Shown: positions 1-64,000 of the stretch, one piece after another | Numbering within the stretch: position 1 is the stretch's first letter | How the letters are laid out: every line of letters begins with the position of its first letter | Origin: Auanema rhodensis | Taxonomy: Eukaryota > Animalia > Nematoda | Assembly: GCA_964057225.1 (NCBI GenBank) | Contig: OZ059895.1 | Location: forward strand, 7,564,001-7,628,000 | Length of the DNA: 64,000 nt | Direction: 5' to 3' | The notes under the pieces: model-generated | Databases searched by the model: none | What the model was told of the DNA's origin: nothing | What the model saw: only the letters and a program-made list of their open reading frames with translations | Program-made: the position numbers and the translations under genes

Positions 1-1929
1 AAATATTCAATCATTTAGCTATTTATAGGAAACATTTTCTCGACAAGGAAAGCTTTTCTGGTTAGATATTTCTAACAATAAAATCAGTGGTTTCGCTAAA
101 GACACATTTACCAAAAAGATTGCAAATATTCTTCTCGATGGTTCGTTTTGGTTAGTTTTCGTATTATGAATCAAAAATTTAGGAAATCAACTTGTGTGTG
201 ATGAAGCTTTTGATTGGTTTGTTCAATATCTCGTTAATTATCATGTCAGAACATTCTTACCGTTCCAACCGGAAATTTCATGTGTTGGACCAGCAAAGTA
301 TGCTGGAGTCAGGTTAGTTGCTCTCCATATTTGCTTGTTCTCATGACTACTGTTACAGACTGAAGGACCTTATGATGAAGAAAGCAAATGATACTATCAA
401 TGAAGGAATGAAGACTCTTGGCTTTAATGGCCCCAATAATCAGAGATCATTAATTTCTTCATTTATTCCTGGATTGAATGGATTACAAGGAGCTGTCGGA
501 TCTGGAGGATCATTTAGCAACATGGCATCTGGCATTCCTGTCTTAGGAACTTTGACTCAAGCTATACCTTCCCTCAGAAATTTCCCTGGAATGAATCTGC
601 CTTCTGCTGGCTCCGCTAATGTTCCAAGTAACCGCAAGCTTAATAGCGCTATTGAACAGGCAAGATTATTACATTTGGACAGGTTGAAGATATTTATTTT
701 AGTTTACTGCTCCATTAGTTCGTTTTGCCACTGGTGGACAACCTGTAGCTAGTGATATTGAGCAACTAATTCAATCTATTCCTAATTTCGTTGTTAATGT
801 TCCTGGGCTCGGAGATGTTGATATTAGACAGGTAATTTCGTGTGCAAAATTCTAGTTTTAATAATTGGTGTTAAGCTTGATCCTAACTTGGTTGCCCATG
901 TCTTGCGCGGTGGACAAATTCCTGGAATCCCCAAAGAAACTCTGGACGGTATCATTCAGCAATATATGCTAAAGATGCACGAGGCTGCTGCTGCTGCTAA
1001 CTCTGGAAAACTTAGAGATTCTCAAGCTAAGGTTATTAAAGACTTCAATTATATATAAAACCCTTCCATGTTTCAGTTTTTGCCTCCAGTGAATACTCTT
1101 CCTCAAGAGCTAGTAACTAGTGTAATGGAAGGCGAACCGCTACCTGGCTTAAATCATGAACAAACTAAAGCTATTTCGGTACTGTGTTTTTTTCAGAGAT
1201 TAATTTGAATGACTAATTTCAGGAATACTATACTAAAACCATTGCGGTAGAATCAGGACAAGTTGGACCTGCAGGAACTAAGAATGTATTCTCTCTTACA
1301 CCTGCAACACTAGAGATGTTGAAAATGCTACCACCTGGATACAATATTTCTAAGATCCCAACTGAAATAATTCAATCTATTAGTCGTGGAGAAGTTCCTG
1401 ACCTTACTAAATTGCCTAAAGATTTGTTGGACCACTTCAAGACTAATACCGATAAGATGGCTGTCTTGTTCACCAAGGCTACTGTTGTAAGTTATTGATT
1501 TCTAATATTGTGTTATTCAACTTATTTAGGCTAATGCATCGATCGAAGATATCTTATCCAAACTTCCTAAGTTTGAGAAGCCCGTCTTAGCTACCTTCTC
1601 TCCTTATGATATTAACCAAATCTCGAGCGAAATGATTCACGAGGAAGAAGAAGCTTTGAAAGCTGCCAAGATTAGACTGTATACAGCTATTGCTCTCGGA
1701 TTAGTTGGAGCTTTAACAATAGTGGTTCTTGCTTTCTTCGTCGTTTACTTGAAACGTCAACGCAAATTGAAGAACGGGTATAATATAATTGTTTCAATAA
1801 TTCTTTCTAAATTTTTTCTTCAGTGGACAAACATTTACTGGAACCCCTCAATTGACAACCATTCCTGGAGCGCCATTGGCTAATTCAACAATGCGTGATG
1901 CTGTAACAGTTCACCTTCGTCAAGAGTAG
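1..1929 (+). CDS. egg-6: Extracellular LRR single-pass membrane protein, EGG-6 ortholog (3' part, multi-exon, 5' end outside window)
   Basis: Spliced translation gives the LRRCT CDEAFDWFVQYLVNYHVRTFLPFQPEISCVGP, then FTAPLVRFATGGQPVASDIEQLIQSIPNFVVNVPG, MLKMLPPGYNISKIP and a TM segment IRLYTAIALGLVGALTIVVLAFFVVYLKRQRK. These match C. elegans EGG-6 as recalled. Stop TAG at 1927-1929. Confidence 0.9.
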
Positions 1930-2560
1930 ATATCTTTGCCTCTTAGAGACTCTTTTAAATCCTTGCAGCCATTCCTAGAGCTTTAGCTTATTTTCACTGA
2001 CATTTGCATTTTTTTCTTTCCTTTTTTACCGGTTTTTCCACCTCAGACTCAGAGTTGTCCGGTGTCTTTCGTATTCGACAACTATTTCCTATTGGTACTA
2101 ATATAACCCCTAGAGAAAAGATAAAACAAAGATGTTCTGATTTAATTTTTTATTAGCCAAATAAGCTTCATTTCATTCACCAATTACTGGTAGCTAACTC
2201 AGAATTTTTTTAAGCATTCACATATATGAAAAACTAGTTCTTGTTTCAAATTTTTGCATTTAAACGGGTGATCTTTTAGTTTTTCGAGTGCTCTGTTGCT
2301 CATTTTTTGTGCTATTAAGCTTTTTTTTCAAATTTTTACTGTAAATAAAGAAATGTATTTTTCCTATTTTTTTTGTAATTGCTATATGATTAGTACGAAA
2401 AGTTACTAGATTATACACATTATAGTGTTTTCTCTGAGATCATTGCTTTTTTTTCACTATTAAACAAGAAATAATACAATGTTATAGATAATCACGGCTA
2501 TATCGTAAGGTAAAAGCTTGAACAATATAGCTTGTCGAATGAAACTAGTCGTGAAGCCAT

Positions 2561-2593
2561 TGACCTAGTCCGAGATGCCGATCGCATATAAAA
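2561..2593 (+). promoter_or_regulatory. Candidate nuclear-receptor half site (TGACCTAG) plus TATA box upstream of the cuticlin gene
   Basis: TGACCTAGT at 2561 and TATAAAA at 2587-2593, about 100 nt before the ATG at 2685. Confidence 0.3.
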
Positions 2594-2684
2594 TCCAAGA
2601 CGAAGATCATCGTCATTTGCATAGACTTCTCCTGATATTCCATCCAGATAGAAAGTATCATTTCATAAGTTAAAAATTAACCTA

Positions 2685-5034
2685 ATGATTCTCATATTCT
2701 GCTGTTATTCTGTATTAGTTTATGTGAGTTTTGTGTTCAATCCTTTTTAGGATGCAATGAGAAAGCTCATTTATTTTTCTCTCAGGTATTATCTAATTCT
2801 ATTGTGCTAGCATTGGATCATGATAATAATTTGGTTGCCAAACCAGAAGTACAATGTGGAGTAGATAACATTATTGTCTCTATGAACACACTACTCCCAT
2901 TTAAAGGTTTTGAAACCAAATAATCATTAGAAATTCTTTGAAATTCTTTCAACAGGTCGGTTGTATGTTGATGGTGAATCTGAAAAAGAAAATTGTGTCC
3001 GTCATACGGAAGTGGGATCGAAAAATTTGAAGTTTGATATATCAATTGGTGAATGCAATATGCGACGACAAAGAACGGTATATATATTTAGAATTTTGAT
3101 CAACAATCAGATAAATAAGTTTAGTTGCATCCCAGAGGTATCGCTTTCTCTTTCACTTTAATTGTGTCGTTTCATCCCGTAAGTTAGAGTCAAAAACAAT
3201 GATTTTCTTAATCTTAATTTCATTGCAGTTCTTTGTTACTGGACAAGATAAAGCGTTCAATATTCGTTGTTTCTTCCTTGAATCTGTTAAAAATTTGAAT
3301 ACAGGATTGGAAGTTGGGTAAGTTGAATATTCAGTATATTATTTGTATCATAATTTAGAATTCTGACGACAGAAGTTGTTGAACAAGATGTTCCCTTGCC
3401 CATGTGTACATATCAATTACGAGGAGGGGATAATGGCGAAAAGATAAATTTTGCTCAAGTTGGTCAAAAAGTAACTCATGTTTGGCATTGTGATGAAGGT
3501 ATATTAAATTCATTTAATTCAAATTATATTGCCGTTCGGAGCAGTAATGATACATTTCAAAAAGACTACTGGCTTCTTATCAATTGTCTTAAACGCTTTC
3601 AGAAGTTAGTCATGTCTATGGAATTCTAATTCACAGTTGCTATGCTGATGATGGGCGCGGTAACAAATTTCAATTAGTTGATGATCAAGGGTAAGAAAAC
3701 TTTTTTTTTCAATTAATTAATATTGAATATCATGCTTGCAGCTGTACTACTGATCCAGCACTTTTACCCCAAATAGAGTATGAATCTGAATCAATTACTG
3801 CTGTTACTCATGCTAACGTCTTTAAATATGCTGATAAAGTAAAACCAAAAACTTTATGATTACACTAAGATAGTTTAGGTTCAATTATATTTTACTTGCA
3901 CTGTGCAGTTATGCTATAGACATGATGGAGGATGTGAAGGGGTTACGGTATTATAGTCTTATGTTTTTTTATTTTTATGATTTTTTGCTTGCAGCCACCT
4001 GTGTGTTCACATCATTCAAATGGCCCTCCAGTGCAGAAATTTGAAAATCAACTAGATAATATCGAAACACATCCTGAAAACCACGATCCTTCTGACAAAC
4101 AAAATATTCCTTTATCTCCACCTCAAAAGCATTGTGAGTTTTTCAAAGTAAAAATTAATTTAATATATTTTGCTACCAGCTACCTTGAGGGAGGATGAGG
4201 CGGTAATGAGTCCAAAGCCTGTTATTCTTCCAAGTCCCAATGAAATGTCAAGACATTTTATAGGAAGCTTGCCAAAAGAAATACAACTGAAAGGTATAAT
4301 CAACACTTTAATTCAAATATCAAATATTCAGCTCATAATTCCATGGAGTTTTTCAATAATATACAGAAGCAATCACCACGACCACCTAATCACTCTCGTG
4401 AAATATCTAATCGCGATATCCACATGTCCAAGTTTGTATACCACCAAATTTTACTTATTTAATTTGTTTCGAGATTACCCTACAAAGACAGTCCGCTGAA
4501 TGAAACTGAAATTGAAGATATTCCTACACAAGATGAAAGTGAAATTCTTATAACAAGCATTCATATTTATATTTGAAAATTACAGATACAACAGGGAAAA
4601 GCATGAAGAGACCGTTACTTTTGCCTAAGAACGTTGGTCAAGTTTCCAATGTACGATTAATATATTCTAAACTAATATCTTATCCACATTTTAAGAACGA
4701 TAATTCAGTCGGCGTTAAACAGCGAAGACATCTAAAAAATATGGAAGCTGATGTAAGCGTAGAAATGTTAGTACTGCCTCCTGAAATAGAAAGCAAGAAA
4801 GGTTCACTGAAGAATTTTGATGTCCCAGTTAAATGTAATATTGTAGAAACAACGAATGGATCGCAGTTCAATATAAAATCTAACAATAATGTTTGTCTCT
4901 CCAAACTATCAACTTTACTTATTGGAGCTGCCTTACTCATTTTAATAGCTTTTACTATGATGATAAGTCTATTCATAATTCATAGACAGAGAAACATGTT
5001 AAAAAAAATCCATCATTTGAATGCTTTTAATTGA
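2685..5034 (+). CDS. Cuticlin-like ZP-domain protein (CUT-1/CUTL family), multi-exon
   Basis: Signal peptide, then PEVQCGVDNIIVSMNT..FKGRLYVDG..CNMRRQRT..IVSFHPFFVTGQDKAFNIRCFF..MCTYQL..VGQKVTHVWHCD..YGILIHSCYADDG..FKYADKVQLYFTCTVQLC. A basic cleavage-like site (KQRRH) and a C-terminal TM helix follow. Confidence 0.9.
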
Positions 5035-5367
5035 ACATTTACGAAGACTTTCAACCAACATTATCGAATTAATCCGAACAACTTGCACTCTTTTTACACT
5101 CGTCAATATATATTTCCTGTCGTATAATATCTAGATTTTTATTAAATTTTCATGATTTCCAGAAACATTTTTTGAATTATAAAATTATTTTATTATAATG
5201 TATTAGTATGAATATATTAGCCCAGTTTTTATTCCTTATTATGTTGTATTTTTTAAAGATAACTTATATGTAGCTAATTTATGAATTTATCTAATCTGCA
5301 GGATTGCATCAATGAATCTTAAACTTTCATCTTAACTTTTTAATGAATATTTCTTTTGTAGAACATC

Positions 5368-7124
5368 ATGGCAGAATTTGATTTAACGCAGAAGATGGTA
5401 CCTTTCTTCGATCTTCATTTGGTGATTCCTCTTCTGGAGTTCGTAGAACCTAGAAAAGTAGGATAGCTTTAAAAGCAGAGTTACGGTTCATAACATTTAG
5501 ATTTATGATGAGAAGTCTTTTATCGAAGTTCATAGAAGAGTTTTGAGAAAGACTAATATGATCGATAGCCTTATTGAAACCTATCCTGATGGCCAAATTC
5601 CCAAAGATCTTCAAGAGCGTAAAGCTGAAATTTTGAAGGAGAGAGATGCTTTCAAAGCTAAGGTAAGTGTTGCTGAAAAATTAATGATATCAAGTTTACA
5701 AAATTATTTTCTTCCTAGGTTGATCCAATTGTTGAAATTTTGGAACGCGAGGATGTAAAAGAACTTATGGAAAACACTCGTGAAAGAGATGGAAATAGCA
5801 AAATTCTTGATTTTCTTCAGCAAAACCATGAAGTATTGTTTCAGATGCCATATTTTAAGACTATATTATGTTTAGTTTACCGTTGATATGGTAGATACTC
5901 TCTTCAAATATGCCAAGTTCATGTACGAATGTGGAAACTACACTGCTGCCTCGGTAAATTAAAATTAGTAAAATTATTTTAACAATGCTTTCAGGTGTGT
6001 CTATATTACTATCGTAATCTCATCCCTCACACTGATAATAATTATCTCAATGCCTTATATGGAAAGCTTGCTAGTGAAATTCTTGTCCAGGTAATACAGT
6101 GTCAAAGAGCAATAGGATTTGTGCATTTTCTCTAGGAATGGGACCATGCACGGGACGATTTGGTCAAGCTTCGCGCTTACATCGACTCGAATCCTTTTGA
6201 TACTGAATGGGAACTTGTTCAGCAGCGTGCTTGGCTTATGCATTGGGCTTTGTTCGTATATTTTAATTATCCCAAGGGACGTGATGAGATTATTGAGATG
6301 TTCCTTAATCAACAAAACTATTTAAATACAATTCAAGTATAATGTTCTTAGTTTTTTTATATGAGCTTTGATATATTTAGGCTGTTAGTCCTCACCTTCT
6401 CCGCTATCTTGCTGTAGCTGTTGTTACTAGTAAAAATAAACAGAAAAACAGCCTCAAAGATCTCATCAAGGTTATTGATATCGTAAGTTGTTCTGTTTTA
6501 GTTCGGATTAAATGCTAACCCATTATCCAGGAACGTCATAACTATCAAGATCCAGTGACTGACTTCCTTACCTGTCTATACATCAAGTATGATTTTGATC
6601 AAGCTCAAGAAAAACTTCGTGAGTGTGAAGAAGTAAGTTGACCGTGTGTGGACTTAATTAAATTTATTTTTAAAGGTGTTATCTAACGATTTCTTCCTTA
6701 CTGCCTGTCTTCCTGATTTCCGTGAATCTGCCCGACTTCTTATTTTTGAGATGTTCTGCAGAATTCATCAGTGTATCAGTATTGAAATGCTGGCAAGAAG
6801 ATTGAATATGACTCAGGTGTAATGGAACTATTCTGATTTAATTATACATGTCTTTTGTAGGCCGAAGCTGAAAGGTGGATCGTAGATTTGATTCGTAACT
6901 ACCGCATTGAAGGAGCCAAGATTGATAGTAAATTAGGACAAGTAGTTATGGGCGTCAAAGCAGTAAGCATTCATGAACAGGTATATTTTTTTAGTTTACT
7001 TTTAAAAATGACAGAAATAAATGCTTAGGTGATGGAGAATACGAAACGTCTCACTCTCAGAACCCACACCATTGGATTGCAGTTAGAGAAGGCTCGAAAT
7101 GATCGAGGAAAAACTACGATCTAA
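5368..7124 (+). CDS. eif-3.E: Translation initiation factor 3 subunit E (INT6), multi-exon
   Basis: [89 protein letters not shown]. Acceptor ttttgtag lies just before the ATG. Confidence 0.96.
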
Positions 7125-7487
7125 ATGATATTGCGGATTCTTTTTTCTGTTTTTGTTTTAATTTGTTGGGCTGATACGCTTGTTTTCGTAATTTTTCTCT
7201 CTTTCGGACATCTGAAAAAATAAAATTCTAATCTTAATTACTGCTGATACCTTGTTGTTGATTGTTAGTTCCTACTATTATACTAAATGTATTTTCTTGT
7301 TGGAATATGAAGGTTTGTAAAAGATCGTTGAATTATAAGAAGATATGGTTTCTTTCCTGTCACATATGTATATATCATATATAATACATGAGAATAGCTC
7401 AACTTGAAAACTTATGTTTATTTTTAATGATTTAGAACTTTTTTCTAGTTTAAAAATAGAATAATTTGTGTTTTCACTTACAAAATA

Positions 7488-10400
7488 ATGACTTCATTAC
7501 GGGTAAATTAGTAGTTTTTTAACAATTTTATGAACAATTCTTTAGTTTATTCCTAAAACTGCGTATAATGTAGCTCTGGATGATTTAACTATGGCATCCA
7601 TTTTTGGAGATGACATTGAAGGAAATCAAATAACTAATGTACTTGCTCTTGAAGCTAAGCCGTTCGCTCTGATTGTTTTCGGGGAAAAATTAATGACGCG
7701 TGTAAGTAAATTTTGAAAGCTTTAGCTTTGTGGATGAAGTTCCTCTTTTAGATAAAAAATTTGCCTATTTATAAAAACATTATCAAATTATGTAAACAAT
7801 TTTTGAAATTTATAAAGTGCCAGAAGATTTCACTACGGTTTGAGTGGAAAATATTTGTTCAAATGTTATCTATTTCAGTGACGTACGATCATATCCTGCT
7901 GCTAAATCAAAAGAGAATTTTACGTTTGTTTTTCTTTCATTCTTTTGCAAAAAAGAATTTTTTATGAAGAAAGGGGATAGTAACTGAGAAATGTTTCAAT
8001 AATGTTGTAGCCTATACATATTCAAACTTATCAGCGTGGATGCAACCTTCTCAGCCGAATGTGAGTCATTTTTCCTAAAGCTTATTCAAACGATATTTCA
8101 GCTTTTTTGTAAAGCCATTTATGATAGATTGCTTAAATGGCAACCAGGGTATAGTTTCGTTGATTGTTCATTTCTACAGCATACTGAGCTTTTTGGTAAG
8201 AACTAGTTCACATGTAGCACGAGTAAAATTCAATATTAAGATTATTTCACAAGGTATTACCTGGATGATTGGGGTAAAATGGATATTACAACGAAATCTG
8301 AACTTATAAGTGCAATAGCTACGAATACATTTCGATTTAATGTTTGGTTTGTTCTAATGTCCTTGAGGTATTCGAGTTGGGACTTCTGAAAGAGCTTTGA
8401 CTTTTTTAGAAATGAGTTTTCCCTAGTATATGATACGTCAACTAAATTAGTACATTTCGGAAAACTGAAAACCAAAGTAGTTTTTCAATTTTCTGGAATA
8501 TTAACATATGTTCTTTTAGAAACTAATTTTGGCTGAAGAAAATAAAATAAAAAAGAAGCATTGCGAGTTGGCTATAGCTCAGTAAGCATGAGACTTAAAT
8601 TTAAGTTTTTGTTTCATTTTTTTCAGAATGTTGGAAAGTATTTCTCAAAACATTGAGGTTAGCAATTCATATGATCTTACACGCGGATTCATTTTAAATA
8701 ACTCTGGTATGAATTATCATGAAGTAATCAATACTAACGTTCTTTGATATTATTCAAATTTCTTATAGACGTTAAATTCACTTCAAGAACGCTTAACAAT
8801 GATCGTTGGTCCGTGCACTAGTATGATTTTCAATGTGTGGCACGTTAATTTTCCAAAATTCCAATGTATTTATAGAGACGTCCAATCTCATCTAAGCTGT
8901 GGGAAATCGTTAGGATTTTCAAAACTATAAAGGAATATCCTTTCCATTTGTTCGTTTTACTATCTATATGGTCCCTATGTTCAGTATACGCAATTTCAGG
9001 TCTGAATTTCTTTTTCCACCTTCACAAGATAAGGAATCATGCATGTGAGCTAAATCTCTTCAATATCTGAAACTTTAAGAATTTCAGAAGAAATTTCCTT
9101 TCTACTTCTGATTTGGAAAGACTGATTGTGAAATTCTTTAGGAAGAAATCTCTTCGGTTTTTTACCCCAAAAAAGAAGAGCGTATTTTATTGTTATAATT
9201 TCTGATATATATTCTCATATTTCAGGTTTTTATATTAGCTAAGAAAATAGCATTGAGATTCAATACTTGGAAATTATCAGAAGATTTTGTGGATGACACG
9301 TTGGAGAGTAGCTTTATTTATTTCGGTAAAGATGAACTTTATAACCGTATGCAGTAGTTTTCCATTTTCATGCAGGTTCCATCTTCAAATGTATACCTAA
9401 AGAACAACAGAAAAGCATTTATATGCATTCGGTTGCTTTTCATACATTCCGTTTCATGATCTATGTATTGCTAGTTACACTTCGGTAATGTTTTCATATC
9501 TCCATCTTATGCTTTTTGATATTCAAGCTCGATGTATACGACTGTTATTGGATCGAACAACACGGTCAGGTTCATTGCTGCTGGCCATTTTCCGGTATAT
9601 TCTTTACGTTGTTCTGTTGATTTTTTGTTTTTTTTTACAGAAAGTAATAGATGAAAGAGAATTACTTTCAACGGAAGTGTAAGTTTTTCTTTGATATATC
9701 TTTCTTTAAACTATCTTTTAAAGACCAAATAAAGAAACTATCGTTTCGAAACAAATTGAAAACGGAGAAGAAGATGGCAAATTAAAAAGAAAGAGAACGC
9801 GAAGCAAGTGCATTACCATGTAGGGGGTACTTCTAATTTTTTCTTTTTAAAATTGTGTTTCAGTCTTGATTCCCCGGAACCGGCTGCTAAAACCTCGAAG
9901 TTGGAACCAGCTCTTCCTTTATCGTATGTCATTTTGTTTTGAAGTAGAATGATAACGAATTTTTAAATATTTCAGAGTTAAACAAGAAGTGAATACTCAT
10001 AAATTTGATCTTAAAAAGGTTGGTGAATTATAATCTGTGTATCAAAATTATCTCTTTTAAGGTGAAACAAGAGAAAACAGACAAAACTCTTGCAACATCT
10101 GCACCTGTAACTAACCCTACTACCACTAATGCTGTAGATCTTTCTCGAGTTAAAAAGGAATCCATTAAATCAAGCTTCACAGCTGCTCCTTCTATAAATT
10201 CTGATGTATTTTTCGTTTTATATGCGATTTATAAAATTCTAATACATTTGTTTAGATTCCTGATGATAGATCTGACAAGAGTGAGGATATTACACGAGAT
10301 GTTGTAGATTTCAAACGTTTCAAAGCTGATATTGATGCTGATCCTAACATTCAAGCGGTGTATAAAACTATTTTTGGGTTTAATCTTATTTAATTTCACT

Positions 10401-10522
10401 TACTTTTCTATTATTGTTTCAGCTTAATCATTGACAATCGAGAAGCTCTTCGAACTCGTTATATAGATCTTCTGAAAGAAAATGCGAAATTAAAGGATAT
10501 TATACGGGCAATGGAAACTTAG
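7488..10522 (+). CDS. Orphan 'gene X' copy 1, ~24 exons, ~650 aa; possible degenerate ULP/SENP-like domain, NLS, SIM-like and psiKxE motifs, C-terminal coiled coil
   Basis: A continuous frame was rebuilt through GT-AG introns of about 40-65 nt, from MTSLR|FIPKTAYNVALDD to ...RYIDLLKENAKLKDIIRAMET*. The same exon structure is open in the paralog at 13223-16282. Confidence 0.75.
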
Positions 10523-10710
10523 TTGCCATAATTTACTGTTGTTGTTGTTGTTATTTTGTTTATTTTTTTTGTTTTGAAAGATACATTTATTTTCGTGGTT
10601 AGTTATATCAATAGTTTATATTGTTTTAATATTTCTGGTTTCGTTTCCTTATAATATTCAAATTCCGTTTTTCACTTTTGTTTTTTGATCAAAGTATTGA
10701 TTTCAGTAAT

Positions 10711-12537
10711 ATGCGGCGGATACATGAGGTAGTAACTAAGTCTGGAACATCTACAAGAGTTTTTAACTCTTTGAGATGCTCTTCATCATCTACAGAAACT
10801 ATTAATAGACCACCAAGTTACCGCAAGCCTCATCAACATCATAAGCCCAAGCATATGCTTCAAGAAGAATTTCCTGTAGAATTTTAGTATGTTTGAGTTT
10901 TCACATTTTTGATTTTAGAATGCTGGTGATGTTTCTGGAGCAGGGGTACGACTTTTTGACTATTATAAAACTGCTGATATGGTTAACCAACTTCCCACAA
11001 TTCAAGAGAAAATAGATTTTGTTAGTCCATATGAACGTCCTTGGACTCAAGCGGAAAAAACATGGCGCAGGTTTCTGCTAGATATTCAAGACAAATAATT
11101 AAGTTTTGATTCGCAGGGATTGGCATCCGTCTCTTATGTCTACCAGAAAGGCATGGGCCGTTCCGCAGGTCCCTTCATATTTCGATTGTTTGAAATTCTA
11201 TCAATATATCACAAAAACTAGAATTTGTGAAGAATCGTTAGATGAGCATTACAGAGATTTAGTTCCACCGACAGCTAGATTTGAGGTTTTTTTCTTTTTC
11301 AATATTTTGTAAAGAATGCTTATATAGGAAGCTATGATTGAGGCTCTTGGTCATATTATGAATTCTACTAGATTCGACAGTGAAGATGAACGAGTGAATT
11401 ATATAATTTCGACATTGATAGACGAAGGTCTGCAAAGTTTGGCTCATAATATGCCTCGTTTAGCCGATTATAGGGTTGCTCCCCTTTTTTGTAAATTTTA
11501 TAACTTTTATACTTTTAGTTGGCTTATGATGCCCAGAATGAATCATTCTGGATTAGATCTGGTTTTATGTTTCTTTACGATTTTCAAGAAATTGGAACTA
11601 GTAAAGTTATTCGTAAGCTTCATAATGCCCAAAAGTTCATAGGGGATGATAGGTTTTTTTTAAAGTTTTTTTTGTCTTTTTCATTATTCCAATTTACAGA
11701 AGGAAGCTGGGCGAATTAGCATTTGTTAGTAGAGATCAGTTCGCTGCACAAGTTCGATCAACTGAACAACCATCACCTTTATTCAGTCTTGAAAGTATAG
11801 AAAGCACCAGGGACTTGTTTTCCGACGATATAGACTTGAAAGAAGACGTTCTGTTCTCTCCTAAAGTTATGAATTTATGGCCCGATGCTGAACCGCTTTG
11901 GCAAAAACCTGGATATTTTGTCGAATCAGGAGAAACTCATTCTTACGGGCGCCTAGCAGGAAAATCGGTACATGCTATTAACGAACGGATGAGTATCTGG
12001 AATCCTGATGGTCCAGTTTCATAATTATAGACACATTACGTTTTGATTTTCTTTTAGAGGAAGAACGGTCTGCTATCTGGTTCGATTGCGCCAAAGCCCA
12101 AGCTGTATCTTCTCTCTTTACAACATTATGTGCTCAGGCTCATACTCATGGTATCTTAGACCTCTAATTCTACTGAATTATACTCTGAACTTTAGGATTT
12201 ACTCAATACACTGATGTAACGAGGCCATTCTCATCACAAATGATTCTATCCGATGGACAACAGTTTGTATTTGCTATTGGGCAACTAAATACGTTATCTA
12301 TCAATATCGATTGTGATGGTTAGAAACTCAGTTTAAAAGTTAATATTTTGTAATGTTTAAGGATTTGAAAATAATAGGACAAATTTCTGTCAAATAGAAA
12401 AGCCTTTGAACCTTTTTGATGCTTATGTTGATGGAAAGTTCTACTATCAGAAACAGGATGGTGAAAAGACTGAACTAGTTCCTGGATTAAATCGCCAGGT
12501 TCTATCACGAACATTGCAAATGATTATGAAGGACTAA
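10711..12537 (+). CDS. mrps-30: Mitochondrial ribosomal protein S30 (mL65), multi-exon
   Basis: SPYERPWTQAEKTWRRDWHPSLMSTRKAW, FYQYITKTRI, LVPPTARFE, AQNESFWIRSGFMFLYD, QAHTHGFTQYTDVTRPF. TTTCAG acceptor at 10701-10706. Confidence 0.92.
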
Positions 12538-12791
12538 GTTTTTTGTTATGTTCTTAGCATATCATTTCGTGAATTCGTGTACATACATAATTAGAATTGA
12601 AGCTTTCGATAGAAATATTGTTATTGTAGGTTATTTCAACTCTTAATCTATTTGTTGAAGTTTTTGTTATATATTCTACAGATAAATTCTACTATGTTGA
12701 AATGTATCTTTCATTTATACGCTCAAAATCGTTATATAATATTTAAGTCGTTATACATATAAACCCTGCTATTCCTCTAAGCAATTCCCTT

Positions 12792-12859
12792 TCAGAACCC
12801 ACACCATTGGATTGCAGTTAGAGAAGGCTCGAAATGATCGAGGAAAAACTACGATCTAA
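12792..12859 (+). pseudogene. Duplicated fragment encoding the last ~20 codons of eif-3.E
   Basis: Exact copy of 7057-7124 ([20 protein letters not shown]) without the upstream exons. Confidence 0.9.
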
Positions 12860-13222
12860 ATGATATTGCGGATTCTTTTTTCTGTTTTTGTTTTAATTTG
12901 TTGGGCTGATACGCTTGTTTTCGTAATTTTTCTCTCTTTCGGACATCTGAAAAAATAAAATTCTAATCTTAATTACTGCTGATACCTTGTTGTTGATTGT
13001 TAGTTCCTACTATTATACTAAATGTATTTTCTTGTTGGAATATGAAGGTTTGTAAAAGATCGTTGAATTATAAGAAGATATGGTTTCTTTCCTGTCACAT
13101 ATGTATATATCATATATAATACATGAGAATAGCTCAACTTGAAAACTTATGTTTATTTTTAATGATTTAGAACTTTTTTCTAGTTTAAAAATAGAATAAT
13201 TTGTGTTTTCACTTACAAAATA

Positions 13223-16200
13223 ATGACTTCATTACGGGTAAATTAGTAGTTTTTTAACAATTTTATGAACAATTCTTTAGTTTATTCCTAAAACTGCGTA
13301 TAATGTAGCTCTGGATGATTTAACTATGGCATCCATTTTTGGAGATGACATTGAAGGAAATCAAATAACTAATGTACTTGCTCTTGAAGCTAAGCCGTTC
13401 GCTCTGATTGTTTTCGGGGAAAAATTAATGACGCGTGTAAGTAAATTTTGAATTCTGTCTTATTCAAGCTTTAGCTTTGTGGATGAAGTTCCTCTTTTAG
13501 ATAAAGCATTTGCCTATTTATGATATTATTTTGGTTTTGTGCAAGGGCTATTTGACATTTATAAAGGGCCGGCATCTATCCTTGCAGTTGGGTTAGGTTT
13601 TAAATTCTTTTTAATTTTATCTATTTCAGTGACGTACCATCATATCCTGCTGCTAAATCAGAAGAGAATTTTAAGTTTGTTTTGTCTTTCATTCGTTTCA
13701 AAAGTATTTTTTATGAAGGAACGGGATAGTATCTGAGAAATGTTTCAATAATGTTGTAGCCTATACATATTCAAACTTATCAGCGTGGATGCAACCTTCT
13801 CAGCCGAATGTGAGTCATTTTTCCTAAAGCTTATTCAAACGATATTTCAGCTTTTTTGTAAAGCCATTTATGATAGATTGCTTAAATGGCAACCAGGGTA
13901 TAGTTTCGTTGATTTTTCATTACTAAAGCATACTGAGCTTTTTGGTAAGAACTAGTTCACATGTAGCACGAGTAAAATTCAATATTAAGATTATTTCACA
14001 AGTAAACAGCTGGATAATTGGGGTGAAATGGATATTAGAACGAAATCTGAACTTATAAGTGCAATAGCTACGAATACATTTCGATTTAATGTTTGGTTTG
14101 TTCTAATGTCCTTGAGGTATTCGAGTTGGGACTTCTGAAAGAGCTTTGACTTTTTTAGAAATGAGTTTTCCCTAGTATATGATACGTCAGCTAAATTAGT
14201 ACATTTCGGAAAACTGAAAACCAAAGTAGTTTTTCAATTTTCTGGAATATTAACATATGTTCTTTTAGAAATTGATAATATATTCCACTAGTTCTGGAAA
14301 TGCCGAAACCTATGAGTAAAAATTAAATTTTTCTTTTAAATTATAAAATTTCTCTTCAGAATACTGAAAGATATTCACCGTCACGTAAAGTATTGTAGAT
14401 CAGCTTACCATCTTACCTTTCCATTCATTTTCAACAACTTTGAAGTTGTATATCACGAGGTAATCAATAACCCACGTTCTTAATTTTATGCAAATTTCTT
14501 ACAGACGCTTACTTCACAAGGCCCATTATTAGAAATGCTTATTGGCCCATATATGACGAATTCGGTATGATTTTTCTTTTTTTCTGTTTTGTACTTAGTT
14601 TCAAGCATTTAACATCGGATGGTAGAGGATATTTCTCAGGAAAAATTTATGCCTTTGTGAGGAGAATACCATTATTTGTCACATACTTGTTCGTTTTACT
14701 ATCTATATGGTCCCTATGTTCAGTATACGCAATTTCAGGTCTGAATTTCTTTTTTCACCTTCACAAGATAAGGAATCATGCATGTGAGCTAAATCTCTTC
14801 AATATCTGAAACTTTAAGAATTTCAGAAGAAATCCCCTTTCTACTTTTGATTTGGAAAGACTGATTGGGAAGTTCTTTCAGAAATCTACGGATTCTTTTT
14901 TCTCCCCAAATAAAAAACACGTATTTTATTGTTATAATTTCTGATATATATTCTCATATTTCAGATTCCTGAATTAGCCCGAAAGATAGCAGCCAGATTT
15001 AATAATTGGAAATCATTAGAAGATTTTATTGATAAGACCTTGGAGAGTAGCTATGTCTATTTTGGTAATGATAAAGTTCATAACCTAAAGGGCTTCACTA
15101 GAAGTTTTTTTTACAGATGTCTTTGAGAGAGCCGATAAAAGCCAGCTGCCAAAGTTGTTTAAAAAGCGGTGTATGAATATTTATGCCAGTTCTCTTGCTT
15201 TACATACATTCCGTTTCATGATCTATGTATTGCTAGTTACACTTCGGTAATGTTTTCATATCTCCATCTTATGCTTTTTGATATTCAAGCTCGATGTATA
15301 CGACTGTTATTGGATCGAACAACACGGTCAGGTTCATTGGTGCTGGTCATTTTCCGGTATATTCTTTACGTTGTTCTGTTGATTTTTTGTTTTTTTATAG
15401 AATGTAATAGATGAAAAAGAATTACTTACAACTGAAGTGTAAGTTTTTCTTTGATATATCTTTCTTTAAACTATCTTTTAAAGACCAAATAAAGAAACTA
15501 TCGTTTCGAAACAAATTGAAAACGGAGAAGAAGATGGCAAATTAAAAAGAAAGAGAACGCAAAGCAAGTGCATTACCATGTAGGGGGTACTTCTAATTTT
15601 TTCTTTTCAAAATTGTGTTTCAGTCTTGATTCCCCGGAACCGGCTGCTAAAACCTCGAAGTTGGAACCAGCTCTTCCTTTATCGTATGTCATTTTGTTTT
15701 GAAGTAGAATGATAACGAATTTTTAAATATTTCAGAGTTAAACAAGAAGTGAATACTCATAAATTTGATCTTAAAAAGGTTGGTGAATTATAATCTGTGT
15801 ATCAAAATTATCTCTTTTAAGGTGAAACAAGAGAAAACAGACAATACTCTTGCAACATCTGCACCTGTAACTAACCCTGCTACCACTAATGCTGTAGATC
15901 TTTCTCGAGTTAAAAAGGAATCCATTAAATCAAGCTTCACAGCTGCTCCTTCTATAAATTCTGATGTATTTTTCGTTTTATATGCGATTTATAAAATTCT
16001 AATACATTTGTTTAGATTCCTGATGATAGATCTGACAAGAGTGAGGATATTACACGAGATGTTGTAGATTTCAAACGTTTCAAAGCTGATATTGATGCTG
16101 ATCCTAACATTCAAGCGGTGTATAAAACTATTTTTGGGTTTAATCTTATTTAATTTCACTTACTTTTCTATTATTGTTTCAGCTTAATCATTGACAATCG

Positions 16201-16282
16201 AGAAGCTCTTCGAACTCGTTATATAGATCTTCTGAAAGAAAATGCGAAATTAAAGGATATTATACGGGCAATGGAAACTTAG
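13223..16282 (+). CDS. Orphan 'gene X' copy 2 (intact paralog with a divergent central region)
   Basis: Same exon-intron architecture as copy 1. The frame stays open through divergent exons such as IKHLPIYDIILVLCKGYLTFIKGRHLSLH and ILKDIHRHVKYCRSAYHLTFPFIFNNFEVVYHE. The C-terminus is identical, with TAG at 16280-16282. Confidence 0.75.
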
Positions 16283-16409
16283 TTGCCATAATTACTGTTG
16301 TTGTTGTTGTTGTTATTTTGTTCTGTTATAATGATTTTCGGATAACAGATCTACTAATTGATCCAGAATCGTTCATATTCATAGTGCATCAAGCAGTTCC
16401 TGACTATGT

Positions 16410-16729
16410 ATCTGAAAAAATAAAATTCTAATCTTAATTACTGCTGATACCTTGTTGTTGATTGTTAGTTCCTACTATTATACTAAATGTATTTTCTTGT
16501 TGGAATATGAAGGTTTGTAAAAGATCGTTGAATTATAAGAAGATATGGTTTCTTTCCTGTCACATATGTATATATCATATATAATACATGAGAATAGCTC
16601 AACTTGAAAACTTATGTTTATTTTTAATGATTTAGAACTTTTTTCTAGTTTAAAAATAGAATAATTTGTGTTTTCACTTACAAAATAATGACTTCATTAC
16701 GGGTAAATTAGTAGTTTTTTAACAATTTT
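16410..16729 (+). repeat. Third copy (320 nt) of the eif-3.E polyA/intergenic region plus gene X exon 1
   Basis: Matches 7210-7529 (offset 9200) and 12945-13264. Includes the AATAAA and the ATG ACT TCA TTA CGG|gtaaat first exon at 16688. Confidence 0.95.
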
Positions 16730-16808
16730 TTGTAATATCTGAATTCCGCTCTTCACTTTTGTTTCTTTGATCGATATCTTTATATTATTTTATTATTATT
16801 TATTCAGA

Positions 16809-18406
16809 ATGAGAAATAAAATAAAAAAGGGTTTGGTGATATTAGCGGTTTGCATTTCTGTGATTCTATTTTGGTGCGAATTTCTGGTTTATCCATTTCA
16901 TCTATATGTGTGCTCTAAAGGTTTTGAGGGAATTAAAAAGTAAGTTATATTAAATTTATGATTTATAAGTTATATTAGAAATACCAATGATGAACTCAAT
17001 GTTATAATGATTTCTGATACTCATATTCTCGGGAAATTTAAGGGTCATTGGTTTGATAGAATTAGGAGGTTTTAATACAATAAATTTATTCTCTCTTTAC
17101 ACTGTTTTAAGAGAATGGCAAATGTCTAGCTCATTTACGCAAGCTGTGAAATGGCTCCAACCTGAAGCTGTTTTCTTTTTAGGTATTATATGTTGACTAA
17201 TGTTTTTTTATTGTTATTCAAACATTGCTACAGGAGATTTAATGGACGAAGGTCAATGGACAGATGAAAACTTATTCAATGAATATGCCGATAGATTTTT
17301 CAAAGTTTTCAATAACCAGACAGCGGGACCTACTATGTATTTTATTCCTGGAAATCATGATTTAGGATTTCATTTTGAGTAAATCTATATGTTAACAACA
17401 TTAATAATCTCTTTATAATTAGAATACATCCTGAACGTATAAAATGGTTCAAAAAACGTTTTGATGTCGACTCTGTTAATATTTTGAATATAAAAGGTAC
17501 TCATTATTTAATAATAATAACTTATTATTTATAGGATTTCCCTTTGTGACGATTAATTCTATGGCCATGCATGGTGATAAATGTAGATTATGTGCTGGTG
17601 CATTGAATTTAATGGAAACATATTCAAAAATCTTTGATTGTGCTGCTAATGAATCTTGCACATCATACCCAGAATCTGAATTAAATCGCCCTTTTATAAA
17701 GCCTATAGTTCTTCAGCATTTTCCTTTATTTAGGTAAATTAATTCATATTATTTTTATTATATTTTTTTTTGTTTCAGAACAAATGAAAATGTTTGTATG
17801 CGGGATGAAGATTTTGATGAACTAGCACCTGACCGTGATGAGCATTACCGAGAAAAGTGGGAATGTCTCTCTAAAGAATCAACTCAGTGGGTATCTTCTT
17901 ATAAGCTTGAATTTCATGTTTGTCGTAGATATATTCTGGAAAAAATCCAACCGAGAGCTGTTTTTGATGGCCATGCACATCGTGGATGTAAGAGGAAGTA
18001 AATTACTTTATATAATTTGCAATTAAGTATATTTATTTGAGATGGACTTCTCCAACTGAATTTTATGAGTACACTCAAAATTCTTTTAACTGGAGAAATA
18101 ATGACGTTCCTACAATTTTAATGGTTAGTATCGACAAAGATAGAGTAAGTTTATTGTTTTTTCAATGATTATTGACAGATAATATTTTTTTCGGCTGAAA
18201 AAGTTTTATTTCAAGATTTTTATTTTTTAAATCTTTTTCAGGTTGATGTAAAAACCTGCTATCTTCCTAGAGAATCTTTTATTTTTGTTGGATACTTTTT
18301 TATAATTCTTTTTATATTAATATTTTTTCAATACGTTTTAATGCTTTGTCTTAAAATTAAATCTCATTCTACTGATCTTCGATTACTTTCGACTAAACAC
18401 GAGTAA
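16809..18406 (+). CDS. Metallophosphoesterase 1 (MPPE1/PGAP5/Cdc1-like), multi-exon
   Basis: N-terminal TM, metallophosphoesterase motifs ISDTHILG, GDLMDEG, PGNHDLG, LQHFPL and FDGHAH, then SFNWRN and a C-terminal TM. Confidence 0.92.
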
Positions 18407-21400
18407 CCTTAAATTTAGTTTGTACTTAAGAAAATCAAAATTGTTTGATACTGCTCATATGGTTATTGTATACTTAAAAACTTAAAAATACTTAAAATTA
18501 TTATTAATTATATTTTGGACTAATTTTAATTGTAAAAAACGTTTGATCATATTCGTATTGTTTAGTTGCTTTTGGAGCAAAATCAGCAATGAACAGTTCT
18601 AATGCCAACACTACTAGTTTTTTACTAATTGATTTCTTTATGTTTATTGATTTCTTATATATAATAAAGGATGTGATAATTATGAAGCTCTCATTTTTAT
18701 TTTTCTTTCTATTTAAACACAATTCTGCCAGGAAATTATAAATTAGGTAGATGAGAAAACATTCTCACGCAATCAAACAGTAAGAATTTTGATATCGTTT
18801 GTCTAATTCTTTGCTTCCTCTTCCGATCTTCTCTTCTCTTCCTGATTCCTCATCATCTTTTCGTCTATGTCTTCATGTTCTTTACCTTTCGTCCTTTTTG
18901 CTTTTCTCTTATGATGCTATGTGGCCTCTGTATTTATTCTTCGTTCTGTTCTCGTTTTTGTTTGCCTATGTGAAGAAGCATGTCACATCCTGTCTCCTAG
19001 CACATTATATAATCCCATTACCAAAATCGATTAGATTTTCCTGACAACAAAAGGTTTAAACTCAACAGTTTTGAAAACTTTCATTATGATATCTAGCCTT
19101 AAGGATACGTTACAGAACTTAAACTGACCTGTTATTGCATCTTCTCATCTTGTCCGTGAATCAACAGAAGTCTTCAACTGGCAATCCACTTATCCACATG
19201 ATACTAAGCCTGATTCTCAACTCTCTTCCTCGGCAGTCTACCACACCACAGATATAACATTCAGTTCAATATCTGTTATGTGCTCCACACTGCTGTTGCA
19301 TCATTCTATTAGTAATATTAACTAATTTCCTTTTATTATTTGATTATTCAAACGTATTATTTTCTAATTATTTGTTTTTCGACATAATTGAACTCTTTGG
19401 ATTTTACATTAAAATTATGTTTTTTGTCTCATGATGTTAATGTTTTCTCTCCTCATTCACTCAAGAATAAGGTTGCCTTATAACACATAGTTAACTTAAC
19501 TAAAATATTTATATAAACCTACAACATTCTATTATCAGAATGATATATAGATTCTAATACTCGGTAGTACCTCGCTAGTCCATTTAGCTAGTGATAGTAT
19601 GATGTTGGATGGGACAAGGTCGCTTGTCAGGCTGGTCGATCACCACCCCACAATTCTCATATCAGAATTTCCTATCCGTTTCCTTTTCTGCATAACGGTC
19701 TCCTCCGATATGTTCATCATTGTATTCATCGTTTTCTTCTACTATGTCACCTTTATATCTTTGTTGTTAATTCCTATATCGTCCTTCTGATTAACTTCAA
19801 TGGGTCTTACGACTGATATCTGCAAATCGTCATCGTACTACCCTATTGCAACATCATAATTCGCTTGCTGATCTCCTGATTTTCTTACAGGTTTATCAAA
19901 CATCGATCCAGCTTCTCAATCTCGAAACATGCGTGACCCACTGCGGGACCAGGTAAGCTGTTTTCTCTAGAATTGTTTTTCGTTTCTGTATCTTCTGAAT
20001 TCTGCGCAGATAGACAAGCTATTTCTTCCTTTCCACTCAATAGCTTGTCTTGTTGTTTTCAAATCTCATCGCCCCATTTTGTGATTTTAGAATAACATTC
20101 TATGAGTCTCACTTTATATTGTTGTTACAATCACCATCACGAATTTCTTATCAATAAGGTTCTCTATTCATTTTCCAATATTTCCATTTCACCGTTTTGA
20201 CTCATTTTGCTTTTAACAATATCACGTCAACTTGTTTGATTCTGATTCAAGAGTTGACAATCTGAAGTATTCAGATTTTTTTCTTTTTTTTTTACAAATA
20301 AATATTTCTGATTCGTAATTGCATATTTTAAAGAATGTTATCTTTCATTTCTATCCTATTATCTCCTTTTAATCTTTAACATGATTTCATAAACGGCCTT
20401 CTGTTTCTTTTCCCAACCGGCCAATGACATTTTCATTTCATGTGTCATATTTGTCTTATCTGAGGATTCTGAAGTCAAAAGTTCTTAATAATCCGGAATC
20501 TGCTTTTTTCTTTTTCTGCTCTGCTCAATTATGCTCAATCTATTTGTTCATATGGCTAGTTCGCTGAGCTTAGATCATCTCGATTCTCATAGATTCATCT
20601 TCCATCTCTATCTCTCGTTTCATGCTGTCCAGCCGTTCAATCCATTTGACTATTGAAAGAATTCGTGCTCTTCTTCAAAGAAATTTTCAAGCCATCTTCA
20701 AGCTCTGCAAATTCTCATGGATTTGCTGAAAATATACAGCTTTTCCACCTTCTCACAATAGACTTGCTTCAAGTTAAGCTCAATATACAGGATATTATGT
20801 GGTTAATGAAAATTGGGGAGAGGGATATACAGTTAACATCATTTCACTAATCTAATGATATGCTGTATTTTCAAACGTATAACGGCCTTTCCTCCACAAT
20901 TAATGAATGTGGTCTTCTGAATCTATTATATATCAGCTATTTTCTCTTATTATCCATCTTCTAGATCTGATACCTGCGGTATCCTTTGGCTTGTTTTTGT
21001 TGTTTGATGTCCTTGCAGGTTTTTGACAATCATTCATTGCGGCATCCGCTTCTTATCAACATGTTGCCGAAAATGGAAAAAAGAAATTGAAGATAATTTT
21101 CATTAGAAATTGCTACAGCATAAGCATTAAGCAAAGGAGACAGCGTTTTTTCGAATATTGCTGGCACAGCGAGTTTGTCAATCTCTTGTAAATGCCACCT
21201 GAACATCTTATACTGATCAACAATTTTAAGCCAATCAGGCGGCAATCAGGTTTTGAGCTTACGATGAACTTAAATCGTATCTTCTCCACCTACTTTTTCC
21301 ATATTTATCATTATTATCACTGTAGTCGTCATCATCCTGGGCTTCAAAAGTTGACGACCACGTCAATTGACAGACATTTCTCATAAATACGTAGTGATTG

Positions 21401-22190
21401 AGCCGAAAGAGGACGACCACCACGTTGTCTTTTGATGTCATTTCTTATCTAAATGGCGTTCCTCGTTATTCTTTTGAAATTTTCTATTCCCCCCCCCTTT
21501 TTTTCTGACAATGATTATGTGCTTACCCAATCATTCACATCAATGGGGTCGTTACGACAATGTCTTCGCTTCTGCGATTCATTTTGTGTCTTTTATAACG
21601 ATCAGACAGTATACCGAAGTTATTTTCTTCCGAATGTCCTTTTTAACTACTTCGATTGCTTAATGATTCTCAACATATATCTTTGTAAATCTTTAAAGTC
21701 ATTGTCGACATGCTTGACGTGCTTTGTGTATATGGATATTTCAACTGTTCAGTCAAATACTGCAAATAGAAGAAACCAACCTTTTTCGTTTATATCATCT
21801 GAAAACATGTCTTCACATATCTTTTTCCATTTCTTCGTTTAACTTATAGTGTTATTTCATTCAAAATTTGTATGAAATGCATTATATTCGATTGTAAAAC
21901 TATGTTTTTTCTTGAACAAAGTTTTGAAATTCAGTCTAAATATTCAATTTAACTACCTTTTATGTCTTATATTTCTATGTTTTTTTATATTTTTTATAAA
22001 AACTATGAAATAGAGTCATGTTACGAACTTTATAATAGAACTGGATTCTGATGACGTTTATTCATTATCACCCGTAGGGCATGATGAGTCCTGATCTCTT
22101 CATCGTTTATCAATTTTCTTTTTCGATGTGAGAAGATGTCTATTTCATAAGCAAATGTTTATGTTTTTTCTTTTTTTTCTTTGCCCCCCC

Positions 22191-22193
<3 letters not shown>

Positions 22194-22260
<67 letters not shown>
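22194..22260. repeat. (CT)n microsatellite
   Basis: About 33 uninterrupted CT units. Confidence 0.97.
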
Positions 22261-22262
<2 letters not shown>

Positions 22263-22954
22263 TCTGTCTTTCAACCCTGTCTTTCAACCTTTTTTCAAAG
22301 TTTTTTTTCTATTATTTCAAAAAAAATTTTACTTTAAACGATTGAAAAAATAAAATTTTTTTCTACATTCCTCGAGAAAATTCATACAATATACATATAT
22401 GTCGTTATAGTCAACCTCTTCTTTTGCTGTCGTTTTGATCATCCCATAATCGCCTCGTTGTCCTCAACTCTTTTCTTTTCTGACGCCTTTCAAAGAATTC
22501 TTCAAATCACATAATTCACAGTGAACGGTTATCGCAACTCTGTCAGCCATGTCATCCTTTATTTCTCCTTACCTGTTTGACTGATCCAACAAAAGTAACC
22601 ATAAGCCTTTTTAAACGGAAGAGGAGCTTAACTGCTTTATCCCATAACTTTTTTCTGTCATTCTTCTTTAAAGTTTCATTTGAAATTTTAGTTGAAAGAT
22701 AGAATAGAAAAAAGAAAACTGTAGTTATTATTCTGAGACAAAGTTTTTTTTTCTTTGAAAAATTTAAAATTATTAATAATCTTCAAGATTGGAATATTTG
22801 CTGAACTTATAAAGATATTACCAGTAAGTCGGATATAGCTTTAGTGCCTACAACATCCAGTTTTCTATAACTATAAAGTATATTATCATGACTGGTTTCA
22901 CACAATGTCTCTCTTTTTGCTATGATCACTCACATATATTCTTTATATATCTTA

Positions 22955-23040
22955 CTCTCTCTCTTTCTTTCTTTCTTTCTCTCTCACTCCCTCTCTCTCT
23001 CTTTCTCTCTCTCACTCTCTTACCCCCTCTCTCTCTCTCT
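22955..23040. repeat. Imperfect CT-rich simple repeat
   Basis: Degenerate (CT)n/(CTTT)n tract. Confidence 0.85.
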
Positions 23041-25129
23041 TAAAAAAAATTGGAAATCTGTTCTTCTTTTTCTTCCCCCCCCCTCTCCTTCCACCACTTT
23101 AGTACTGAGACCAAAATTTATTTTATTTTCATATGTGTTAGAGCAGACTAAAGATTAGTATGAACATCCATTTAAGATGACCCAGCCAATGAATAGCCAT
23201 AGTCTTCGTTCATGAAATTTGTATTTTTCTCCGAAAAACGGTTATCAACTTCTGAGCTGGACACCGATGAAGAAAACGAGCATCTAACCAGTTTATTTCT
23301 TTCTTTCTTTCATTTAATATGAATGATTATCGAATGATTTTTACGAAATTCAATTTTCTATCTCATTTCACTATCATTATCATCAACGAATTCTTTTTTT
23401 TTCTTCTTTTTCTTCTTCTTTTATAACAAAGTGACCGACATTCAATTGTCAAGAATCAAAGAAAATATTACTACTACTAATCATTTTATTTTTATTTATT
23501 TCATTTCTTAAAGCATTTTTTAATAGTTTCGAGAATTGTACAAATTGTTTTTTATATTCATAAAAGGGTCAGAAATGTAATTAAAAGACCGGTTTTTCTT
23601 CAATTTACTGTTAATAATGATAAATGTAAAATAGATAAAAGCTTTTCGATTATTTTGTCATTAAAAATGAAAAACGGCTTGATCATTATCAATCTCATTC
23701 AATTACTTCGTTCACACGTTTACTTCAGTCCCTATCACTGTACTGTATAGAACATTTGCGTGTACGGTCACACGTAGCCAATGTTGAAGGCCAGGTTCCC
23801 AGGTCGTCAAACATCTTATCAGCTCTTCGCCTCATTGAGCATTTTACCCGTATTGCCAACCGTTCCTTCTTCAAGCCATTGTATCACTTTTTTTTTTCTT
23901 CGAAAGCTAACTTTCCAACTAGTGTAGAATGATGTACGTGAATAGATTACGTATGAAACAACGGCTTTCATTCTCGATTGAAGAGAACGCATTGAGCGGT
24001 TGTATCAATCTATCTACGAACAGTTTCCTTCTTCTTTCCATTCTTCCTTATTTCCTCTTTTCTAATTTTCTAATTGAAAGAACACTTAGTTGTTGTTCAA
24101 GAAATAGAAATACTTCCATAGATTTCCATTTTTCATGAACACATAAGTAGAAAAGAATAAAGTCTGTGTTAATTCAATAATAAGCAGTTAAGATGTAAGC
24201 TGAATTATAGAAATAACACAAGAATTTTCCTTATTTAAAGCATTACGACATTCCAATACTTATTTTATAATTAAAATATAAAAACTTTATTACAACTTAT
24301 TCTGTTTTGCTTCCAACCTTATCATATCCAAAGTTTTCTTGCCATTTCTTGGATTATTTTCATTTAAATGTAATAGTTTATACAAAGAATGAACTGAAAT
24401 TTGATCTTTATTGATGCTATAAGCTTTAATATATAGGAAAACGTATGTTGTAGTAGATTTACTAGTAATGTATCCTCTCAAGTCTTAATGTTTCAAAACA
24501 TTTCAGACATCCTGTTTCATTCTAGTTAGATATATACTATGTGTTTCATTAAATATATATGTATATTCTTTATTTTACCTTATTCTAATCCCCCCCCTAT
24601 ATCCTTTAATTTAATTTAATGATAAAGATTTAAATATTTATATTCTTTTAATGTTTATTATATAGTTTATATTCATTTATTATGTTATCGGTGTTCTTTT
24701 ATTAAAACTTCATGCTTCATGACAGCTATCTTTACAAAGCAGCTGCTCATTGTGCTACGGTTTCTCATTCGGTTTTTGAGCATAAAAACAGACATATAGC
24801 TTGCAGTGATAGCCTATTGGTGCTGATACTCTTCATTCATTTAACTACTTGACCACATGATCAACTATTGAATTTTTCGATTATAATCAAATACATTCAT
24901 AGATTTGTCTTCAATCACATTCTTTAATTTCTCATCCTCATCTGCTTTCATTTCTGTCAATTTTGATTAATGTCTATATCTTTTATTTGTGAGAAAAACG
25001 ACTGAAAGCTTGGCACCTACTTCTCTGTCTGTTCTGAACTTTATTTCATATCATCCTCACACCATCACTTACATTTCATTTTCTCTACATACTTTCTCAT
25101 TGAAAAACATTGATCACATCATTTTACAG

Positions 25130-28100
25130 GCCCCAACCAGCTTTGCCTGGGCCATCTACGCCAATTCCTCCGAATACCCGGAGGAACTAGCTTTCGAGAA
25201 AGGCGAGCAACTGCGTATTCTATCTGAAGAACCAGGTATGCTATATCTTTAATTAATTTGAAGCATTCAAACATTTGGTAATAGTATATAAGATAGCTAA
25301 TAGATAGCATTTGAGGTCTAAATCATCATTTTTTTCCTAAAAAAAGCCTTTTACACATGTGACATATCAGATCTTTCTCTTATGAATTATCTTTTTTTCT
25401 CCTCAAAAATGGGATATGATGTACATCTTTCAATTTCAAAATCTCTTAAAATATTTTTATTTTAAATTTATAAGATTGATTTCATTAATTCTTTTTTTTT
25501 TGAGTTCATTAAGGAAGTATTTTAGTTTAATTAACTTTTAATTATTATTGTCTATCTACCTTTAGACTAACTATAATGAACTAAAGTGCAATAAAACTGG
25601 ATTTTAGGCAAACTTTAAAAAAAAAAAAGAAAAAAAGTATTTCATTCGTGGTATATAATCGTATATATTATTTTATATTTTCTATATATTATATAGAAAT
25701 AATTAATTATAATATTTCTATACATTTATTCATTAGTTATCTCTTTTGACTGTTGAATTAATCCAGAAACATTTCTTTTCTCTTCCATTTACGGTCATTT
25801 GCGTCATAGTCATTACCTATTTCAGGTGCTAATTTGACCGAAGGCTGGTGGCTTTGCGAGAACGAACGAGGTCAACGTGGTATAGCTCCAGCTAATCGAC
25901 TTCACAAAATGGCTACTCAAGGTGATGGCGAGCCATTCGATCGAAAAGTTAGTTTCTTTCTTTGTTTTCTTTTTCCAATTTCTCGGTGTTTTTTCGTGAA
26001 TTTCAAACAAAATTCATTTTGAAAAGAAGGTAACAAGAAAAAAAGAATTTTTGTATATTTTTCGTTTATTTATCTATAACTAATCCAATTACCTTATATT
26101 TACACTTTCAACTATGACAAACATTTAATACTCATTTTCTCTTTTTTTTTGTATTTTTTTGTTTTTCAATATTTCTCTCATTTTCTTCTAAAAATTCAAA
26201 CTAGATAATCAGTTCAAAATCACTGAATTATAAGATCAAGTGAACTCTCATTCTGTCCCTCTCTCTCTCTCAACCGTTCCGTACAAAAATCAGATAGACG
26301 AAAAGCCGCTTCGCTCTTTCGCCCTTGTTCTCAGTTTGAGCATCTTCTACATTTCTTTATCGTGCAAGCATTTGTACGATCTCTGATCTTATTTTATCTG
26401 CTTATCTGTCAGTTTTTACTCATTTCTCCTTATTCCTTAAAGGAATTACGCGCGACAGAGGGCGTGTGCTGGCGCCTAGACTTTCACGGCGATTTTTTTT
26501 TATTCTGCTCCTTCTACCAGCGCTTCTTCCGCTTTCACTTCAATCAAAGGTTTCTTTCTTTCGACGACCAAACGCGAACAAATAGAGGAAGAGATATGTC
26601 TTGTGAAGGTATGAAGGTACAAGACTCTATGTTCTTCTGAAGAAATATAAAGAGCTATGGAGGTACTCCTTTCTTGCTCAAACATGACGATAGATAACAA
26701 GTAAATGAGAGAGAAAATGTTAGAGAGCACGACATTAAATGTTCAGAGAGGGATGAAACAAACGAAACTTTTCACGTGCCTCTGCTTTCTCTAATGTTCT
26801 TTCTCTCTTATTATACCGGCTCTCCAAGTATAGCTAACAGCTGGACGTCCCACCACTTTTCGGACTTTCTATTCACATCAGGGGGTAGATGTAGCTCATA
26901 TGATAACAATATTTCTGGTCATGCTACATAGACTATTTTCATATTATTCTACTTTTATGTTTTTCTTTTCTTTTTTCCTATTTGCTCGTTATTTTTCCGA
27001 AAATTCGTCGTCCATCTGTTCGCAAAAATTTGCTCAAATCATCTTTCTGCTCATATCTTGGCCAATCTCCTGTTTTTGATGTTTACTATATCATGGGAAT
27101 TGGGATGTCCTTCCTAAATCGACTTCATCTCAAAGCTTTTGACGTCAGAAGTCTTCTAAGCTTCGATTTATTACGTGAACATCAAACATAGATCTCATTG
27201 AATTTCTATATTTCTCTGCATAACTTGAGTAATCTGAACTCTGAAAGACAGAGAGACAAGTAAATGAAAGAGAAGTATGAGAGAGAGAAAGCTTAAGAGA
27301 GGAGAGGAAAGAGGAGATAGAGTGGAAGAAAACTATGTCGTTCTTCCTAACTGTCTGTTCTTAATATTCGAAACATTTTCTAATTTTTTAAACAACTACT
27401 TCAAATCCTTGACAACATTTATTTACTTTCGAATGGAAGAACGGTCTTCAAATCTTTTTTCGGGCCGTAAATCCTTTGAAACGAACTATTCAAACTGAAT
27501 TTTGCTTTTTGATTACCAATCTCCTGTTTTATTCGCACGTAATTCTCATTGTATTTTTTGATAAAAACAATTAAATTTTATAGAATTTTTCCAATATTCA
27601 TCTAATTTCAAGAAATATCAACTGAATCAAGTCACACAAAACATTTTACAGACATAGTGGTCTTCTTTATTACATTTTTTCCATAAATGATTCCTTTTTC
27701 TTCCACATTCTTCTGACTTTTCTTGATTCTACTGAAAAATTTCATTTGAATGTAATGTTTCTCTGAATTAACAAAAACTTTACTTTGAAACACTTCTTTG
27801 TCTTTGACAATACTTTTTGAATTTTCCGACACCACCATGTTGGATTCCTTTGAAGACAATATGGAAAAAATAAAATTTTAAACAGGACAGGGTTGTACGC
27901 CGACGACGTAGTAGTGAGCTGTCATCGTGAAGACGTGAAAAGCATCCACTTGATGATCGACTTGAAACTTTTCTTAACTATCGTTGACGCTCGCATCATC
28001 AGTATCAGCCCCATCATGCATGTCGTGATCTACTGCCGTAAAAGGGTGTGGTCGTATGTATGGTTGAAAGGAAAAGACAAGGGGTAGCTGTGTGAATCAT

Positions 28101-28382
28101 ATAGCTGTTCACTTCTGGTTGTCTTCTTCAATATGTGAATAATGTGTTCTATCACTTCAACGTTAAAGATGAGGTTTTCATTCCGTTACCTCCACATGAC
28201 CTTTGTTTCTTTCGAATCTCCATCCTTTCGCTGTCCATTTCCTTACCGTTTACCGTGCATTTAATCTCTTTCTCTTTCGTTCTCTTTAAATTCCAAGAAC
28301 CTTTGTTATATAAGAAAATGAAGAATTTACATGGAGTAATACGAAAGAAATATCAACTGAAGAAAATAGTGAGAAGTTAAAT

Positions 28383-28438
<56 letters not shown>

Positions 28439-31400
28439 TTGAGAGAGAGGAGTAGAACAACGACCATTAGAAAACTTCCCGCCTCGCATGTGGATGTTTT
28501 CCATTAGTTCAAGAATCTAACTCCTCCCATCAAATCATGCTTTTGTTGCTCTGAAGATGGCCACTAAGATGTTCCAGTTGTTCAATATTTATTTCTTTTG
28601 AACGCATGGGATGTCAACCGTTAGTCAGTTATCCAGCTTCTATTTTTTTCTATTTGTCGTATACCTCATTCACGATTGTGTAATGCTTGAACTTGCAATT
28701 CAGCATTTTCTCCCTCATTTCATCTTCTGCTTCTCTTTCCATACGGCAGTTCGTTTTCCTCAAATCCATGTTTTCGAAGTTCTCTTTTCTTTGATCTTGA
28801 TTTTGATTTTATGATTTCTTATTATATTTCATGAAAATGAACGGCTTGATCTTCTGTTTTTCAGATATTTAATAATATTTAAAACATTACTTCATTTAAT
28901 ATTCAAACTTTATTAAACTTTAGCATTTTAGATTGTTGTTTCTAAACTCGTTATTACCCACCTCTCAATCTTCCACCCTTTTTCTGTCTTCATACTTTGA
29001 AATTGAATGATTAATATGTTCAAACTTTATATAATTTTATCTGCCAATATAATCAAACTTCCTATATTCATATATATATTGACTTCAACTACCATTAACT
29101 ATAGTATTTCAATGAATTATACAGCCATCATCATCATCATTACCATAGTTTAACTCCAAAAATGTCATAATCATCTATAAACTTTTGATTATAAAAACAA
29201 ACAGAGTGTCAATCTTGTGTATACTCTTAATTGCATTTGCCTGTTCGTCTGGTTTTTATAATGTTAAATTGGCTTATACTTCCAGTTTCTCAGCACTGTT
29301 CCATTTATTCCTTTTCATTTATAGTAATAGTATTCTTTCTATACCTATTAGTTCAATACTATCAACTATTTCTTTGCTTATTTGGCAATTTTCATTTTGA
29401 AATTTCGATAAATCTCTGTTCTATATCTGTTTCATGCAATAGTTATTTCATCCATTTTTTCTTTTTCATAATCCTGATGGCAATTTGAGTGAAATGGGTT
29501 AATGCCAATGAGATATCTTGTCATTCGTTTTCTTGTTTTTTTACAGCAAAACCTGTGAAATGAATGTGCTAGATACGCGATTGAGCCCTGCTGTCAGGAT
29601 GATCGTGATCCCTCAGCCCCCTCATCCCATAACATCTGTATTGAATATCTCTCTATCTTTTGGTCGTTCGAAATCCATCAAAGATTATTCTCTGTTCTCA
29701 AAAGAATTGTCTGCAATTGATGATCACGCATGTCTAGGGGTAGCCACCCACGTGAGTGTTCATACACACATTCTCACTATATCTATCGCTTCTCACATCT
29801 TCTTTCAGTTCATTGATGTCCGACTATCTATCCATACCTAGTATGTTACAGCATTTACCTAATTTGTCTTAACATAAGTGATCAAACACCGAATATTGCT
29901 ATTTTCGGGCTTTATCATCACAGAAAAATGAACTCGAAAACACGAATGATTTGTATTAAGGCGTGTCCATCATGAACACACCTTTAATACATTAAGAACA
30001 GTCTGTTCAACTCAATTAGAATATGTACTTTCATTTATTTCACGTGAAATACACGTCAAAACATTTATATTTAAATATTATTTTAAATAATGAACGGTTG
30101 TATATGTATTGTTCAAAATATATTTATTATGATGCAATTACTATTCTTTTCATATTTTTTTCTTTTTTTTTTTCATTTGACTAATAAACAAATTATTGAT
30201 ACATTACATTGCCCATAGCTATATTGGGGTATTATCACTAGACAGTGGAACCGTTTCAGTAGATTTATCTTTCATTTTCTTATATTCTCTAAATTTCTCA
30301 TTAATCATATTCTATATATCTTTACCTATTTATGATCATCCTCTTACACGCCAGTCAGAATTATTCAGCTGTCAATCCAATTCATATCTTTATCATTTTT
30401 GATTTCTAAATCCTTGATCCTATATTTGAAATAGTTCAAAGATACATATAATTATCATATTATATATATATAATTAATATATTTCTCTTAACTATATAAT
30501 AATTATTTATTTATATTTTCAGTTTTTTCAAGTAGCCAGTCCTCTAATGGATGACTTCTTCCTATTTAATCTTAGTTCACCATTTGATGATCCATTTTTT
30601 CGAGGTTTGTTGAGATTTATTCACTTTTTTGAAACATTTTGTATTCATTCATATTATTTTATTAAAGATCGCTCCGCATTCACCACTTCATTTCGTGATC
30701 GAGTAGATCTTCAACCACTTACTGAACTTAACAACAGTAGCACTTTTGATAATTCATATCCTAAACGGACACAAGTTGTTCGTAATATTCCTATTATAGT
30801 TCAGGTTTGTTAATTTTTAATTTTTCATATAATTTGATATTTTTTTCTGTATAGTTTAACTAATTAAGTAATACTTTGTGAAAAACAATCTTTTCCGCAA
30901 TAATACGATTAATTTATATCTGCAGAATGGCCGACAAGGTCATCAGTCCAGTTCAAACCTCAATACTATTGATGATATGTTGACGTCATCAAGTTCCTCT
31001 ACTATGCCTCATCATCAGCAACCTCATCAGATGCTAGGTTCTCTACGACGAACTGTCAGGTTGGCTTTCAATTCAATATTATTCACATTTTATTCATTCT
31101 GACTCAATGTGATTGTTTGTCTGAAGTTTCATCTTCTATCCAAAATGCATTGAAAAGTCATTTAACCGCTTTGTTGTCTAAGAATTCACCTGCTGTGCAA
31201 GTTTGACCTAATGTCCATACGTTTTATAGTATTATATTCCATATTTCTAAGTTAAATCATGTTTTGAACATGATTCTTCACAATGTTCGAGTAAAATAGC
31301 CATATGAGTGGGCTGAACAGAAGAAAACATTCCTTTAAAGCTACCCTATGGCCTCAGATTCCAATTTCATTTTTTTTTGTTAACTATCATGATCGTTAGT

Positions 31401-34400
31401 GTATCTGACGGCTGTGTAACCCATGTAACCTATACCCTGCTCTCGTTTTTGATGACGGAGACATCGCGTATACGAGAGGACACACCCACCTGCTAAACTT
31501 GCCATATGTAGAATGAACCCAATGGGAAATTCTTTTTTCTCTAACTCTCTTTCTCAACTTAATGACTTTTGTTAATTCTTGTTCTATGAAGAGTGGTAGA
31601 AGAGGGGGGGGGGTGAAGTTAGGGCGGACTACCGGACTAACACATTTCTTGTCAGTCATCTTCTTCTTATTTGAACAATGCCATACTTGGGTTGTTTCAG
31701 TAGTGGTCCTACATCTCCAAAGCTGAATAGAGAACGGATCATCGATATACAGACAGTACCAACTAGGGCACCATCTCCACCTACAAGGCGTCACTTTTTG
31801 TCAACTGGAAATCTTCATACTACCAATATCGATGACCTGCCTTCATCCTTCGCTGATAATAATTCCATGGATGAGCTGGAAAATCACAGCTATTCCTCTT
31901 CTGATTCTGGAAGACGACCTGCTCGATCATTGGTATTGCCTTCATCCATTCCCGGACGAAGCATTGAGATACCATTAGGTGCTTCTAACTTTGATATTGC
32001 ACCAGCACCATTACCACGAGAACACAGGTAATTTAAATTATTTTCTAATATTCTTTTATTTTTTCTCTTTATAATTAATGATAAAAAAGTTAAAAAACAG
32101 AATAATGTTCATATAATGAATTTTCTTTTGAACATTTTTTATTTATTTTTGGCAGTCTCAACAAAAGTTTTGTAAAATAATTTTTTTTTCTTCTTGTTCA
32201 TAATATGATATAACTTGTTCTATTGATGACTATATGTATTATATATAATCAACAACAGCAGTTTTTTAATTGTAAATTATGTAAAATCATTAATATAATT
32301 CTCTAATTTTTAGACAGCTTTATCATTATGTTGTAATATAATTTTTATGATTTCAGTCCCGTTAAAGAGAGAAAACCGGATTCATCAGCTTCTCAACTTG
32401 AGCGTTTAAGCCAAAGACTAAAAAAGCTAGGTTAGACATACATGTCTTTATTTGATTTTAACTTATCAGTTTTTTGAAGTTTCTTCGCACGTATTGTTTC
32501 AAAGTTTCTACAAGTTTTCATTCTTTTCATACAAATTATGTCATTAGTTATTTCTTTCTTTTCAGCTCATCCTTTTAAAAACTCGGGAAATCATCATGAT
32601 GATCATATCAAAACTGTTTCTATGCCAAATTTGCTTCAAAAAGAAAAACGAGTAGAGAGTCCTACTAACAGCAGCGGAATTGGGGCTGATATGATGGACA
32701 CAACGGATAGCAGCAACTCAAGTGAAGAGCAGAAGGTGTGTCAAATTATGACTTTCATACAGTTTTACGTTGATTATCATTCCATTCTTCTCATTCCTCA
32801 TATATTTCTATTCAAAACCGAACGTATATCATTTTCAGAGAACATCAGACTTATCATCACTATCTGATCAAAACAGTCTATTGTCTGACATAGCAGCAGA
32901 TGATTCGAGGTAATTATTGATTATTAATTATATAAATAGTAATTTTTAATATATGTTTTATAATATTTTTTTGATATTTATGAACAAAAAAAGGAATTAT
33001 TTTCTATAAAATATATAAAACAAAGAAAAAAAAAGAAACATTTCACCAATATAAATATATTTAATTTTAAACGAAAAAATGTTATGAATGCGATGATGAT
33101 ATTTTTGCTAATGTTATTACATTTTAACAGCAGGGGCGGTTATCAATATTTATTGATAACGAAATTATTATCTATATATGGTTTATTCATACTTTGCATG
33201 TTATTTTTTTTTCTAAAATATTCTTTTTTTCCTCTCAACAACTGACAGACAAATATATATTTTACCAAATATCTTATGAATATAATGCATGTTTGAAAAG
33301 CATAAAATTCAATTTTATTAGGCTCAGCCTTGTATCTTTGTGATTGATTTGATTTAATATTCTGACACAAAAATGCCTAAACTTTTTTTTTTCTTCAGAA
33401 GTCTTTAGTCTTTGTATATGTACACTTTTTCAATTTCAGACTTCCTCAAACTGTTCCTTCTATATCTCATCTGAAACAACCTTATTTGAATAGATTATCA
33501 AGAGAAAAATCACCATCTACTAGTGTTCTACAAACAGTTCTCGATCAGATAGGAAGAGAGAATAAACCTAAGATTCCAGTAAGCTTATATTCTATATAAT
33601 ACAAATTACAAGTTTCATTATTTCAAGATTCTTTCAACATTTGCTGGAAGTCGAAACTCAGATCCATTATCTGGGATCTTTTTGACTGAAGATATGCACA
33701 GAACTAACATGCCAAGGTGGAATCGTAGCCCTGCTCCTCCACATGAGTCAGCTTCCAATCTGACTAATTCTCTCAGTGATTCCAAAACTTTGAGGTGAGA
33801 AATTTCTTAAAATGCTCAAATAAGAAAATTTTTAGTGGAAATGAGATGGAGAATGAAATCCAAGTTCGTAAACGAATCATCTGTACAAAAATGGCAGATG
33901 CTTTAAAGCTAATTGAGAATGGAGTTGAACAGATTAACAAGGTATTGAATGATTCATGTAATTTTTATTAATGAAATAAACATTTTAGGCAACAGCCGCC
34001 CAAAGATGGCGTGGAGCTCATATTCTTCATGCTAATTTGAATACTTTAAGAAATGCTGTTGTAACTATTAATGAATCATTAGATTGTTTTGTTGTTAGTA
34101 GTGGTAGAATATCAGTAGAGAATGGTTCTCCTAAAGCAGCAGGTAAAGTTGTTTTTTTCAATTCAAGTTGGTAATTCGTTTAATTTAAGAACTACATCAT
34201 CTACTGACTCCATTGCTTCAATCAAGAACTCAGATAGCTTCCCTTCGTAAATCGCTAGATACCACTGGATGGACTGTAGCAGCTTTATCTCGTGGTAAAG
34301 ATCATATCAATACTATGGATCCTTTAGAGCAATTTATTTCCATTGCACAAGAGGTGAGACTTTTAAAGTTTTTAAGCTAATAAGCATTATATTCCTATTA

Positions 34401-35671
34401 ATATGACATCATAACATATGTATTTGATAATAAACTTTTATAGATTCCTTCGGATTGTCGTCGTTTACTCCAATGGGTCCAGATGCTTGTCCCTTCTAAT
34501 AGTGTTGTATTCCTTAGTCCTACTGCTATTATGTCCAATAGTGCCTTATCTGCTTTGACGAGCATTTCTCAAAATCCTGCATATATCCAAAGATCTGATG
34601 AACTGAAAAAGTAAGTTATTGTTATATTATGTTCTTTTATGAAATTACATTTTGCAGTTCAAATTTCTCTAGAATGGAAGAAAGGTTGAATGCTTCTTCT
34701 CCAAATTTGAGTGAATTAAAGTCACTTCCTTCATCATTCGCGTCCTCGCCAGTTGATATTGTTTCGGATAGAGTATGTGTTATTTCTCAATCATTTGAAC
34801 CTTAGCAATTTCAGATTTCCTCTACTCCATCAATTTCTAATTTCCCCTCTAGCTTGCCATCTTCTATACCATCAGCTTCAACCAGTTCTAACAGTAGCAC
34901 CTCTGATTACGCCACAATCGGATCAAAAAAACAGGTATCATAGATTATAAACAATCTAAAATTCTTATATATGTACTTTAGAACTCTACTATTCCTTTGA
35001 AAGAATCTAGAATATTGGAAGAAGATGACTTAGAATCAGTTTATAGTGACAGAGAAAGCTTGCTTCAAGATTATGCATATTTGGATGACGTAGTACCTGG
35101 ACGTTCAAGTAATTCTAGAGTACAATTTATCAATGATGAAGTAAGCATTTCTCAATCTAACTGTGTATAAATATATATTATTAGGATCGACAATTAGTCA
35201 GATTTTATGCTCCACAAATCTCGCAACATACCAATGCTTTATCAAATGCAATCGAAGCATTTTTAGAGTCAGTGGAACATAGCTCGCCACCTAGAGAATT
35301 TGTCCAAAAAGGAAAATTAGTAGGATTTTGTTCTTTTTTTTATTTTTCAATAAAAATTCTTTATAGATTATTCTTACGGTTCATAAATTAATCTATATCG
35401 GAGACACCATTTCTCAATGTGTTAAAGACAGAACAGTTAGTGACAATATGCGAACATGTGCCGATCATTTGTGTGAACTTCTTAAGCATTGTGTTCGAGC
35501 AACTAAAATTGCTGCTGATGAGGTAAATCGCTGTAAATTGTAACAGAGTTTTATTAATATTTATTCTTTCAGTATCCAGATATAAAATCCATGCAAACAA
35601 TGGTGGATAGTATAATTGGTGTTTCCAAATCAGCTCATGAACTGAAAGCTATGGCCACCAATTATTGCTAG
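25130..35671 (+). CDS. bcar-1: p130Cas/BCAR1-family adaptor (SH3, serine-rich helical domain, C-terminal FAT-like domain); start exon not located
   Basis: Cas-type SH3 AWAIYANSSEYPEELAFEKGE..EGWWLCENERGQRGIAPANRL, a QDYAYL Src-binding-like motif, and C-terminal DRQLVRFYAPQISQHTNALSNAIEAFL..IILTVHKLIYIGDTISQ..LLKHCVRATKIAADEYP. Stop at 35669-35671. Confidence 0.88.
28385..28449. repeat. (GA)n microsatellite in a bcar-1 intron
   Basis: About 24 perfect GA units plus a degenerate tail. Confidence 0.95.
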
Positions 35672-36289
35672 TTGCATTATTCTCAAAAAAAGAAAGAATT
35701 CTAGTCCAAACGTAAAGTGTCTGATACTCACATTTTTTACGTGAACCATGTGAATATGTATATAGAGAATCATAATTGTAGAATTTTATATAAAGTATTT
35801 TTTCTCTCTGCGTATACTTATTAATTCTGATAATTAGAAAAAAGATGTAACATCATCGTAAGAAGCCATAAAATAACTCATATAAGACTTATATAAATAT
35901 GTTAATAAAATTTCAATTATTCATTCTTATAATCCAAATATAATTATGTGCCCGTATGAAGAAAAAATTGCAAGTGAATTACGTGCTAAAAAAAAAAATA
36001 AACTCTATTATTATTATATGATAGTTATATTGCGAATATTATAATATTAAATAAATATAATTTAATAATATTGCCCTCCCAACCGCCAAAAATGTAAACT
36101 CATACAGTTTACTAATTAATTAATTGTGACACACGATTACCTGAATTTGAATTTTATCATACTGTACACACATTTTGCGCCAACTCAAAAATTCGGTTAT
36201 CCTTTTCTATACTGAATTTACACAAGCTCTTTAATTTATCATTCGAAGTTATTTCCTTTTAAGTTGGATAATAAGATCGAGATTCGAAA

Positions 36290-37961
36290 ATGAATCTCGA
36301 TAAATCATATAATATGGTAAGATATTAACAATTTTAATATAAGTAACATGTAAAAATTAAACAGGTCACACCTCGTAGGCCTATCCAAATCCCAACAAAA
36401 CATTTACAATTGACTAGAACCGAGTATTTATGTTATAAATGGGATAGTTTGTAAGTTTTTATTCTGTGTTTATCCTTGAAATGTTGCAAAATTTTAGGAA
36501 ACATTTATTATGGAGCAGGTTTGGGCGTCATTTGTATTTCGTTACTTTACCAAATATTGCTGCTTTACTCATAATAATTTTCATGTTTAAACTTATAGTT
36601 AAAGGTTTTTAATTTTAATTACAGATCTACGGGAATGAATTAAAAATCTTTTTATAGGAGAAGATGGTGTTCTTATGGAATATAGTCTGGCTTCCGTTGA
36701 TCGATCCTTATCCTCATTCAAAGAGATGGACTTTAGGATGAATATGATAGCAGAACAACAAGAGAGAATTAGAGTAAGTATGAGATTTTAAAGCTACCTA
36801 ATTTAAACATTATTAAGGAATATGCTAATAATGAAATTCAATCTCTTCGTAGTCAGTTCGAATCATCAGTAAACAATTTAAAAAATGACATATTTACTGA
36901 TTTGCAAAAGGTATGTTAGCATTTCCGGAGAAGTTTCAAAGTCATATAATTAGATAAAAGATTTTGCTGAGACCACTGATTATACTACTCAGACACGTTT
37001 TCTTGATATTGTAAGTATGTTAGAAAACAATGTTACTAGCAAAATTCAGAACCTCTATTCTGAGCTTGCAAATGTAAGACATATTTCGATAATTTAAGTA
37101 ACCTTTACATTTGTTTTAGATTTCTAATGTTGTTGGTAAGAGTAAAAACGTCATAAATGAAACAGTTTTCCTTGATGGACTTGGGCGGCTGGCCGATAAT
37201 TTCACCAGTCGGCTTGAAGTTTTACGTACCAATTTCACTGCTGGAATGTTCCCGTTGTCTAACCACAATATGGGAGTTAATTTAGCTAGCAGACGGATTG
37301 GTATTTCGGTATTTTATCATGTAATATGAATATGCTTATTCAGGGGCTAAGGTTATACCTTCTTTGACATCGGAGCTATATACATATTCGAATTATATTC
37401 AACGTTTATCAGCCTATATATATTCAAAAAATTTGTATGAATGGCCAATTACGGTGAGAGTTTAATTAATAGAAAATTTTTATTCCAATATTTGATTTAA
37501 GGAAAGAAGTACCATGACACCTGGAGATGCTTTTTGTTTCCATGGCTCTGCTGGTGAATATACTGTGTCATTGGCTGTTCAAAAGTCTATTAAAGCAGTT
37601 CTCTATGAGCATGATTTTTGGGATGATATAATTTCTATTAGTTCTCCCAAGGATTTCCAAATTTGGGTATAGTTTATAATAATTAAAATTAAATTAAATT
37701 TTGATAAATTGATTTTAGACATGTAAAGATGATTGTGAACAGGAATCTGCTTATGAATTGGCCAATTCCTGTATATATTCCTCGAATGGAACTCCCGCTC
37801 AAGTTTGCAACATATCGGTAATAATAATCGTTTATTTTCTTGTTACTTATTTTTATATTCAGAAAAGAAACATAGATATTCAATCAGTCCGTATGAAGAT
37901 TCTTAGTAACCATGGACAATCATATACATGCTTATACAGCCTTAGAGTTTACGCTTTGTAA
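36290..37961 (+). CDS. SUN-domain nuclear envelope protein (SUN-1/matefin-like), multi-exon
   Basis: Short N-terminus, TM (LPNIAALLIIIF), coiled coil, then SUN domain NLASRRIGAKVI..MTPGDAFCFHGSAGEYTVSLA..LYEH..SSPKDFQIW..ILSNHGQSYTCLYSLRVY. Confidence 0.85.
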
Positions 37962-38487
37962 ATAGTTGAAATTTTGGCGTAAAGACGCAAGTAATCAATT
38001 CAGTCTCAAGACAATTACCGGTAGTTTTTTTCGTCAAATGCATTAATAATGCTGTAGTTTTTATTAGTAACAGGATCTCAATTATCTTCTTTTTACTCGT
38101 TTATTCATCTTTATTCACATCATTTTGTTTCTTCTATTTTCCTGAAATTATGTACTGTACACAATATTATGAGCAACTTCTTCTTCGCAATTTATACGAT
38201 CATGTTCATAGCCAAGCAGAATAAAGTCGATGGGTTTTTTAATTTGTTCATAATTCGTTGATATAATACATGAAAATTAACTCATTCATATGAAATAAAT
38301 AGGTTATGGATATTTTTATGTGAAGCTTCCAATGTACAGTAATTTACTGTAAAGCGTTATACTAAAAATATGTCCTCCAAAGACTATTTATTTGTTCGCT
38401 GTTTTCTTTATTTACAAGTTTTTAATTTTTATATACTTCAATCTGTTAATATTATTTTTAAAACAAAAAAATTGATTTGTGATTCAG

Positions 38488-41400
38488 ATGTCGGAGAATC
38501 AGTATGCACCGTTGACACCAGCAGTAGTTCGAATTCTAACTGATAAGTTATATGAAAAACGAAAATCAGCAGCATTAGACATAGAAAAGTTTTTCACTCA
38601 TAGCTATGAACAGGCAGAACGATATTTTTCAGACAAGTTAGAGACTTATATGCCTCAAACCAAATTTCTCAGCTTGAAAAACTGCTTACAGTTCTTCGAG
38701 AACTGGCTATGGCCTCGAATGGAAATACTAGACAAGGAGGGTTAATTGGTTTTGCGGCTGCTGCTATTGCACTAGGAAAAGTATTTATTATTTTTTTTGC
38801 TCCGAGATAATTGAAATGTTTAGAATGCCGGGCCATTCACAACTAGTCTAATTGAGCCTGTTTTGGCTTGTTTCAACGACCCTGATCTTCGTGTTCGATA
38901 TTATGCTTGCGAAGTAAAACCAGTAAAAGTTTATGGTTAAGGTAAACCCTATTATTTTAGTCATTGTACAATATTGTGAAAATATGTAAAACTGGGGTTT
39001 TGGATCACTTTGAACAGCTGTTCGATGTTTTATGGAAAGTGAGATATATTTATTTTATTTTTCTTTATATTTTTAAACTTTTCAGCTATGTGCTGATTCA
39101 GATCAAAACGTGAGAGGCGGAGCAGAACTTTTGGATAGATTGTTAATGGTAAACTCATGTTTGTTTTATTCAACAATTATTTCTTATTTCAGGATATTGT
39201 TGTTTCACAAGAGGATTTCGATATTGCTAAGCTTATGGTACTACTTCGTGAACGTATATACGTTCAAACAAGCTCTAGTCGGAGATTTATTGTATCATGG
39301 GTAAGAAAATATTTTACAGATCTTTCCTATAATCAGTTTTCAGATGAATACTTTATTAACTACCCCATCATTTGATCTTCTCCCATTTTTGTCTGAAGTT
39401 TCGGATGGATTATTAAAAATGCTAGGTGAGTTTCTTTTTTATCAAAATGCCTTCATAAAAATTTCTAGGTGATAGCCAACCAGCAGTTCGAGATATTACA
39501 GAGACTGTCCTTGGGCAGTTTCTGATTGGAGTACAGAAAAATCCTGATGCTTTGACTGATGTAAGTATCTTATAGTTTAAACCAATTTCACAAAATGATT
39601 ATAGGCGGATCGGGCTCAAATAGTTAATGTATTAATTGTTCATTCCCATGAAGAAGAAACTCCTCTTTGTCGACGATTAGCTTTAATTTGGATGGATGAA
39701 TTTATTCGGTTTGTAATCTTTTTTTAATTTTTTTAATTTTGATTTTTATCTTTGTATTATTTAGAGTATATCAGGATAAGCTTTTGCCTTTCTTATCTTC
39801 TTATTTGAAAGCTATCCTGCCTTCTCTCGAAAATGATGCCTTGAAAGGTTTTTATTTTTATTTTTTTGTATAATTTTGACCAATAAGTTTATCTCAGCTA
39901 GAAGTATCAACGATTATTTGTTAACATTGGTTTCTGAAAAGTCCGATATTGATAAGGAAAGTATGGCTAATGTTATTGGTTAGTTGCTTTGCTTTCATTT
40001 GCTTTTTCAATTCAACCTTTGTCTATAACAGAAGTTCTTCTCTTAAATATACAACATGAACGTCGTGACACCAGAATCGCAGTTTTGAATTGGATCCGTC
40101 ATCTTCATGCTAAGCAACCTGTACCTGTAATTATATAATACTTTCGATACAATAATATTAAATTTCATGATAGCTATTCTCATATATGGATCGTATTTTC
40201 CCTATTCTGCTGACAACATTGTCAGATACATGTGATGAAGTCCTTTTGCTTGATTTACATCTTCTTTCGGATGTTTGTCAATCAAAGGATGATCAGCACA
40301 GAGTAGAATTGGAATCTTTCCAATTGAGCAAAGAAACAATTAAACAGGTTTGTTCAATATTATCTTACCCTCGAACTATTTAATTTTTATAGTTGTCGCC
40401 TATTTCTCCATTTTTAATTAAGTTTTCAATATCTTTATTGGAAATGTTCCGTGCTGATGTTACTCTTCTTAATGATCGTGGGGTGTTGATTGTCCGGTAT
40501 ATTTTAAAATTTTCAATAATTCTTGTTAACTATTATGTTTCAGTCAACTTTGTCTATTACTTGATCCTGCTCATATTTTCCGAGCTTTATGTGTGCTGTT
40601 ACTATCAAGAGAAGAAAATGTGACTTTCATTCAGGTATACTTATTTTTCTGATTATTAATTTCTAAAATATTAATTTTTTTTTCATAAAATAATTTGATA
40701 TATCTATAACTTATAGAAAGTAGTATCGATGCTTCATGGAGTTCTATTAACAGCTACTGAATTATTCATTTTGCGTGATCAACTTCGAGACTTAAAAGAT
40801 CCTGTAGGTAGTACTACTTAATTCTTGTTTATTAGTGGTCTTCAGGACACTGTTTCACTTTTCGAATGTATTTTCCGTAGTTGGTGTCACAGACCAATTG
40901 CTCTATTGGGATTGTGTCTTTTATCTCAAAACTACGCTCAGGCTGAGAAGATTGCTCTTCTACTTTCCAAAGTCAGTTTGCCTTTTGGTTTGAAAAGTTA
41001 GTAATATTTTTAGGTTGATATAACTGTGGATGTTCTTGTGGAAGTTGATAAGTTGGTCAGTATGCTAGAAAGTCCTGTTCTAGCTTGTAAGTGTTTTTTG
41101 TACTATATTAGTAAACTTCTCTCTTTCAGATGTACGCATGGATCTTCTTTCAAACAGTCATCAAAGACATCTGTCGACTGTTCTTTCGGCCCTGTTAATG
41201 ATTCTTCCCCAGTCAGATGCTTTTCATACATTGCATAAAAGACTTCAAGCGGTACCAGCTTTGACAACTGTGGGGTAAGTTTTTTTAATCTTTTTTTTCG
41301 CAAATTTTGTTGTTTCCTATGGCTTCATTCGGTTTTTATGCTTTCTCCCCCTTTTCATCATTACCCATCAAATTTCCGATTTATGGCTATTGCGTCCTAC

Positions 41401-41629
41401 TTTTTGAAATATGATTAGTCATTTTCTCTTTTCAGTAACAAAGAAGCTACTACTAAGCCTAAAGTTAATTTCGATCAGTTATTTATGTATCTTGATGAAG
41501 CTCTACAAAGACGACAAAGCGAGGTATATCATCAAATTATTTATATTTCAAATTCGGCTCATTTTTCAGATTCGTAAGCACCATCGCCAAGTTTTACAGG
41601 CTTCTATTCAGCATCTCACTATTAACTAA
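38488..41629 (+). CDS. vacl-14: VAC14 scaffold of the PIKfyve complex, multi-exon
   Basis: [114 protein letters not shown]. Confidence 0.95.
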
Positions 41630-42778
41630 TCTGTTCCCAAAATATTTTATAATCTTCATTTTAATTAATTATTTTTAATCTAATTTTATCTTGTACGGTT
41701 TCAATTGTGATATGTTTTGAATGCCTTCCTATAATATTATACATATGGAAAATGTTTAAATTTATATATAAAATAAGGAATTTTACTTTTTTTATTCTTC
41801 CATTCGAATCCAACATATTTTTCTTTTTTTTGCTGTTACGCTATGTTACATTATGTAATATCTCTCAGATAGTTTATATATATATGAGGGGGCTCCCAAT
41901 TCATTTGTCATGAAATTGTTCGTGAACATCCTGTTGCTATGTGAGAAAAACGTATACGAGCAACATCAATTTGTCAAAAGAGTTCTCTTCACATATTGTT
42001 TCGTATTTACGTCACTTGGTTATAGCTTGAGCTCTCTTTCTATTATTGATGAGCAAAGAAATCTAATGAATATTCGGTTTCACGCAAACGTTATTTCTAC
42101 AAAGCAATGAAGTTGCCATTCCTGATTATTGATGTGTGAGATGAGAGAAAATCTTTCTTACTTCTTATGTAATGTTTTCATTATTGCGAGCATTTTAGCA
42201 TGTATAATGCTTTTAGCTATGCGGTAACCACGGTTTCAAGCTATTAGAGGCTTTCCCAGCTCTAAATTGAGAGTATTAGTATACTCGAGCATGACGGAAA
42301 AAGTCGATTTTTCAACTATGACTTAGCTTTAGCGAAGGTTGCAGAAGAAAGGTAAAGGAATTTTTGTTGAAATAGAACATTCCACTAAGTTATTGCCAAT
42401 TCTGGAAGAAGGTCATCTGTTTGCTGTCATGTATCTGACTCATTTTGGCGCCAATTTTCAATGTAACTCAAGTTGTATCCTGGTCGTTTGCATACACCTG
42501 AATTGCATGGCGACTTTTCTGATACAGAATTTTTGCCTCCGTTTAATTTTTAGGAACTCGAATGATGACAAAAACAAAAGCAAAAATTGGCATTCCTACT
42601 TTTTCTTGCTATCCATTAGAAAACTGAGGAACATTCTGACGTCAGGGGGTAAATTGAACAAGGAAACATAGAGTGACGATGCAATTATGCCGACAACAAT
42701 GTCGATAACACGAAAAACTCTGATTCGTCTAGTACCTTTCCAGCTTCAAACTCTAGTATACTCTTGTGCGTACTCTTC

Positions 42779-42787
42779 ACTCTCTCT

Positions 42788-42824
<37 letters not shown>
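42779..42824. repeat. (CT)n microsatellite
   Basis: CT dinucleotide run in the long intergenic region upstream of unc-57. Confidence 0.9.
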
Positions 42825-42829
<5 letters not shown>

Positions 42830-45800
42830 GCATCTCCTTCTGGATTTATATATTGATTTTACTAACGCCTACACCTACTGAATTTTTCTATTTTTTTGCC
42901 AAATATAGCAATATTCCCCGCCTCTGTGCCTTGTTCTCATGCGTTTGCTTCACGGATTGCTTTAGAATTTTTGAGTTCTGAATTGGATATAAAAACCGAA
43001 TACTTTAAACCTCATTTTTCACTCATTATGATAAATAAGAATAAAAATAAAATATGCTTATGTTAACGTAGTTTTTACATATACTTTTTACTTCTAGGGT
43101 CACCCCTTATGCTCAATGCTTGAGCGGTTCCTTTCCTTAAATTCATATATGTGAGCTCTTCCCAACCTTGTTTCTTCATCCCTGCTTCACTTCTTTTTCA
43201 ATCCCGACTATTTCACGCCTCATATTTGGATTGTTCTTTTCAAGCTATTGCTTTTAGCCGAGTGTACGCTTTGTCTGTTATTCAGTTCTTATTCCTCTCA
43301 ATTTTTCTTAGTTTCAAGTTTTTTCTTTATTTTAAGTTACAAGCTTTTATTCATACTGCAAGATAGTCGACTTCCTGCTGAGTTCTGCAAGCTCTTTAAG
43401 CAGTGCGTCACGTTTTAGCCATGTTTCTTTCAGATGTTTTTTTAATTTTCATCAGTTTCAAAATTACTACTGCTGCATGTTTGGTTATCTCTACGCGTTA
43501 TCTCCAGATAGACGAGCCAGATAATTGCTGATCATCGCTCCGCAAACAAATGCACAATGAGCCAAATAGAGCAGATGAGGAGTGAGCGCGAAAACGAGGA
43601 GGCAACATGAGTAATTCTTAATCATTTGGCTTGGCTATTGGATTGACATTGACATGTCGTTTTTCTTATTACGTTCGATGTCGTTGAAGTTTGTAGTTGA
43701 GACTAGTCTATAGTAGTGTTTTTAATATTTTTTTATAAATCAATCTGTTTTCCTAATCTTATTATTCTTTTATTTATTGCTTTGAAGTACATCTCTTTCG
43801 TAATTCCATTTTTTTCAGAATGTATAAAATTAAAAGTAAATGAATAGTATGTGAGCAAGATTGCCAGATAGGGGGCCACTAGGATGTCTAAACCACAATG
43901 TCCGGGCTCTATTCCTCAGCTCCATCTACCCTCTCACTTTTTCACGATTCCTCTATTTATCTCATAGTGAGCTTGTCGTTCGCTGTCGTCTCTCATTTCT
44001 ATTCTCATCTTCCGGGCTCCTCGATCCTTTCCTTCAATCCCTTGCTTCTGCCGCTTTTCGTATTTCTTTTCAACAATTTTCCACCCTCTCCACCCTCTCC
44101 ATTCTTTTTTCTTGGTTTTTTTCACTTACAAACATATTTCAGAATATCATTATTCTATACGTGGCTTTTGCTCTGTTATGGATGAATAGTTTTCAACTAG
44201 TTGCGTAGGCTTTAAGGAACTACTTAAACTAATAGCCTTCTTGAAAATAAACTGTTCAAAATATTACCGAAGTTTTATCTAATTGCTTTTCTTCAACCTC
44301 TTAGTACAGTTTCACTTTTTTTCGTTTTTCGCATACGTTTCGATAAAACTACTCTAAGCATATATGCATCAAACATGCTATAAACTTTGGTTAAACGAAC
44401 TTGGATTCTATGTAAACTAAGAGCCAATGTTACCTTATTTGCTATTCTATCCACCTATTCAAGTTTTAAATAGATGCGTCCGATATACGGCGTTTCTTAT
44501 TTGCATGTCTGCCTGAGAATTAGAGAAAGATAATATAGAGATAGTATATAACTATGATGAGAAAAAGAAAGAAAGAGAGAAGTACTAAAGCTTATGCCGT
44601 AATTGGCTCCAATGAATAATCGCTTAGCACTACTATGTAACTCTTCCTTCTTAAAACAAGGCTAGAAAAAGAATTACGTATATTCACGCCTGAATAAACA
44701 GGAGTTTTATAGAAATTATACTCGAGAATACAATTCTTGTAAATCAGATATATTATTTCTCCATTTTATCAGAGTATCAGATTCTTGTTTTTTTATAAAT
44801 CGTAATAGCCTGCCTGGTCATTAGAATATTTTGTTGCCAGCCGCTCTCACATAATTCCTTAATGCTTGTTTTGACATGTGCAACTATGATGAGCTTTGTA
44901 CTAACATATTTACTCTGAAAAACTTTTTGTAATTTCGAACCTTTATCGATTGTTTCTTTGCAACTCTATGAATATCTCTTTTATATTTTAACAGATTTCT
45001 TAGTTTACGATTATCAACTCTCCGCAGTATTTTGGCTCAAATGAGGACACCATCCGAGCCTCTTTGCTAATAGCATCAGCCATTGTGACATTTCTAATCT
45101 GCAAAGCCGATATCTAACTAATCTAATAAACAGACTGCTGGACAAAGAAGTTTGTGCCATCAGACGGGCTATGCTACCAAACGCCATTCAGTCCCAGCTG
45201 TTTTTTTTGAGTTGACGCAAACTTCGTGTTCTGTTCGACGCACATGAGAAACGCTAATGAATTCAACGGCGGGATCTTTAGATTAATTTTTACCACATCT
45301 TATTCTATTCCTCTTGCAATATTTAAGTTATAGAATTGGTGTAATTCAAATTTATTGATGAATTTATCAACAGGAATTGCCAGAAAATTGTCTACATCAT
45401 GATTATACTTTAAAATTTTATTTCATGTAATTAGCAATGAAGCTTATCTAAGGAAAAATGCCTGTCTAACTTATGTCCTGATTATATGATGTGATTAGCA
45501 GAATCGCAAAGAGCTATGTTTTTACAGGCAAGCACATTGTTTTCACATCATGCCATGTAGTCTGTTGAAGAAAAGATCGACACATCTAAAGAGATCCTGT
45601 TCTTGTTCACTTTTCCGCCACTCTATCTCCTTTCTTCTACTATTATATTATTGTGCCTACTACTATGCATCCCATGCTGCTGCCCCTAAAAGAGCCAGAC
45701 TGCCAATCGTAGTATGCATTTGTCTTTCGCTTAGGTTCATCACTCGTTTCTTCGCGTTTGTCAAATTCCGATTGGGTCGGTCCTCAACCTCCTTTTATGC

Positions 45801-48118
45801 CTGCAAGCGCTTTTCTTTTACTCTCCCTCACTCTGTTAGCCATCCAGTCGGCCAGCTCGCCGTCTGTCCGGCCAGTCTCCTTTCTCTTTTTCTCTCCTCC
45901 CCCCTCTCTTTAGCCGCCACGCATCGATCCTTCGCTTTCATACATAGACACGTCCGTTGTGTAGGAGCTATACTCAGCTCTGACGACTGCTTCTGTTGTA
46001 TTCATCTCATCCAGAATACCCATGTTTGCTACAACGCGTAATGTTGCCTATGTTTCTTCTTATGACTTCGTTAGCTTCAAAACTTCATCTGTTTCACATG
46101 CTACCTACTTTATTATCTGTACCTTCGGAAAGATTAGTTGTCTTTGTCATTGTATACTTATTGGCTGTATTTTTTGTTAAATGTGTTGAACTGCGGTTGC
46201 TCATCTGATTACAAATAACACGTGGTTATATCTACTAATTCTGAAAAACAAATATATCTCAGGTATAGCTTAAAGTTTTGACGTGAAAGAACTTTCTTAT
46301 CATTCGAAATAATATATTCCTATTCTTGATAAAGTCTTTATCTTCGAAACTTTAATCGATAGTTGCTAATAAAAAACGCAAAGGTCCTCGTGACAACTGA
46401 CTTAATTCAGCTCTGCTTTCACGTTCTCTTCAACAAACTAGTGATATAATATTACGTAATATATCTTGGTTGCCTTGTTTTCTGGTTTATGAGATTTGAT
46501 TCAGTTCTTCGTGGCGGCAAAATAAAAGCTTTTCGAGCTACTCGATGTCATATTAACAATATAGGTTCTTCTGGGTGGAAAATTTCTGAAATATATTCCC
46601 TGTCTTATACCACTTTGGGCTCGTTATATATTATTATTCATTCAATCCGTTTCATTTTTCTTCACATTTTTTCTTTTATTATTCTTGTCATACAGTTCGA
46701 TCAAAGACACACTACCACAAAGTTTTAGCATTTTCTATCATTTTTTATGTGGTCTGTGTTTGCATTTATGCCGTTCGATTCTTTCTGTTCCATTTCACTC
46801 TTGTATTTCTCTCTGAGACTCTCGATCGCACCATAGTTACATTCTTTCGCCCTCCAACACAAACAAGACTATTTGCGCCTCTCTACTGCTCATAGTTTTG
46901 GAGTGTTAATCGTTTTATCATCAATAGGATTTTCAATATAGTTCAAATGAATAGGTATATATGTATGAATAATTCTTATTATTATTGCTTTTGTTTTCAC
47001 TGTCTTGTTTCTTCGAATTTTCAATTAATCATCATCATGTTACTATGGTATGCTCGGATCATTGATGATTTTTGTAATGTTTCATCGGTGTAACTTCGCT
47101 TTCGTTGGCGGTCAACCTTCTTTACATGCATAGTTGACTAAGTTCACGCTATCACCACTGCGGTGCCCGTGTCTCTTCTTTCCTAAATTTTTAATCCAGT
47201 TTCTTCCAATATTGCTGGAAAAGTATTCACTCGTCATCGTGGGACATTATGACCTTAAGTCTTATTGATATTCGCTGTCCTTTTATGAGAGCCACTTTGT
47301 GTTCTCATTCATCAGGAACTGAAGCTCTCCTTCCCTAAGCTATCCATTCATTTTGGTGAATTCGTCATTTTGTGTTTAAGAAGCTTTGATATTGCTTTTT
47401 TTCTCAGCTATTGGAAAAGCTTTCTGGACCCACATCATCTTTCTAGTCTTCAGCAACCCCAGGGATTCTGAATGGCTTGTGGTTTGCAGACATTGCAGAG
47501 ACGAAAGAGAGTCGAACATACTAGTGAAGCTGCCTCATAATGATTCCTTTCGGTAGCTCCATCCTCTGATTCATGAGCTTTCTGCGCTCTTAATGGCAGT
47601 GCATTGGTCTGCTGTCCTTTTTTCAGCCTAATCATCGAATTCACATTTAGCTCTGTCCCCAGCAAAGTAAATGTTATAGTGAAACGTTTTACTTTTTTGA
47701 AAATTTATTTATAACCACTATTTGATTATAACTTGTTGGTGTAGTATTGCTCATACAAACCTTATTTTTCTGTGTCATATAGACTGCGCATCCCTGCTTG
47801 ACTCATACTGAATTGTTCTATTATTTTTCAAAATCACCGATATGCATAATTATTTGAAATTAATTATTCCTTTTTTTATATTTTATTTTTCTTTGTGTAT
47901 CTGCCAATGTTTTTACTTTTAAATGCGTTTGTTTTCATCTTATTTTTTCCGAGGTTTCAATTTACAAGCTGTTCTATTCACTTATAAACTTCAGGATTGA
48001 AAATAACTGAAGAACAATATGTGTTCTTGTAATATTTAAACGCATTTTCTTTTCCAAATGTGCAAGACTATATAATTTATTTTCAGTGTAACTTTACTAA
48101 CATTTATTTTTTTTAACC

Positions 48119-49765
48119 ATGTCTCTCTCTGGCTTACGAAAACAGTTTAATAAGGCTAATCAGGTTTGAAACAGTCATGATCGAATGACGGTCTTATAAA
48201 AGTTTTTAGTATTTGTCTGAGTCTATGGGTGCCGCTGAGCCGACCAAGCTTGATGAAGTTTATAATGAAATGGAAAAGGTAATTATATTATTTATATATA
48301 TTATTGAGTTAATTTTTATTCAGAATATTGATACAACTTATGAGCTAATCAGCGCTCTCGTTGCTGGAGTGAATGAATATTTACAACCTAATCCAGGTGC
48401 TTTGCTTATGTTCCTAAATATCATACACATAGTTAGTGTGTATTGCATTGAATGCCATTTAATTGAGATTAATTTTAAAATCTAATGATACTGAATATGG
48501 ATTTGAGCTTAATTTTTTAATTTTAGCCACAAGAGCCAAAATGGCCACAATGGGCGCTCTATCTAAGGTCAGTGGCACCGCTAAAACTTCTCCTTATCCA
48601 CAAACGGAAGGAATTTTGGCAGAAACCATGCAAAAATATGGCCAAAAACTTGGTAACAGCAGTGACTTGGGAAAAGTAAGCATACATTTCTGTTTTGAAT
48701 GTCTAAGAATCGATTAAGGCTTTGGTGGATTGTTCTGAAACATTCCGTCAAATGGCTGATGTCAAATATCAAATGGAGGATGGATTGAAACATAATTTCA
48801 TTGATCCTTTAACCCATCTGCAAAATAACGAGCTGAAAGAAGTAAATGTATACTCATATTTTACGGAGCTTCTTTTCAAATTTTATAATTTCAGCATCAC
48901 CGAACAAAACTGAAGGGCCGTCGTTTAGATTACGATTGCAAAAAGAGACAGCAAAGACGAGATGACGAAATGATTCAAGCGGAAGAAAAATTGGAAGAGT
49001 CTAAGAGACTTGCTGAGATGGCTATGTATAATGTTTTATCTAATGATGTTAGCTATATATTTTTATAGTAGTAAATCTCCTGTAATTTCTAGGTAGAACA
49101 AATTTCTCAACTTAGAGCCCTAGTTGACGCCCAACTAGATTTTCATCGTCAAACCACTCAGGTTCTTGAAAACCTTCAAATGCAGCTTCAGATGAGGTTT
49201 TTCCTTTTTTGCATATAACAATTTTCATTATCTATTTAGAGTTACTGAGGCCAGCAGTAGACCACGTCCAGAGCACTGCCCTGTACCAGTTCTTCAATCA
49301 CGCACACCTAGATCCAGGTTTTTTTTACTTTTTTAAAATTTAAATTTTAAACTTGGTTAAGATCACCTGCTTTTGACGGGGTATCCACAGCATCAGGCGC
49401 TTCAATGACTAATCCTACTTATGCTCAAAATGGCGCTGCTCCATATTCTCAGCCAGCACCGGTACTATAGTTATTATTTCCATTTTATTTTATTTTTTTC
49501 TAGAATTACACTCAACAACCAGCACCAGCAGCTGCACAAAAACCGACTGCTAAAGCTTTATTTGATTTCGATGCTCAAAATGAGGGAGAGGTTTGAATTT
49601 AAGTTTGTTGATTTCATATCATAAACATTTCAGTTGGATTTCAAGGAGGGAGCTGTTATTGAACTTGTGTCTAAAGTTGATGAAAATTGGATGGAAGGCC
49701 GCGCAAATGGAAAAACTGGGCTGTTCCCAATAAACTATGTTCAAATTCTTGTACCTCTTCGATAA
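48119..49765 (+). CDS. unc-57: Endophilin A (N-BAR + SH3), multi-exon
   Basis: [71 protein letters not shown], and SH3 [27 protein letters not shown]. Confidence 0.96.
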
Positions 49766-50567
49766 CTAGTGAATTCTAGATTTTTGTTTTATGTAATATT
49801 CCGTATTAGCTTGCCACAAGATGTAAATTTCTTATTCTGCGTTTTAGTCGTGCCATCTAGTTCTAACTTCTGTACAATTTGTGATTTCTCGCAATAACCC
49901 TATTTTCATGCATTTAGAATTCCGCTTATAGCTACTAATAGACTTACATTTTTTTTATTTTTAAGATTTTTATTGCTAACAATATTAATCTGTAGATCTT
50001 TAATTTATTTTATTACTTATACTTGCATTCACAGTAACTTATTTATTAGATAACCTACTCATTCGGTTATCGCATGTCACTTTCATAAACTGTAAAATAT
50101 GATGCATTTTTGCATTTTTATTCCATCTATTTTTGTAGATGTCATTTACATGTTCAATCAAATAAATATTTGGACAATAGTTCAAAGAATTGGATAAACA
50201 ATATCATGGGTTTAAGAAACATTGAAAGGTTATTATAGTCAAATCAAAAACAGATTTTTTTAATATTGAGTTGTTAAAAGATTCGTTTACTGAAACCTTA
50301 CAATCATTTCTATCTCAAAAATAACTATGTACATCATTATAGTACAGTGTATATTGGGTCAGTAGTATATGCTTTTTTTCAGATTTAGATCTGATGTGTA
50401 CGTTGTTTACAATGTTTTTTAAAAACGTCGTTGGGTAAAAAGTTGAAATCATCCTGCTGAAAATTTGAACGTGTTTATTGATGTTCTTATAGTAATTAGT
50501 TATTGTTGAGATATTCTAACTATTTTCTGTGCTTTTTGAACAGTTCAAATATTTTTTTAAAGATATA

Positions 50568-51453
50568 ATGGCTGGAGGCATGCATTTTCTGGTGGGAATC
50601 TCCACGAAAGATTATGTAATTCTGGCTGCCGATAAGGCATCCTTTTCTTATGGAGCCATTCTCACTGATCAAGGTTAGTATTTTATATTCAGAAGTTTAT
50701 TTTTAATGTGAAATTCATTTTTTTAAGATAATGACAAGGAGTATAGGCTTGGAGATAAGATGTCTATGATCTGTATTGGTGAAGACGGAGATGTTGATAA
50801 CTTTGGAGAATGGGTTAAGAGAAATATCCAGTTGTATTCTATCAGAAACGGTAAATTTTGTGTATATAATGTATCATATACGTAATAATATAGGTTATGA
50901 GTTATCACCAAAAGCAGCCCACCACTGGATTAGAGGAAGAATCGCCTCAGGTCTTCGTTCAAGAGTATAACATGTTCTTTCTCTTATATACCTATAACAA
51001 CATTTTGCAGGAGTCCTATTATGTTGACCTTCTTCTTGGTGGTTATGACGAGAACGAAAAGAAGGCTTTCTTAGGGTCTGTAGACTATCTTGGAAATGGA
51101 TTGCCATATCAGGTTTTTATTTTCTTAGGTAATTTCAGAATAATTGTTTTGTTTAAGCCATATTTGTTCCGTGGATTCTGTGGTCGTTTCTGTTATGCTA
51201 TTATGGACAGAGAATACAAAAAAGGTCAGCACCAGTATAAGACTTCTTTCATAAGTCGTGTTTCAGATATGAGCGAGGAACAAGGCTTGGCTCTGATGAA
51301 TAAATGTATCGCTGAGGCTAAGAAACGCTTTGTCGCCAATATTCCGGGTTATAAGGTTATTTTAGCCTTTGATATTCTTGGATATTTGTATTTTTGCAGG
51401 TTCTCATTATCGATAAGAATGGTCTTCGACACCTTCCAGATGTCATGTATTAA
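50568..51453 (+). CDS. pbs-4: Proteasome subunit beta type-2 (beta4), multi-exon
   Basis: MHFLVGISTKDYVILAAD, GEDGDVDNFGEWVKRNIQLYSIRNGYELSPKAAHHWIR, YYVDLLLGGYD, CIAEAKKRFVAN. Confidence 0.95.
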
Positions 51454-51615
51454 ATCATAACGATATATTGAAGTCCGGTAATTTCAAACGTGTTGGCCCC
51501 TATTATGTATCCCCGATGTTTCCTTTAAATTATTTATTGTTACTTTCAACACGGTTTCATAAATCATCTCTTCACCCGTGTGTGTATATCAAACTACTTC
51601 AGAAACTAGACAAAA

Positions 51616-52570
51616 TTAGGCAACTTCTTTGAGCAACTCCTTTCTTTTTATTTCAATGATTGATAATCCTTTCTCTTCCATTGAACGCTTCAGAGTTAAC
51701 AACTTTTGGCGAGTTTCCTTTAAATCATCAGCTTTAACAGATTGCTGACTGGATTGCTTGTCGAACTTCGTATACACCTAAAAAGATGTGTACTAATATT
51801 ATAAAAAAAGAATATCGGCATACAGTATTTAGAGCTTGCTTATATTCATTGAAAATTTTACTCTTAGCCTCTGTTGCTAACTGTTCTCGTCTCTCTCTGG
51901 TCATTCGAGGTGTTGGAATATAGAGAACAACTCCTTCTTGTTGGGGGTTAACATTCAGTGCAGATTTCTTAATTAAAATGTGTAATGATAAGAAAGCCTG
52001 ATTAATGAACCTGTATAGCGAGTTTGGCCCATTTGATAGCGTTCGGATTATTAGCAAAATTTATCATAACCATTTGAGGAGCTTTCAGGCTAACTCTTCC
52101 CAGATGGGACATTTTATGTTCCTAAGCAAATATTAATGATTAGCATTACTTTTTGCTACATGCATACATCTCCTTTCTCAAGCTTTACTGTGATATCTTC
52201 ATATAGTCGTAGGTCAATCTATTAAAATGTGCGAAATTTTTTAAAGATTATTATTTGTTACCTGTAAAGAAAAGTGCTTCGCCAATTCTTCGCCTAATAT
52301 TTTTATAATTTCTTCCATTTCTTTTACAGCGCCTTTTAAATATACGTTTTCGCCAGTTATAACATTTGAATTAACAATTTGTCCTCCCTGTAACATACCC
52401 ATGATCATCGAAATAGTATTAGACAAGCAAACCTTTTTTCCTTTTTCATTCCTCTTCACTTTTAGTAATGAAGCAGTTGTGTGAATTTGAGTACTTTGAG
52501 TTTGTACAACAGAACTTGCTCTTATCACTCTTAGAGGATATACTGCCCGAAACAAACGTGTTGAAATCAT
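51616..52570 (-). CDS. mrrf-1: Mitochondrial ribosome recycling factor, multi-exon
   Basis: Mitochondrial presequence (MISTRLFRAVYPLR..IHTTASLLK), KSALNVNPQQEGVVLYIPTPRMTRERREQLA, and a C-terminus ending KRKELLKEVA*. Confidence 0.88.
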
Positions 52571-53481
52571 TCTATGGAAAACTGATCATTAAAAAATATT
52601 CTATTTACAAAAATTCATTAAACATTCAAAGCGTAATTAAGAGTAAATAATTTTTTAACCCGACGGTCATAAAAATTAAAGTATTAAGACGACATTTTGC
52701 GTACAGGTAATTCAAAATTTTATTTAAGTTGTAAAATTTTATTAAAATTTTTAAAATTAGGATTAGGATTATTTGGCGTTACTCGAATATTACAAGTTAT
52801 CAAACTTTACACGATTATTCATTGGTTTTTCTTAAATAATTTTCCCGTTTATCCTTATAACAATAAAAACTAATGATATAAGTATGTAATAAGATCTGGT
52901 AATTATGGGAAATATTGTTGATTTCATGTATTTGAGCTTATATTCTCGATCAGAAATAGTGATACCTATTTTGGTTGAACTACTCCAAACTCAGGTAATA
53001 AGCCCATACTTTCTGAATATTAGCGGTGGTATATGGCATGGAAGATCTAAACATGTGTTAATGTGTATTAATATGAAAATGATTCACCATATTATATATT
53101 ATTCAGGAAGAATCCCATTATTGTTAATGGACCATGGTGTGGGAAGAAATTAGGAATCAAAATTACTATTATTTTCGAATATCATTTGTACTGTTCGACA
53201 GATAAATGGTTGTATCTACATCACATTTCTTATTAACTGTTCTATATAATTTATTCTATTTAATTTTTAAAATTTATTACAGTATAATTTATTTATATTT
53301 AGTTTAATTATAATAAAAGTGTTTGTTATAATAAATTAAAAGTTGTAATAAACTATTTACTATATATAGATATAAAAAAAAAACATTTGATGGTATTAAT
53401 AACAATATATTTTCATTTCATGAACCGTACAAGTTTTATCATCATATTAAGAATATCATTACCCAAAAATAATATTTAATA

Positions 53482-56114
53482 TTACGATTCTCTTAGATCA
53501 ATTGATAGCTTTCCTGTTGTTTTCTCAGTGCTCTGTGGAATTTCTCCGGAAAATATAATTAAATCATCAACCGACACCTAAAAATGAAGTTTAAACTGTT
53601 GTTTTAAGAATATTAGTCGTACCGACAAATGCCGCACTCCTCGCTGAGGTGTTTTTCTATAATTATAAATAACCATTTTGGAAACATAGGTAGGAACATC
53701 AAAAATGAAAAAAATTCTGGCGCATCGATTTGGTAATAAAGGTGTAAGCCACATGTTGCTTGGGCTATAACATATTTATATTATAGAAATAAAAATATTT
53801 TGTTTTAAGTGCAAATACGATTATTATATAAAAAAAAAGATTAGAATCCTTACTTATCCGTATCATTCTTCCGGTTTATTAAATTTTCACTTGTTCTTGG
53901 ATCATTCTCTACTGACGGCAAAATGTTAACAGATTCCGGAAAAGCTGCCAAGTCTTTAAAATAGAAAATACATATCACATGATATAGATAATTAAATAAA
54001 GCATACTATGAGTTTTAATCCGTATAAGTTCATCTTTACGATTGTACAGCTCTATACCATTTAAGCCTATGTAAAATTCATCTCCCCAAGTTGACAGTAA
54101 ACGAATTTGAAAAATAACTGAAAATATTAAAAATTAAAAAAAAATTATAAATATTGTAAGTTACATCCGCTAATACTGAAGGTACTAGGGCGTAGTTGTG
54201 TAGGACGAGCAAATACAGGAGAATCAAATATGATATCTTGAACAAAATCAAAATAAACAAATCCTATAAATCAATTATATGTAGAAAATTATATATAATT
54301 AAACAAAAATACCAGGAGCCTTTCTTAATAAAACATTTGATATTGCTAATTTGCCATTTATATAAATATTCATCTGGCGAACTCCGGCATAAGACATTTC
54401 AGAAGAAGCATTATAATTCCAGATTGATAATCCTTTATAATATTATAAACATTGTATATTAAGGATAATTAAAACCTTGCAAGTTTATTGGTTTATTGAA
54501 TGTTAACGTGATAGTTGGCAACTTTTTCCTGGTGTTGTCCCAACTAGTTAGCCACATATCCGTGATATTTCGTGTTAAATTTCGACCATTTAATAAGCTA
54601 TAACATTGAAATCATTGAGAAATTCAAATAGAAACAGAAATATAAATTACGTTTGTACTGAGTCACTGCCATTGGATGCACTTATAACTGCAATATCAGA
54701 GCTTATTGAACGTCCTTTATGTCCAATAAGTTCTAAACCTGCCAGACCAATCGAATCTGGATGACCCCAGTTAGAATAAAGTTCCAAATGTAAAACTAAA
54801 CATCGTTATATTATTCTGCTTAATACCTTATATAAGGAATACCTTTGACTTTACATTCTGATTGATCTGAATCCTCAGCAGTATTGGAGTTATTTGTTTG
54901 TTCGTTCAAATGAAGAGTCGATATTGAAGAAAACTCAGTTGTCGATGGTCGATATGGAGTAAGTTGTAGTGTTGTTTCAGGATCTGAAGATTCTGTTTAA
55001 ATAAATAGAAAATCAAGTTGTATATCAAATAAATCTTTAACTTAATATCATATATATCATAATACCTGTATTTAAAACATCATTATTGAGAGATTCTTCA
55101 AATGGTGTCGTCAATAAGCAAACATCATTTTCTGCAATTCTTTCCAAAATTGCTTCATCTGTTGTAAAGAGAACTGTCTGTAATGTTTAATAATACAAAA
55201 TTGAAAAATAAGGTATATGCATACATCTCCCATTGGCTCGATTTCCTCATTTTTTGTGTACGATGGATTGATTTCGCCACGGAAAATCAGAATATCATCT
55301 AAACAGATTTCAAGATCCCTCACACCAATCTGAGCTCTAACACGAGATTCGCTGTAATTCTGAAATTGAAAAGAACGTAATGGATGAGAATAATATATAT
55401 ATACCCATATTCGTATCATTGCAATACGTACAGTTTCACGTAGAAGCAATGTAACAGTTACTTGTTCATTTTCCTGCTTTTCTGCTTTCCACATTTTGTG
55501 TCGATCAGTACAAAAATAATTTTCAACTACTAAACTGTTGGGATCTCCTACAAAGTTGGAGACAGTGCTTGAAACCTGAAAATAAAGTTTAAGAGTTATA
55601 AAGTATTCTCTAAAGAACCTCAACGATTTCAGCTCTTTTGCCTGTATGTCCAAATATTTCAATTCCATTCAATCCAATATAAACATTATCTCCCCAGTTT
55701 GTTATTAAGTATAATACCAAGCGTTTACCAGTAGGTAGTTCAGGGATTTCACTGCAAATTACTTCATGAACGGCAAATATATTATAGTTGATGATTTAAA
55801 TATTTCCTTTATATTGAAAATGATAGAATTATAATAAAAGTGCTTTAGACTACTGTAACTTTCAGGAAGAAAATATAAGAATTTGTCATTTCTTTGATAG
55901 TTATCGTAATCAAGTCAATCTCTGGCTTTGTATGTGAGATAATACTCAAATTCTGATTCATAACAACTAGTAAAAGTACAAATTGAACGAAATGATCAAG
56001 TTTTTAATAAATAAATTTACAAAAATAAAAAAAAACAATAAGACAAACATACAAAGGTACTTCTATTGCATCGCCTTCAGTTATTATAGCTCCTTCAGCT
56101 GTGATTTGGTTCAT
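53482..56114 (-). CDS. KATNIP/KIAA0556 (DUF4457) ciliary katanin-interacting protein homolog, multi-exon
   Basis: Repeated modules EIPELPTGKRLVLYLITNWGDNVYIGLNGIEIF, MIRIWNYSESRVRAQIGVR, LYSNWGHPDSIGLAGLEL and YNYRKTPQRGVRHL. In-frame ATG at 56114 (MNQITAEG). Confidence 0.88.
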
Positions 56115-57355
56115 TACTTTAATTTTAAATTTTCTAAAAAAAAGAAAGTAGACGACTTGTATGTAAAAGTAATATAAGTTAAAGATTAAATATCAATTAG
56201 TCGAAATGTTTTATTAAATTATATATATTAGAATGATTAGAAATTCAATTTTAGTTTTAACATGTTTTGTTAAAATGATTAATCAATGAACATGAATTGA
56301 TATCTAAAATCTGAAACAATTTAAGAATATCCATCAAGTATAATAGTAAGAATACGATTATTGTAAAGATAAATGATGATATTGAATTGAATATATGAAA
56401 TATAGATATCGTTATTTCAAATCGAATATGATGAACTATTTTAGAGAAACAATGAATACAGGTATGCATTTGCTGAGAGTATCATGTAGAAAAAGTGGAC
56501 GGAAGGGAGCCAGAGAAGAGGGAGGAGAGAACGTAATTTCCAGCAGGGGCTGCGATGAAACTAGGAGTAGCCATGACAACCTGCGAAGAAATCAACACAG
56601 AGAACTGAAGTTCTAGAAGGATGTATATACAATAGGTAAAAGAGAATGCAGTCTTAAAGAAAGAAGTAAAATGGAAGCAAAGATATTTGAGAAAAAGTAA
56701 AAAGTGATTAGTATAACACAACTTACAATGATTTAAAGGAATAGTAAAGATAGCTTGTACATTAAGCTGTCCAAAACTAAATTCAATGAAAATTACATTT
56801 CAGAACGCTGAAGCGATTTCGTGTATTTGTTAGTTTGTAACAAAAAGAAATAGAGCCAAGTAAAATCTAGTAACAATATTGCCAAGGTAGACGAAACAAA
56901 AGTAAAAAAAAAGCAATGACTAGGTATAAAGAAAGAACATATTTGACAGCCTCTTGCTATTTCCGGCTACTTTTATATTCGTAAAAATCATTTGCTCTCT
57001 TGAAATACTTGATTAAACGAGAAAATTGCATGGCGTTGTTGGTTTTTGTTAGAAAAAAACATAAAAAGAAATACTAAGATAACCAAAGAAAAAAACAATC
57101 GTAGGAATAAACAAATTTATATATTTGTGTAATATATAAACAATTGTGCATTCAAAAAATATAAAACAGAGAAAACCTTTGACATCAAAATAAAAAACTT
57201 AATTATGCATTACATTGCAGTGGACGTATGATATATTAAAGTTGAGATGCGTAATATGGCATATGGTTTTAATGAAAATAATTTGAATCAACATTAAAGC
57301 AATAAAACAGCTTGTGTCTTAGTTTTTTTCAAAAACTAATTTCACTTAAATGTAT

Positions 57356-60300
57356 TTAATGAATACCTTCCCTTAGTTCTTTTTCAATTTTCTCTTTCAT
57401 TTCTTCCCTCCAAATTGATATGTATGGTATCACTTCGTGCAGATCTTCCTCTTCTGCTACTGCCTAGCAACGAGTTTCATTGAATTTATAGATGTGATTC
57501 ATTTAACCGACCAGGACTCTTGGATGTTCAAAGATTTTCAACTTTTCCAAGAATTTCAATCGTACATCCTCGGGAGTAACACATTTGGATTTTGTTTTGA
57601 TAATTTCTTCTTCTTCTTCTTCTTCATCTTCTGATTGTACAGGAGTTGAAGTAGCGTTAGGCGTTTCTGAGCTTTGATGTTCTTGAACAGTGCGACATGG
57701 GGAAGTTGTCTTTTGGAAATATTGCTCTTTCTAAACAATCCTTTCAACTGAAATACACGATAGAACATCAACATTACCATTTCATCACATGAAGAAGCAG
57801 GAGATACTGAATCATCCCTAGGAGTTTTCGGTTCATTCTTTGATATACCAAAAAGGAATTTTCCTGCTATCTCATCGTGTGCTCCATCTTTATCCACCTA
57901 CAGAAGTTGTTAAGTAAAATCATATAATTATTAGTTAACAAACAACTAAGATTGGTTCATGATCGCAAATAAATAATGCATTAACTTCTGTTGATCGTAT
58001 ACGAGTAACCCAGAAACTAAATAAAAGCCAACTGTCCCTAAGGGAAAATCTGAATATACCTAATCTGACAATCAAAGCTAACTTTCCCGTCTTTTATCAA
58101 TGAGTCAACTCGTTCCATAGGTATCAATGCCTAGAATAAGTTACAAATTAACTAAAAAATACGAGCAAAGCGCTATACCCAAATAGTGAAAATGGATTGG
58201 ATATGATAACAAATTCTTTTATTTAAAAGTACAGTCGGAATATCCATATCAGTTGTTAATTCAAATGTTTGATAAGTCTGAAAAGCGTTTATCTGAATAA
58301 GCTTTATCTGTCTAAAAACCTCAAAAATTCCATTGAAATATCTCTGTTTCCATTCAAATCCATCAGCAATGCTATCAATCTCGAACGGTTCCGGAGGTGA
58401 TAAAGCTATATGAGTAAAAATTGGAGGATTTTCCGTATCACAATGACGTGGACGACGAGGCTGAACCATATCGATTTTCATCCAAATACCTGGCTTTGTC
58501 AAGCAGCCAGCTTCTTCAAAAGGAGAATTTCTGCAAAATCGTTTGCTAATAATAATAATAATAATGATTACTTTATAAGATTTCTATGAACTAGAATTTT
58601 GTTTATTTCCGCATCAGGAGAATATAAAATAACACTTGAACTATATTCTTTCACAATAACTCCAACAGCAAATCTTTCTTCATCTACCTAAAGTTTTTTT
58701 TAAATTAAATTTTTTAAAATAACTAACTATCCCAATGGGTTGTTCATTTTCTAAATCATCTTCAACAACTATCTCATCGATGTTATATATGTGAGGAAGC
58801 GAGGTGATAGAGCAGCTCCTGTCTAAATCTTGTGGTTCTTCCTCAGACTCAAAATCGGACATTAATTCTTCTTTATGTGCATATTTTAAGTCCGATTCTA
58901 CAGACTTCTGGATCAAATTATTACTGGAATATGTATCAGATAGCTCTCTATTCACATATTGGCGAGGCGTGTTCAACCCATTTTGACTCAGAGAATTCAT
59001 TAGGTATTCACTTTTCTGACTGTCATTTTGATCACTTATACTGGATTCGCTCATTCTTATTTGATTTGATTGAAGAATGTGAATGTGTTCTTCCTCGTCA
59101 TCCTCCAGTCGACGATTTCCGATCTTCTGTGATTTTGTGACATTTTTTTGTTGCTCTTGATGAAACATATGAGCTTCAAGATCAAGCTCTTGTTGTAGTT
59201 TCTTGGCATATTCCAAATCTCTCTGATTCTGAAGTTCTCTTTCTCTATCGCGCTCTGCTTTTATTATTAGCGCTTGCTTCTCTTCTTCCTTTTGCACTTT
59301 AAGAGCTAACTCAAGCGATTCTTCCTCTAATCTTAGAACATCCTTTTCGTGGGATATATGTTCATATTCACTTGATCGTTCTTGAGCTAAATCAGAATGA
59401 AGCTCTAAGATTTATACAATAAAATGGAAATTCTTACTTTTATCTAATCTTATCTCAGAGTTTGTCTTTTCAGTGTTTACAAAAGGTGTATTAATAGAAA
59501 CATTCTGAAAAAATAAGTTATCGTGTCCAATCAAAAACAATCAAAAACTTACAGTATCATGTCCAAGTATAGTCGCTAGGCTCTGAAAAAAATTTATTAT
59601 GTTAACAAATTTGAAAACATACAGGTCGTTCAGGTAAAGTGCATTCTTCCTCCAATCTATTTTCTAACCGAGCCATGAAACTTTCTACATCTAGTTCATG
59701 TTTATTCTTAAACATAAATTATTTTCATTCAAGAATTCTACAGTCTTACGTGTTTCATAGAATCTTCTGAAGCACCTGAATCAAGCTTAAGATCTGCATC
59801 CTGATGAAGTTTAGCTACCAACAATTTCAGATCTTCATCTAAACTTTCCAATGTCTGTAATATAGTAACTATTTCAAAAATACAACACAATCCCTACAAC
59901 TTCTGCGCTAAACTGATCTTCTTCGTTCTCTCTAGATCTTTCTTGCGTCTTTTGCTGAGGATGTTCTTCTTGAAAACGTCGCTGATGCTCCAACAACCAT
60001 TTTTGTTCTTCTCTTTGTCTATTCTCTTCTTCTAGTTCCTCTATCACACGTAATTGTTCCTCTAATTCATCCAAATATTTAAAATTATAGAAAAAGTAAG
60101 GATCTTCAAGCTTGAAAATGGTTTATATACATCATTTTTTTATTTACATCGGAGATGAATACCTGACAGATATTTGTATTAGAATTGTACGGATGAATCC
60201 GCTTGATTTCCCATCCCTCATCAGTCATTATCAGCTAAAATCAAACGTAAATATCATAAATTTTCTAAAATTTATACTTCTCCAACAACACGAGAACCGA

Positions 60301-61976
60301 TGTACTCATGTGCGGCATCAATAATATCTTCAGACGCAACTATTAACTTTAATTCCTGATGATGAAAATAAATTCTTTTCGGTTCTTCGTGTGTATAAGC
60401 AGGAAATAATAGTGTAGTAACCTATTCAAACTAAAATTAATTAAATTGTCTATGAGAATTAACTTACAATTACAAGCCCAGATCTTGACGATTCACGTTT
60501 TGGTAAGTATCTCATATGAGTGTGCATTGGAGGATCACACTTGATAAAATTCCATATTTCAGATGATAAAACTTTAAAACAGGGATTTTCTGTGCCCACA
60601 AGAAATCTATAACATCCTTTAATTATATTGGAAAAAATATAGGTATTATCATACTGATACCACTTTCCAGTTTCTAAGGGTGTTTTCTCATTGACATGTA
60701 TAAACTGAGAATATGAGGCAGAATATAGGATCCAACACTAAACAAAAACAAAACATTAAAAAAGTTACGACAGCTTTTAACTTTATCAAAATTAATGACA
60801 AGAGCATTAAATTCGCAATAAACGGGATCAGCTTTTTCAGCTCGCATCTTTAAGGATTAATAAAATTAAGGAAAAATGGAAGAGCAAACCTGTTCCTCAT
60901 TATAAAAAAAAGCGTTTTGCCTAGCTTTTCTCCTGAAATAGTATGATAATTTAAATATAAATTGCCTGTATTAGACCTATCATAGGGAACCAACGTCAAT
61001 TCTTTCTGTGAGGTAGAGGCGGGAGTAAGATCATTCGAGAACGAAGTTTTACCGAATTTAGAAATCAAAAAACAGTATTATTAGTGAAATTACAATATTC
61101 ATGTGTCATACCAGGCCAAGAACAGATACGGGTTTTCCATCCAATAAAAAATCTTTTATCCTCCAAACTAAGTGATCCGAAACTACAGATGTTTCTTTAA
61201 GAACAGCAATAGCCTGGAGAAAAAATCAGAAAAGAAAATATGAAAGAATACGGTACATGAAACTCCAATATTCGGGAATTTTTCAATCTGGATAAATCTA
61301 TAGATTCTAATTCAGCATCTATATAAGTCCCCTATGTTTAAAAGTTAAACAAAGAAATCTTGTAATATCCCTTACAGAAACATAATGTTCTTGTTCTCTC
61401 TGGTCATAACTATTGTCACCGATCTTGAAAACATCTCTCAACTATAAAATAATATTCTTATTGTTTCATATCTTCAGCAACAAACTTCAACTGTTTCCAC
61501 ATCTTTAACTACACATGGAACAAACCGTAGAACAGGATGATTCAATCCAGCAAACGTATCCGGTAGTATGGTTGGATTTTTTGAAAACATAGGCATCCTC
61601 AAATTTTCGGCCCGACTGCTATAATTCTTCAATTCGTAAGAAACAGTAAAGAAGGGCACAAACTTCATATATGAATATATGGGATCTGGACGTGGTAGTA
61701 ATTCAACATCGTACTCTAGCCAATTAGGCGAATATATCTATATTAAAACTTTCAGAAACTTAAACTTTAAGTTATTTCTCACGAACATCAAATATTAAAG
61801 AACAAGGAACATCTTTCAGTAATACATATGAATGATTATATTCCTTACTCCAAAGAACAGCGTGTTTCTCAGGATAATCACCTTTACGAACTACGAAACC
61901 TAGATAAAAGATAAATTAAGAAGCAAATGCTTTATGTATGCTTGCCCTGAACTGTGAATATTTCCTTCATGTGCAT
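57356..61976 (-). CDS. Uncharacterised ~1000-aa multi-exon protein with beta-rich N- and C-terminal modules and a central acidic coiled coil with MIU/UIM-like motifs
   Basis: Frame traced from MHMKEIFTVQG|FVVRKGD through exons ending ...EKELREGIH*; one junction near 60850-60970 was not fully resolved. TTTTCAG acceptor at 62002-61996. Motifs EEESLELALKVQKEEE and DLEYAKKLQQEL. Confidence 0.65.
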
Positions 61977-62127
61977 TGTATATTTATTTTGTCTTCTGAA
62001 AATTGATTCTTGAAAATTCTGTATAAGAGCAAAATCACAAAATATTGTTTTGTTTCGAACAAACAATAACAATTTAAACAATAATGAAAACAAATTTAAC
62101 AATAGCTAACAAGAAAACAATCTCATA

Positions 62128-64000
62128 TTATAACAAGTTTGAAAACCATGTATCAACTTTACGGTATACTTCACTTTCAGAAAAATTAATCTGAAAATAT
62201 GTGTTTATTAAATATAAAAATTACAAATAACCTGTAAGAAAAGACGTAATCCTTCTGTCAATACTTGGTTCTTTTCCGGGGAAAGCGCTGGAGTAAAAAT
62301 ACGGCGCAACTTTCCTTCTGGACAGTCTTCCAATAAAACAAAAACATGTCTTATTACACTCGAAATAAAGGAGTTAATAGAACCCCATTCAACAACCTAA
62401 GAAATAATAAATAATTCTGGATAATTTAAAAAAAAATTTCGAACCTTCAGAACTGTAATGGATAAAACTTCATTTCGAATCAAAATATGTAATAGAGACG
62501 CCAGATGTGTTCGCTGTTTTTTGGAAAGGTTATTACATTCCCTTATTCTATCCCATAAAGCATATTGAGAGGTTATCTTAAAATTTAAAATAACCCAGTT
62601 AAAAACATTACGACTTACTTTAAACTTCCGATCAAACTCGCAAAATCGAGAAATAAGTGTCGCATAATATGGGTTATATGATTTTTCTTTTAGCATCATG
62701 TGGATAATTACATAAATAATCTCTCTTTCTTGTTGTCCTGGAAGAAAAAAAAGTAAATATGTAGAATTTAGCAAAAACCTTTCAATGAAAGCCTCAATAA
62801 CTTCTCAAATGCTTCATCCTCTCCTGATGAAACCGCTGAAATTAAAAACATTTTATCGAAATCTTAAAAACTAAAAAAACCAATTGAACAGAATATATTT
62901 TTTCGAATAACAGTATTCATTTTAGCTTTTGCAGCTAGCTCTAAAACTTCGTTGGGGAACGAAAGAGCATTAGTTATTTTCTTGTTATCTGTAGCTAAGA
63001 CAGAGTAAGAATCTGATGGCAATCTGAACGCTGAACCAACAATCCACCTAGAACAAATTCAATGTCTTAAATATTATTTTACTTAGCTACCATCTTCCTC
63101 TATCTGTAGCATGGAGCAAATCATCAACACCCATTCCTAGCTCTTGTGAAATCTCAGTTTTTTCTTCTAAGCCCAGAGGATTAATATTAATAACAACTTA
63201 GTTTTAACAAACGTTTCAATAGTCCTCGGAACATTTTATAATGAGATTCAAACATAGAATAATCAATATGTCCTGGAGCAGCTTTTTTCAAAGCAAGTAT
63301 ATTTTCTGCTATAAATTGAGCACGAGATCTAAAAAAAATAATACTAAAAACATGAAAATAAATACAATTACATTTCGACTAAAGGAGAGTTTTGATACTG
63401 AATATGAATTTGACTCAAAATTTCAGCAAATGGTACCCAACAACATCTTTTAGCAGTTTTATAAACATCTGAATATATAAAAGTTAAAAAATGGAAATAT
63501 ACTTGAAAACCATACATGAAGCAAATGTATAAATAATTTGTAAGTTATCAATATCCAAGTTATCACTTAAATTTTTAAGAATATCTATAGCAAATTCAGG
63601 TTTCACAATCTATAATTAATAAACATATCTGAAATGAAAAAAGAAACAACCTTGTAGTTTATTATGTGAGATAATGTAATAGTCTTATTTTCAACGGACT
63701 TGTCATCTTGTACTTTATCAGTTTTTATAACCTTAATATAATCGCAAACAAAATATTCAACGAAATGAGATGCTAAAATAGAAATTTAACTTATACATTT
63801 ACTAACAAATTATTTGAACATACATATCTCTGTATCCACAATTCCATGGATTAAAGCTAGAAACATTCCATATGTTGATAGCATATTATCTGGCAAACGA
63901 TATGGAGCTCCAATCATTTTCCATAATACTGTAGCCAAGCTGGATTTGACATCTATAAAAACAAATTTTTGGGGAAATAAATAAATCAGAATAACCATTT
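62128..64000 (-). CDS. NOM1/Sgd1 nucleolar MIF4G-MA3 protein (3' part)
   Basis: DDLLHATDRGRWWIVGSAF, AKAKMNTVIRKNIFCS, QQEREIIYVIIHMMLKEKSYNPYY, QYALWDR. Stop TAA at 62130-62128. Confidence 0.92.

Follow-up and report, generated by a model that had tools for sequence, protein, structure and literature searches.

Two copies of a 24-exon gene among eif-3.E, mrps-30 and an MPPE1-like gene in Auanema rhodensis: a mosaic of identical and divergent segments

Two copies of a 24-exon gene, here called X1 and X2, lie among housekeeping genes in the window, the 64,000-nucleotide stretch of the A. rhodensis contig OZ059895.1 that was analysed. A first-pass annotation of this DNA had proposed a duplicated, fast-evolving gene resembling loci in genetic conflict. 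The question raised by the locus is whether the differences between X1 and X2 reflect such rapid evolution or an older history that has been partly overwritten.

The gene cluster and the two copies of X

The neighbours of X1 and X2 were identified through Pfam matches of their exons to eIF3_N and PCI (5368-6992), PDCD9, which is the mitochondrial ribosomal protein S30 family (10919-12534), and Metallophos (17197-17379). The order given by the first-pass annotation was borne out: eif-3.E, X1, mrps-30, a copy of the eif-3.E 3′ end, X2, a third cassette and an MPPE1-like gene, all on the + strand (Table 1). The spacings between the coding regions are 466, 188, 788 and 526 nt rather than the 190-690 nt stated there. 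This spacing is operon-like: the X acceptor lies about 305 nt beyond the eif-3.E poly(A) site, and the mrps-30 ATG follows the X1 stop after 188 nt. Eight RNA joints in mrps-30 gave an open translation, and the last-exon sequence of eif-3.E at 7028-7057 was read by the loose end of an RNA contig at 12792.

Table 1. Features of the eif-3.E to MPPE1-like region, in window coordinates
Feature	Coordinates	Strand	Description	Basis
eif-3.E (eIF3 subunit e)	5368..7124	+	last exon 7029-7124, stop TAA 7122-7124	Pfam eIF3_N, PCI
Cassette copy 1	7057..7590	+	last 21 eif-3.E codons and stop, 3′UTR, about 305 nt of intercistronic DNA up to acceptor TTTAG 7540-7544	
X1 coding region	7591..10522	+	24 exons, 631 aa	splice-aware gene model and RNA joints
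Divergence island 1	7757..7870	+	exon 2 from its 6th base and intron 2; 34% and 32% different from X2; dS 1.1, dN 0.34	
Divergence island 2	8521..8949	+	exons 9-12 and introns 9-11; 29-64% different; dS saturated, dN 0.71	
Divergence island 3	9129..9440	+	3′ half of exon 14, exon 15, intron 15, 5′ half of exon 16; 26-40% different; dS 0.67, dN 0.29	
Motif of about 45 nt	10651..10700	+	just 5′ of the mrps-30 acceptor; second occurrence upstream of the MPPE1-like gene, 16733-16780	
mrps-30 (mitochondrial ribosomal protein S30)	10711..12537	+	9 exons	Pfam PDCD9
Cassette copy 2	12792..13325	+	eif-3.E coding tail, poly(A) signal at 12954, intercistronic DNA	
X2 coding region	13326..16282	+	24 exons, 635 aa, 78% identical to X1	splice-aware gene model and RNA
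Cassette copy 3 (partial, 323 nt)	16410..16732	+	100% identical to 7210-7532; between X2 and the MPPE1-like gene; poly(A) signal at 16419	
MPPE1-like metallophosphoesterase gene	16809..18165	+	ATG at 16809; 3′ limit provisional	Pfam Metallophos exon match

Self-BLAST showed the stretch 7051-10560 repeated at 12786-16322, with 79-98% identity by piece. A splice-aware model with an intron-length prior was applied to each copy independently. The two models agreed with the two intact copies of about 24 exons reported previously: each has an open frame, the exons lie at homologous positions, and every intron is GT..AG and 41-64 nt long. Six introns seen as RNA joints in X1 (starting at 9485, 9820, 9924, 10019, 10206 and 10378) were recovered by the model, as were two further introns implied by an X2 RNA contig; the 5′ two-thirds of the model come from the predictor. 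One side (side 43) of the RNA joint at 9483 proved to be a break in the unitig at a point of X1/X2 divergence and does not mark the end of an exon. Between X1 and X2, the exon-length differences are multiples of 3 in five of five cases and the intron-length differences in none of six.

Contigs from independent DNA and RNA runs of organisms A, B and C (few samples) were compared over the region 8690-14689. The X1-specific 8690-8977 and the X2-specific 14353-14619 are both present, with zero differences, in DNA contigs from another study. The junction at 12786 is bridged by one DNA contig and one RNA contig, and the left junction of the third cassette appears as a loose end (at 12945) in the two DNA runs labelled X3 and X5. 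RNA contigs cover copy-specific parts of both genes, so both are transcribed; for X2 there is RNA depth over the X2-specific 14290-14689 and an X2-type contig with the exon 18 variant. Copy-specific contigs were found for at least part of each copy in three of the three organisms, within these few samples. The contigs of organism C have holes over exon 12 of both copies, and a coverage hole alone proves nothing.

These data bear on the possibility that the assembly holds a single X, with collapsed haplotypes or a mis-joined allele as the second copy. The long perfect identities at the locus (660 nt, and three copies of 320 nt) are typical of assembler trouble. However, both copy-specific sequences and both novel junctions were present in independent DNA runs of other studies, RNA bridges the junction of mrps-30 with the cassette, and both states at position 9578 occur at about 1:1 in one DNA run (243/528). 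An artefact is thus largely refuted and extremely improbable, and the single X copy that the first-pass annotation had named as the finding that would overturn it was not what the independent runs contained.

Homology of X was searched exon by exon rather than with the whole spliced protein. Twenty exon pieces gave no credible Pfam family, with two sub-threshold single matches (bZIP_2, E 0.031; DUF7228, E 0.14). Exon 7 had no phmmer match among 1.84 billion representatives, a PDB sequence search with three exons returned only chance-level SAMD9 matches, and none of the exon pieces, which are short, matched Peptidase_C48 (ULP1/SENP protease) at E up to 10. No copies or paralogs of X were found elsewhere in the genome beyond X1 and X2. 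At the level of exon searches, X appears to be a protein of an unrecognised family, and its 23 introns in a CDS of 1.9 kb argue against a young gene. The predicted protein has about 445 aa of N-terminal body, a KRKR motif resembling a nuclear-localisation signal (aa 465 in X1), a linker of low complexity and, at the C-terminus, a short helix, which in X1 forms a short coiled-coil-like tail. It has no signal peptide. This layout hints at a nuclear protein without demonstrating it.

In C. elegans, the gene between eif-3.E and mrps-30 is cdc-26. X was rejected as cdc-26, being 631 aa long with an N-terminus that, by eye and not by alignment, is not Cdc26-like. The C. elegans CDC-26 has 175-187 aa and a conserved charged/hydrophobic N-terminal pattern (PMC1847674). 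A literature search for B0511.12 yielded nothing useful.

Identity and divergence between X1 and X2

The alignment of X1 and X2 differs at 13% of its columns and contains identical runs of 660, 414, 236, 182 and 151 nt, compared with a longest identical run of 101 nt in 2000 shuffles. Most of the divergence lies in three islands (Table 1). Island 2 extends from the intron 8/exon 9 junction to the exon 12/intron 12 junction, and its exons differ in length by -15, +3, -6 and +9, all multiples of 3. Island 3 is interrupted by intron 14 (9182-9225, 44 nt), which is fully identical between two very divergent exons; likewise, introns 12-13 are perfectly identical, and together with intron 14 they lie beside exons that are 26-62% different. 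Five of the eight block boundaries fall no more than 5 nt from a splice junction (p = 0.007), and the remaining three are inside exon 14, exon 16 or intron 2. The diverged exons retain their length class, phase, splice-proximal bases and scattered anchor residues (YHETL). The introns inside the islands (2, 9, 10, 11 and 15) are themselves diverged by 29-54%.

The islands have dS values between 0.67 and saturation and a dN/dS of some 0.2-0.45, which points to an old duplication with constrained islands. Between X and the next gene, the flanks of the two copies share no alignable sequence except the motif of about 45 nt, a result that also argues for an old duplication; the motif itself may mark the former right-hand limit of the duplicated unit. 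The description of X as fast-evolving did not hold for these blocks, where silent divergence is high or saturated and the internal introns have diverged too. Judged from the sequence, the island divergence would be old and constrained, not runaway protein evolution.

Overall, exons are more diverged than introns (15.0% vs 8.9%, p = 2e-6), and 9 of 16 mid-gene introns are without any difference compared to a single exon among 17. The low-divergence part has 25 nonsynonymous differences in 939 sites (2.7%) against 8 neutral differences in 1073 sites (0.75%; synonymous plus introns), a significant excess (p = 7e-4), while the nonsynonymous to synonymous count of 25:3 alone is not significant (p = 0.11). 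The excess of amino-acid-changing differences beside identical introns is found in exons 3-8 and the 3′ exons. The amino-acid-biased divergence claimed in the first-pass annotation is real, but it is limited to the homogenised part of the gene, where most introns are identical. Exon 7 carries a cluster of eight differences in 37 nt, all 8 of them amino-acid-changing and 0 synonymous. Since an unconverted relic would be expected to carry synonymous changes as well, some real positive selection is likely in this cluster. Conversion combined with selection would yield the same nonsynonymous excess as positive selection.

Gene conversion and other explanations

The history that we favour, and consider fairly probable, is that X1 and X2 are an old paralog pair partly homogenised by interlocus gene conversion, which has been resisted in paralog-specific exons. 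The age and the direction of conversion are deduced from a single genome and contigs of close strains. The duplicated unit would have begun inside the final eif-3.E exon and taken in the eif-3.E poly(A) site, the intercistronic DNA and X, ending probably just before the acceptor of the next gene. Repeated conversion would later have made the copies alike in the upstream cassette, in exon 1, in the majority of introns and over the 3′ third of the gene. Three regions (exon 2, exons 9-12 and exons 14-16) would have escaped this, with selection for paralog-specific protein segments opposing conversion there, so that the two X proteins may have partly separate roles. The few residual differences in the homogenised parts, nearly all of them amino-acid changes, would have been kept by the same selection, perhaps with some positive selection in addition.

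In Caenorhabditis paralogs, conversion tracts span 12-2958 nt, mostly 50-200 nt, reach into introns and are opposed by divergent selection; the nearby paralogs reviewed include fog-2/ftr-1, the zim/him-8 cluster, col-12/col-13 and hsp-16 (PMC3966223). X1 and X2 resemble them in lying on the same strand a few kb apart, in combining near-identical tracts with old divergence, and in tracts of tens to hundreds of nt that run through short introns; the stretch sizes of 182 nt and 45 nt (called islands) are within the tract lengths of that study. Unlike those paralogs, the X copies flank a housekeeping gene, belong to an unrecognised family and have unusually sharp, exon-centred islands. Conversion tracts are the best reading of the identical stretches. 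Against this model, sharp boundaries at splice edges and a perfect intron 14 would not be expected from random tract ends; the model therefore requires numerous short tracts that selection has filtered. Several sites at which X1 and X2 differ in the present assembly had a single state at doubled depth in the DNA of another strain: 13915, 13922, 13926 and 14190 (X1-like) and 10085 and 10119 (X2-like), a reading limited by cross-mapping of contigs. Such sites are the pattern expected if conversion is still going on.

An alternative is a recent duplication followed by replacement of exon segments or exon-targeted mutation, that is, a mutational process like the "accelerated segment switch in exons" (ASSET) instead of selection against conversion. 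Besides the boundaries at splice junctions, the identical introns 12-13 and 14 beside strongly different exons favour it, and the phenomenon has been described, together with accelerated exon evolution, for snake venom genes (PMC2711939, PMC2474615). The X genes share with venom genes radically different exons or segments next to conserved introns, but they have no signal peptide, look nuclear, include diverged introns (2, 9-11 and 15) and show a dN/dS below 1 in the divergent exons. Furthermore, three boundaries do not coincide with splice junctions, and the preserved length class, phase and anchors match slow divergence, not a swap for unrelated sequence. We know of no nematode instance of such a mechanism, and we regard it as improbable here. 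Still less probable is a co-evolving pair (self/non-self, toxin-antidote-like or another conflict gene) in which exon-delimited specificity cassettes are actively rewritten or protected from conversion. If true, such a pair would be the nematode equivalent of the exon-segment switching of venom genes, set within a housekeeping operon.

Nematode toxin-antidote elements (peel-1/zeel-1, sup-35/pha-1) consist of unrelated gene pairs with presence/absence or hyperdivergent haplotypes and parent-of-origin killing. The conflict reading takes X as a young, lineage-specific gene under diversifying selection after a recent duplication, whether as toxin-antidote pair, drive suppressor or defence gene. 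The greater divergence of exons than of introns, the unchanged mid-gene introns and the nonsynonymous excess of the low-divergence part are in its favour, as are the lack of a Pfam or PDB match and of a paralog elsewhere in the genome; the exon 12 holes in both copies of organism C could mean strain-level hypervariability. Like the known elements, X1 and X2 are tightly linked nematode genes without a recognisable family. However, the divergent exons have the dS expected of an old pair with dN/dS below 0.5, and the introns within the blocks have diverged too, which selection alone could not have produced soon after a recent duplication. The number of introns also suggests an old gene. The resemblance to toxin-antidote pairs was not borne out in gene content, because these are two unrelated genes, whereas X1 and X2 are paralogs sharing one exon layout, with neighbours that encode eIF3e, MRPS30 and a metallophosphoesterase. 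In all of the strains or organisms sampled, contigs match sequence specific to X1 and sequence specific to X2, for at least part of each copy and with the holes in organism C. Nothing yet points to X behaving as a selfish element, and we judge a conflict locus of this kind to be unlikely.

In the primate L/M opsin genes, introns are more alike than exons. Islands of divergence persisting against conversion have been found in the GOT1 paralogs of Tigriopus (PMC3728101) and treated in theory (PMC3924837). As in these systems, introns and silent sites of X are homogenised, specific coding segments differ, and the residual differences are mostly amino-acid changes. The contrast in X is much stronger, with introns at 0% beside exons at 26-62%, and no known function explains the exon difference. 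Under the conversion history, the X1/X2 locus would be a clean and compact example of a known process, interlocus conversion between paralogs. It illustrates that gene conversion and selection together can make exons appear to evolve faster than introns, a pattern that can be mistaken for positive selection or a conflict locus. The three protected islands would mark where the X1 and X2 proteins must differ and thus offer a handle on the function of an unrecognisable, probably nuclear protein.

The copied eif-3.E 3′ cassette

The point at which the duplication starts lies in the terminal eif-3.E exon (7029-7124) rather than at an intron. Cassette copies 1 and 2 are identical, with 0 differences in 534 nt (7057-7590 vs 12792-13325). 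Copy 1 has its AATAAA at 7219, and the RNA contig end is placed at about 7239 by equivalence with 12974. For copy 3, self-BLAST matched 16410-16729 at 100% to both 7210-7529 and 12945-13264. The third fragment had been described as carrying the eif-3.E 3′ cassette and X exon 1, but 16410-16732 lacks both the eif-3.E coding tail (7057-7124) and X exon 1 (7591-7701) and contains the eif-3.E poly(A) signal and intercistronic DNA only. The 320-nt triple repeat was rejected as a mobile element, as it occurs only 3 times in the genome and always at this locus, and as an RNA gene, with no Rfam or tRNA match and a fold no better than that of shuffles (z = -0.36).

Each duplication brought along an eif-3.E 3′-end and intercistronic cassette. 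This is consistent with the earlier suggestion that X uses the expression signals of the cluster; the accompanying idea of shelter by essential neighbours is not part of that support. The third copy precedes the MPPE1-like gene, and copy 2 would now provide the 3′ end of mrps-30 and the region upstream of X2. In this way, a duplication can bring a ready-made 3′-end and intercistronic cassette and rewire a nematode gene cluster, as mrps-30 seems at present to terminate in duplicated eif-3.E 3′-end sequence.

The mrps-30 transcript continues past 12786 into cassette copy 2 (RNA contig 12361-12821). At this copy, one RNA contig covers 12792-12974 and another begins at 13280. Cassette copy 2 is probably the 3′UTR and terminator of mrps-30 together with the X2 upstream region. 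The common RNA unitig 12792-12974 has a depth of 248, about twice the 121 of the mrps-30 contig, in a comparison that does not include eif-3.E depth; this would fit two transcripts sharing that sequence.

Structure of the duplicated locus

Self-comparison of the window showed that 12786-16322 is a second copy of 7051-10560, and each unit carries one copy of gene X (X1 and X2). The identity between the units was uneven, at 94.5% over 7051-8522, falling to 79-87% piecewise across 8687-9346 and reaching 98% over 9422-10560. The first-pass annotation was largely right in observing a duplicated X within a housekeeping cluster, and its identities for the three neighbours were confirmed by Pfam matches in their exons. 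The spacings between coding regions were 466, 188, 788, and 526 nt, which corrects the earlier estimate of about 190-690 nt. In the 181 Mb genome of this rhabditid nematode, no further copy of X was found by a genome-wide search of the rest of the genome.

Features of the locus and blocks of strong divergence (islands) between X1 and X2
Feature	Position	Strand	Description
eif-3.E	upstream of X1	+	exons match eIF3_N and PCI (Pfam)
X1	7591-10522	+	open frame of 631 aa, 24 exons (splice/codon model)
mrps-30	between X1 and X2	+	exons match PDCD9 (MRPS30) (Pfam)
X2	13326-16282	+	open frame of 635 aa, 24 exons (splice/codon model)
MPPE1-like gene	downstream of X2	+	exon match to Metallophos (Pfam)
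Island 1	exon 2, intron 2	+	34% and 32% different
Island 2	exons 9-12, introns 9-11	+	29-64% different
Island 3	3' half of exon 14, exon 15, intron 15, 5' half of exon 16	+	26-40% different

The duplication begins within the last eif-3.E exon (7029-7124), and the copy at 12792-12859 thus carries the last 21 eif-3.E codons, the tail already reported before X2. A (TGT)n microsatellite lies directly 3' of the X stop (10535-10560 and 16295-16322), at the right end of the well-aligned duplication, and RNA and DNA contigs were interrupted there. The mrps-30 and MPPE1-like acceptors are each closely preceded by a roughly 45-nt motif (AATTCCGYTYTTCACTTTTGTTT..TTTGATC; 10651-10700 and 16733-16780). These are its only two occurrences in the window, and it represents either what is left of the duplicated unit or a common control element. 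Because the motif recurs before the MPPE1-like gene after a sequence that is equal in length and unalignable between the two sites, the original unit probably extended from 7051 to about 10700. Elsewhere, self-BLAST detected tandem repeats, short and imperfect, that form a block at 22164-23040, where GC skew becomes negative.

Gene models, transcription, and identity of X

Contigs from independent sequencing runs were compared over 8690-14689, which covers the X1-specific part, mrps-30, the 12786 junction, and the X2-specific part. GT..AG joints in their contigs marked two of these runs as RNA. The DNA contigs of a separate study displayed 0 differences to 8690-8977 (X1-specific) and 14353-14619 (X2-specific). 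Two contigs spanned the 12786 junction, one of DNA (12596-12821) and one of mrps-30 RNA (12361-12821), and at position 9578 the X1 and X2 states occurred at about 1:1. These contigs demonstrate that the X1/X2 structure is not an assembly artefact. The DNA contigs of organism C had holes at 8890-9089 and 14490-14689, the homologous exon 12 regions of X1 and X2, at a 95% likeness cut; they may reflect strain-level hypervariability or merely contig gaps.

Six X1 introns were read directly from RNA joints and two more were implied by an X2-type contig, while all eight mrps-30 introns came from RNA joints and gave an open MRPS30 translation. A splice and codon model trained on the RNA-joint introns, with a tight intron-length prior (42-52 nt), was run separately on each copy. 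It placed the exons at homologous positions in X1 and X2, and every intron had GT..AG ends and a length of 41-64 nt, in agreement with the two intact copies of about 24 exons proposed before. Independent support came from length differences between the copies, which were multiples of three in 5/5 exons and 0/6 introns, from G+C content (34-36% in exons versus 26-27% in introns), from joints beyond those read directly (19 predicted versus 21 counted in RNA contigs over the compared stretch), and from RNA depth. Both X1 and X2 are transcribed, as RNA depth was present on each copy-specific part and one contig has the X2 version of exon 18.

The X leader (7545-7590, 3' of the acceptor at 7544) contains, 5' of the main ATG at 7591, a pair of minimal upstream ORFs (ATG-TAG and ATG-ATT-TAA) that is the same in both copies. 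An RNA contig for X exon 1 (run X11, 13280-13440) carries 68 extra letters 5' of the acceptor that do not match the adjacent DNA (13212-13279), which could represent either a leader exon or a spliced leader joined to other sequence.

Searches of 20 X exon pieces against Pfam gave no credible match, only two single sub-threshold matches; neighbouring-gene exons of comparable size matched clearly. Exon 7 had no match among 1.84 billion representative proteins, and three exons gave nothing meaningful against PDB. On these exon-piece searches, X is at most a candidate lineage-restricted (orphan) gene. In C. elegans, cdc-26 occupies the slot taken here by X. CDC-26 was rejected as the identity of X, being 175-187 aa long (PMC1847674) compared with 631 and 635 aa. 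X carries 23 introns within 1.9 kb of coding sequence, which is double the intron density of mrps-30 and argues for an old gene, not a newly born one. A protein feature scan of X found no N-terminal signal-like segment; it picked out KRKR at residue 465, together with a low-complexity linker and a short helical tail. From these features we guess that X may be a nuclear protein.

Third cassette and transcript ends

The cassette, consisting of the eif-3.E 3' end and intercistronic DNA, has a partial third copy before the MPPE1-like gene. Its 16410-16729 segment was identical to both 7210-7529 and 12945-13264, and this 320-nt piece had no occurrence in the genome outside this locus. The fragment corresponds to 7210-7532, from 9 nt 5' of the eif-3.E AATAAA (7219) to just before the acceptor TTTAG (7540-7544) preceding X. 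With these bounds, it holds neither eif-3.E coding sequence nor the X exon 1 attributed to it earlier. In two DNA runs, a loose end corresponded to its left flank. This 323-nt cassette is a later, very recent insertion.

The mrps-30 RNA contig passes its stop by about 285 nt or more, crossing 12786, and joins a unitig common with the eif-3.E 3' end (12792-12974). Depth was 248 on this unitig and 121 on the mrps-30 contig, and the roughly 2-fold ratio would be the expectation if 12792-12974 is shared by two transcripts. No canonical AATAAA was found from the mrps-30 stop to 12786. We infer that mrps-30 transcripts probably now terminate at the poly(A) site copied from eif-3.E (AATAAA at 12954).

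Mosaic divergence between X1 and X2

Feature-by-feature comparison revealed 0 substitutions in 534 nt upstream, exon 1, and introns 1, 4-8, 12-14, and 16; the sole exception to identity among them was intron 1, which differed in length by 14 nt. Runs of perfect identity (660, 414, 236, 182, and 151 nt) could not arise by chance at an overall difference of 13%, because the maximum in 2000 shuffles was 101. The islands showed dS of 0.67, 1.1, and saturated, with dN/dS of about 0.2-0.45, by which their divergence is old and the protein there constrained. Given this old divergence, the identical stretches most probably represent recent homogenisation by interlocus gene conversion. Such conversion is well documented in nearby Caenorhabditis paralogs, where tracts of 12-2958 nt (mostly 50-200) pass through short introns and are halted by divergent selection (PMC3966223). 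At several of the sites where X1 and X2 differ in this assembly, the DNA of another strain showed a single state with twice the depth, which fits continuing conversion and is only suggestive, since contig cross-mapping is possible.

Exons were more divergent than introns (15.0% versus 8.9%, p = 2e-6), and zero-difference features comprised 9/16 mid-gene introns versus 1/17 exons (p = 0.002). The amino-acid-biased divergence claimed by the first-pass annotation held in the homogenised part, with 25 nonsynonymous versus 3 synonymous differences and a nonsynonymous rate of 2.7% versus 0.75% at neutral sites (synonymous plus introns, p = 7e-4), and failed in the islands, as their dN/dS indicates. 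If selection keeps paralog-specific residues, conversion would leave such an amino-acid-biased residue of differences, and the same conversion-plus-selection pattern is known from primate opsin genes. Conversion with selection retaining paralog-specific residues was also described in other paralog pairs (PMC3728101, PMC3924837).

The block edges are sharp: at 5/8 boundaries the nearest splice junction is no more than 5 nt away (p = 0.007), and intron 14 is a perfect 44-nt identity flanked by two very different exons. Together with a cluster of purely nonsynonymous differences in exon 7, these edges go somewhat beyond a simple model of conversion plus selection. Some true positive selection may thus be involved, or else a process acting on exon segments, of the kind proposed in snake toxins (PMC2711939). 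The X1/X2 pair is most suitably classed as one more example of concerted evolution with protected islands, and an unusually clear one; there is a small probability that the exon-delimited islands reflect something stranger. The conflict or selfish-locus reading was unsupported, because X1 and X2 are paralogs, all sampled strains contain at least part of each copy, and most of the divergence is old and constrained.

The X1/X2 differences private to the reference relative to other strains (10085, 10119, and 13915-13926) were all amino-acid changes; X1 exon 22 has two of them (K/N and T/A) and X2 exon 6 has three.

What the first reader, a model, noticed from the sequence alone, without database searches (positions are those of the whole stretch)
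7879..8476. All codon differences between X1 and X2 in this block change the amino acid while adjacent introns are identical
Seen: comparing 7879-8476 with ~13630-14225, I count 15 differing codons, all replacements (R/P, K/E, T/K, K/N, T/S, C/F, F/L, Q/K, R/S, Y/K, Y/Q, D/N, K/E, T/R, T/A), and none purely synonymous. The introns starting near 8061, 8195, 8368 and 8477 are letter-for-letter identical between copies. Intron 9182-9225 is also identical although its flanking exons differ strongly (VKFFRKKSLRFFTPKKKS vs GKFFQKSTDSFFSPNKKH). Inference: diversifying selection acting despite gene conversion.
Basis: partly seen in the sequence, partly recalled or inferred. Interest (0 to 1): 0.75.

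Follow-up and report, generated by a model that had tools for sequence, protein, structure and literature searches.

The report
Gene-conversion mosaic between two tandem worm genes
Two neighbouring copies of an uncharacterised nematode gene are kept largely identical by copying between them, while several coding exons stay different right up to their edges. This is a clean example of a known process, and the claim of positive selection is only weakly supported.

Summary
Under a 23-exon model that gives complete reading frames in both copies (X1 635 aa, X2 649 aa), block 7879-8476 has 15 differing codons. All 15 change the amino acid. Introns 8061-8101, 8196-8240, 8368-8409, 8477-8519 and 9182-9225 are identical.

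Gene conversion is strongly supported. Synonymous divergence is about 0.011 in the homogenised exons and 0.57-2.3 in exons E2, E8-E11 and E13-E15. Thirteen of 22 introns are identical. The 44-base intron lies between exons with dS about 0.6, which chance would give with P about 1e-10. Four of six sharp island edges lie within 5 bases of a splice junction (P=0.006), which points to selection against homogenising those exons.

Diversifying selection is not established. In the block, omega is 3.6-4.6 but not significantly above 1 (LRT p=0.15; replacement versus synonymous p=0.14). The old islands have omega 0.43, which indicates purifying selection. Only a post hoc sub-block, 7984-8523, is significant: 12 replacement differences against 0 at 245 silent or intronic sites (p=0.0007).

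No protein family or third copy was found. Other reports from this scan note gene-conversion mosaics elsewhere in this genome. This is a new member of a known kind, like the opsin case and the Teshima-Innan model.

The parts
7591..10522 (+). Gene X1: 23 exons, 635 codons, stop TAG at 10520-10522. Exons: 7591-7701, 7752-7837, 7879-7923, 7970-8060, 8102-8195, 8241-8367, 8410-8476, 8520-8581, 8627-8723, 8769-8804, 8876-8949, 9000-9044, 9088-9181, 9226-9325, 9376-9484, 9528-9594, 9641-9678, 9724-9819, 9864-9923, 9976-10018, 10062-10205, 10256-10377, 10423-10522.
   Evidence: Hand- and DP-built model. All introns are GT-AG and 41-71 bases long, and the reading frame is complete. E10 and E11 are the least certain exons. 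There is no cDNA evidence.
13326..16282 (+). Gene X2: the same 23-exon structure, 649 codons. Exons: 13326-13436, 13501-13586, 13630-13674, 13719-13809, 13851-13944, 13990-14116, 14159-14225, 14269-14315, 14360-14459, 14505-14564, 14606-14688, 14739-14783, 14827-14920, 14965-15064, 15117-15246, 15290-15356, 15401-15438, 15484-15579, 15624-15683, 15736-15778, 15822-15965, 16016-16137, 16183-16282.
   Evidence: The reading frame is complete using homologous splice sites. All exon length differences from X1 are multiples of three (15, 3, 24, 9, 21). This is partly by construction.
7879..8476 (+).
   Evidence: Sd 1.0, Nd 17.0, dN 0.053, dS 0.011; omega 3.6, LRT p=0.146.
7924..7969 (+). Intron 3, inside the block. 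It is not identical between the copies (3 substitutions, indels of 1 and 3 bases). It is part of a small divergence island, 7887-7983, that spans exon, intron and exon.
8061..8519 (+). Introns I4 (8061-8101), I5 (8196-8240), I6 (8368-8409) and I7 (8477-8519): 171 bases with 0 differences. The exons between them carry 12 replacement differences.
7752..7862 (+). Old divergence island 1: exon 2 (66% identity, dS 1.1, dN 0.34) and most of intron 2. The island begins 5 bases into exon 2.
8524..8947 (+). Old divergence island 2: exons 8-11 and introns 8-10 (27-71% identity, dS saturated). It begins 4 bases into exon 8 and ends 2 bases before the exon 11 donor site.
9128..9440 (+). Old divergence island 3: the 3' part of exon 13, exon 14, intron 14 and the 5' half of exon 15 (58-74% identity; dS 0.57-0.75; omega 0.34-0.50). 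It is interrupted by the identical intron 13.
9182..9225 (+). Intron 13: 44 bases, identical in both copies. The bases next to it in both flanking exons differ. The identical run is 9181-9225.
   Evidence: P about 1e-10 given the flanking neutral divergence.
7051..7590 (+). Duplicated 5' flank, identical to 12786-13325. It starts inside the last coding exon of the upstream eIF3e-like gene.
   Evidence: (0 differences in 7080-7590)
16410..16732 (+). Third copy of a 323-base upstream segment (matching 7210-7532 and 12945-13267), lying just before the metallophosphoesterase gene.
10678..12540 (+). Mitochondrial ribosomal protein S30 (PDCD9) gene, lying between X1 and X2. It is not duplicated.

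Best explanation
X1 and X2 are two old tandem copies of a 23-exon nematode gene of unknown function. They sit on one strand among housekeeping genes, in the order eIF3e, X1, mrps-30, X2, metallophosphoesterase. Recurrent copying between the two loci (interlocus gene conversion) has erased nearly all differences in the 5' flank, most introns and the 3' third of the gene. Three islands keep ancient divergence: exon 2, exons 8-11, and exons 13-15. The islands begin or end within a few bases of exon edges, and a 44-base intron inside one island is perfectly homogenised. Conversion tracts that overwrite those coding segments are therefore most likely removed by selection, while tracts confined to neutral intron sequence can fix. 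This implies the two proteins have diverged in function in those segments. This fits either selected retention or new adaptive replacements, but the excess is not statistically secure. What is shown: the mosaic, its bimodal divergence, and the coincidence of island edges with exon edges. What is inferred: conversion as the process, and selection as the cause of the exon-bounded islands.
For: The duplicate and its mosaic identity are shown. The per-feature table shows 13 of 22 introns at 100% identity, E2 at 66%, E8-E11 at 27-57%, E13 and E14 at 73-74%, and I13 at 100%. By Nei-Gojobori, dS is 0.011 in the low-divergence exons and 0.57-2.3 in the islands. The codon model gives omega 0.43 (below 1, p=0.02) for E2, E13 and E14, so these are real coding exons under constraint and are old. 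Four of six sharp island edges lie within 5 bases of a splice junction, with the intron always on the identical side (p=0.006). The chance of I13 being identical is about 1e-10. The ratio of replacement to synonymous differences is higher in the block than in the old exons (17:1 against 78:37, p=0.023). In 7984-8523 there are 12 replacement differences against 0 at 245 silent plus intron sites (p=0.0007). No third copy exists in the 181 Mb genome by DNA search or by three exon peptides. The pattern matches the described model of divergence peaks kept by selection under gene conversion, with opsin introns homogenised and exon 5 divergent (PMC3924837).
Against: There is no outgroup, population sample or cDNA, so conversion is inferred from one genome. 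Introns 2, 3, 8-10 and 14 are diverged, so 'introns identical, exons different' is not general. One of the four junction-coincident edges depends on the least certain splice site, the exon 11 donor at 8950. Without it the count is 3 of 6 by my rough estimate, which would be only borderline; I did not re-run the simulation for that case. The tests on the block are non-significant by codon criteria (p=0.14-0.15), and the significant sub-block test was defined after seeing the data. Clustered changes (5 in 7 bases at 8254-8260; 3 in 12 bases at 8166-8177) may be single multi-nucleotide events, which inflate dN/dS.
Confidence: 0.7

Rival explanations
1. One reading: ongoing diversifying (positive) selection drives new amino-acid replacements in E3-E7 and elsewhere, faster than gene conversion can erase them, as in a conflict or recognition gene.
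For: In the block all 15 differing codons are replacements, and 10 of the 15 change charge. Omega is estimated at 3.6-4.6. The synonymous sites interleaved among the replaced codons at 8252-8290 are all unchanged (0 of about 6.3 sites against 8 replacement changes). That fits new replacements on a recently homogenised background better than retained old differences. In 7984-8523, replacement differences against silent plus intron sites give p=0.0007.
Against: The LRT for omega above 1 gives p=0.146 for the block and 0.27 for all low-divergence exons. Replacement versus synonymous differences give p=0.14. With intron 3 included, exons are no more different than introns (p=0.39). The 3' homogenised part has omega about 1. 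The strongly different exons have omega 0.3-0.5 with high dS, so they are old and constrained. Clustered multi-nucleotide changes can mimic positive selection.
Confidence: 0.3
2. A neutral mosaic: gene conversion with random tract ends, followed by escape of some segments once they had diverged too far to pair. On this view the coincidence with exon edges is chance and no selection acts on the differences.
For: Several introns inside or beside islands are as diverged as the silent sites (I14 58%, I2 65%, I8 56%). The small island 7887-7983 spans an intron. The tests on the block are weak.
Against: Neutral escape should start in introns, not exons. Island edges fall within 5 bases of splice junctions in 4 of 6 cases, always with the intron on the identical side (p=0.006). 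I13 is identical between two diverged exons. The replacement-to-synonymous ratio of residual differences is higher than in the old segments (p=0.023).
Confidence: 0.15
3. An artefact: the two copies, or their identical stretches, were produced by assembly or polishing, for example reads mapped across copies.
For: Very long tracts are perfectly identical (at least 511 bases upstream and 403 bases at the 3' end). Polishing of tandem repeats could in principle produce this.
Against: Both copies are complete, have intact splice sites, and keep open frames through 25-70% diverged segments. Polishing errors would not follow exon edges or spare replacement sites. Other reports from this scan describe similar mosaics at many other loci of this genome, some reportedly shared with other species (I did not check these).
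Confidence: 0.04

Closest known systems
Primate red/green opsin genes, and the Teshima-Innan model of divergence peaks kept by selection under interlocus gene conversion (reviewed in PMC3924837)
   Same: Tandem paralogs with introns and flanks homogenised by conversion. Divergence is confined to particular exons and falls to near zero in the flanking introns. The peaks are read as targets of selection against homogenisation.
   Different: Here there are three large islands with saturated silent sites instead of one small peak. The edges are sharp to within a few bases of splice sites. One 44-base intron is homogenised inside an island. The functional sites are unknown, and no orthologue comparison is available.
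Human RHD/RHCE (Innan 2003 two-locus conversion model with selection; cited in PMC3924837)
   Same: Duplicated genes under frequent conversion, with one exon region of elevated divergence attributed to selection.
   Different: In that case the antigenic function is known and population data exist. Here there is a single genome and no known function.
Gene families with accelerated exons and conserved introns (snake-venom PLA2, conotoxins, NPIP/morpheus), from my own knowledge
   Same: Exons differ more than the neighbouring introns, and in one block nearly all differences are replacements.
   Different: In those families dN exceeds dS across the exons and the introns are uniformly conserved. 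Here the strongly different exons have omega 0.3-0.5 with high dS, and several introns are as diverged as the silent sites.
Other gene-conversion mosaics reported by this scan in the same genome (pha-4, myosin, BarH, Vms1 pairs)
   Same: Neighbouring paralogs with stretches made identical, introns included, next to anciently different stretches.
   Different: Those are known gene families. X has no recognisable family, and its islands follow exon edges unusually closely. I did not re-examine those loci.

Membership tests
Interlocus gene-conversion mosaic with selection-maintained divergence peaks | Strongly heterogeneous divergence along paralogs (near-identical tracts next to old tracts) | tested here: met
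   dS is 0.011 in the homogenised exons and 0.57-2.3 in the islands; identical runs of 125-403 bases occur within the gene, and the 5' flank 7080-7590 has no differences
Interlocus gene-conversion mosaic with selection-maintained divergence peaks | Peaks centred on coding sequence, with flanking non-coding sequence homogenised | tested here: met
   Four of six sharp edges lie within 5 bases of a splice junction, with the intron on the identical side (p=0.006); I13 is identical inside an island
Interlocus gene-conversion mosaic with selection-maintained divergence peaks | In homogenised parts, paralogs are closer to each other than to orthologues; in peaks, the reverse | not testable with these tools
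   No orthologue was found: word search and 1.84 billion representatives with exon 6 were both blank. The genome collections offered are prokaryotic.
Positive (diversifying) selection by codon criteria | dN/dS significantly above 1 | tested here: not met
   For the block, omega is 3.6 with LRT p=0.146; for all low-divergence exons, omega 1.9 with p=0.27; for the old exons, omega 0.43. Fisher test of replacement versus synonymous differences gives p=0.14.
Positive (diversifying) selection by codon criteria | Replacement differences exceed those at a neutral reference (silent sites plus introns) | tested here: inconclusive
   p=0.0007 for 7984-8523, a sub-block chosen post hoc; p=0.15 for the whole block with intron 3 included
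Positive (diversifying) selection by codon criteria | Site models or a McDonald-Kreitman test with orthologues or population samples | not testable with these tools
   Only two sequences are available
Peptidase C48 (ULP1/SENP)-like domain (a lead from another first-reader note) | Match to the family profile PF02902 | tested here: not met
   A six-frame search of the whole genome with PF02902 lists seven matches, all on other contigs and none at X. Ten X1 exons scanned against Pfam at E up to 10 gave no family. Exon-sized queries have little power, so a remote or degenerate domain is not excluded.
Accelerated-exon / conserved-intron families (venom PLA2 type) | dN at or above dS across the variable exons, with uniformly conserved introns | tested here: not met
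   The variable exons E2, E13 and E14 have omega 0.43; introns 2, 8-10 and 14 are only 27-71% identical

The most novel reading that the evidence does not exclude
X1 and X2 are an orphan conflict or recognition gene pair, for example a self/non-self or toxin-antidote-like system carried in a housekeeping gene cluster. On this reading, exon-limited variation is actively driven by positive selection, and short-tract gene conversion both homogenises introns and shuffles exon variants between the copies.
Probability: 0.12. Interest if true: 0.7.

Novelty: new member of a known kind. Interest (0 to 1): 0.4.

Why it matters
This is an unusually sharp natural example of the balance between gene conversion and selection. 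A 44-base intron is identical between exons whose silent sites are about 40% different, and island edges sit within a few bases of splice sites. If strains or sister species confirm it, the islands would mark which parts of an uncharacterised protein carry the functional difference between the copies. The locus would also bound how short effective conversion tracts can be in this nematode. It does not reveal a new process.

Tried and rejected
- **First gene models.** A first-pass automatic model gave inconsistent exons in the two copies. I replaced it with a model using homologous splice sites in both copies. A model splicing exon 1 straight to 7879 hits an immediate TGA and was rejected.
- **Third paralog as donor of the divergent segments.** None was found, by DNA or by exon peptides E6, E22 and X2-E15.
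- **Protein family.** Pfam per exon gave nothing. PF02902 over the genome gave no match at X. PDB sequence searches with three exons gave nothing meaningful. The word-index protein search with exon 6 was blank, but its length window excludes full-length proteins. phmmer of exon 6 against 1.84 billion representatives gave 0 hits; this is a 41-residue query, so only relatives above roughly 55% identity would show.
- **RNA families.** Rfam over the window gave nothing, so a conserved intronic RNA does not explain the identical introns.
- **cDNA-templated exon replacement.** I considered this and rejected it. It would remove introns rather than leave them in place, and it does not explain the diverged introns.
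- **Joined spliced protein.** It was used only inside local scripts for alignment and dN/dS.
- **Species name.** It could not be established. Other reports of this scan place the genome near Pristionchus; I did not check this.

Full report
**What the sequence is.** The window has 32% G+C, introns of 41-71 bases ending in tttcag-like acceptors, and tightly packed same-strand genes. It is nematode DNA from a 181 Mb assembly. A self-comparison shows a tandem duplicate, 7051-10560 against 12786-16322. A third copy of a 323-base upstream piece lies at 16410-16732. Identity along the duplicate is a mosaic. Stretches are 100% identical (7080-7680, about 9900-10520). Stretches are near-identical (7863-8523, 8950-9128, 9431-9900). 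Others are only 35-76% identical (7757-7862, 8524-8947, 9129-9440).

**Gene model.** No cDNA or homologue was available, so I built the model from splice signals and from the requirement that both copies stay open.
- The final model has 23 exons, all GT-AG. It gives a complete 635-codon frame in X1 (7591-10522) and a 649-codon frame in X2 (13326-16282), using homologous splice sites.
- Support for the frames comes from the diverged exons E2, E13 and E14, which have omega 0.43, significantly below 1. In addition, all exon length differences between the copies are multiples of three, although this is partly by construction.
- Exons 10 and 11 are the least certain.
- Searches were made exon by exon, by reference.

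**Check of the observation.** It is correct.
- Introns 8061-8101, 8196-8240, 8368-8409 and 8477-8519 are identical (0 of 171 bases). Intron 9182-9225 is identical (0 of 44), and the exon bases on both sides of it differ.
It carries 3 substitutions and two indels and belongs to a small island, 7887-7983, that spans exon, intron and exon.

**Is it more than chance?**

| Test | Result |
|---|---|
| Block E3-E7, Nei-Gojobori | dN 0.053, dS 0.011, omega 4.6 |
| Block E3-E7, codon likelihood model | omega 3.6, LRT against omega=1 p=0.146 |
| Block, replacement vs synonymous | Fisher p=0.14; binomial p=0.085 |
| Exons vs introns, intron 3 excluded | p=0.004 |
| Exons vs introns, intron 3 included | p=0.39 |
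| Sub-block 7984-8523 (chosen after seeing the data) | 12 replacement differences at 292 sites vs 0 at 245 silent plus intron sites, p=0.0007 |
| Homogenised 3' part | omega about 1 |

Clustered changes also weaken it: 5 changes in 7 bases at 8254-8260 and 3 in 12 bases at 8166-8177 may each be a single mutational event.

**The larger pattern.**
- Divergence is bimodal. dS is about 0.011 in the homogenised exons, against 1.1 in E2, 0.57-0.75 in E13-E15, and saturation in E8-E11. Omega in these islands is 0.3-0.5.
- Diverged introns inside the islands (I2 65%, I8 56%, I14 58%) match the silent-site divergence. The islands are therefore old sequence, not recent bursts of change.
- Thirteen of 22 introns are 100% identical.
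- Intron 13 lies between exons with about 40% silent-site difference. Forty-four identical bases there has a chance probability of about 1e-10.
- No third copy exists in the genome that could have donated the divergent segments.
- The simplest account is an old duplication whose copies are repeatedly homogenised by interlocus gene conversion.

**Where the islands end.** I segmented the alignment objectively, taking identical runs of at least 40 bases that abut at least 5 differences in the next 20 bases. Four of six such edges lie within 5 bases of a splice junction, where 16% is expected (P=0.006). In every one of those cases the intron is the identical side.
- The island edges fall 4 bases into exon 8 and 2 bases before the exon 11 donor.
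- They also fall on both sides of intron 13.
- A further edge, 5 bases into exon 2, is just as close to a junction but did not pass the density criterion.

Neutral escape from conversion should begin in introns. Edges at exon boundaries instead imply that tracts overwriting these coding segments are removed by selection. This is selection against homogenisation, meaning functional divergence of the two proteins. It is not the same as fast diversifying evolution.

One of the four edges depends on the uncertain exon 11 donor. Without it the count is 3 of 6 by my rough estimate, which would be only borderline; I did not re-run the simulation for that case.

Homogenising a 44-base intron needs short tracts. 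Tracts of a few tens of bases are known from non-crossover events in other animals (my own knowledge).

**The block itself.** The ratio of replacement to synonymous differences is 17:1 in the block and 78:37 in the old exons (p=0.023). The silent sites interleaved among the replaced codons at 8252-8290 are all unchanged. That fits replacements arising after homogenisation, or extremely fine-scale conversion with selective retention. It remains possible, at about 0.3, but is unproven.

**What X is.** This is unknown.
- Ten exons gave no Pfam family at E up to 10.
- A genome-wide six-frame search with Peptidase_C48, a lead from another first-reader note, found seven matches on other contigs and none at X.
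- Three exons gave nothing meaningful against PDB sequences.
- Exon 6 found nothing in the word-index search or among 1.84 billion representative proteins. Exon-sized queries are weak, so this shows only that no close relative is on record.
- The predicted proteins have a basic stretch in exon 18, a Ser/Thr/Pro-rich stretch in exon 21, and a heptad-like C-terminal exon (by eye).

**Context.** All neighbours are on the + strand.
- Upstream lies an eIF3 subunit E-like gene; I recognised this by eye from the ORF translations.
- Between the copies lies mitochondrial ribosomal protein S30.
- After X2 lies a calcineurin-like metallophosphoesterase.
- From memory, C. elegans has mrps-30, eif-3.E and an MPPE1 homologue (B0511.13) on cosmid B0511. 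Papers on GPI anchors mention B0511.13, but I did not open them.
- The arrangement looks operon-like, but that was not tested.

**Comparison with what is known.** The pattern is the one described for primate red/green opsins and modelled by Teshima and Innan. Conversion keeps introns and flanks alike, while selection holds a peak of divergence over functionally important exon sites (PMC3924837). It does not fit the venom-type accelerated-exon families, because the variable exons here have dN well below dS. Other reports from this scan describe conversion mosaics at several other loci of the same genome (I did not check them). So this is one more instance, notable for how exactly the islands follow exon edges.

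**Verdict.**
- Gene conversion is strongly supported.
- Selection against homogenising certain exons is probable.
- Positive diversifying selection is not demonstrated.
- This is a new member of a known kind, of moderate interest.

Noticed in passing
7210-7532, 12945-13267, 16410-16732: A 323-base non-coding segment occurs three times, identical in the two X copies and with one mismatch in the third. Each copy lies just upstream of a gene (X1, X2 and the metallophosphoesterase). Similarity to the third copy stops about 58 bases before the X start codon. It is not repeated elsewhere in the genome. It could be a shared promoter or inter-cistronic element, or a duplication remnant kept identical by conversion.
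   Followed up: partly
7051-7123 and 12786-12858: The duplicated unit starts inside the last coding exon of the upstream eIF3e-like gene. A copy of about 73 bases of that gene's C-terminal coding sequence therefore sits downstream of the mrps-30 gene.
   Followed up: no
5543-18170: A same-strand, tightly spaced cluster runs eIF3e-like, X1, mrps-30 (PDCD9), X2, metallophosphoesterase, with gaps of about 190-800 bases. It looks operon-like. From memory, it resembles the gene content of C. elegans cosmid B0511.
   Followed up: partly
7879-7923: Exon 3 is 45 bases long, a multiple of three. Skipping it would keep the frame, so it could be a cassette exon. It lies in the small island 7887-7983.
   Followed up: no
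10530-10560 and 16290-16322: The 3' end of the duplicated unit coincides with a short (TGT)n-type microsatellite just after the X stop codon. Its length differs between the two copies.
   Followed up: no
50897-51457, 55114-55668 (-), 62400-62774 (-): Other exon-sized ORFs in the window match Proteasome subunit, DUF4457/XRCC1_N and MA3 domains. They look like ordinary housekeeping genes.
   Followed up: no
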